A DNA stretch of 52,965 nt, filler included, from Basidioascus undulatus (taxonomy: Eukaryota): assembly GCA_000826855.1 (NCBI GenBank). It is 4 parts of 4 records of this genome, joined end to end, with 100 filler letters (N's around TTAATTAATTAA, not from the genome) between each part and the next. Parts side by side here need not be neighbours in the genome. Positions count along the whole stretch, not along the records: positions 13,263 to 26,448 come from JTLS01000835.1; 3 more parts are not named here. One strand, given 5' to 3'. Within the stretch, counting starts at the first letter, position 1; the number at the start of each line of letters is the position of its first letter. This document shows positions 1 through 52,965 of this stretch, one piece after another. The position numbers and the translations under genes are program-made. The notes below the pieces were generated by a model. It was given only the letters and a program-made list of their open reading frames with translations, was not told the origin of the DNA and did not search any database.

Positions 1-525
1 CCTGCCCTCCCACCATCCGTCCCTCTCCTCTCCCTCCCCTCACTCTCGACACACCGCACAGCCGCGGCCCGCCTCTTCCTGCAACAGCGCGAACTCGCCC
101 TCTTCTCTTCCTCCTCCGCTCCCGCTCCCCCACGCCCAGCGGGGTCCTGCGCTGCAGTCCTGGGCGCAGGGTTCGAAGCCGACTTCGCGCGCCTGCTCGC
201 TGAGCGCGCCTTCCCCCCTTTCTCTCCCCCTGGTTCACCCGAGCCCCTTCCCTCTACCACGCCTACTTCCTCCGCACTCCTCTCCTCCCAACTCTCCTCC
301 TCCTCCTCCTCCCACGCGCACCCCCCAACGCCCAAACACCACCCGTACGCGACCTGCGCTCACCCGCTCCTCCTCGACCCGCTCCACATTCCCTCCCTCC
401 TCGCGCTCCTCCGCCCCGCATGGCCTGGCTTGGGCTGGGGGTGGGGGTGGGTTGCCGGGCTCGCGGTCGCCCTGGGCGTCGGGGTGGGGCTGGCTGCTGG
501 CGCGGGTGCAAGGTGGGGGACGTGA
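1..525 (+). CDS. 3' end of a hypothetical protein with a predicted C-terminal transmembrane tail (5'-partial)
   Basis: Frame +1 is open from base 1 to TGA at 523-525. It ends DPLHIPSLLALLRPAWPGLGWGWGWVAGLAVALGVGVGLAAGAGARWGT*, a hydrophobic tail-anchor-like segment. It is absent from the ORF track because it has no start codon in the window. Confidence 0.5.
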   Translation, partial: PALPPSVPLLSLPSLSTHRTAAARLFLQQRELALFSSSSAPAPPRPAGSCAAVLGAGFEADFARLLAERAFPPFSPPGSPEPLPSTTPTSSALLSSQLSSSSSSHAHPPTPKHHPYATCAHPLLLDPLHIPSLLALLRPAWPGLGWGWGWVAGLAVALGVGVGLAAGAGARWGT

Positions 526-1705
526 TTGAGGGAAGTGAGTTTCGAGCTCGTTCGGGATGTCTGTTCTTCTGTTGTAGTCCCCTTTTTTTCCTCTTTCATA
601 TTTTGACGATGACACGAGGTGGGTGCGTGTTGAGGTGGCTTGTAGCGTTGTAGCGTTGGGCTGGCTGTTGTATGTTCCCGCACATATACGTATGCGTTCC
701 TGATTTGATCACGCCGCAGTTGGGGGCGGGTGTGAGAGCGTTTCGTGAGGCTTTCGTAGGATGTGAGGAAACGAACGCAGTGCACTGTCCGCTGCCTGCT
801 GCTGCTACAGGCGAGGGGAACTCGGAGCTTTCTAGTGCGTGCAGCAAAGATGAGACGCTTCCTTCCCTGTACACACCCAAGGGACCATCTTGCAAATTGC
901 TGCATGTTGAGACAGAACGGAGGTGGATTTCTGCACTCAGCTCGGCGTCGGCCCTTACGGGTGGGACGAACACCGTGTAGTCAGGGATGGCCATACATAC
1001 CTACCGAGCTACATAATGTACATTTTGTTTTCCCTGCTGGACCAGCGTTGCTATTCAAGGCCGAGGGCGCGGGGGTTCTTGCAGAGGAGTGGCGGGATGG
1101 GCGCGCATGGAGGATGTGAGTTGTGAGGTGTGGTGCGGGGACAGTGAAAATTGGTGTTAGAGAGTGCCTAATCTATGTGGATGATCAGGAACAAAGGAAT
1201 CCCAGCCTTTTCATGTCTTGGGCCTCGCTTGCAGCGACCTGGGAACGTCGGGATAGCGGGGTCAACGCTGTCAGTGCCTGTGCACAGCGGCTGATAAGAC
1301 ACAGGTTAATTCTTTGGAAATGGGACGAGTTATATGGATGAACGTTGAGCGGATGGTACATGCTTGTGCGTGGAGGCGCTTCCATCAGCGATGCGACTGC
1401 AGCTCGCAGCGTGCACGCTACAAAAAGAGGTTTTGCAATTTGCTGCCTGGGAACACACCGACCCTAACACCAACGGAACGACACTTAAAATGAAGTTTAC
1501 CAACAGTTTAGGTCTGGTATAGAATCAGTACGTAAATCTCACACTGCAGTAGTCGCTTATGGGTCTATCCTCGCGGGGCAATTCGACGGTAGGCTGTCTC
1601 TTCAGTTAGGCTTCCGATACGGACTTGCCACACAGCTGTTAGCAAAAGATCAAAACATTACTCAACAGCGCAAATTTATATATCTAAAAAGAAGCGGCCT
1701 CCGCT

Positions 1706-4039
1706 CTAGCCAAACAGGATCTGCTTGAGAATCTTCGCCCAAAAGACGGGGTCGACGAGAGCGCGGTTGGAGATCGCCGGCTGCATCTCAGTCCTGACTT
1801 TGAATGCGACGTAGGAGTCCTGCATTGTTGAGCCTGTTATGAGCATCCCTTCCAAGTGAATAATAGCAATGTTACAGGTGCTGCTCACTTTCAGAGCTGC
1901 CAGCATCACCTGTTTCGAGAACCATCTGGACGCACAACACTGTAAGCTTCCGAGACGGTGCTGCGAGCCCATTGGAGGAGCCTACCTTGTACGGACCCCA
2001 GTCTCATCCTCTGCGGGTACTCTCGCCGCGTGCCCATAGTCCAAGGCGCGGTTGCGATCGCTGCATCCCTCCGCGTCAGCGATATGTCCACCTAGACCTT
2101 GCGCTGCGGAACAGCAACCAGGAACTAAAAGTGCTTCACTCTGGGGGTGATCTTCCCGAAGTAGCGCATGGAAAAGTCTATCCGACTCCGCGGAGAGACT
2201 CGTCGAGCATCATCGCGCCCATGCACGCTGCGGTGATGCCTTGGCCATAGGTCGCTGGAGGCCGGCGGCGTCAACAGCCAGGCCGGCCGTCCTTGATACT
2301 AGAGGAGGGACGTACAATTCAGCCTCGCGATGGAGTCACCGAGGGCGATGGAGTCACCGAGGGCGACGAAGTTGGACGGCGCGGACGCTTGGTCGTAGTA
2401 GACGATGTGCGACGGCCCGCTCTTGACATGGATGAGCGGCGCGTCGGGCTGGTCTGCGATAAGCGTTGAGAGAAATTGGGCCTTCCACTGCTCGTCTGCA
2501 GCGTAGATGGTAGAATAAGAGGAGCATTAGAAGCAGGGAAAGACTGGAAGACGGAACAGCCACCGAGCAGAAGAATTCGAGCAAGTCGTCAGGCGACGCG
2601 GTCACGTCGCCCTCGCCCTCTTCCCCCCAGTCACCGCATACGACACGGTCTATAACGAGCAGAATGTTTAGTCGGAAAACAGTTGTAGTCGGAAAACAGT
2701 TGTAGTCGGAAAACAGTTGTAGTCGGAAAACAGTTGTAGTCGGAAATAATTTGAAATCCTCAGAGAGCAGGGACGTGCACTTGTCGCCTTCCTCATGCTG
2801 GGAGATACTGAAGCGGTCGTGAGTGACGCTGCCTGCCGGACCGGGCAGGAAGAACAGGCCGGCAAAGGATGACCACGGCAAGGGCAGGTTGAGCTTCGCG
2901 CGAAGCTCTGGGTTCGAGAGGTCGAAGAGCATCTGCGAAGTGAAGCGATCTCAGTAAGTTGAGCCCATACGGCACAAGCTGGCTCCAGGCGTACCTATGA
3001 AGAGCGAGTGTGCGGATGGTACGAAGTCGTCTTTGCCGGCCGGACCCCTGCTTTGGCAAGCATTCTCCTGACTGCAGAGAAAATGTCAGAGTTGTCCCTG
3101 TAGAAATGGAGAGATGAAAGGAAGGCTTACCAGAATCCGCAACGTCCGTCGCATCCACGAATCTCGATCTCCTCCGTTGAGCCACCCTCGAGACGGTACG
3201 TGACAGTCTGAACCCGGTGCTCGACACTTTCACGGCGTTGACAACGGCACCGGTCCGTGATCTCGACGTTGGGACACGACTGTCGTACGAGAGAGCGGAC
3301 GAGCTGTTCGAGTCTGGTATGACACGCTATCGGTCAAGACGTGTGTGTATACGGCGAAAACCGCGAGACAGAGAAAAGTGCCGCACCCGCTGCGGGAGGT
3401 GTAAGCCGATTTGACCGGCGTTTCGCCCATCTTCGCAAATGGACGGCCCTGAGCAGAGATTCAGAGGTGGTTGACGGGCAATGCTCTGAAGACGACACCA
3501 TCTTCAGCCGTCAACCACTACCGGTGGCAGTTGACAACGAAAGGCACTTACAGTCCACCAGCGTCTCGCAGTTTCTCATCGAACGTGCTGAAGATTTGTT
3601 GCAGCGTCAGATACACAAAGCTGAAGATGACTGTTTGCGTGTCAGCATGCTCGTTCAACTGTAGGCAAGGACGGACTGCTAGTACCGTGGAGATAACGTG
3701 TCTGCTCGAGCCTGGTCCGCTTCCTGTCGACCTCTTCCGCCTGGAGAACGACGACCTCGGCGAAGTGCGCGCTGCGGACGCGAGCTACCCACCAAAACCC
3801 TGTCAGCATACCTCCTGAACCAAGCGGAAGCACTCGTCGTTACCTGTTATCAACCTTGCCGGACTGCCTCCAGCGACGACCGCAGTGCCCTCAATCTTGG
3901 CCCCCTTGCGCGGGGTGCCATCGCGCCTAGCCGCGGGCGTTGCAGTCGTTCTTTCATCGATCCATTTATCCAGAAAAGCGCGAAGGAGGAAGTAAATGGT
4001 GAGTGGAGCAAGTAGCACCGTGGCGATGAGTGCGAGCAT
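1706..4039 (-). pseudogene. FAD/NAD(P)-binding oxidoreductase (monooxygenase-like) pseudogene with an N-terminal membrane anchor
   Basis: Collinear fragments: hydrophobic N-terminus MLALIATVLLAPLTIYFLL; Rossmann start GTAVVAGGS; ARVRSAHFAEVVVLQAE..RTRLEQTRYLHG; FVDAT; YGQGITAACMGAMMLD; RALDYG; C-terminus LVDPVFWAKILKQILFG*. There are frameshifts and in-frame stops (TAG at 2178-2180 and 2125-2127), and the expected GD motif before YGQG is missing. Confidence 0.65.
2669..2746. repeat. Perfect 17-bp tandem repeat (TAGTCGGAAAACAGTTG), about 4.6 copies
   Basis: Identical units at 2669, 2686, 2703 and 2720, plus a partial unit at 2737, with no spacers. Confidence 0.95.
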
Positions 4040-4420
4040 AATCGCTGTCGGTTGCGGAGAGGCAACATCAATGCAAGGTGTGATCGATAGTATACCTGAT
4101 TTTCGAGCTTGTACGGCGAGGTATAGCGCGACAACGGCAACGGCCCGCGAGCGAAGGCTTCATGCATCGCTTCCTCCGTCGAAGAGCCACGGCATTCTGT
4201 GTTTCTTGGCCGGGCGATCTGAAATTTGCCCCGTCCAACTTGGCGGGAGCCGTTGCAGTGCGTGAATCAGTATCGTCACTTTCGGGTACAATAAATATCG
4301 CTGCAAGCAGCGAGCTCGAAGCGGTCTGATAAGCCAACCGTCGCAAAGCAAAGGAAGAAACGGCAAGTTCCTCTGCGAGTTCACAGCCACAGATGCAGCT
4401 GCGAACGCTTCCTATTGATC

Positions 4421-7400
4421 TCAGGGCACTCGCACTTCCGCCTTCTCCTCCAAGAAGTCCATCCATCTGTGAAAGCATAAGCACCCGAATCAGTACCCGT
4501 CTAAGTCAGAATGCGATGGTGCGACACTTACCGTTTGAGGAAATCGCTGCCTCGCTTGACGGTTCCCGAATCGCCAACGACACACTGAATAGCGACGGGT
4601 CAGTCGGCGGTACGGGACATAAGTAGAATGCCGAATGCACCAGGTGCCGCTTCGCTCTCGTCATTGCGACGTTCAGTCGGCGCTCTTCTTTCAAAAACCC
4701 GACCTCGCCCTGCCACGCACATTGTACATCAATTTCCATGGCTACCTGGGCGCGAGAAAGGAGAGCGCCTACCTTCTCATTACTGCGTACGAGCGAGATG
4801 ATGACCGCTTCTTGTTCGCGACCTTGAACGCCATCGACAGAGCCGATCTCGATTTCGGGGTTGGCGGGGTGGAGGAGCGAGGAGAGGAGCGCGACTTGAG
4901 CTTGGTATCTGCGCGACGCCTCAGCCGTCAGTATATCGTCTTCGTCAGCGCGTGGGAGGTTGCGGCGGCGTACGGCGTGATAACAGCGATCTGCGATGCC
5001 AGCACGCCAGCGTCCATCTGATCCACACGTAGTCAGCGACCGACACCAATCCCTTTCAGCCCATGCAACGAAACGCACCAGCTCTCCCACATGCTGCACG
5101 ACCGCCTCCGCTTCGTTCTCGTTGAGCTTGCTCCCCTCGTCGCCGCCCTGGCCCTCGCCTTCCGTGCGCTCGTAGTACTCGCATCCCTCTGTGTCGATGA
5201 AGACTAGCGGCGCGCTGAGCGTGCCGTCGTCGTCGGAGGCGGTGACGTTCGGGAGGTCGGACAGAAGACGAGAGGAGACGGAGGGGTGGGAGGTGAGGAG
5301 ATTGGAGTAGAGCGTCGCGGAGGGGAACTGCTGGATTAGGTCTGTGTGAAGAAGTAACAGTGAGCGGGAGCCGAAGAGCCGAACGGCATAGAAAAGCTCG
5401 GACCATGCATGCTGAATGTGACACCTGGCTTTAGCTTTCGAGCCTGGCTAGAACGGGACAACGAGGAAGACGCACCGGTATTGCACGGTCAGCAGTGCCT
5501 TGAGCCCCTCCCCATAAAGATGCAGCAGCCGCTCGAACAGGGTCGTCTCAAGCGTCCGCGGCGGACGCAGCCTCGGACGCGGCCCCGTGGGCGGGGCAGC
5601 AGCGGCTTTGAGCGCCGGCGTCGACGGGTCGGCGTCCGCGTCGCTTAGCGCGTCGCCTTCAGCGGGAGTCGCCGTATCAGCCTTGTCCTTCGCCTTCTCA
5701 GGCGCGGCCTTCAACTTGGACTTGGCGGACGACTTGGTAGGAGGATTGCTCTTCTTATCTTTGCGGTTTGGACGCGAAGTGTCGGACAGGATGGTAGGCG
5801 GGAGCTGGAGCGGGTCGCCAGCCTGATCCACAGCAGCCTGTCAGTAAAGGGTCGCTCAGGCGATGCCGAGCAAAGCAGAGACGAACCAGGACGAGCTTCT
5901 TCGCGCGCAGAATCGGAATCCAGCATGCCGCTTCTAGAGCTTGAGTGCTCTAATAATGCACCGGTTCAGCTGGATGGGCCTGTCGTCACCGAGCGACCTG
6001 CGGGACCCACCTCGTCGATGATGCAGATGTCAAAGTCAGGCTGCGACCAGAGTTGACGCCCTCCTGCGCCATGGCAAGTCGCCAGCACGATCTGTGTGAA
6101 ACATCCCCTGTTATGAGCGGCGGATGGCGCAGTCTATCCTTCAAGCCACGCACCTGCGCTTGCGCTACGACGCCCTTAACGACTCCTCCCTCCCTCTGCC
6201 TGTACCTGCTCATTCCCACCACATTCAGCTTTCGCTCTACTACTCCTTCGCCGCTCCCGCGCAAACACACACACTCCTTCCGCAGCTCCTTCACCTCCTT
6301 CCACACCACTCTCCGTTCCTTCCCGCGCACTTTCCCGCTCCGCAAGTCCCGCATCCACTGCTCGATCTCGTCCTTCACGTCCTTGACTACCGCATCTGCG
6401 GACGAGTGCGCGGTCTGGAACTCGAGCGTGGACGTGTGCAGGGCGGAGAGAATGCGCGCGGGGTGGCCGAGGCGCGTCACGGGGAGCTTGTGCGGGACGA
6501 GGCGCTCGAGAAGGTTGTCTGGTCACGGGAGGGTGAGCAGAAGCAGGGGATGGGGTGAAAGGGGCCGGAAGAGATAGGTGGTGACGAACCGACAGCTAGG
6601 TTAGAGGCGCCGCAGACGAGGATACGTTTGCCTTGTGCTGCGAATTGGCGAATGATCTCGACTGCGTGTCCACGCCTCATCAGCGCAGCCTCCGGATACC
6701 AGCTATCCACACACCTACCAAGTGTATGACTCTTTCCCGTGCCGGGCGGGCCATGGATGAGCGCTACCTGGTCCATCTCGAGCGCCAGCCTCACCGCCGC
6801 GCGCTGGCTCGGGTTCAAGCTCTCGTCAAACAGCGTCGGCTCCCCCTTCAGCGGCGTGTGCGTCGGCGCGGACAGCCCGAAGATGGTCTGCAGAAGGGCG
6901 GAGGGCGGCTCGGACGCGCCGCCGTCGCCTGAGGTCATGTCGGCGGGGACGAGCGTGCGCTGCAGCCGCTCGAGTGTCTTCCGCATGCGGTCGAAGGTCG
7001 CACTGTTGGCGAGCTTGATACTGTACAATGACCATGATGAGGTCAAGGCAAATAGTGAAGACCTATGATGTTTAACGCACATTCGGCAGCGCTCCGGCAG
7101 TTCGAGCTCCTCCTCCCCCGCGCCGCGGCTGGTGTCCACCGCAATGACGATGCGGGTATCGGACACCTTCGCAACGACACCCTCGACGCCTTCGGACGAG
7201 GCGGACCCCTTGTCTTTACTGGCATCCTTCGCTGAAGGCTTCTTGGCCTTCTTCGGAAGGGCGCCGGAAGCAGAGTCGGAGACGTGTGCGGCGATGCGGG
7301 CGAGGTCGCCTGGTCTGACAGAACTCCAGATGGCTTGATCAGGTGTGGTGTTGAGGGTGTATAGATGGATTCAAATGTACCGGAGTGTGTGAGGAGGCAT

Positions 7401-7753
7401 GACTGGCGACGTATGGTATGCCGAAGGCCTGTCCAGTTCGACCATACTGCACGAAGGAGATCGCAACTTAGCCCAAACGTTTGCATTATGGCGTACTCCC
7501 GCGCCCCCCTCCCTATCCCACAAGCGCACCTTTTACCTCCCAAGCCCACACTAATAGAAGCGACACCCAGCCCCCCCACAGCCAGACCCTTCTTCTCCAG
7601 CACCCGCTGAGCGACGTTGCTTGTGAGCAAGCTCGCCTGCTTGACCTCAGCTTCGCGCTCGCGCTCGAGCAGCGCCAGCTGGCGGTCGAGAAGGGCCTTG
7701 AGGTCCTCTGCTGAGGGTTTATGCGGGTTGAGCACAGGAGCCGGCGAGCTCAT
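4421..7753 (-). CDS. HCS1: SF1 Upf1-like helicase, Hcs1/IGHMBP2 (SMUBP-2) ortholog, multi-exon
   Basis: N-terminal LLEREREAEV and GLGGK; LNPSQ..A; Walker A IHGPPGTGKS; ILVCGASNLAV; RLGHPAR; AGDPLQLPPTI; LTVQYR; SVDGVQGREQEAVI; RRLNVAMTRAKRHL. Spliced C-terminus CVVGDSGTVKRGSDFLKRWMDFLEEKAEVRVP*. Confidence 0.9.
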
Positions 7754-7991
7754 CGTGATGATGATGGTGGAAGGCAAGGAGGCGCAAGACCAGGAGTACG
7801 CGTTCTTGCTTAGAATTACTTGACGCTCCAGGCGCGACGTCAAGCGGAAGCCAGATTTTGGCGGCGACGCTCAGCTTGTCTTCTCGCTTACACGTTCAAG
7901 AGCCTCTTTCTTCTTGACACTTTTTTCCCTTTAACTTCGGATTCCACCCAGCGGAGACACCTCCCAGTCCTCCGCTCGTACGCTCCCAACG

Positions 7992-10059
7992 ATGCCCGAC
8001 CGCTTCTTCTCCGTGCCTTCAAAGAAGCGGAAGTCGAACTCCACCTCCTCCGCCCGCCCCGCCTCTTCTTCAAAGAAGGCCCGCCCCGCGGCCAATGGCA
8101 AGGGCAAGAGTAGGGACGAGGAGCTGAGCGACGACGACGCGTCCTCCGGCGCCGGCTCCGACCGCGATGGCGGCTTCTTCGACCGCGACGAGGTCGGCAG
8201 CAGCGGGAGCGAGGACGAGGACGAGACGGCGCAGGACAAGCGCGTCCGGCTGGCTAAGCTGTATTTGGAAGGGCTTGCTGGTGAGTACCTTGAGCTCAAG
8301 CGCTGGGCGATGGGGCCTTTACTGATTGGGAGCTTGGTCTTGCGCGGCACAGGCGAGCAGACGGGGGACTACGATGCCGCTGAGATCGACCGGGAGATCA
8401 TCGCAGCTCGCTTGAAGAAGGATGTCGTACGTTCTGATCACTTTAACTTGCCCACCCATAATGACTCACCCTTACGTCTTCCCATTAGCTCGAGCAATCC
8501 GGCAAATTCCACCTTCTGCTCGCCTCCCGCCTCTCCCTCGTCTCCACCGTCTCCGTCACCCGATCCCATCGCCTCACCCCGACCTCCGCCATCGCCGTCT
8601 TCCCTCCTTCCCCCGCCCAACCCACCGTCCTCTCCGCTTCCAAAGACGGGTCGATAGCCCAGAACTCGCTCGCAACGGGCAAGCTTCTCGGCCGCCTCCC
8701 GCGGAGACGGCGAGGGGAGACAGATGCCGAGGGGCACGATGGCGAGGTTGTCGCCCTTGCGGGCAGCCAGTGCGGGCGGTGGGTGGTTAGCGGTGGAAAG
8801 GACAAGCTGGTCGGTGTGTGGGACACTACGGGTGGAGAGACTGGAGAACAGATGGCGAAGTGGGTCAAGGGGCTGGCTGGGTTCAAGGACACCGTATCCG
8901 TGCGTACCTTTGCCAGCTCTATGCTGCGCTTTTTACTGAAAACACACACGCCACTCCTTCAGGCTCTCTCTTTCCGCCTCACCACCCCTCCCACTCTCTT
9001 CGCCGCCTCTCTCGACCGGACCCTCAAGCTCTTCTCCTTCCCCCTCTCCCCTCCCGACCCTCCGGCGTACGTCGAGACCCTCTTCGGACACCAAGACCAC
9101 GTGCTGGACGTCTCCGCGCTGCGGGCCGAGACGGCCGTTTCCGCCGGCGCGCGGGACAAAACCGTGCGCTTCTGGAAGGTCGTCGACGAGAGCCAGCTCG
9201 TCTTCCGCGGCGGGGGGCGGAGCAAGGTCCGGGAGGTGCTGGAGGGCGGCGGGGCGGACGATGATGAGGAGGCGCATGAGGACGCGGGAAGGAAGAAGGG
9301 AAAGGGAAAGAAGAAGGCGGAGAGGTATGTGGAGGGGAGCATCGAGTGCGTCGCTATGATCGACGAGGTGCACTTCATCTCGGGCGGTGACTCTGGGTGC
9401 GTCGGCTTTCTCTCATACAATCGCTCGACCCTGACCAACTGAATCCTGGAACCTTCATACAGATCCCTTTGTCTTTGGAACACCTCCAAGAAGAAGCCGA
9501 TCTTCACCTTCCCCCTCGCGCACGGCACCCACACCCACGTCTCCGAAACCGAGGGCGAGATCCTCCAGCCGCGGTGGATCACGTCGGTCGCCTGCCTGCC
9601 CTACGCCGACTTCTTCGTCTCTGGTTCGTCGCACGCGATGGCCCTTCCCATCCCTCCTTTCACTAACCTTGCACCACCCGACCTAACCCAGGCTCCTGCG
9701 ACGGCCACCTTCGCCTCTGGCAGCTGGACGCGAAGCTCAAGTCCTTCTCCCCTCTCCCGTACACCGTCCCCGCCCCCGGAATCGTCAACTCCCTACAGCT
9801 GCTCTCCCCGCCCAAAGGCGTCGTTGACCTCGCGCACTGGCAGTCCTCGCCGGCGGCCGTCGCCGGCAACGGGGCGGACAAGCCGCAGGCGAAGCCGACC
9901 GACCCCGAGGAGGTCCTGCTCGTCGCTGCTGTGGGGCAGGAGCCGCGGCTTGGGCGATGGATGAGGCTGAAGGGCAAGGAGGGAAGGAACGCGGTCGTCG
10001 TGGCGCACTTTAGGGCGCGTGTGGAAGGCGAGGAGGCGGATGAGGTGATGGAGAGCTAG
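7992..10059 (+). CDS. RRP9: U3 snoRNP WD40 protein Rrp9 (U3-55K), multi-exon
   Basis: Acidic N-terminus with ETAQDKRVRLAKLYL and EIIAARLKKDV. WD40 repeats SGGKDKLVGVWD, YVETLFGHQD, GARDKTVRFWKVVDESQLVFRGG, FISGGDSG, KKKPIF and VGQEPRLGRW. Confidence 0.92.
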
Positions 10060-10348
10060 AGGGACTATTGCACTGCATTGTTTGCTTGTAACACCGCACG
10101 TTGGCGTGCGACAGAAATGTTCTTGCCTTGTCCTTGCGCTTGCCCTTGCTCTTCTTCTCGCCGTCCTTATCATCCTGAGCCCCAGCGTCGACGTTCTCCA
10201 CATCGTCGCCGGCGGACGACTTGCGCGCGTTCTTGGGCTGCTCTGCTGTGGAACCCTTGCCCGGGAGCGGCATCATCTCGTCGAGGATATCCGTGAGAGA
10301 GCCCTTGTTGGTAGGCGCGCTGGCCTTGGTCGAAGTAGGGGCCGACAT
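10010..10348 (-). pseudogene. Probable orphan 5' fragment of an unknown charged/lysine-rich protein gene
   Basis: ATG in good context (CCCACC-ATG at 10348), followed by about 75 codons of exon-like sequence (SLTDILDEMMP..DDKDGEKKSKGKRKDKAR). It then runs into the antisense of the RRP9 3' region. Confidence 0.4.
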
Positions 10349-10640
10349 GGTGGGTTGCTGCGGTGGTGGTGGCAAGATGAGGGATAGGGCAAAGGCGACG
10401 CGCCGGGACGCGGAGCGAAAGTAAAGTGGTGACGCACGATCGCGAGGGTGCCCGCGGCGTGTTTTTGATTTTTTTTTTATCTACTCGTTTTCGGGCCTTC
10501 AGCTTGAGCGCCAGCTTCGTGCATTCGTCCTTGTGACTTCAGGCAAGGGATTCTTCATTCCGTGTTTAGAGAAAGGGGATCCAGAATTGGGAGGTCGGAC
10601 AAACTCAGTATGAGAAGTACAGTCCTTTCCGACCAACGCT

Positions 10641-12337
10641 CTACAATGAGGACAAGTACCTCTGTTCTCGGCAACACATTAAGAGCTGTAAGGCGTCCTC
10701 CAATGCAGTCAGGGTATAAACGCTATAACTTCGTGCACTTCGATGAGCCGTCGCAAGCGCACGAACCGGAAGCTTGCGGGAGCTCTGAATGGTAGCCACG
10801 TCGAGACTGCCTGGGTGGTCCGCGTCACGCACAAGGACAACTGGCTGTATCAAATCGGTACCATAGTAACTTTCCTGAATATGGACTTTTCATACCAGTG
10901 ACCTTTTCGCTACTATGCAAAGTAACCAACATGCCTCGCAAGCATGGATTGCCTTGTGCGAATATATCAAGTCAAAAAAGACGTTCATACAAACTCATAT
11001 TCCTCAATTCCTCCAATACAGTATTCCCTTCCTCCCGCCGGGTCATTCGGAAAGTTAGTCTGCCCAGAAAGTCTCCTTCTGTGATTGCTGCATGACTGAA
11101 GCGTGCCCAGCTCATACGACTCAGGTGCGGAAGGCGCACCGCGAGCTCCTTGGTCACCTCGGCATACCGTGCGGAGCTTCGACTCTGTCATTCCTTTGGT
11201 AGAGTGAAAAGTTGGCTAGATCCACGATAGTATCGAAAGCATGGCGGCGCAGGATCCTGCCTCGCACTGTCCAGGTTGGAAGGCAGGCGCAGCTCGACCA
11301 GAGAGGGCAAGCACGTCAGAAGGTCGAGATCAGAGTGCTCTGCAGAGGTATCGAGAGGAGTTCCATTAGCTCTCAGATAGTTGCCACCCAAAGATATAAG
11401 AAGACACACCATTACCAGCCATCAAGACAGATACGGAGTTCCCACAATCTTGGATAGGCTCTGCTGATCAATTCAAGGCAGTCCTAGTAGGTTCCTTGAG
11501 GCCCGCAAGACAAGCGACGGAGTTCGCAGCTAGGATATTGGCGTGCGAAGGATGGCATGTCGAATGCTTCGCATTGCAAGTCTATCGAGCGTAGGATAGG
11601 GAGCGAGCACGACAAAAACGATTCCATCACGGACTGCAGCTCGCTTGGCCAGAGCTTCTCTGGACTGTCAAGTCGGCAGGAGTGAAGGACTCTGATCTTT
11701 CTGAAAGCAGAGAGGAGCAATATAAAGGCAGACTGGCTCCGGATCTGGGTGCAGGGGAGACGAGTTGCCGGAGAGAGGGGCAAGCAGACGCCACGGCGAC
11801 GCCAAAGGCGGTCAGATACGAGCGCTCTTGATCAGAAGGCGAAGTTCAATAGAAGCACTCAGAAGGCCTGCGGCCCCTTCTTTGGTAGATGCCGACATGG
11901 AGTACGAGAAATAAATCTCGAGTCGACTGTTAACGTTGATGTAGCGGAGTGGAGTTAGCCTCGAGCTCTTCAGCTCCACAGAAGGATGTGTCATGGACTT
12001 GCCGGACGAATCTCAGTGTATCGGGAGCGCCTCCGCTTGCGGTTAATGCAAAGCGGCGGAAGGTTTCATGAACGTCGTAGTCGCTCCAATGGCCGAGTTT
12101 GACCACCGCCCGAGAGAACATGACCGGCAACCAGCTGGCGAAATGCCCGGGAAGCGAGGGCGAATGGGCGTATCTCTGTCGGGGAAAGGAAATGCAGTGC
12201 GTGAAGGATAATCTCCCTCAGAAGATCGTGAAGCCTGCCGGGATGCGGTGGTGGCGGGGCAGAGCCGTACGACAGGGATGAGCGGGTAGCAGGAAGCCGA
12301 AGAGCCACCCTACGAAGACAGCGAGGGCCAGTAGCAT
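10641..12337 (-). pseudogene. Degenerate F-box/LRR-like gene
   Basis: F-box-like segment HDLLREIILHALHFLSPTEIRPFALASRAFRQLV. LRR-like pieces (LPILRSIDL, CELRRLSC, LPSLVELRLP, VLEELRNM) are spread over several frames with stops. Confidence 0.5.
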
Positions 12338-12816
12338 GGCTTCTATGAGAGCGAGGTGATTGAGCTCAAAGATCGGGATGGTATGTTTGATGGTGTGGCG
12401 GGGCAGCGATTGACTCCGGCAACTGGTGGAAGGGGCGGATGTGTCTCTGGAGGCCGCCCATGCTCGAGCTTGTGCCTTCCCTACCTGAGAGGTCAAATCC
12501 CGCCACTCGACTTTCATCCGCCGAAAGGAAACACATTGCACAATTGTCGTGCAGCGCGGGAACAGCACTGGCAATCTCTCCCTCCGTCTACATGGACCTG
12601 TGTTTTAAGCGGTGTGGCCCACAGGTGGCAGGAGAAACCCAAGATGTCGAGAAGGCACCTGTGGTCCAACATGCTGCAAAAAATGGAGTTTGGAATGGAG
12701 TGGTGCCGATATGATGTCTTATCCAGGCGGTCAATCTCAGTCGCACAAGCCTTACCTTCTCGCATAGCTCTCGACGCCGCGTATAGACAAACCACTCCGT
12801 CTCAGAATTCCGTGCC

Positions 12817-13162
12817 CTACTTGATCGTGTCCACCCCAACAACATCCCTCAACCGCGGGAAACCCATCAGCTCGCCCTTCTGGAGGACGACCGTGCGTGA
12901 CGAATGCAGGATGTAGGCTTTCATGTATCCCTGTTCGCGTCCGCGTTCCACAACCATCATAAGCATCAACATCTCTTGCTCTCCTCTCTCAAAGACGGAC
13001 CACGGGACATCGACACCGAGGCCAAGGGACAGTAAAGGGAGGGGAGGCAGGGAAGCAAACTGACCTGATCGAGCAGCGAGACGCAGATGCACTCCACGTC
13101 GGCGAGATCGAACGACGGGTCGGCGTACGCTATTCGGAAGGCCGTGAGGAGCGTTTGGAGTG
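12817..13162 (-). CDS. C-terminal exons of a PCI-domain protein (Thp1/PCID2/Csn12-like), cut by the gap
   Basis: Spliced translation LQTLLTAFRIAYADPSFDLADVECICVSLLDQ|GYMKAYILHSSRTVVLQKGELMGFP matches the PCI winged-helix end (DVEC...GYxKxYI.H....VVL....FP). A GT..AG intron lies at about 12932-13064. Confidence 0.75.
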
Positions 13163-13262
13163 NNNNNNNNNNNNNNNNNNNNNNNNNNNNNNNNNNNNNN
13201 NNNNNNTTAATTAATTAANNNNNNNNNNNNNNNNNNNNNNNNNNNNNNNNNNNNNNNNNNNN
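13163..13262. other. Artificial contig-joining linker (N44-TTAATTAATTAA-N44)
   Basis: N runs flank a 12-mer that gives stops in all six frames; the same linker occurs three times in the window. Confidence 0.97.
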
Positions 13263-13264
13263 TC

Positions 13265-13333
13265 TAGTTGAAAAAGTGGGAGTTGACTCCTTGAAATCAG
13301 AATCCAATGTACTAACCGTTATACTATCCAACC
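13265..13333 (-). tRNA. Degenerate tRNA-Gln(CTG) gene or pseudogene
   Basis: Minus strand: acceptor GGTTGGA/TTCAACT, D-arm GTAT-AACGGTTA-GTAC, anticodon arm TTGGA-TTCTGAT-TTCAA. The variable/T-arm region is aberrant (GGAGTCAACTCCCAC, no GTTCGA). Confidence 0.6.
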
Positions 13334-14091
13334 TGTTAGTGTGACAAAGGCAATGTATTTTATCAAAAGCACTGCTTCAGCGGACTTCGCCCCACCTCAA
13401 AAGTCTCGCTATCAGCCCAGGACTACGAGTGTATAAACCTACTGCAACATGGGTCGAACTTGGTAATATGCCGCTAGGAAACTTTGCCACACGTCCGCTG
13501 CACTCGTTCCCTCCTGGTTTAGCACTCGTTCACCCGCGTTGATGGTCTTGATTCTTCACAACACACAGATTATTTGCTCTACACTGTGTTGAACACTCAC
13601 TCCACCGCTTAACCAACCGACCCTGCACAAGCAATTTTGAATGTTGGTGTATGGCCTCAGCGCCAACTACATGAAATGACGGATAACCGGCCTGGTGATA
13701 GCAGTCGTACAGAGGCAGATTATCGGTAGACAAAAATGTAGTGCCGATTTTCCATCATACCAGAAGCTACAGGAAGTAAGAGGTCAGAGGCACGATTCGG
13801 GGAGATAGATCGCGCTCGTGGTTGTCTTTAAAACGAGTGAAAAAAATCAAGAGGGATCCAATCCTTCTTCCTTTTATGAATTGTCTTACGTGTGCAGTCA
13901 GAGTTGAGCAGGGCCTTATTGGAGTCCACATGTCCTTCGCAAGCGACCGCTCCCCGCAGAACCGCAAAACAGCCTGGTGGACGCCATTACCACACATTTG
14001 TACAGTCATTCAGAAAAATAAATATGCAGAAGTGTCCCATATCCGTCCCCCAAATCCGTCCTGCGAGTCCGAGCATCCACCCTCCATTTAA

Positions 14092-14544
14092 CTCATCGCT
14101 GCGATGACGGCAACGCACGCCGCTATCAGAACTGGAAAGGGCTCAGGCCGCGGTCAGCAAAGCTTCAGGCTCGGTACTCCATGAGCTTGGAATGAATCGT
14201 ACCTCCAGTCCGAATATTCCGGAGTCCTCCGTTCGGCACCCCCGAGTCGCACCCACTCCCCAATGTCCTCGTGCCACTCTTCGGGCGAGTACAACTCGCA
14301 GTACTCGTAGTTGCCCTTCCATACAGCTGTAGCGAATCGGACGCGAGGTCGGAGCTGCGGTGACGGTGACAGTGACATTACCGTTGTTCTGGGCCTGGGC
14401 AACGAAGGCGAAGAAAGGTGACGCAGATTGGGATGCATTCTGAATCCGGTGCATTGCCCCTTCGCCAAAACTGTACCGTGCCTGAACAAGGGGAAAGTCG
14501 GCATTCAATTGATTCTGAAGCTGGACTTGAGCTGGACTCTCCAT
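14092..14544 (-). CDS. Small hypothetical protein, probably spliced
   Basis: Starts MESPAQVQLQNQLNADFPLVQARYSFGEG. A plausible ~55-nt GTAATG..TACAG intron joins it to AVWKGNYEYCELYSPEEWHEDIGEW. The 3' end is uncertain. Confidence 0.35.
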
Positions 14545-14810
14545 CGTCCCATTCGAGGTAGAGATTTGTGATGGAAGGCAATTGGTCGGACCGATGGGAC
14601 ACTGCACAGCTTCGCGCAAGAGCGTTTTGGTTCTCACTGCTGAGTCGTGTGCAAAATGGTGCGTCGTCTGACCTGTCTCGCACGTTGCGTCGCCTCAGGC
14701 CTCGGACCTGTAAGCGATTGCGGGTTGAAGGATCGCAGAAGCGAATGAGTGGAGCCACCGCATCAGCAGTGGGGGATACAGTCGCACTCAGTCGGTCAAC
14801 GGCATAGCGT

Positions 14811-16510
14811 TCATCGTTCAACCTTCTCACGGACACATCCTCCGGGCAGGAGGTAGTACAATCGCTCGGAGTTCTCGATGAGATATTTTGGAAGCCCCAC
14901 AGCGGATTTCGATCTGGAGAGGATGGTGAGAAAACGCGTACACGTCCTTCGGAGAAGCCTGCACGTCACGTACGGCTCCAGGTCCATCAAGGAGAGCATG
15001 TCCTTCCACTGTTCGAGAAGTGTCAGTACGCGCAACCTGCTATACGAGAGTAGCTTGCGCACCGTGTATGCTTCAGGCAGCATGTTGAATGGGCTAACAC
15101 GGCACACGGCGTGTCAGCCAGCTTCTGTTACTACGCGAGCGGGCAGGGGACGACTCACTCTTTGCCAGTGCACACCGTCTCCTGTATGCGATGCGGATTC
15201 AATAACGATTTGTCCCCGCCGATGCGGTCGGCGTGCGAGTAACCTGCGGAGACTGATCAGCGCCGTCGTCCTTCAGTGCAAGTCCTTCGCGAAAAGTCAA
15301 TACCCTTCATCTTCGTCACGAACTCCTCGATAGTCCTGAAGCAGAAACTGGAATGCCACTTCAGGATGAGAATCGCGGTAGTTGTTGTAGCGGAAAAGAA
15401 AGCTCACCTGCAATGCCAACCCGCATCCGCCAACGCCGACGCACGCGCCCCCTTCCTCTTCGAATGCCCATACCACTCTCCCGCACCCCACTCCTGCACG
15501 GCCGCCCTCCAGCTTCCACCTCGCAGCTGCCACTCGAACGAATAAAGGAAGTTTCGAAGGTCGAGGTGCATCCTCCGACCCCAGCCTTCGCAGCCCTTCA
15601 GCAGACGAATGCTGTGGGCCGAAGGGATCTCGTCGACGTCGGCCATGATCACGAGCGTGCCCTGCCCCGCCCCGTGCTCGTTCAGAAGCCGAGTCATCGC
15701 CCTGCGATGCTCGGCCTCGTAGTCGAAAGGCGGTGTCCCCGGCGCGGGAGGGGGTAAGACGATGTGCACGAGCTTGTGCTGAAAACGAGCGAATCGAGGC
15801 TCCTGCGCGTGGAGCAAGAACTCGGCCGGTTTGGGGAGGCCCGTGAACGTCGAGTTGGACTGTCATTTGACGACGAAGGACCCTACACGTCAATCGTTCA
15901 CTCCGAAAGTTACGTGCCTTGAGAGTTGAGGAATGCTGACCTCGACGAGGAAGAACTTGTCTACGACAGGATCAAGCTGTTGATAATATGTTGAGCGCTG
16001 AGTGGCATGGAACGCCTCTGCTGAGGGCCGGCAAGGTGTGATGCCACTCACCTCGTTCCAGCGAAGCTCGAGCAAGTCCAGCTCTGTGCTGCAGATCTTT
16101 CAATGGTCAATGCAATGTTTCTTTTACTGAACACGATCAAGATGCGGACGCACCTGAACAGGACACCGTCGAAGAGCTGGGGCTGTGTTCGTCGCAGCTG
16201 CCAGCCATGTAGCTGGCACAGGTGCTCTGATACCGATAGCCCGTCCGCCCAGAAGTGCGGTAACACGACGTCCGGGCCCTCAGGAGTATCCCATAGCGGG
16301 CGAGTAGCGTAGCTCACTGCAGCGAACCTCCCATCATTAGTGGACGTCCTCCCCCTGAGCTGAGGGAAGGCGGAACGAATGAAGACGGAACGGCGTACGC
16401 GTGTTTTGCAGCTGATAACGAAAGGGTAGAGCTACCAGAATAAGAAATGATAATACGGTAGCCGTTGCAAGCGCTCCCTTCTGACGCCGGTTCAGCTGCG
16501 TGAGCTTCAT
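14811..16510 (-). CDS. Glycosyltransferase family 17 (MGAT3/GnT-III-like), multi-exon type II membrane protein
   Basis: N-terminal TM; SYATRPLWD; FDGVLF(S)TELDLLELRWNELDPVVDKFFLVESNSTFTG; DxD motif MADVDEIP; LYSFEW; ADAGWHCSFCFRTIEEFVTKMK; NMLPEAY; LLPGGC. Confidence 0.88.
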
Positions 16511-17015
16511 CGCGGTGATGGGGAAGGTAGGGAGCACCGCCGATGACCATCACGCAGGAGTCGTTCTTGGTCGTCCACGCGCGTTCGCGCGCAGTTATCT
16601 CGACAGCGCAGTACGCCGAGTAGTACATATGGGAGCAAGTACTTGGAAGAGGGTCTGACAGTGAGGAGCCGCCGCTTCGCATAATAAGCTCGGCAAACGT
16701 ACTACTCACATACATACGGCCACGTGGCGGCGGCATTGCGGCGGCATTGCGGGGTGTCAAGCACATCATCCTCTTACACTCCATGCTACGGCTTTTGAAT
16801 GGTAGATTTGGGTTGCAGTTGGGATCCTAGTCAAACAATAGAACTGAGGACTGGCAGCGACATTGCAAGCAAGTCTAAGTTTGTCAAAGCCCGGCCGTGT
16901 TCGTGTTCGGTCAAGCGAGTGAAGATCTCATCCGCACGACATGCAAGAACAAGGTATAGATGCAGTACACAAACGGACAACATCTCAACCACCACAAGAC
17001 CCTAAAGAAAGAAGT

Positions 17016-20000
17016 TCAAGAAATCGCCATGGCCGCTGGCCGATCTGGCCCGCCGTTCGTTGCGGCGGCAGTGCCATTGATTGCCGGTCCCGAGGCTACG
17101 CCCCCGTTGGTCGGTCCCGCCAGCTTGCCCCCGAGCCAGCGTTGAAAATCGTCCATGCTCACGTGAAGAAGGTGAACCGTCCTTGTCTCCTCTGATAATG
17201 GATTAGAGTACGTATCGTCAGGTTCAGCACGTACGTAAGGAAAGCTCCGGCGACGCTACAGACACACCCGAGCGGACAAGGCGCCCGTACGTCTTGCCCT
17301 TCTTCTCGCTCTCAAAGTGGTCGTGATCCCGCGGGAGGAGGACATAGGATGTCTGGCAGGCGCAGAAGCGGTTAGTGCATGCGGGTACGCGCTCAAAGCT
17401 GATATGAAAAACGTACGTCGTAATACCAATCACGGTGGACCTTCGGCACCCGCGGCACGTCATTGACGCCGGTGACCTGCAAGACGGCCTTAACGCGAGT
17501 CTTCACGCGCTCGCTGCGCGCCTCGATGAGCTTCGTGATCGCCGTACAGCCGGTGCCGAAGCCGACGAGGATGATGCGGGTGTCCAGCTCCATCAAGCTA
17601 AACGCACAGGTCAAGGTCAGTCGGGATACGCCGTGCTCTCCGAGGGCGAGCTGCAACAGACGTACTCGATATAATTATCCCAAAGCGTCTGGACGAGATG
17701 CTTGAGAGGGTCGAGCGTCTCCTTCCCCGGCTTCACGGCTCGCGTCTTGGCCGCGAAGTTGATCAGGACGTTGACGTCCATTAGCCCCCAGTCGTTTCCG
17801 CGGACCCAGTCGACGATCTTGCGGCTAGAGTCGATCTATGCGAAGGATGGCGGTGTATAAGTGAGAAGCAGCACTTGCGGACGTTCCCGAAAGGTGCGCA
17901 CCAAGAACGATCGCTCCATGTTCACGTCGTAGTCCGCCGCAGTCCGAGACTCGACGAGGAGATTGCCGCTGCGCACGGGTCAGCAGATGGCAAGCCCGAA
18001 ACCGAGAGCCACGACATACAAGTCGTGTACGAAAAATACCAAAGTTTTGACATCGTAGATGTCAGACCTGTCGAATCTCGGATGAGCGACAGCCGAAGGG
18101 CGGTGCTGTCAGTCTGTTCGAAGAATGCGACGTACGTGCAGAACACTTGCCGGCCGAAACGATTCCGAAGCTCCTCTGCGACGAGAGGAACTTCGAACAT
18201 GTCGTACTGGTCGCACAGGAAGCGCGTCCGATGGTCCTTGAGCACCTCTGGACCGTTTCCCTCTCCACCTATGAGCAGTTGATTAAGGATACCCATCGAG
18301 CAGTGACGACGCACGGCTGACGGAGGTAACGCCGGCCGTAGTAAGAGCTGCGCGCAGGAACCGGTCAGTATCGCGAAGGAACGCGCGACTTTCAATATGA
18401 CACTCACTTTCCACGGGCTCGTTGGCCCTGGGCGTGATGCTCTTCCAGTACGCGCTCTGAGTGAGTGCAACCTGTTGGGGCGGACGACGACATCAGCGAG
18501 ATTTCAGCGCAGGCTCGGATGCAGCGAACATCACCTGTTGAATCGTCGTCGACGCCAGCTCAGTCGCCTCGAGTGGTGCGCTGAACGGCGGCGGAGCTTC
18601 GCCGAGGAGGACCTTCGTGACAGCGAGTGCTGACGTCGAGATCGCCTCGAGGTTGTACCCGCCCTGCATGTGAAAGCGAGATAGGCGGTCCGCTTCAGTC
18701 GTGAAAGAACGCCGGATGGTTGCAAGCAACATACCTCAAGCGCCACGACCAACTTGCCGTCCGCGAGCCCCGAAAGCATATGCGTCATGTGCGCGAACCC
18801 GGCGGGCGAGACATGGTTCTCGCCGAGGTGGTCGCCCTCCGCCGCGTCGAACCCGGCGGAAACTGAAGCGCGTTGAAAGTTCAGTGTGAGGTCGGCGAGG
18901 AGAAATAGCGCGCAACACTTACTGATGATCAGATCAGGCGAAAACTCATACGCGATGGGCATGATGATCTTGTGGAAAGCTTGGATGTAGTCGGCGTCGC
19001 CCATGCCCTTCACAGGCCACGGGACGTTGACGGACCTGCCTCTCCTCTGTCAGCGCTGATTGTGTAGAGAGGAGATGGGGCAAGAGAAAAAATCGCGCAC
19101 GTTCCCTCCGCACCCGGCGCGCCCACCATGTCCATCCCGCCGAAGTTCGTGCTCGGGTAGAACGTCCCGCCCTCATAGCGGTGGATCGAAACGTAGAGAA
19201 CGTTCGGGTCGTCGTAGAATGCTCTTTGCGTCCCATTGCCTGCCAGCGGCATTTCACGTCAGTCACCAATATGCGGGGAAATGCGGAAGAGGGCGACCAA
19301 CCGTGATGAACGTCCCTGCCAGTCGAAAGGCTGGTCAGCTCCCGCGTGCTCAAGTAAGTCGTTTCCGGAAACGCGACGCACCAGTCCAGGATCATGACCT
19401 TCTTAATCTGGTTCGGGTAGCTGCGCATCGCCCAGCGCGTCGCGATGCTGACGTTGTTGTAGAAGCAGAATCCGCCGATCTCCTCCGGCTCGGCATGATG
19501 CCCGGGCGGACGGACGATCGCGAACCCGTTGCGGATCTGCCCGTCGATGACGGCTTTGGTCATCTGTACGACGCCGCCCGCGCTGAGCGCCGCGCAGTCG
19601 GGCGTCTTGTTGTTGACGTAGACCGACAGACGCTCGTACAAGGGGTAGTTGGCGCGCAGCTGACTCTCGGGCGTGACTGTTATCGGGGACGCGATCTGGT
19701 CAGCGGGTACCTTCCAGGTTGGCGAGTGAGTAACGAATGGGATTTGCTACGGACACTCAAAGGCGACGACGCTCTCGTAATGAGCCTCGGAGTGTATGAG
19801 CTCGACCTCGGCTTTGAGGATTCTCCTCCCCGTGATCCTCTTCATGTACTTGATACAGCCGCCGTTCTTGAGCGTCTGGAAGATGCACGAAATGCGTTCT
19901 GGCGCTTCTGGATGCGGGCCGTCGTCGTCCTCGATGAGGGACGCGTGGCCCGACATAGCGGGGTCGTAGACGTAGCCCGTGCGAGGTTGCGGCTCGAACG

Positions 20001-20223
20001 GCATAGTCACGAGTCCGTCGTTGAGCGTGTCGACCGCGCTGACAGACGAGGCGCGCGGTACGAGCGCGGCGGAGGCGGCGGCTGGGGAGGTAGTGGCTGT
20101 CGAAAGACCGTTGATAGGCACGACGGCCGCTACGGGCGGACCGACTGGCGTGGCTGGCGCTGCCGCTGGGGCGGCGTCGACTTCCATCGGCTGCCGCGAA
20201 GGTCCCTCCATGGGGTCGTCCAT
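17016..20223 (-). CDS. HDA1: Class II histone deacetylase Hda1/Clr3 with C-terminal Arb2-like domain, multi-exon
   Basis: [98 protein letters not shown]-terminal WGLMDVN and [10 protein letters not shown]. Confidence 0.93.
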
Positions 20224-20707
20224 GTTGCGACTAATAGCGACAGAAGTTAATGAGAGAGCCCAAAGAATGTATAAACTTGATAACCTCACGTGTAGTGTGA
20301 GAGGTTGAAAAAACGTGAAGGAAAACAAAAAGGGCAGCGAGTTTCGAAAGGCGACCGGACTGCCATGGAAGAAGAGTCCGCGAAGGAGGTGTCAGTGGTG
20401 CATCGACTTGAAAAGCGAGAGATGGCGCTGACTAGCTCGAATATGTCAGTATCGACGTTGGATTTCGAGCGTTTGGGATAACAGCGAAAGTCAGTATACA
20501 GAGAGGAGTGACCGTTGGGGAAGGAAGACAACCCGCGACGCGCCTTCATTGTGGTTGTCGCGCTCCGTCCGCGGGGGGGCCCTCGCAGCTCCTCGGAACG
20601 CCCCCTGCTGGGAAATGACCTCACCACCCAGCACCATCTTCTCGTCTTCTCTCCTCTCCATTTGACTGACACCTCTTGTACTTCCATTCTCACATCAGCA
20701 GCACTCC

Positions 20708-21441
20708 ATGTCGTGGCAAAAGACCGTCACCCTCTCCCGGCGTTCCAAAGGGTCCGTATCCCGGCTTCGTGCCTCCTCGTGCAACCCCTCTGCGATGCTC
20801 ACCCTGCAGCTCCTGGGAAGCTGCCACCTGGTGACCGACGAGATTCAACGCGAGATCAAGGATGGTCTGAAGAAGACCAAGATTGGGATCCTGCACCTGT
20901 TCTGCCAGCACACCTCGGTGAGCAGATATGCTCTTAATACCCTCCACCTTCCCGCCGCTTCGGTCCCTCTCGACTCAAACTAAACTGTGACTATCATCAT
21001 CCCAGTGCGCTCTTTCGATTAACGAGAACTTTGACAGCGATGTCCGACGGGACATGGACATGGCTCTCGACCGTATCGTGCCTGAGAGCCTGCCGTGGCG
21101 GCATACAGATGAGGGACCGGACGACTCGTGCGTTTGCTCTATCTCTATTCCAACCCGCATTGGGCACACACATTTAAATGACGTATTATGGGATCATTCT
21201 GGACAGCGTCTCCCACACCAAGTCCAGCATCATCGGCGTTAGCCTCACGATCCCTATCACGAACGGCCAGCTCAACCTCGGGACTTGGCAAGGTCCGTTT
21301 TTCTGTCACCCCTCATCGTTCATCTTCCGTTTTCGTATCGATCACTGAGCTCTCCTTTGCGTGTATGAAAATCCAGGGATCTACCTCACTGAGTTCCGAA
21401 ATGCATCGCACTCGCGCCGAGTGGTAGCCACCATCATGTGA
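20708..21441 (+). CDS. YjbQ/UPF0047 family protein (secondary thiamine-phosphate synthase-like), multi-exon
   Basis: [81 protein letters not shown]. Confidence 0.92.
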
Positions 21442-22169
21442 GTGCCCTGCGTGCGGCACCTTTGTCCTGGACGACCCAGAGCCCGACGAGTTTAGCTTTT
21501 CATTCTCCCGGATATGCAGGCCGTGATGTGGCCTAGCATGGTGAAAAGGGTGTAGAAATGTAGAGGACGTTCTCCGTTTCGCATAGACACGCATAATGCC
21601 CCTTGGCGGTTGGGCTTGCATGCCAAAATCAGCCGATTATGTGAAGAGTGTTTTTTATGAGAGTTCAGCAGCTGATCCAGGACTGCCTCCGTCCTGAGCG
21701 CTTGAAACCTGAGAGTAGTGCGGCCGGCCTGGCCACACTTGGCCACACCTGTATCCTGATGCTTCATGCCATGACAGTTACGAGTCGAAGGATAGACTCT
21801 GAGCTAGTTCTTATGGTCTTATGCGAGCACCCAACCAAAGATTGTGTCGGAGAGGGTAGCTGTGATGTCGCTCGCCGCGGTGGAGCACAATAAGAGGACG
21901 CGGGCGGGGATGCCTTGGCAATCTTTTGGGCAGATCTAGCCTGCTCAATTTCCACAAAAAATGCACTGCGCCTGTTCGGCTCGAACGATAACGATTTCGA
22001 GAAGCAACAAGCGCTTGAAAATGAGATTCTGATCTTCCACTGTGGGGGTTCCGGGGCTGAGCGGACGAGTGTTTGCGAGCGTCTTCGATCAACGCTTGGT
22101 CACTCTTCCTTCCTTCCCTTTTCGGTCTGCTGGCCGGTCGTCTTCTGCTCAAATTGACTTTCGATCGCA

Positions 22170-23509
22170 ATGTCGAATCGGCTCTCGGTGTCGAATCCAC
22201 TCTCGGTGTCTAATCCACTCTCGATGTCGAACCCACTTTCAATCTTCCCCCTGGAAATATGGTCGCGTATCTTCGCTTACGCCGGACACTAGGATCGTAA
22301 CAAGTTGGGTTACAAGAAGGTGATACGCCGGCGGGGGAGGTTGTGCCTTGTTAGCAAAGCTTTAAAAAGGTGCGCTTCTTCCACTTCATTCCCTCTGTAT
22401 AGCAATTGCGACAGGATGCAACGTGAGCTTACCGTAGGTTCCCTGAGCCGGTCGCCGCCAACTTCCTGTATCGGACGGTCATCCTCACTTCGCTTCCCGA
22501 GATCACGGAGCTGCTGAGCACTGTCATTCGACTCGATTTGGCCGGCTTTCATGTCAGGCACTTCGTCCCCGAGCTCTACGTCGGCACGCATCCTGGCACG
22601 GCCATGCTCATCTTGTCTGGTATCCCCCCGGGTGACGAGGCGAAAGCGACGTATAACCTCGATCAATCGCCTTTACCCACGCTCCTCGCAGCCCTTGCGC
22701 GACTTTAGGAGTTCACATCCCCGCTCCCTCAGTTGCGGGGTAAGCTCAACCGTCCCAACTGTCGGATTGTCCACACTTCGAGGGCTTTCCTCGTCTCGGC
22801 GTACGCTGTCTCGCCTAGGTTGCACGCTGGACTCATTGGTCCCTCTGGACCTTGTCGTTCAAATGCTTGGGACATTCGTTGAGTTAAAGAGCCTATCCCT
22901 CGGACGGACCGATTCCGACGACGCCTATCTCAATCCCGGCCCATAGCCTGCTTGGAAACTTTCGATGCCGCAACTTCGCTTACTCAAGTCTAGCATGCCC
23001 CTTCCCGAAGACCTGGCCATTACTACTCATCGTTTCGATACTCAGGACGCTCAGGCCATGCTTCATTTCCTATCCAACCATGCGGTTCAAATTCGAAGCT
23101 TGACGCTCGCTGTCGCGCACCGTCACGCCGGCGGGATGATCCTCGCTACTGTCACACCTCGACAAGCTCATCTTCCGATCTCGTCCCATTGAACCCCCCG
23201 AATTGGGACATGTTCGGCCGTGCTCTCAGAACTGTCACCATGCCCGCCCGCTTTGCAGACCCTGCCGCCCGCAATGTTGTCGGTAACTGGATACGTACCC
23301 TGCTCGCTACCGACCCTCCTGCCCTGCGCGATATACATATGGAGTCGCTCGGAGGATCCGAACCGTTCAGATGGGCTCATATGGAGGAGAGCGAATCTCT
23401 GATGTCGGCTTTCAAGCTCGCGCTTAGCTGCGCGGAGAAGGGCGTTGTCCTCAGAGACAGGGATGGCAATGGGGTGACCTTGTTGGGGTGTGGCGAGGGA
23501 ACTTCTTAA
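22170..23509 (+). pseudogene. F-box/LRR-like pseudogene
   Basis: MSN..LSIFPLEIWSRIFAYAGH*..RLCLVSKALK is F-box-like, followed by LRR-like FVELKSLSLG, MPQLRLL and QIRSLTL. In-frame stops at about 22290, 22944 and 23190. Confidence 0.6.
22171..22242 (+). repeat. Four copies of an imperfect 18-bp coding repeat, (M/V)SN(R/P)LS
   Basis: tgtcgaatcggctctcgg / tgtcgaatccactctcgg / tgtctaatccactctcga / tgtcgaacccactttcaa. Confidence 0.85.
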
Positions 23510-23716
23510 AAATGCATTGGCCTTTTGTTCGTGATCGTCGCTGCGCACAACTCCTACTACGATTCGGTCGTTCTCTACGCCGACTGCGTCCTGCCCGCCT
23601 GACATGGTTTTTCCTAACAGCAGAAATTTCAAAGCTTTTTCTACCGGAATATTTCATTCGTCTATATAAATGGGTCGTGCTGTCAGAAAACAACAGCGTG
23701 TCGACAACTTTCACAC

Positions 23717-24715
23717 TCAAAGCTCCTTGAGCCCCTTCCGAGCCCTTGATCCCAAGCCGCGCCTGTCATAGCTCTTCACTTGATGAACTTCTCCCCACAA
23801 AAACGCCTCGGGAGATCAATATCCTTGACCTGCAAAGCCGAGGAATCGTGTTAACATGTGCCATCGATACCGCCTCCTGGCGGGCCAGACGAATCTGGAT
23901 CGTGATGCGCTTGGCGTGGAGGGCGGCGAGGTTGGTGTCCTGCACCGGGGGACCGCGAACCGGTAAGTCTTTGGAACCCCATTGTTGAGAAATTTGATAA
24001 TGGAGAGACGCACTCCGAAGAGATGGATGAGGTAGTTCTCGGACGCTTCCTGGAACGCCATCATGGTGGCAGCCTGGAAGCGGAGATTCGGCTGACGAGA
24101 AGTGATATTCGGATGTGGTTTTGTTGCGCTTTTGATATGCGTGAAGTTCTACCTACCCTGAAGTCTTCGGCGATCTTTCTAACGAGGCGCTGGAACGGGA
24201 GCTTGCGGATGAAGAGCCTGCGAGGTGCGTGCGGGCGGAGGTTGCGCGTGATGAGGAGTGTGATAGACCGAAGAAAAATAAACCAAGAGCGATAAATAGA
24301 AGACGGTGCCGAAGTTTTATGGAGAGGGAGCAGACGGGGCCAGTGGGAGCGGTCAGCGGGGCCGGCTGAATGCGTTCGACGGGAGGAGGACGTACTCGGT
24401 GGAGTGGGATGTCCTCCACAACTACTCCAAGCACATTCCTTCAGGAAACTTGATGACGCACCCCGCAGCGCCACCGTACCGCCAGCGATGCGGCTTCTTG
24501 GCCCCACCCGTGTCGCTGCTGCCGGAGAGGCGCTTCCCGCCCTTGCCCTTCCAACCCCTCGTCTCCTGCAAAGCAGCCAACAGAACAGAATAAGATTACC
24601 TACCTGGTCTGGAACTCACGCTTCCCAAATTGACCTTTGCCCCCTTCGTCTCCAGCTGCTTCCTCGGGGCCTTTCCCCCGGTTGACTTGCGTGCGGTCTG
24701 CTTCGTACGCGCCAT
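23717..24715 (-). pseudogene. Divergent histone H3-like gene, apparently inactivated
   Basis: Spliced reconstruction: [60 protein letters not shown]-fs-GTVALR|..STE|LFIRKLPFQRLVRKIAEDFR|PNLRFQAATMMAFQEASENYLIHLFG|DTNLAALHAKRITIQ|VKDIDLPRRFCGEK. There is a frameshift near 24480, EIRRYQK is largely deleted, and the last donor reads AT instead of GT (23893-23894). Confidence 0.88.
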
Positions 24716-26448
24716 GCTGGTATGTCCTGCACTGTTGGGAGGGGAAGGGGAAAGGGACTTTAGGTAAGGACTCGATGAGCCTTTTGGATGCTGTAGGCCG
24801 GTGGTGGTAGAAGGTCATGTGCCGGGTCCGGGCGTCCACATCGTGCCTCCAGGTGGGGTGGTCGGATGCACCGCCCGCCCGCCCGCGACGACGATCGCAC
24901 ACTCTTCGCGTTTCAGGGGAAGTCCCAGCCTTTACCTAGAAAATATTCACAAATTACTTGTAGCTTAGTCCCACCATGTACCGATTAAATCGATTGTTCC
25001 CTGCAGGACGAGGTGTGCAACGCATGTATGCCGCTGTAGACGTGATGCTGAGGCCCGACTTTCACCAGAGATGTGACCTCTTGAGCACCGTTCCCGTATG
25101 GACAATCTTACACAAGTACATATATAGCTCAGAAGAGCATGTGTGAGCTTTTACACTTTATCCACGGCGTCAAGCAGGATTTCCCGCCAGTCCTGTTCGA
25201 CAGCCACATCTACCGGAGGGGCGAGTACCTGCTGCCTGCTGAGGCAGGGCATTATGTGCAACCGCTATGGAATACCCTTTTTACAGGAATTAATGCTCCA
25301 CTATTATAAATGGGCCACTTACCCTATGGGCCACTTACCGTATCCGTCACTTTAAGAGAGCTTCCCAAGCTTCTTGCCCCTTGAAAGTGCAGTCGCTCTG
25401 TTCGTTGGTCATCCACGAAGCCCTTCGCTTCAATCCTCTCCCATCAATTTTTGGTATCTCAACGCTGGATTTAGAGTGCCTGCAAACTGCTGCTCTTCCC
25501 CGCCGCTATGGAATGGTTACCCGCCGCATGCTGTAACGACCCTAGAGCATGACGCTGTCGAATATGATTCGTTTGAATGTCGGAGGATGTTTATTAGCTA
25601 ATCAAGCTCCCCAGGAATCATAGTAAAACAATGTCTGTTCAGTTGATGTTCTTTTGACCGGCTGTTCTTTGGGATCAAAGGTTCGCATGCACGCGTCTGC
25701 GCCACTAGGTCTCATTGCGTTGAACCCCGCTCGTGCACGTCTCAAGCCCGAGGCACCTTGTACTCGGTGCATGAGCGGGGAAATAAAGTTTTGTCACCTA
25801 GAAAATCAGAAAGATCTGTTTCATTTGCAAGAGGCAGAGTTATTCCCTACAACGATGGACCGCACGCCTTCATTCGGGACCGTCTGGTGTCGGGCGTTCT
25901 GGTCAGCTCAAACCCCATAAGACACCATTCCTAGCCACACGAGGCATCCAGACACTGCATGCAGTGACTGGGAAGGACAAGAAAATCATCCGGGGGAAGG
26001 AGATCGGAAAAGTCGCTCGTGGGGGTACGCGTCTGCCAGGCAGCCTCCATGCAAGAGCGCGAGAGTCAACGATGGTGGTTATAGGTAGTCTCTTCTGAAG
26101 CGGGGAAGTTTGAAAATTTCCAAGTATCACGCTCCAGTTTCAAGTTTATGGTTAGGGAGGCCCCAGGATGCGGGGAAGCCCGAGACGTCAAGAAAGAGTG
26201 TGAGAGAGAGCACCAATTCTGTCGCTGCGCGGCAGCCTTCAACAATTGCCAGCTCGCACGCACGCACACCGTCAACCTCAGCAACACCCTGCAAATCCTC
26301 ACAAGCGAACTTCCTTTCATCAGGGGACTCCTTCATCCAAGTCCCTTCACCATCGTCCTCTTCTCCCTCTCCCCTCAACCCCACCTTCTTCCTCTCGCCT
26401 CTCCCTCCCGCCTCCCCTCCTCTCCCCTCCTTCTTTCCATCCCCCCCC

Positions 26449-26548
26449 NNNNNNNNNNNNNNNNNNNNNNNNNNNNNNNNNNNNNNNNNNNNTTAATTAA
26501 TTAANNNNNNNNNNNNNNNNNNNNNNNNNNNNNNNNNNNNNNNNNNNN
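26449..26548. other. Artificial contig-joining linker
   Basis: N-TTAATTAATTAA-N. Confidence 0.97.
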
Positions 26549-26777
26549 CCCCCCAACGACTTCGGGCGGTGCAGCGAGGGGCAAGGGACGGTGGGAACTG
26601 TTTCAGGGCAAAGGGGAAGCCCAAGGTTGGGTGGGCGTGGCCATCGGCCCGGTAGTCTTCTCTCTTCGCGAGCGAGGGGCCGCGCGCTTGCCTTTCCCTT
26701 CCCGCACACGACCAACTCGCTTCCGCCCTTTGGATCTCGAGCGCTGACACTCGCCTTTTCTTCCTTTCGTGCTACAG

Positions 26778-29700
26778 GGCCCGACTGTCGAGGATGCTGC
26801 GCCGGTGGACCCCGACGCTGAGGATAATGCGAGCGCTGCCGCCGCGGCCAAGGAGGCGCAGCTCTCCCTGCTTTCGCAGTTCCTCTCGTGCGTCCCATTC
26901 CCGTTGATCCCCACCAGCTCGGTACTGACGCCCGCGCTCCATCCCGCAGCTTCACCGCCGCGCAGACGACCGACGCCGAGTCGGCGCAGGTCCTCCTCGC
27001 GGCGTTCACGCACTTCACGCGCGTGCACCTGTCTTCGACGGACGTGCACTCGCTCTCGGCCTCCCTCGACGCCGACGCGCGCCGCGCTGTCCTGTCCGCG
27101 TTCCACTCCGCGCGCGCCGCGCTCGAGGCCCAGGGCGTCGCCCCGCCCACGCAGCCCGAGCCGGCGCTCCTCGCCGCCGCGTCCAAGGGCGAGGCGGAGG
27201 TGTACGCGCTCTTCGGCGGGCAGGGCACGAACGAGGTGTACTTCGATGAGCTCCAGAGCCTGTACGACGCGTACAAGCCGTACGTCGCCGACTTCCTCCG
27301 CAAGGCGACGCACAACGTCCTCGTCCCCCTTGCGGCGAAGGCGACCGAGGACGGCTTCACCTATTACGCCGAGGGGCTCGACGTCCTCGCGTGGCTGAAC
27401 GGCGAGCGCCCGCCGGTCCCCTACCTCGCCTCCATCCCGCTCTCCCTCCCCCTCATCGGCCTCACCCAGCTCGTGCAGTACCTCGCCTTCTCTCGCGCGG
27501 CCGGCCTGAACCCGGGCGAGCTCCGCGCGCGCCTCGCGGGCGCGACCGGCCACTCCCAGGGCGTCGTCTCCGCCGTCGTCGCGTCCGCGTCCGCGTCCGC
27601 CGAGAGCTTCACGGCGAACGCGCTCAAGGGTCTCAAGCTCCTCTTCTACCTCGGTCTGCGCGGGCAGGAGGCGTTCCCGACGCTCGCGATCGAGCCGGCC
27701 ATCGTCGCGGACGCGGTCGAAGGCGGCGAGGGCACGCCCTCGCCCATGCTTTCCGTGACCGGCCTCCCTCTCAAGGCGCTCGAGAAGCACCTCGACGGCA
27801 CGAACGCGCACCTCCCCGACGGCCACAAGCTCGCGGTCTCTCTCTTCAACGGCCCCCGCTCCTTCGTCGTCACCGGCCCGCCCCGCGCGCTCTTTGGCCT
27901 CGTCACGAGCCTACGCAAGGTCCGCGCGCCCACGGGGCTCGACCAGTCCAAGACGCCGTTCAGCAAGCGCAAGGCCGCGTTCAACATGCGCTTCCTCGTC
28001 GTCGGCGTGCCGTACCACTCGCGCTACCTCGAGAGCGCAACGCAGAAGCTGGTCGAGACCGACCTCAAGGGCGAGGAGCTGTTTGAGGCGAAGGACCTCA
28101 GCATCGCGGTGTACAACACCGAGGACGGTGCGTCTTCCGTCCCTCGCCTCCCCTCCTTCCTCCGTCGCTCGTACAAGTCCTGACTCCTCCCCCACCCCTC
28201 GCGCAGGCTCCGATCTCCGCCAGCTCTCCACCTCCCTCACCTCCTCCCTCGCATCGCAGATCTTCACGCAGCCGATCCACTGGACCACCGCGACGGCGTT
28301 CCCCGACTCCGCGACGCACGCGATCGACTTCGGCCCCGGCGGCCTGTCGGGGATCGGCCCGCTCACCGCGCGCAATTGGGAGGGCCGCGGCATCCGCGTC
28401 CTCATCCCCGGCGCCGCGGGCAAGACCGGCGCCGAGGTCTACTCCGGAACCGTCCGCCGCGAGGACAAGTGGGCGGAGAAGTGGGTGCCGGGCCTGGTTA
28501 AGACCAAGTGAGTCGATCCTTCCTTCTTTCATCGGGGAGCGCGTGCGTTGGGCGGGAGAGTTGGTTTGCGGACGTGTCTGACTGGATTGCGTCGGGGAAC
28601 AGGGACGGCAAGATCCACATCGACACCCCCTTCTCGCGCATGCTTGGCAAGCCGCCGATCATGGTTGCGGGCATGACGCCGTCGACCGTGCGCGCGGGCT
28701 TCGTCTCGGCCGTCCTCAACGCCGGGTTCCACATCGAGCTCGCGGGCGGGGCGCACTACAACGCCGCTGCGCTGCGCGCGAAGGTCGCGGAGATCCAGGC
28801 GGCGGTGAAGCCGGGCGACGGAATCACGCTCAACGCGCTGTACATCAACCAGCGCCAGTTCACGTTCCAGTTCCCGCTCTGGCAGGAGCTCCGGCGCGAG
28901 GGCCTCCCCATCGAGGGCTTTTGCGTTGCCGCCGGCATCCCCTCGTCCGAGAAGGCCACCGAGATCATCTCGGCGCTCGAGGCGGCAGGGATCAAGCACG
29001 TCGCGTTCAAGCCCGGCTCCGTCGAGGGCATCCGCCAGGTCGTCAACATCGCTGCGGCCAATCCCGGCTTCCCGATCATCCTCCAGTGGACGGGCGGCCG
29101 CGCGGGCGGGCACCACTCGTGCGAGGACTTCCACCAGCCCATCCTCTCGACCTATGCGTCCATCCGCGCGCACCCCAACATCTCCCTTGTCGCCGGCTCC
29201 GGCTTCGGCGGGACCGACGACGTCTGGCCGTACCTCACCGGCGACTGGAGCGTGGAGCAGTTCGGCCTCCAGCCGATGCCCTTCGACGGCGTCCTCTTCG
29301 CCTCCCGCGTCATGGTCGCCAAGGAGGCGCACACGAGCGAGGCAGTCAAGCAGCTCATCGTCGCTGCGTCGGGCGTCGACGACGCCAAGTGGGAGGGCAC
29401 GTATGACCGCGAGACCGGCGGCATCCTCACGGTCCGGAGCGAGCTCGGAGAGCCCATCCACAAGATCGCTACCCGCGGTGTCAAGCTCTGGCGCGAGTTC
29501 GACGACACCGTCTTCGCCCTCCCGCGCGAGAAGCGCGCTGCTTGGCTGGAGGGGAAGAAGGACTACGTGATCAAGCGCCTGAACGCGGACTTCCAGAAGG
29601 TGCGCATTCCCCCCTTTCACACTACTGTCTTCTCTAATATTGTCCTGACTTCTCTCTATTTTCGCTCTTCCCCCGCAGCCCTGGTTCGGCGAGAAGGCGG

Positions 29701-31929
29701 ACGGCACGGTCGTCTCCGACATCGGCGACATGACGTACGAGGAGGTCGCGCGCCGCATGGTGCGACTGATGTACGTCTCCGCGCAGTCGCGCTGGGTCGA
29801 CCGGTCCCTCCGGAATCTCGTCGGCGACTGGCTTCGCCGCGTCGAAGAGCGCTTCTCGTCCGTCAACGGCGCGCGCGAGACCAAGTACTCGATCCTCCAG
29901 TCCTATAGCGAGCTCGACACGCCCGCGCCGTTCCTCGAAGCGTTCTTCGAGACGTACACGGACGCGCGCGCCCAGCTCCTCGCGTCCGAGGACAAGGCGT
30001 TCTTCCTCAACATCGCCCAGCGCCCCGCGCAGAAGCCCGTCCCCTTCATCCCCGTCCTCGACGCCAGCTTCGAGGTCTGGTTCAAGAAGGACTCGCTCTG
30101 GCAGGCTGAGGACATCGACGCCGTCTTCGACCAGGGTGCGTTCTCTTTCTTTGCTCCGCTCCGTTTCCTTTCTCTGCGCGCGCGGCTCGGGACTGAATTC
30201 GTCTGCCTGCGCCCCGCAAACAGACCCCCAGCGCGTGTGTATCCTCCAGGGCCCCGTCGCCGTCAAGCACTCCAAGGTCGCCAACGAGCCGGTCGGCGAG
30301 ATGCTCGGCAACATCGAGTCGAAGCTCGTCGAGAAGCTCCTCGAGCGTTACTACGGCGGCGATGAGTCGAAGGTGCTTTCCTCTCTTTTCTCTTTGTTCT
30401 CTTCCCGACAGCCCAGCTGACGTCTTCCTCTTGCGCTCTTGCAGATCCCGACCATCGACTACCTCGGCTCCAAGCCCGCCGCGCCCGAGGCGGACCTCCT
30501 CGAGCGCTACGGCGTGATCTCGACGCTCGAGGCGGGCAAGACGACCTACACGCTCGGCTCGTCCCTCCCGTCCGTCTCCGCGTGGCTCGAGACGCTCGCC
30601 GGCCCCAAGGTCGACTGGCTTCGCGCGCTGCTGACCTCGCCGATCGTCGTTCGCGGCAAGGGCTACGTGTCCAACCCGCTCAAGGCCCTCCTCGCCCCGC
30701 GCAAGAGCCAGCGCGTCGTCGTCGCCGCCTCCGAGTCCGGCGAGCCCACCGTCATCACCGTCTACGGCGCCATCCGCTCCGCCAACGCTACCTCCCCCGA
30801 GTTCAAGGCCGTCGAGGCTACGTTTGACGCCGTTACCAGCCGCATCGAGCTTGTCATCTTCGAGGAGCGCCGCAGCGAGGCAGTCCCGCTCCGCTTCTCG
30901 TTCACGTACAAGCCGGAGATGGGCTACGCGCCGATCCACGAGCAGGTTGAGGGTCGCAACAATGCGATCAAGGACTTCTGTGCGCTTCCTTTCTCCATTC
31001 ACAATTCTTATCTCAGCACGATCGTCTTACCTTACGCTCTTCGACAGACTGGCGTCTGTGGGAGCTCGGCGCCGGCGGTCCCGCGGACCTCAAGATCCGC
31101 GACACCTTCACCGGCCCGGAGGTCACGATCCAGGCCGCAGACGTCGAGCGCTTCTGCGCCGTCGTCGGCAACGACGGCGAGGCGTTCAAGACTGCCCGCG
31201 CCGCTGGCGACAAGGTCCAGGCGCCCATGGACTTCGCCATCGTCACTGGCTGGCAGGTGCGTTTGTTTTCCCATGGACTGCTCTTCTCCGCTGGTGCTGA
31301 TGCGAGGTGCGGGTCTCCAGGCCATCATGAAGGCCATCTTCCCTTCGCAGATCGACGGCGACATCCTCAAGCTCGTCCACCTGTCCAACGGGTGCTTGGA
31401 GCTTGTGTCATGTGGTTTTGAGAGACGCAGTCCTGACTGTTCTTCCCCTCCTCAGCTTCAAACTCGTTGACGGTGCGCGCCCGCTCGCCGTCGGCGACGT
31501 CTGCTCTGCCGAGGCCAAGATCGTCTCCGTTACTAACAATGACAGCGGCAAGGTGCGTTTCTGCTTTCCCTCATTCATTCTGCGTTCGAAACGGCGCTGA
31601 CGTTTCCTTGCCCTCCACAGACTGTCAAGGTCCTCGGCCACGTCGTGCGCGCGGGCGAGCCCGTCATCGAGGTCACGTCCGCGTTCCTCTTCCGCGGCGC
31701 GTACACCGACTACGAGAACACGTTCGAGATCATCGACGAGGACGAATACATCGTCACACCATCGTCGCCGGCGGAGATCGCCGTCCTCCAGAGCAAGGAG
31801 TGGTTCCACTGGGACGACGACAGCAAGCCGCTCGAGGTCGGCACGCAGCTCGTCTTCAAGGTCCAGTCGGAGCTCCACTACAAGGACAAGACGACGTTCT
31901 CGTCCATCAGCGTCCTCGGCTCCGCCTAT
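26778..31929 (+). CDS. FAS1: Fungal type I fatty acid synthase, AT-ER-start of DH region; 5' end lost at the gap, 3' end truncated
   Basis: AT: YALFGGQG, GATGHSQG, SLFNGP, VPYHS, DFGPGG. ER: PIMVAGMTPSTV, FKPGS, QWTGGRAGGHHS, SELGEPIHKIATRG, FKKDSLWQAED, CILQGPVA. DH: APMDFAIVTGW, LVHLSNG. Homology stops abruptly after SVLGSAY. Confidence 0.93.
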
Positions 31930-32950
31930 CCGCCACCCGCTCTTCGCCCTCGTCCTCCACCACGCTCGCCCCAGACCTCGCGAGCCTACGGAAAGCCTTT
32001 ACGGACGTAGCGGATCAGCTGCCGGGCTATGATCGGCGGCTGTACGAGACGGTACGCCTCTTGCATCGGTCATGTTCATCGCCAAGCTGAGTGCGGGGGT
32101 GTTGCACGACACAGCAACTGAAGGAGCTCGAGGCGGAACTGGCTGTGCTCAACGCGGAAAGTAGACCCAAGACCAAGTTCGCATTCAAGAAGCGTGCCGC
32201 CGCTCCATCGTCTTCCCCTGCCCCTACCAACATTACACCCTCCCCATCACGCGCAACCGCCCCAGCACCAGCACCCTCCTCGCACCTCTCCCTCTCCTCC
32301 CAATCGTCCGCCTACCTCACCCTCCCGCCCAACGCAGCCCCGTCCGACCTCACCCTCTCCTGCCTCACGTCCTGCATTGTAAACCTCACGAACCTCCAGC
32401 TGTCCGCTCTGCATGCGAAGGACCTCACGCGCTGCGTCGTGCTTGCACCGCTTGTGGGGGGGAGCGTGATGCTCCATGGTCTGAGGGAGTGCGTGGTGCT
32501 TGTGGGCTGCCACCAGGTGCGTCTGCTCAAGAGGTGGTGTGAGAGGGGTGAATGAGAGGTACTGAGAACGAGGGAGGGGTATCCAGTTCCGCATGCACTC
32601 GAGCTCGCGCACCCAGGTCCACCTCTTCGTCTCCTCCCACCCCATAATCGAGCACTCCACATCTATCCGCTTCTCCCCGTACCCGCTCGCACACCCACTC
32701 TCCTTCAACCCCTCCGTACGTCTTCCCACCTACCTCCTACCTTCGGTCGTCGCTCACACCCCGTCCTTACCCGCAGTCGAGCCTGCACACGGAGGTACAA
32801 GACTTTGACTGGCTCCGGCCGGAGCCGTCGCCGAACTGGCGAGCCGTGCCCGGGGGGCAGCGCGATTGGGGGCCGCTGCTGGCGCGGGAGGAGGGGGAGG
32901 GGGAGGGATGGAAGGAGAGGATGGAGGAGGTGTTGCGGAAGGAGCTATGA
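31923..32950 (+). CDS. Tubulin-binding cofactor C (TBCC/Cin2-like), lacking its 5' end
   Basis: LPGYDRRLYET|QLKELE..PKTKFAFK; GSVMLHGLRECVVLVGCHQ|FRMH; SHPIIEHSTSIRFSPY; VQDFDWLRPEPSPNW. The first helix and own start codon are missing; FAS coding sequence lies directly upstream. Confidence 0.85.
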
Positions 32951-33539
32951 GTTGTCGGTCGGCGCATCGGCCATCTTCAACCTGACAAGCCTGCTCTTCG
33001 GATGAGGTGTGAGGTGTGAGGTGTGGTCGCAAGAGTGATGGGTGAATGGAGTACTTGCGTCGCCGGATCGCAAGCATGCGACTGGCAACTGTGTTGATGT
33101 CGTCTTCGCTACTTCCTATTGATACATATGATGGCCATTGCAGCTAGTGTACCTTTGGGCATTGTTCTTACACCAAGACATATATTCCGTTAGAGTATGC
33201 GGAGACACAACTGACATTGCCAGAGTCCAGCTTAAACTGGCTTTGACCATCCAGATCTGCACCTAACACAAAGAAACAACGTCTTCCCCTTTCAAAATAT
33301 TTTCTGATTAACCATAGCTAGTATGGAACTCGATCCTTAGCTCTCCAAATGGGCCTTACGACTCTGGCTAATAAAACCAGTCAGGCAGCAGCTCGAAGAC
33401 CATGCGGCTGTCCAAGTCCTTTCGTGTTGTGCTCATGCATAATTCACAATACTTCAATCCTCTCTGGTTTGCAGAAAGAAAGCAGCCTCAATCGCCAGTC
33501 GGGCCACGGTGTTCCTCCCTCGCCCCCGATACCCCGGCC

Positions 33540-35070
33540 CTAGCAGCTAGCTGTGACGGACGGGATATGAGGGTTTGGAAGCTCTTGCATGTCGCACTCA
33601 AGCCCCAGACGCGTCGGACGAAGTTTGGCTGGCTTAAATATTTGGTGTCTCACTACCAGAAGATGTACTGGGGGTGTCCCCTCGAGGTAGTGAGGGGTGG
33701 AGACTGGCGATGACGAGGACTCGCAATAGAGGGCGCGCTGAGGTCTTTGGCCCATTGATCTGGGAAGGGCACACCGAGACCCACAAAGAAAACTTTCTAG
33801 AGCCGGAATTGCCGCGATGGAAGCCGAAGGGATTGGGGAAGTTGATCCAGCGGGCCGATGCGGCGCTGCGTGTACAGGGGATGAACGTCAACGTTGTTTG
33901 CCTATTTCCAGCTGAAGCAGAAGCAAGGTGGGAGGACGCAGTAAGCCTGGCGGCTCTATCGGTCTTACTTGTTCTAATGGGAGATTTTTTCGCTGGCCCT
34001 CGCAGCGCCCCGTCCGCTGAAGTACAGGTCGCTGGCGAAGCCACAGCCACAATGTACCGGTGGCCTTTCCTTTGTCATTCCTGCTGTTGCGTCAAAGGTA
34101 GACTGAACCTAGAGCCTTTGAGTAACTTCGGGGGGGAGCAAGCAGCGGAGACGTTCCGCTGAGGAAAGCTCAAGTGGTTGTGAAAATGTGCGAACATCGC
34201 TTCCAGGCTGTGTAAGTGCGGTCGGACAAAGGCATGCCACACGCGCGACAAGCCACTCGTAGCCAAACGTAGAGAATAAATCTCGAGGCAGCTGTACTTC
34301 CACTCATGCTTCTCCAGTACGCACAGCCGTCCGAAGACCAACAGGTGCTCCGTGACTCCGCGCGCGAGAAAAGCTACGTTCCAAGTGGACCCGCTGAGTC
34401 TCGATCCAGATACCTCTGGAAGAAACAAAGAGCCTCAGAATTTTGGTGGGTAGAACAGCTCGAGCAGCTCAACACTCACAGGTCTTTTCCTGGCCTTCCT
34501 CCGCCGCCGCTCACACGCCGACCCCTGGCGGTGATGGACGGGGAACGAACGCCCGGGAAGCCCCACCCCGACGCACCGGAGTCGCTGGAGGAATCGGGGA
34601 GTTGTTTCTGGGCGGGGGAGGGGTATAATGGGTCTGAACTCGTCGTACATGCATGCGTCGCGAGGTCGAAGGAATCTCGGGAGGAGGCTGTGGACGACAG
34701 AGACCCGGTAGACGCGCCTAGGTCGTTGACTTCGTTGAGGTAGGAAGGCCCCGAGGAGGCGCGGGAGGAGGAGTGGGAAGAGACACTGTTGCGCCGACCG
34801 AAGGGGAAGAGGTTGGGAGGCTGCTGAGGCGGGACGGTGCGGTGGCGCGTGTGGGGGGGACGAAGATGTCGGACGTCGACGCTGCTTGCACACCTCCGGC
34901 TGAGAAGGTATCAGCCGGAGCAGGATAAGGTGGCGCGGTGAACTTGGCAGCTTCGTCGTTCCTCTTTGGTCCCCGGTAGGAGATGATGCGTCCGGCGGCC
35001 CTCGCAGCGCCTGCGCCGCCCGACTGAACGCGACGATGGCGATTGCGATGGTGATGAGGTGCCCATACGA
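33540..35070 (-). pseudogene. Possible degenerate F-box-like or unknown gene
   Basis: Ser-rich coding-like frame (SSSRASSGPSYLNEVNDLGASTGS), then LPE/IWIE..LATSGLSRVWHAFVRPHL, which is weakly F-box-like. Broken by stops and frameshifts; limits are uncertain. Confidence 0.3.
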
Positions 35071-35914
35071 CAGAGAGAGAGAGAGTGCCGGTAGCGCGGC
35101 CTTCACAGGAAGGAGTAAATTCGAGGGGGGTTTATGGGAAAGCTGAACTGGATCGGGATGGGCCAGAAGGCCAAGAGCGCACGCAGGTACGGAGCATCTG
35201 GAAACGGCAGAGCCGCAGTGCGATGTCAACGCATGTACAACCCAAGGCAAGCGTACAGTCCGGACTGAACTTACAGCTGGGGGATAGAAGGGACGGCGGG
35301 AGAGGGGGTAGGGGAAATGGTCGAGAGTTGGTGGTCAAGGTCGAAGAGGTGCCCCGGAACACTCAACTTCGGAAGGGCGGATGAGCCCCCTGCGACGCTC
35401 CTGGCGTCTGTCTCGGAGGTTTCGCGAGTCCCAGGTTCGTATGAATGCTAAGTTACACATCATCTGAACGCCCTGAATAGAACACATCAGTCTTTTTCTT
35501 CACACTGCCTTTTCGAAGCGTGCGGCTGCTTGCAACCTTCCAGGCCTTCCCCGGAGCAGGCAAAGACGCTACGCTACGACTCTGCAGAGTCTCTGCAGTT
35601 GTAACCGGGCTACATCGACCTGAAAACGGGAAATAGCGCTCAAGATTCGCAAATGCTCATTCTCTGTCATTGTGTCGACGTATTAAAGGAGCATGAGGAT
35701 TGTGCAACGCCTCCAAATGGACACGCGTTCTCCTTCCAGAAAACACTTTACGCGTCGCCCTCCACACCAAGAACGGGTGCCACAGGCAACTGCAGCCGGC
35801 CGGCCCCCGAGCCGCCGCACAACGTCAGCGCTCGGCAGCAACTCTCACATAAACACCCGCTCGTCTCCTCCGTTTTCCACTTTCCTACTTCCACCACCAC
35901 AAAGATAGTAAAAG

Positions 35915-36843
35915 ATGGCGACCAACATCCTCTCTGCCGGCCTCTCCCCCGACTACGGCCTCGTCGCCCTCGCCGCGAGCTCCACGTTCTTCCTCAAGTG
36001 CGTACTGCTGCTTGTGTCACTCACTGTCTTATGCTCCGGTCCTACCTCCCTCCCTTTCTCCTTCGGCCTCCGCACGGGAGTGACTGACCTGAGAGGAATG
36101 GTGGTGTGAGATAGCCTGTACCAGACCATCCTTGTTGCGAAGGCGCGCAAGGCAGCCAAGATCGAGTACCCGCAGCTGTACGCCGAGCGCGCCGAGGCAG
36201 CGGCCAACAAGGACGCCTACAAGTTCAACTGCGCGCAGGTCCGCCCCCTTTCCCCTACCTTTTTCACCCCCTCCCCACCTTTCCTTCGACCTCCTCTTGG
36301 TGCTGATGCGGGTGGGGGCAACAGCGCGCACACCAGAACACGCTCGAGGTACAGCCGAGCGTGCTGTTCGGGTGCGTTGGGCAGGGTGGACGGGTGGGGA
36401 AAGGATGCTGAGCAGAGGACGGGACGGGGGGAACAGCCTCATGTTTGGTGGGCTCCGCTACCCTAAGCTTGCGGCGTCGCTCGGGTTCACCTGGCTCGTG
36501 GGGCGGTTCGTCTGTGCGTCTTCCTTTCCCCCTTCCCCTCCCCTTCCTTCCTGCGTCTTCCATTTCCACCCTTCAATACTGATTTACTTCGACTGTGGTA
36601 TCGCTAACGCACGGGCGGCACGGCGCTGTCACGCAACAGATACCTACTTCTACGCCTCCGGCGAGCCGAAGAAGCGCAACTACGGCGGCTTCCACGCGCT
36701 CGCGTTCCTCGGTAAGCTGGCCCCCGAAACGAGACGACCTTGAAACACCAAGAGAAGGTTGCTGATGACTTGCGTGAATTGGGACAGGTATCATGGGCAC
36801 GTCCATCTACTCCGCGTGGGAGCTCTACATGGGGCGGTGGTGA
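35915..36843 (+). CDS. MAPEG family protein (microsomal glutathione S-transferase 3-like), multi-exon
   Basis: DYGLV..VAKARKAAKIEYPQLYA..AYKFNCAQ|RAHQNTLE..GGLRYP..WLVGR..YASGEPKKR. Confidence 0.92.
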
Positions 36844-39161
36844 GCGCTGCGTGGGGCTGGGTGGGCACGAGGTGGGATGCGAGGGCGGGGGGAATCGAAA
36901 TCGGATCGGATGCAATAATGCAATCGTGACAATCAACCTACTACAGTTCTGGAACGACCTGCCGGGCCTGTGCACAGCGCGCTCTACCGGAAGAATGCCA
37001 ACTTCCACAGTCGCCTCGTTGATACTTACAGCCACACTTATGCCCGCCCACCTCCCCTAAGCTGTAAAAGAGACATAAGCGAAGGCAGCAATCGTTTTCG
37101 AGAGTTTTCGTATGTGAGACTGGTCTGGTCGACGCCTCGGCAGTCGGGTCTGATTCGAGCACTCCCGGGGCGTTGCGAAGCCCAAGACTTCTGAAGTGAA
37201 AAGGAGGGACCCAATATAGTTCTGGGGTCTATTGAAGAACCGTTCCTTTTCAAGATCATATCTTCCTCCGCTAACAACCGTTCCGTTTATAGCTTCCTCC
37301 GAGAGAAGTGAAGCACTAGCTTCCGCACTTCAGTCATCGCCGCCATGCATCTTTCTATTCCACTCGTCTTCCCAGCTCCCTCACCCAGCGCATCGGTTCT
37401 CTCAACATGAAGAGACTAAAAGGCGTGAATCACAATTTTCATTTCTTCAAGAACAGATAACCACAAAAGCGCGGCTGCAGTGAGCTGTTGTCCGCCTTGC
37501 ATAAAGGTCACTACCGACTCTTCTAGACCACCGATGATCGTTTGTACAGGGCGGCCGACACTCCGGAATACCATTTTCTCTTGACTCGAGCTATCGTAGG
37601 GCAGACGGAGATTGTTGCTACTAGGTTTGAGGGGGGGAAGGTAGCTCTATCCCATGACTGTCGTTTGGCTGCGGCGTGAGTTACTTTATTTTCGATGTAT
37701 GCATGTACAGCTGTGTAAATATGCCTGGAGTGGGTTAAAGAACCTACAAGTGTACCCGTAACGCAATGACAGTCTGCTTGACATGCAGCGGCAGGAGGCG
37801 GCGTGCAAATGCACTGCGCTGGCAGTCCTGGCCGCTGCGCTCTGCAATGTACGCACACTGCATAGTCAGCTGTGCTTGCTCTACGCTCATTTCACAGTGC
37901 ATTTCTCTCTATTCATCCACCTTCGAGTACTGTGCACATGCTGGACGTCGCTGACGACCTGCTCGCTGATAGCCGGGAAGCGATGTCATTTGAGCTTGAG
38001 CTTGAGCACCGACGCGTCGGGCCGGGGGCGTGTGTGACTTCCTGTCGGGTGTGTTCCTCGATCACGAGCAACCGTCTGTGTGGCCACGTTCGCTCGGAAA
38101 TTATGGGGAGTGCCTGGGCATGGGTGTTGCACAATATTGATGAGTACAATGAAAGCACCCCTCTTCCACCCCTATGCATGCTTGGACAGGCTCCAGGCAT
38201 TTGCACAGCTCAGTTCTGCGATGTATAGCAGCATCCTGGGGTTCTGTATGGCTAGGAAACACGTATAGCTTCAACCCAGAATAATTGCACTCGTAAATAA
38301 CTTTCCTGCCACCTTGCGCTCCGATCCTGACCATTGAATCGTGAGCGAGTTTATCGCCGGCCTCGTCCGGAGAGGTGGCATAAGGAGGCACCACAGGCAC
38401 TATTACTGCTCCTAATGACAACTTGAACATCTAACAGGGCGATTCTTAGCCAGTCGCGGATTAATTGCACGTTGCACACTGAGGGTGACGTTCTTTTCGC
38501 GCTGGAGTGTGCGTCCGACGAGGCATGTCGACCCGAGCTGTCGAGCGACCGCACCGCGAGGCGCGTCTTGCTCGCCTGCGCGCCCAACTCTGTGCTCACC
38601 TCGCCTTCGCCGCCGACTTTTCGCCTGGATCCTCGCGCTCGTCCTCCTCTCTTTCCTTTCGATATCGAAGCCCAGGCCTGACTATTTTCACATTGCTCTG
38701 CTCGTCCTCCTCTCTCTTCCTCGATTCGACTCTCTCGACAACACCGGCACTCTCCTCGACGCTCGACGCTCATCTCCGCACTCCTTCCACTTCGACCCGG
38801 CCAGTCAGCTCACACGACTCACACGCTCTCCTTCGGTCCCCCATCGCTTTGCCATCTTCGAGCTATCATTATTCACCTTCAGCCAGACACCACTTGTCAA
38901 TCGCAGCGAGCCAGCCATCCAACCGCGCATTCGAACCCGCTCAAGACCGCTTTCGACCTTCGCCCGCCGCAGCCCCTCCCAGACACCGCGCCAGTCCAAC
39001 TCCGTACGCTGGCCGTATGACCTTCAGCCGACGCCACCACACGCAGCACAAATAGCATACACAGCCGCAGGCAGCAACAGCACACGCTCTCTTCACCCTC
39101 TCCACCCTCTCAACAGCCCCTCACCTCCGGCATCCCCCCCAACTCCGCCCTCTCTCCCGCC

Positions 39162-39710
39162 ATGCCCTTCAACCTCTTCACCAAAAAGTCGTCCTCCAAA
39201 CTCCGGCAGTATGCGAATGCGTCCCAGAGCGACCTCCCGCCTGTCCCGCAATCCGCACGCCTTGCTCCCCAACATGAGGCGCGATGGCCCTCCCGCACAC
39301 GCTCCGCCAGTACAGGCACGAGGAGCCCCATCTTCGAGGTCGAGTCGGATCCCTTTGCGAGGGACAGCCCATACAGCGTCGCAGCGCTGCCACCGCGGCG
39401 TACGCTTGCGCTGTCACCGGTACCCGGGCCTGTTCACAGCGGGCGAACGACGCCGGCGGAGATGCGAGGTGGGCGGACGCCGCCCGCAGAGATGCGAGGC
39501 GGGCAGACGACGCCGGTCAGCATGAGGAGTGCAGCGGGATTGAGCTATTCGAGCGGAAGAGTTATGACCACGGGAAGGTTGAGGTCCGTCTATCTCCTCT
39601 CCTACTCATCGTCCAGATCCGGTATCCATCAGAAGCTGACGGCAATAAAAAGGATGACGATCTGAAAGGGGCGTCCAGCTACGCAACAGGTCACGAAGAA
39701 GGAGGAGAGA
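39162..39710 (+). CDS. Hypothetical low-complexity protein, 3' end lost in the gap
   Basis: ATG in good context (CCGCC-ATG); MPFNLFTKKSSSKLR.. with three GRT(T/P)PAEMRG-like repeats. A probable intron at about 39584-39652 precedes the exon DDDLKGASSYATGHEE that runs into the Ns. Confidence 0.55.
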
Positions 39711-39810
39711 NNNNNNNNNNNNNNNNNNNNNNNNNNNNNNNNNNNNNNNNNNNNTTAATTAATTAANNNNNNNNNNNNNNNNNNNNNNNNNNNNNNNNNN
39801 NNNNNNNNNN
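39711..39810. other. Artificial contig-joining linker
   Basis: N-TTAATTAATTAA-N. Confidence 0.97.
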
Positions 39811-40266
39811 AGAAGGGAACAAAATATGTGTTTGACACAGAAAAGGTGCGTCCTCAGTCGAGATTTACGGTCCACACTGAAGCGAAGAAGCAGAGGGCGA
39901 AGAAGAGCAGACGATGATGCGCGAAAGAAAGGCTGTAGCCTGTCGGTCCGCGTTCTGCTGCCGTGTTAGCGCTGGACGCTCGCTCGCTGCTTGACTTCAA
40001 CCGCCAAAGCTCCCTTGGCCCCTGTGCCTCTCGCTGCCCCTGTTCTTCAGACGTGAGTCTTTAATTTTGCTGATATCGGCATTCTTCCTAGCGCCAGGGA
40101 GACCTGTTTGGCACTTTGGAGCTGATAGCGTATCGGGCGCTGGTCTATCTCCATCTGCCGGCGCCTCTCCATCAGTTGCTTCTTTAACCCATCAACGCTC
40201 GCTACATTTCGGGCATTTCGTCGCCTTTACACCTTTGACCCGCTCCCCTCGTACTCCTTCACCGCC

Positions 40267-41941
40267 ATGTCTCAGGGCGGTCTCCAGCGCCGCCGCGTCG
40301 GCGGCGGCGGTGGTGGTGGCTCTACCTCACCCGCACTCTCGCGCCAAAACTCGGACTATGGCGCCTCCTCGCCCGTCGCGGGCTCGGGCTCGTCTGAGCT
40401 CCGCAACGGCACCAGCGGCGGTGCCGGCAGCGCGACTCCCCGCGGCGAGGGGCGCATCGCGTTCGATCCGCGCGACCTGGACACGTCGAGCGAGGAGAAG
40501 GAGTACCCGCTCCTGACGCTCATGGAGGAGGTCCTGCTCATGGGGCTCAAGGACAAGCAGGTGAGTTTGAAGTTTCTAAAATGGCAAATGTTACGGAGGT
40601 TGGCTCGGATGCTGTGACACCGGACGGGCTGTTGCCCTGCTGGAGATAGCCACATGGTCGCGCGAGCTGCGTCTCAGGGGCGGATCTTCGCGCGTACAGC
40701 AACGCTCGCAACTCGAAGTCGCGCCTTCTCTTCGAGCTCCTCGCCCTGTTGAACACCTTTCACGCTGGATGTATGCTGCCCATGCCGATCACGCTCACCA
40801 TTTCCCCCTATCTTCTTCCCACGCTCATTCCGTCCCCTCATCTCCGCAGGGCTACCTCTCTTTCTGGAATGACAACATCTCGTACGCCCTACGCGGGTGT
40901 ATCCTCACCGAGCTTGCCCTACGCCGGCGGATCGCTGTCGTGCGTGATCCCAACCGGAGGCGGTTCGAGCTCTCCGACCGGCTGATCGAGGTCATCGACG
41001 ACCGCCTTACGGGCGAGGTCCTCCTCGACGAGGCCCTGAAGCTCATGAAGGTCAGCGAGAAGCTGAGCATTGGGAGCTGGATCGACTTGATGAGCGGTGA
41101 GTGGGCATCTCATCGCGCTGGCATCGGAGAAGACGCGAGGCAGAGGCGTGGATAAGGGTGCCGGCGTGCTGAGCAATCCCGGTGGTGCTGGTTCTCCAGG
41201 CGAGACTTGGAACGTAATGAAGATCGGGTACCAGCTCAAGCAAGTGCGTGAGCGGCTCGCAAAAGGCCTCGTGGACAAGGGCGTGCTGCGTACGGAAAAG
41301 AAGAACTTTTTGCTCTTCGACATGGCGACGCACCCGGTCTCGGACGCGTCGCACAAGCGCCAGGTCGTCCAGCGCATCGTCACCCTCGCCTCGCCCTCGA
41401 CCGTCGCCCTCGACCTCGGCAAGCTGTACCCTGACCCAGCAGTCAAGTTCCGCGCGACGCGCGCGGTCGCCGTCCTCCTCTCCGGCTACGCGGCGAGCGT
41501 GCTCGAGAACGCGCTCGCCGGCCTTAGCTACGACGCCCGCGAGGAGGCATTCATGCGCACGGACGAGATCTTGAACGAGTTTGCCGGGTGGCCATGGGGC
41601 AGCGGGAACGCCGTCGGCTCGAGCGGGCGGGCACGGAGGGAGGCCAGCACGGCCGTCGGGAGCGGCGGGAGCGGGAGGAGCTCGGGCGCCGCGGCGATCG
41701 CCGCGCTCGTTCGGGCTGCGAAGGAGGACATTGGCGAGCACGAGCTGCAGTTTGAGGTGGTTGCGGGCGTGTTCTCGGTCTTTGGCAAGGTGCGTATTTC
41801 GTCAAACCTCGTCCAATGCTCATGCAGAACCGCTCATACCAAATGCTGTTGTCTACAGATGGATTCTCTTCTCGTCCGTCTTTACACTTTGTTTGTACGC
41901 AGGCGATGTTCCTCAAAGCTGATACTCGTCTTCCGCAGTGA
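40267..41941 (+). CDS. VPS74: Golgi phosphoprotein 3 / Vps74, multi-exon
   Basis: GLQRRR N-terminus; [97 protein letters not shown]. Confidence 0.95.
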
Positions 41942-42543
41942 TCACCTCCGCCTTGACCCCGCCGTCCGCCCAATCCCTGCAATTCAACACCCGCCCATCC
42001 TCATCTCGACCGCGTCAACTATCACCGCGACACAGATACCACGCACGGCTACCCCGCACGAACCACCCAACCTCTCCTCGCCGACCGCGCCGTCCTTCAT
42101 ACGGCGCGGCCCCGTCGACCTTCATTCACTCCATCCCTACCCTGTCACGCTTGCTTGCTTCGCTCAATCCATTTTTTTTCGTTTCTTCCAGCTTAGTAAC
42201 TGCATACTATTTGTCGACTTCACGGTTTCCGATTCATTCTCGCTCTGTCCCTACTCCCGCCGTCGCGTCGGTTGCGATACGAAAGGTATGCGGTAGTGTA
42301 GGGGGGGTGGGTGTGATCAGGTGCTGGGGCAGATAAGGCGAGGCAATGGGCAGGGATGTTACGGACGCTTTTGCTTGTCTGATTCGGTGTGTCAGCTGCG
42401 TCCTGGTGATAGTCATCATCAATGAAACAAAGATGGTGGGGCATCGCATAACGTTTTCGTCAACCAACCGAGATTGCGATTCGCATCGCTGATCATAGCA
42501 ACCAGCCTAATCCTTCATAACACACGCGCAGAAATGAAAATAT

Positions 42544-43060
42544 TCAGAAAGCAGTGACAACGTGCCAAGAGCGTACCATAAAGCCCGAAGCAGTTGGCCG
42601 GCCGCTTTCACCCCCTCCTGAGCCCAACGCGCTGCGCCCCATACATCGACATCGCTCGCATGCTGAAGGCAAGAAGTCAGGGTGAGCCTGCAGTACAAGA
42701 GCCGCGGCCTCATGCTCGCCAAGCAGTCTGGTCGCCTTGTATACCTCAGTCTGCAGTTCCCCACCCATAAACAACCGGACGCGCCAAACCGGAGGCTTTC
42801 CCGAGCCGAGCGGGCCATCCGCCGACCAAGTAAGGGGTGGCCAACCCTCAGCCCAAACCCGGGGAAGAAGCGCACCCTTGGGCCACGAGCCACGATCTGC
42901 CACGATCTGTGCCGGATCGTTGCTCGCTGAAGGCAGCGACCGACGCCTTGCGAGAAGCGATGTGCGCCTGCTCGGTCGACCTCGTCATCATACACCCGGT
43001 AGAGTCTTCGAAGCTGCTGGTTGCAGGACGATGCGCGTGATTAGCGAACGATATATCCAT
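42544..43060 (-). pseudogene. Small dsRNA-binding-motif-like gene, frameshifted by a 10-bp tandem duplication
   Basis: PKGALLPRVWAEGWPPLTWSADGPLGSGKPPVWRVRLFMGGELQTEVYKATRLLGEHEAAALVLQ resembles a dsRBD. Removing one CCACGATCTG copy (42890-42909) fuses ORFs 42848..43060 and 42544..42903 in frame. Confidence 0.45.
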
Positions 43061-43355
43061 GGCGTGGGGAGGAAGATGAGCCAGCGGCGCAGATCATCGT
43101 CGCCCATGACTGCCTCGTCCGCACAGCGCACAGCGGCACCGAGGAATGTCATAATTCGGTTGAGATATCTCCGCAGAGGGAGGATAGAGGGAGGGACTCG
43201 GCGTCTCCGCGAGGCGATAAGGGCCCAATGACCAAGAGGAGTAGTGGAGATCATCTGGCCCACGAACAGTTTGCATGGTCCTTGTGTTCAAGGATTCGGC
43301 AGTACTGACTCTGAAGCTCTGTTCAAAACAACTGTCATACCCTCCAAAGAAGAGT

Positions 43356-43683
43356 CATGGCGAAGAAAGGGCCTTTTTGGGGGACAGTCTCAGACAATCC
43401 GGTTCAATTCTCAAACTACCTTAAACGATTCATGGACTCTCCCTTGCGATTTTGAACAGTCGGAGAACAGAGCTCAATCCGACGGACAGTCGTTAAGACA
43501 CCTCCCGGACAGCCTCTGGACGGTCCGGGGCACCCACCTATCCAGGGAACTGTCCCAAGCAATTCAAGAACTGACTTAAATGATTCATGGACTATTGGGG
43601 TTGTTTGGACAGAATCAAAATTGTGCGACGGACTATTTAGGATTGACCGGGACAATCCCCAAAAAGGTTGACTTTCCGCTATG
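43356..43683. mobile_element. Possible degenerate MITE-like inverted-repeat element
   Basis: 43372-43400 CCTTTTTGGGGGACAGTCTCAGACAATCC matches the reverse complement of 43640-43667 (CCTTTTTGGGGATTGTCCCGGTCAATCC) at about 23 of 29 positions. Internal direct repeat CTTAAA(C/T)GATTCATGGACT at about 43420 and 43575. No target-site duplication identified. Confidence 0.4.
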
Positions 43684-44566
43684 GTGGATTCACTCGGATA
43701 CATTCGCGTCATTTCTGTCGCCAGCACGAACAATCCATACGTGCCCTATGAGCTCGTCTGGGTGATTCTCCTTAGGCCAAGCCTTGACAGGGGTGCTGGG
43801 TTCAGAACTCTGCTTGTGCGTCGTTGGGAGAGGCACGGAACGCACATCTCCAGGCAGGAGCGACGGGTAGGTCTTGATCCAAAGGTAGCAGCGATGGACG
43901 GTCGGTGGAGGACGCGAGCGAAGGGCAGGCTCCAGTGCCTTCAAACTCAGGCCGCCAATGTTTCAGTGCAGATGGATTCGAGGCAATGTGCGAAGGTCAG
44001 AGAGGCAGACGGCACAAAGGTTGAAGTCAGGGAGGTCAGACGGGAGGAGATGGTCAAAGAAGAACAGGAGGTAGATGCTCTCGCAACTGAGTTTGCGCCT
44101 AGCCGTGACCAAGCGAGAAATAAGAACTGGTTTACATGCAACATGCACTGTCTTGAAGTAAATCGCCTGTATTATAGAGAAACAAATGCTTCTGCATGTA
44201 TGCTTCCGGTGCATTGCGCGTCGTTGTGTGCAGTTGACATAAAGATACATGCGGAGTGGAATACCAATCGTCAGAGATTTACTCCGCAGGCAAGTTTTCT
44301 GAAAATGCTTGTCTTTGTCCCGAAGGCTGACGGTAAAAGTATGTCTTCCCACGGAGCAGGCCAAGTGCATATGGTCCACATCGCTGCATGTTGTGTATAT
44401 GAAGTAAACTAGTGAAGCTGGGCAATATCCACAACAACCGATACCTACGTAAATAAAGAGTGATTAAGGTAGAGAGAAGACTCCAGTGATGAAGAGTAAG
44501 GGGGGAAGAGTCTCGAGCGAGATTTGAGAGAAACAGGGCGACGGAAACGAAACGGGAGTTTCTATC

Positions 44567-45612
44567 TCAGTTCTTGAGGTCCTCCTCCTTGCCGCAACAG
44601 AGCGCGAATAGGCCCTTCTTCTTCTGCTTCTTGGCCTGCTGCTTGGCGGTCGTGGGGTTGGACGCGGCCGCTACCGGCGCGGCGGTGTCCTTAGGCGCGG
44701 CCTCCTCAGTGGGCTTCGCGGCCGCATCGGCACCGGACTCCTCCACCGTGTAGGGTTGGGCTAAATAAGAAAAAGAGGAACGGTAAACCAGAGTAGAAAG
44801 ACAGCGAAGGCAAGAAAGCAAAAGACACACGGGTGTTGTCCTCAGCGATGGCGGTCGCAGGAGGGGGAATGTCCTTGGCAGCCGCAGCGGTAGCGGCGGG
44901 CTCCGCAGAGCTGGACGAAGCACCAGCGAGCTTCCTGGAATTGACGAACAAACGGGAACGTCAGCATTTCTATACTCTCGGTTGCTGCAAACTGCGTGTC
45001 TTTCTCACTGCCGCTGCCGCTGCTGCCCTTCCGAGGAGTATCTTGCTCGCCCACTCTTCCCTTCAGGAACAGGCCCTCCGCCTTTGCCTGCACGTGCGCG
45101 CGGCACAGAGCAGACTGACAATGACGCGGTAAAGCGGTTTCATTGGTGGAGGGGGCAGCAGCAGCAGTATCAACGTCCATCTGCTTCCCCAACCTCATTC
45201 CCAAATCGCCCAACCATCTCAGACAACCATCGACGGGAATAGCCTCACTGCTTGCCAGCGACGAAGGTGTTGACGACACCGGCGAAGTACTTGCCCTGGT
45301 AGTGGCTGCAACATTGTGAAGGGAGGGGGCATTCAGCACGTCGGCTCGGTAGATGGGTGAGAGGGAGACCAGGATACGCACGCGATGTCCAGCTCCTTGG
45401 CGGTGGGCTGGCGCGAGCCGTCACCGGCAGCGATGGTTGCAGCGCCGTAGGGCGAGCCACCGACGAGTTCGGAGAGGTCCGAGAGGTTGGCGTTGGCGTA
45501 GCCGATGGGAACGAAGTTGCTGGGGAAGCGAGCCAGAAGTTGTCAGTGTGTGATGCATGATGCCCTCCTCGTCGAAATGAATCACGCTCACATGCCATGA
45601 TGAACGAAGAAT
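44567..45612 (-). pseudogene. 3' half of a flavodoxin-like NAD(P)H:quinone oxidoreductase (WrbA/Pst2/Ycp4 family); N-terminal exons not found
   Basis: Exons [71 protein letters not shown], then an Ala/Pro-rich tail ending KKKGLFALCCGKEEDLKN*. No YSxYGH or GGQE exons are visible in the ~360 bp before the next gene. Confidence 0.75.
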
Positions 45613-45976
45613 CTCCCGTTCAGCCAACCTAACTTCCTGTGCCCTTCTGCGCCCCTCAGCACTTCACCTCCGTTCCCAAACCGACTTACCATTGGGTCGG
45701 TCAACACGACTTGCGGAACAGCCGAGGGCTGACTGCAGCGCGTCCCGCAGAGCAGGAGGCCCTGGCTAACGAAAGCCATGCTAAACTACCCTCCACACAC
45801 GAGTGCCTGGAATGATCTGCCATGCAAATGAACGAACAATGCGAATAGCAAGCGAAAGCAAAGGTCCAAAGCGTTCCAAAAGAAGACGGAAAGGTATGAA
45901 CGCGACGACAAAGGTACAAAACCACGAAAGCACTCAAGATGCAAGAAGAACACAAAAGGTAAAGATAAAAGTGTTG

Positions 45977-48900
45977 TTACACGAGCAGCACGTCGAGCCC
46001 CATCTCTGTCATGAGATCCGACCATGCTACCTCGGCGTCCTGTTCCCGAAAGCACAGAGACGACATGAGCATCTCATCCTGCTCAGGCGGGTCGATGGGG
46101 GAAGGGGAATACTCACGCCTGCATCTGTACGACGCCACGACTCCTTGAGGATGCGCTCGGCAGACTCGACATCCCAGCACGCTTGCGTCCTGCGCCTCAA
46201 AGTGTATCAGTAACGGGAACTTCGACTCCATGGGGAACCATAACAGCGTACCGGAACCCCTGCAAGAGCGCGAGCACCCACGCGCGCTGGTCCTGATCTC
46301 GGGTGTGCATGCCCTGCATATCACAGAGCAGAGCCAGTCAGTCGTCATGCGAGCGGGGCGGCCCGAGCGGAAAAGAAGACGCACGGCGATGAGCACCGGC
46401 CACGTGAGCCAGACGACCATGCCCGTGCTGCTGCCCTCGGAGCAGACCTCGAGGATGCTCGCGACGGCGGCGGTGATGCGCGGGTCGGTGGACGGGCAGT
46501 CGAAGATGTTGCGCAGGATGTGGATCACCATCGCATAACGGTGGGCGCTGTCGAAAGTTCCAAACTCCACCATCAGCATTCTTTTCCCCCTCGAGAAACC
46601 CAGCGTTCGGTTCGGTCACGTACTGGTTTCCGACAGCCTGGCGCAACGGTATCTTGTCAATCGCTGAAACCACAGAAGGGTACGAAAGCCAAAGGAAGCA
46701 CGCACCACCCTCGGATGCAGCTGCACAAACGTCATGCTGGTACTCCAAACATCAAGCTCGGCAAGAATCGCCCTCGCCTCATCCTGGAGCGCAAGGCGCT
46801 GGCTCTCCCTGATCGGGTCGTCCGCCTCGAACCCGTCCTCCGCGCCCGTATCGTCGTCCTCCTCCTCGTCCTCCCCGTCGGCGGAAGACGACCCGACCGG
46901 CGGCAGCGCGGCAACCGCGGCGGAGGCGGAGAAGACGTAGGCCTCGCTCGGGGCGGTCGAGGAGGAGGAGGAGGAGGCGCCAAAGGGCGAGAGCGGGGAA
47001 GAGGACATGCGTTGGCGGCGCTCTTCAAAGATCGGCAGGCGGAGTTTGCGCTTTCGCGCGACGAGGGAGGAGATCTATGGTTGGAGGACGTTTCAGCTGC
47101 GAGAGGAGATGGGAAAGAAGGGAGGAAGACGAACCCGCGCCATCAGGTCGATCATCCCTCTTGATAGACCGAACATGCGCTCGACGCTCTGTCCCGCCGA
47201 GGCCCACTCCACACATCGGCACCTCCTCCACCCTGCTATGCTATTCATGCGAACGACTCACCTCCCACTCCCAATCGCAGCTCCCCGTCTCGCCAAGTTG
47301 ATGGAACCACGGGCTCCAGCCCTTAATCATCATCGGTTCCTCACCCGTAGTCAACGACCCTGTCCCCACCCCCCCATCACCCACTCCGCATCAGCCTCCA
47401 TCCTCATCCCCATCCCGTTTCCCCTCCATCTTCGTCACTCACCGAACACGTCCCTCGTCGCGAGCTGCTCCAGCAGAAACCTCGGCACGCTGACCTCCTT
47501 CCTTCTCGGGCGGCCGACCGCCCCCTCGGCCTCGAGCATCTTTGCTGGCCCGCCCCGCCGCTGGATCACGCTGTTTGCGAGCTCGAGGATCCCCTTCCAG
47601 CCGGAGTCGCCGGCGAGGAGCTGCCGTGCTGGACGTCAGCTCGAGGGGAGGAAGTGATGGAAGGGGTGGGGTGGGGAAGAGGAACGAACGTCGCGCATCG
47701 CCAAAGAGAGCGTGGCAGCGAGGAACGTGTCGCTGTCCGTCTCGCCGTGCTTGACGGCCTTCTGCAAATATCTAACTGCCGTCCTCCTCAAACTAGCAGC
47801 CAGGTCCCTCGCAGCGTTGTCTTTCCCCCTCAAGTACGCTGTTCCGCTCCCCAGCACCCCAGACTCAGTCCTGCGCTCCGACCGAAAAGACAGAAAGGTG
47901 AGGAGAGAAGGAGAGCAGAGGGGCGACGAACCGAGATGCACGGCCGACACGCTCAGCAGGCCCGTCCGGAGCGCCTCGACGCTCACGCTGTTCGCGCTCC
48001 CGCCGACGCTCCCGTCCGCGGACATCCCGAACGCGAGCGGCGCGTGGATCCGGATCCACGGGTTCACGTCCATCTCGAGGTTGAGGGCGACGATGAACCT
48101 GCCACGCGTATGTCGATCGTCAGCCGGCGGGGAAACTGCAACGAGACAGAAACAAAGAGCAAGTACGCACTTGACGGATTGCGTGAGGTAGTGGTGCACG
48201 AGCATGCGGTCCTCGGCCTTGGGGAAGAAGGGGTAGAGGTAGTCGGGCGTGCCTGTCCCCCAACCCAATCCACAATCAGCCTCGTCAATCCAATCCGTAC
48301 GTTCTATGCTGCGCGGCAAACAACGCACTCAGCAGCGGGCTCTGCACCTCCTTCATCCCCTTCGGCACGAGGACCCTCTCCGGCCCCTCAGGCCGAAAGA
48401 ACTCCTCCAAGAAGCCCGTCGTACTCGCAAAGCCCATCGCCGGCCGACTCGAGCGGGGCGCCACCACCCTGCGCTCCCCGTCTTCCTCTTCGGCGTTCCC
48501 CGGAGGTGGAGGGAAGAGCTTGCGCGGCTGCTTGCCGCGGTCCTGCGGGCCGAGGGTGGACAGGTCCGCGGGCTTGGACGCGGTGGGGAAGTTGGTTTCG
48601 AATGGGATGGCGAAGGGCGAGGGCGGGTAGAGCGCGTCGAGGGGGTCGGGCATGGAGCTGGGGAGGGAGGGCGCCGATGCGTTGGAGGAGCCGGGTGGGA
48701 GGGAGGTAGAGGAGGATGAGGTGGGAGCGCCGAGGTTCCAGCTGGTCGAGGAGGACGCGGCGCTGACGAGCAGCCGGCCGAGCTCGGCGTTGAAGGCTGC
48801 TACGTCCGCTGCGAAGGATGGCCCCGCGTTCTGAGGGGGCAAGGAGAGCGGAGGCGCCAGGGACGGCCCGTGAGAGCCGTCTACGTCGAGGAAGGTCGGC

Positions 48901-50005
48901 GCCGGGAAGCGCGGGCCGAAGTCCCCGGGCAGGGAGGTGAGTGCGGAGGGAGGGAGGAAGGGGACGAGGAAGTCGGGCGGGTCGACTGTGTGTCTGGGAG
49001 GAGAAGAAAGAGGCTCAGCATGGAGGACTAAGAGTAGAAGATGGAGGAAGAAGGGTAGAAGAGGGAGGACATCAGTACCGAATCCATGCTGGACGTTTTC
49101 GGCGGGATGGATCGAAGGAGGGAAAGTCGGAGGTGAAGGACGTGCGCCTTTGCCCGTTCGGGAGGACAAGGCACTCTCCGTCCTCGGTGTAGTCCTCCGC
49201 GCTGGGGGGGAACGAGCACTCGCGCTTGGCGACCTGGCATCGTCTGCAGACGGGTCTTTGCTCGTCGCACTGCCCCACACCGCACCTCAGCACCACGGCC
49301 TGACCATCCCTGCCCCAAAAGACAAGGCGCACCTTGATCTTCCGACTCCGACAGGTATAGCACCCCTTCCTGCTCCTCCGATGCTTGACCTTGATCTCGC
49401 CCTCCCCGTCGCGCTCCTCCCCGTCCTCCTCCGGCTCCGGCGCCGGCCGCTTCGGGTGCGAGTACGGCGGCCGCAGCTGCGACGTGGACGCCACCGGCGC
49501 AGCAGGGGCAGAGGGCTGGGGAAAGTACGCCATCCCGCTCGCGGCGGCGGCCTGCGCGAGCGCGGCGTGGTCGTAGGTCAGCTGCGGGGGCTGCGCGGCC
49601 GGCGGGCTGAGCGTCGGGTGCGAGGCGCGCTCGTACCCTGTCGAGGGGAGCGCGGAGGCGGGGTTGCGCTCGAGGCGTCTGGAAAACCCATCATCGTCTG
49701 AGTGGTGTCCCAGCGTGCGGTGAGAGGAGGAAAGCCATACGCACTCTGCGTTCGCCTGCCTTAGCTGCAGGTATTCCCCAAACGCGCGCACATCGTCCGA
49801 CGTCCAGGTACGGCCATCCAGGCCTAATCCCCCGCCAGCCCGACCATAGTCAGCGCTCCGGCCAGAGAGGCCTAAGCCCAGCACGGGCGAAGAGAGAAGA
49901 GGCAGACCCACCGGCAGCGACTGCTGCAGCAGCGAGCTCGGGCGGGAGAGGGAGGGTGGAAGCGGGCGGGGGTATGGCTGATCGTGGCGAAGGGGGTGGG
50001 TCCAT
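45977..50005 (-). CDS. Zn(II)2Cys6 transcription factor with C-terminal fungal-specific TF domain, multi-exon
   Basis: RSRKGCYTCRSRKIK|CDEQRPVCRRCQVAKREC; LVHHYLT; VNPW..HAPLAF; ALRTGLLSVSAVHL; VWLTWPVLIA; ends MGLDVLLV*. Probable start MDPPPSP at 50005. Confidence 0.9.
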
Positions 50006-50804
50006 GATGGGTATATGGTGATTCAGGCTGCTATGGGCATGTCGATGGGGAGAACGAAGGGATCAACGGCGAGGATGAGGAGTCGGGCGACGAGCACGAC
50101 ATATCGGCACGGTGTGGCGGGGACACTCGCGAAAGCCGCACGTGGCTTTAACTTACGTAAGAGCGGACACGTAAGCTGCGGACAGTCGCTGTTGAGCAAG
50201 TAGACAAGTTGCACAATCTGTGCTTATGGAAACTGCCAACCCGCCAAGTAGATCTGCAGATAAATGGAAGGTTCTTCCGCTGTCGAACTGTGTGGGCTAA
50301 GTTGCTTATGTGGGTTGAGTCCGAGACGTGCACGAGGCTTTCCATGGACGCTCCGAGGTGCTCGAGCTATCATGGTAGGTCTCGGAAGACTTTCGCCGGC
50401 AGTGAGTATATGAAGCAAGTATTCGACTGCAACTACAGAGGGAGAGATGAGACAGAGTGAGAAAGAGCCACACAGAGCAACTTAGGCGGAGGTTCCCCAT
50501 GCGTCCTCTGAACCTCAACGTGCACATCTCACCTCTCTTTTCGAAGGTTCACTATCAATCTTCGTTATCAAAAGCATAATGTTTTAACTCACAGTAAATT
50601 TCGTCGTTGAGGGTGTAGCTGAGTCTGGTCAAGGTCGTCGATGCACGCTGGCGAAGCGGATGCAATCTAGGACTGTGCCGCAGAGCACAAGCCTGGACAA
50701 GGCGTGGAAGAACTTCCGCAAGCAGCGGCAGCAAGCTAGGCAGGTGAAAAGCACAGTAGGGTCTTCTGACACGCAATCTCCCAAGGCTCCCTGCGCCGAG
50801 AAAC

Positions 50805-51927
50805 ATGGAGAGTCATCCCAGGTCCGCAGTCCTGCCCGACGACATCCGCAAAAGCCTCCCTCCTCCCACGTCTCGGCATAGTTCTTTACCTATTTACCAC
50901 CCCAACCATCTGCCCACAATCCCTCCAATTCTACATCCTCAATCCAAGTCCTCTCCCACCTGCGGGCAGCTCTCGCAGCCGTTCGACGCCGGCAGTCCCT
51001 CATTCGCCACCCACGCCGCGCTCGCTGCGCTGACGAGCACCGACATGCGCGATCTGTCGCTGTCTGTCCTGTGGTAATATGTGCAGGTTGGGTAGGCGGA
51101 CACCCCAGCTTCGGAAAGGAGTGCTGGCTTGACGGAGGAGCGGAGTCACGAGGCGAAAAACTCCAAGGCTTCGCGGACGGTCTATGCTTCCAAAGAGAGC
51201 ATGTGGGCGATGACGGAATAGGAGGATTGCATTTATACCAAGTATGTCTCTTCCCTAGAAATTTGATTCCCGCAAGGTGAACGCAGAGCGCTGACCGTTC
51301 TCCCGGTCGTTGCTCGCTCAGACACATCGAGCTTCACCTTCCCCCAAGCCAGCACCTCGAGATCAGCTCGCTCCTCAACCTCATCACATCCACCCCGAAC
51401 ATGCACACCTTCTCTCTCCTCGTCTCAGGGGACTTCGACGAGGTGCGCCCCGTCCGACCGGGCAAATGCGGCACGCACCTGCCCAAAGCGCTGCCGTTAA
51501 TTCTATGCGTGCCCATGCCTCACGCATATCTACACCCGCGCGCGCAGCACATTTATATTCGGCGGGGTGGTTGTGCTGGGCGTGGCGCGTGCGGGACTGG
51601 GAAGGCGGGTGTGTGCGTCCCCGTTGGGTCGTTTGCGGGTGGGAGCTTTGATGTGGAGTGCGCGAGCTCAGGATCGAGGGGCTCTTGCACACGGAGTACA
51701 GCGACGCCCTGGAGCTCCTGTGGTCGTTCCTCGATCTTGGTGAGGACTGGGTCGACCCCCAGGAGCAAATTGACCTGGTGCGTACAGGTCAAGGGACGGC
51801 AGTGACGGAGCAGAATGACGGAGCACGGCTGTTGCGTCGGGCCACGCAAGGTAGGGTCTGTGGACGCCCAGCGGGCTATGAAGATTCGTTGCGTTCTCTG
51901 TCGACATATTACCGTCCGGGTTTCTAA
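50805..51927 (+). pseudogene. Possible degenerate F-box-like gene
   Basis: AVLPDDI..HAALAALTSTDMRDLSLSVLW*YV resembles a basidiomycete F-box end, and RELRIEGL..LLWSFLDL lies downstream. Stops and frameshifts throughout. Confidence 0.3.
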
Positions 51928-52517
51928 GGAAGGATAAGCAAATGTGGATCAAGGCCTGGCAGGCGCTCAGGTGAACGGCTGCGCCAGTGCGCGTCGCCCT
52001 ACGAACTCAAAACTCCTAACGTAGTTGACTTTTTCTTATCCTCTATGCAGCAAACGGGCAGGTTTGGCACTGCCATACCGTGATCGTGCCGAGGCGGCCA
52101 GCGATTCTTCCTAGACTTTCACGCAGGCATCTGCTGATTGAACATCAACCAAGCTAGCGCGGCCTTCCTCTTCAAGCAACTATCTCATCTTCATCATTTA
52201 ACTCCTTCTTCTTCTTCACCCCGATCGAAGATGGAAACACAAAACGCGAGCTGGGAGAGCTAATGAGCGGGGAATGCGCGATGGTGGGGGCTGTGTGTTG
52301 TGTTGAAGTGTGCCTAAAAACAAGCAGACAAACGACGAACGAAGAGCCATACGGAACGCAAGAAGCGGAGGCACGAAGCGAAGGCACGAAATAGGTGATG
52401 CGATTGCGAGAGCAAAGAGCGGGGATGGGGACAACAAATAAGAAGCGAACGCATAGAACCAACTACTGCGACAGCGAAAACAGAAGTACGAAAGGCATGC
52501 TAGTGAAACGCCGCGTC

Positions 52518-52965
52518 CTACGACGTCTCCTCCCTCTTCCCGCGGAGCCATCCCGTCACATTACACCCACCACACGCGCCGGGCGCGCTGCTACGCCTAA
52601 CGATAGGCGGAGGCGGCGCCTCCTCCCCGCTGCGGACGGACAGTGTGCGCATCGCGTTCTCGAGCGCCTGCTCAGCCGTGTCAACGACGCGGAGCTCGGC
52701 GCGGCGGTCGAGGAGCGCTGCGAGGCGGTCTGCGGGTGCGGCACGGACGGCGTCGGCCATGGACGCGCAGAGCTTGGAGAGGAGCGTGGAGGTTGCGAGG
52801 GCGGCGACGGTGGGAAGGTGGGGGGGCTCCGGCGTGAGGGCGACGGCGGAAGGGGAGGAGGGGGATGTGGATTTGCCGGAGAGGATGTCGGAGAGGGATG
52901 GGGGGGTAAGAGCGGTAGGAGAAAGCAGACGTGTTCTAAAGGAAGTCGACCCACTACGAAACCTT
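52518..52965 (-). CDS. 3' end of a hypothetical protein (5'-partial)
   Basis: GC3-rich open frame DILSGKSTSPSSP..LLSKLCASMADAVRAAPADRLAALLDRRAELRVVDTAEQALENAMRTL..EETS*, probably preceded by an intron at the window edge. Confidence 0.55.
   Translation of the reverse strand, partial: RFRSGSTSFRTRLLSPTALTPPSLSDILSGKSTSPSSPSAVALTPEPPHLPTVAALATSTLLSKLCASMADAVRAAPADRLAALLDRRAELRVVDTAEQALENAMRTLSVRSGEEAPPPPIVRRSSAPGACGGCNVTGWLRGKREETS

Follow-up and report, generated by a model that had tools for sequence, protein, structure and literature searches.

The window, a 52,965-nt stretch of Basidioascus undulatus DNA (filler included), consists of four contigs with N/TTAATTAATTAA linkers between them, and the second of these (13263-26448, from JTLS01000835.1) carries an H3-derived minus-strand gene between 23.75 and 24.79 kb, the ATG being at 24715. 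An H3-like gene at this place agrees with the initial annotation, an account of this DNA made from the sequence alone. In tblastn searches with H3 units cut from database proteins, H3 order is kept from 24715 to 23788 (E ∼1e-14; 6e-15 to 1e-14 against the 1.3-kb locus), a likeness to H3 far beyond chance, and all H3 segments are recognisable and in the correct order except residues 50-56. The H3-like copy is solitary: further histone genes, including an H4 partner, are absent from the window. The neighbour of the locus is a piece of a fungal-type FAS, for which a protein atlas gave bacterial clusters only; this FAS, the gene structure, and the yeast-like H3 residues are what point to a fungal, probably basidiomycete, origin.

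Residues 1-20 are identical to canonical H3 (20/20), with K4, K9, K14, and K18 retained, and are followed by diverged residues 21-31 (4/11 identical), in which ARKS/K27 is gone; both features had been read correctly from the start. TGGAKKPHRW matches H3 at 8 of 10 positions and GTVALR at 6 of 6. Further on, LFIRKLPFQRLVRKIAEDFR corresponds to H3 residues 59-79 (16/20 identical, with K79R), PNLRFQAATMMAFQEASENYLIHLFG to residues 80-105 (15/26, ungapped), DTNLAALHAKRITIQ to residues 106-120 (11/15 against animal and plant H3 units, 13/15 against yeast H3), and the C-terminal piece VKDIDLPRRFCGEKF to residues 121-135 (8/15). The first three of these fold pieces, K79R included, had already been recognised and are indeed ungapped relative to H3, and residues 53-105 as a whole align to it gap-free. 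Searched against PDB with phmmer, exons 3, 4, and 5 gave E-values of 2.4e-5, 0.0019, and 0.0093, all matches listed being H3; the best matches of the pieces were H3.2, H3.3, and yeast H3, the last (1id3) being the best for exon 5. For PF00125, single-frame unspliced pieces, the only ones scored, reached 16.8 and 22.0 bits against a gathering cut-off of 26.4.

The locus is of the H3 type and not CenH3, as the initial annotation had held. It resembles CenH3/CENP-A/Cse4 in being a divergent single-copy H3-fold paralog. In CenH3, however, loop 1 is longer and the tail bears no relation to that of H3, whereas the present copy has a canonical tail, a loop 1 that is not longer, and a gap-free alignment with H3 over residues 60-105. 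Of the rows listed by four PDB searches (240), just two name a centromeric protein, both being H3/CENP-A fusion constructs matched via their H3 part.

Transcription and splicing

The three sequencing runs that contain this stretch, none on record as RNA, were compared with positions 23300-25100, namely X1 (DNA, 2014), X2 (DNA, 2025), and X3, from the same sample as X2. In X1 and in X2, a single contig covers all 1801 nt with 0 differing letters and 0 gaps, although either may be the source of the window and their independence is incomplete. X3 yielded 10 pieces, all at least 99% alike to the window, with five joints, all GT..AG on the minus strand; the same joints number 0 in the DNA runs. Because the GT..AG joints occur in X3 only, we read this run, which is on record as ‘DNA?’, as cDNA-like.

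The joints define four introns, A (with two acceptors), B, C, and D, in a transcript spanning at least 24794 to 23748 on the minus strand, to which all coordinates below refer. The 5′ UTR covers at least 24716..24794 (X3 record 18 spans 24603-24794) and is free of AUGs: in the rebuilt mRNA, the earliest ATG is the H3 start itself, at mRNA position 79 (24715). The coding part of exon 1 (24604..24715, joint at 24603) comprises the exact residues 1-20, the diverged residues 21-31, and VSSRP, which is coded by sequence that the initial annotation had assigned to an intron. Intron A (24542..24603) has the donor GTAGGT at 24603 and an acceptor AG ending at 24548 (56 nt) or 24542 (62 nt); its joints run from 24604 to 24547 or 24541, at depths of 4.8 and 2.0.

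Exon 2 (24396..24547) is scrambled. It holds TGGAKKPHRW (24511..24482) in one frame, a lone C at 24481, GTVALR (24480..24463) in the +1 frame, the TGA (24443..24441) that closes ORF1, the reading frame opened by the first AUG, a TAG (24424..24422) in the KKPHR/STE frame, and STE (24403..24396), completed by the G at 24217. Intron B (24218..24395; 178 nt, GTACGT..CAG; joint 24216 to 24395, shorter side 60) leads to exon 3 (24157..24217), which encodes (E)LFIRKLPFQRLVRKIAEDFR; intron C (24092..24156; 65 nt, GTAGGT..CAG; joint 24091 to 24157, side 29) leads to exon 4 (24014..24091) with PNLRFQAATMMAFQEASENYLIHLFG; and intron D (23940..24013; 74 nt, GTGCGT..CAG; joint 23938 to 24013, side 80) leads to exon 5, which starts with DTNLAALHAKRITIQ (23895..23939). 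These three exons are identified by both tblastn and PDB matches, and introns B, C, and D sit exactly where the H3 frame demands. Exon 5 continues through 65 nt of ATTCGT..TTTGCAG (23830..23894), retained in X3, into a remnant of the H3 C-terminus, VKDIDLPRRFCGEKFIK plus TGA (23776..23829; tblastn HSPs 23826..23788 and 23826..23761), whose frame is unreachable for a transcript coming from exon 5.

Support on the shorter side of the joint is 27 letters for intron A and 29 for intron C, weaker than for B and D, and the intron A joints carry the label ‘between: not known’. The contigs that carry the joints are all identical to the window. An intron A-retaining contig exists (X3 record 17, 24520-24601). 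X3 record 16 is continuous from 24395 to 24543 and record 14 from 23748 to 23938, and these intervals therefore contain no further introns. X3 cover is missing in places (e.g. 23422-23726, 24276-24336, and beyond 24825), and the evidence is drawn from the covered parts.

The tail extension

The initial annotation described a tail in which 8 residues are replaced by 26, with TGGAKKPHR resuming after removal of a GTGAGT..GCAG intron (24619..24566, 54 nt). Removing that segment does place tail, insert, and TGGAKKPHR in one frame, which favours a genuine long-tailed histone; this intron, however, is not among the five X3 joints. The observed donor, GTAGGT, lies 16 nt downstream of the proposed GTGAGT, and the two observed acceptors, both AAG|GGC, lie 18 and 24 nt downstream of the proposed GCAG. 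X3 contigs lose rare isoforms, and a minor GTGAGT..GCAG form may exist, though TAG closes that form too: the model stops after 80 codons, with GTVALR and the C-terminus in other frames. The longer tail as a feature of a protein accordingly loses its basis, the splice it needs being unseen in X3.

The tail is better described as 11 colinear diverged residues plus an extra segment than as an 8-to-26 residue replacement. Direct-repeat search (family D1) and global alignment point to a partial tandem duplication with 87-nt spacing across 24479..24656, in which tail codons 20-32 and some intron-like sequence (24656..24566) correspond to the ‘insert’ plus TGGAKKPHRW (24569..24479). In the global alignment, 29 of the first ∼39 nt are identical, and at the protein level ETKGAK... 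recurs as ETRGWKGK.... The alignment score was met by 0.0005 of 2000 composition-preserving shuffles, a post-hoc test applied to the best repeat. At least the first half of the 18 extra codons appears to derive from tail codons 20-32 by tandem duplication and later divergence. Intron A, as observed in X3, falls within the duplicated segment and has weak-looking acceptors, and the ‘insert’ would reflect an accidental mutation with cryptic splicing in its wake and not a tail lengthened by design. Derivation of the G/K-rich insert from an H4-like or H2A-like sequence was also considered and dismissed, the PDB matches all being H3, through KKPHR.

Loss of the reading frame

H3 homology is distributed over three frames in tblastn. 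Frame one contains residues 1-41 (window 24715..24464, with read-through) and again 82-105; frame two contains GTVALR, residues 60-79, and again 123-135; frame three contains residues 106-120. At least four frame-disrupting lesions were found, identical in X1, X2, X3, and the window, and since the contigs of the three runs agree base for base, the frame breaks are not assembly errors. The first is the partial tandem duplication of the tail, with cryptic-looking splicing within it. The second is a gap between KKPHRW and GTVALR of 4 nt versus 9 in H3 (5 nt missing), which places GTVALR in the +1 frame. The third lies between GTVALR and STE, which are ∼59 nt apart versus 21 in H3 (∼38 extra), with stops in the relevant frames. 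A GTGCGT..TAG intron after GTVALR was dismissed as a remedy, X3 record 16 being unbroken there and the frame still unrestored.

The fourth lesion follows TIQ, where the retained 65 nt of ATTCGT..TTTGCAG shift the C-terminus out of frame. Because homology resumes directly behind 23830, in another frame, this stretch is probably a former intron whose donor GT is now AT. A 41-nt intron, GTATCG..TTTGCAG, which would rescue the C-terminus, was dismissed, since X3 record 14 is unbroken at this point. The retained stretch also yields an in-frame IRLAR that resembles the H3 C-terminus; we take the resemblance for chance, a better match, KDIDLPRRFCGEK, lying behind it.

From their first AUG, the X3-derived mRNAs read 72 codons (with the 56-nt intron A) or 70 (with the 62-nt form), and H3 is lost after residue 37. 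In exon 2, the frame of ORF1 differs from those of KKPHR and GTVALR alike and is closed by the TGA named above. Exons 3-5 are mutually in frame, lie behind the exon 2 TAG, and have no AUG ahead of MMAFQ. No splice form, observed or proposed, links the H3 start codon to the histone fold, and no single ORF runs from the tail through alpha-N, alpha-1/L1/alpha-2/L2, and alpha-3. Among the residues expected of a functional H3, ARKS with K27 is replaced (positions 24-28 read GAKVN) and K79 is R, while K36 and K37 are encoded in the DNA, yet are out of frame in X3-derived mRNA. The H3-like copy is unable to encode a histone. That the copy is dead had been suspected from the start, with fewer lesions noted than the frames and stops described here.

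We consider it probable, with good confidence, that the locus is a transcribed, unprocessed (intron-bearing) duplicate of a fungal H3 gene, inactivated by several indels and a splice-site change. The copy retains introns (four are spliced), and short contigs 80-95% alike elsewhere in the genome are the counterpart expected of parent genes. What had been proposed as a new tail variant is most likely a gene duplicate dying in the ordinary way. Its RNA would have no histone function and, since the ORF1 stop precedes the exon 2/3 junction by 45 nt and is followed by three junctions and >370 nt of RNA, is probably a substrate of nonsense-mediated decay. Counter to the pseudogene reading, the copy still has a favourable start context, its four introns work, and its RNA is detectable.

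In another reading, the RNA is itself the product, a non-coding or decay-coupled H3-derived transcript that would act on histone mRNA or chromatin regulation by competing, for example, for histone mRNA regulators. Transcription and the accurate splicing of four introns, in a gene that nevertheless has no histone ORF, are what such a role would call for. The RNA has no known conserved structure or relative, however, its identity to canonical H3 DNA reaches at least 80% on three stretches of 33-47 nt only, and young pseudogenes are commonly transcribed with no need of function. We regard a regulatory RNA as a remote prospect, the least probable of the explanations considered.

Search for relatives

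In the other contigs of X1 and X2, we found five short pieces each, 80-95% alike, on the three coding regions that are most conserved: 24669-24715 (6 of 47 letters different versus a canonical-like contig), 24185-24219 (2 of 32-33), and 23895-23930 (3-4 of 36). We take these pieces, from their likeness over conserved coding stretches, to be canonical H3 genes, that is, parent copies. Over the insert or the divergent fold, no other sequence in X1 or X2 reaches 80% likeness, the matches being limited to the 33-47-nt canonical H3 pieces.

Protein searches were word-based and covered 5.8 billion clusters of annotated proteins, a scope to which unannotated fungal genomes are invisible, and absence is therefore weakly shown. 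Among cluster representatives, an intact relative ∼65-70% identical to H3 would be hidden in H3's own 50% cluster. Within the scope of the word-based searches, the insert plus KKPHR (40 aa, against longer proteins) drew 38 candidates, none with E ≤ 10, and exon 4 drew zero candidates with three shared 5-residue words. The tail ORF query (40 aa) gave E ≤ 0.01 for 7337 of 8000 scored candidates; the best 120 of these are for the most part H3 models in multiple copies or fusions, each covers at most 70% of the query, and relatives do not stand out among them. Back-translated MAFQEASENY and QRLVRKIAEDFR had 0 matches each in metagenome contigs. The titles and abstracts listed for Basidiomycota H3 variants and for fungal histone H3 pseudogenes likewise describe no fungal H3 copy of this kind.

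The initial annotation had suggested that a functional paralog may exist elsewhere and had tied a variant family to an intact insert-bearing homolog; neither turned up within the searchable data, comprising X1 and X2 (at ≥80%), the protein clusters, and the metagenome contigs. That the locus represents a functional or recently functional H3 variant specific to its lineage, with 18 residues added to the tail and K27 and K79 lost, and intact in another isoform, strain, or paralog, is highly improbable. The perfectly retained tail, the single frame and working splice sites of exons 3-5 despite substitutions in the fold, and reports of non-canonical H3 variants in Basidiomycota (PMC6703697) speak for it. 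Against these stand the agreement of three data sets on the sequence, the missing second copy in X1 and X2 (at ≥80%), the insert, exon 3, and exon 4 signatures with no protein or metagenome match, and the resemblance of the insert to a duplication accident.

Ancestry and gene turnover

At 24219, the X1/X2 contigs with a canonical-like piece (records 5 and 11) have a loose end that reads CTGAC..TAG ahead of the shared exon, and the canonical H3 copy would share its acceptor position with intron B. The canonical contig at 23930 has an intron-like end, ..CGTCAG, 9 nt downstream of the intron D acceptor. From the shared position of intron B and the 9-nt offset at intron D, we infer that the copy descends from an intron-bearing H3 gene, and not simply from that canonical copy.

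The dying-duplicate reading fits the death stage of histone-gene birth-and-death evolution, of which histone pseudogenes are a recognised outcome (PMC13525598). An H3 gene would have been duplicated with its introns and then decayed through indels and a lost donor while transcription and splicing persisted; the copy probably lived for some time as a diverging H3 paralog before it broke. Like other histone pseudogenes, it is a duplicated core histone gene that has diverged and lost its frame by indels while the parents persist. It differs from them in being still transcribed and spliced, in its uneven decay (tail residues 1-20 untouched, the rest at 67%), and in a tandem duplication of the tail with splicing inside it. 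With canonical and replacement H3 (PF00125) of the fungal type, it has in common the segment order, the loop 1 length, and apparently one intron position, but it has no continuous ORF, has ARKS/K27 replaced and K79R, and falls below the Pfam cut-off.

As a pseudogene, the locus is of minor weight, one further case of histone birth-and-death turnover. It would nevertheless be an intron-bearing fungal H3 duplicate caught mid-decay, with a tail duplication, splicing therein, and a lost donor. It also illustrates that a ‘variant histone’ called from DNA alone can hinge on a guessed intron, and it has value for annotation in that gene callers could output a false H3 variant at this locus.

Conservation of the H3 tail

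Decay of the copy has been uneven. The tail is identical to H3 at 20 of 20 residues, against 71 of 106 (67%) in the other aligned pieces (Fisher p = 9e-4, from a single locus and small numbers), and conservation ends abruptly at residue 20/21. The 6 nucleotide differences from the canonical copy in the first 47 coding nt would all be silent, with zero residue changes, if the canonical copy encodes the universal tail. The loose end of the canonical contig continues as APRK, an observation that supports the silent reading. The splice sites and mutual frame of exons 3-5 are preserved as well. Uniform neutral decay is not expected to give an intact tail next to 67% identity elsewhere, which argues that the tail has been, or still is, under selection; selection probably acted on the copy for a while before it broke. 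Present selection is not forced: silent-site differences are normal between histone paralogs (PMC13525598), and those of this copy may predate inactivation.

A continuing constraint on the tail could be accommodated if ORF1 were a functional, fold-less protein of 70/72 residues that mimics the H3 tail or acts as a decoy for readers, writers, and erasers of K4, K9, K14, and K18. Such a protein is predicted from the reading frame, and we consider it quite unlikely. It would consist of H3 residues 1-20, then 17 H3-derived or linker residues, then a non-H3 reading, and its start would be the H3 ATG, which no earlier AUG precedes in the known 5′ end. Non-histone proteins that mimic the H3 N-terminus are documented in human cells (PMC8166343), and like these H3 tail mimics (H3TMs, e.g. 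VRK1) ORF1 would be fold-less and would present an exact H3 N-terminus after Met removal, readable by PHD fingers. Known mimics, however, are parts of functional, conserved proteins, whereas the remainder of ORF1, a prediction with no known homolog, is frame-shifted debris: its C-terminal half reads former H3 codons out of frame and matches no family. Among the best 120 tail matches, none was a relative that has such an ORF, the insert query had no matches, and the early stop followed by three downstream junctions suggests decay. The conservation test and the silent differences, which would favour mimicry, are subject to the limits given above.

A further step, that the locus has been repurposed such that its spliced mRNA yields a free H3-tail decoy with the exact residues 1-20 (K4, R8, K9, S10, K14, and K18) as the sole conserved part, is very unlikely. 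If true, a decoy derived from a dying histone gene would compete for tail readers and modifiers, and selection on the tail would explain the uneven decay. Under the preferred reading of a dying duplicate, the locus still poses the question of whether dying histone genes can pass through, or settle in, a tail-only state like that of histone-tail mimics. A tail likeness of the same kind appears in Pfam, where exon 1 matches the PAF ‘histone like domain’ with E 0.0044, below the cut-off.

Transcript source and intron positions

Although run X3 is filed as 'DNA?', and RNA is on record for none of the runs that contain the stretch, it behaves as a transcriptome: its contigs, examined over positions 23300-25100, skip GT..AG introns, and such skipping is absent when this organism's DNA runs are compared. 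In contigs from the DNA runs X1 and X2 that we took as canonical H3 genes, a loose end at 24219 places an acceptor at the same position as in intron B (24218..24395) of the minus-strand H3-derived gene. They also show an intron-like end at 23930, 9 nt downstream of the acceptor of intron D (23940..24013); H3 genes of this genome may therefore differ in intron positions.

The probable former intron retained in X3 (23830..23894, minus) contains an in-frame reading, IRLARQEA (23871-23894, minus), similar to the IxLARR of the H3 C-terminus. A stronger match to this C-terminus lies 40 nt beyond, in a different frame; we take the likeness of the first as chance, with a small local duplication as a less likely source.

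Genes around the H3-derived gene and make-up of the window

A convergent neighbour lies on the plus strand (22994-23509), and 240 nt separate its end from the final base of the H3-derived transcript that X3 covers; the last ORF of this neighbour (171 residues) has no Pfam match. The H3-derived gene shares its contig and strand with a histone deacetylase gene (PF00850; 18534-20391, minus; pieces at E 2e-23, 5e-16, and 0.002), which lies about 3.4 kb from its 3' end; this closeness is probably a coincidence.

The window comprises four contigs of ∼13.2 kb each, linked by joiners with stops in all frames, as shown by three N-runs around TTAATTAATTAA (13163-13262, 26449-26548, and 39711-39810), and side-by-side position across these linkers carries no information on genome order. 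A fatty acid synthase beta subunit of the fungal type is encoded on the third contig (26828-31467, plus); it has a SAT/FAS_N domain, a Fas1 helical domain (E 2e-83), and a FAS meander domain (E 2e-39).
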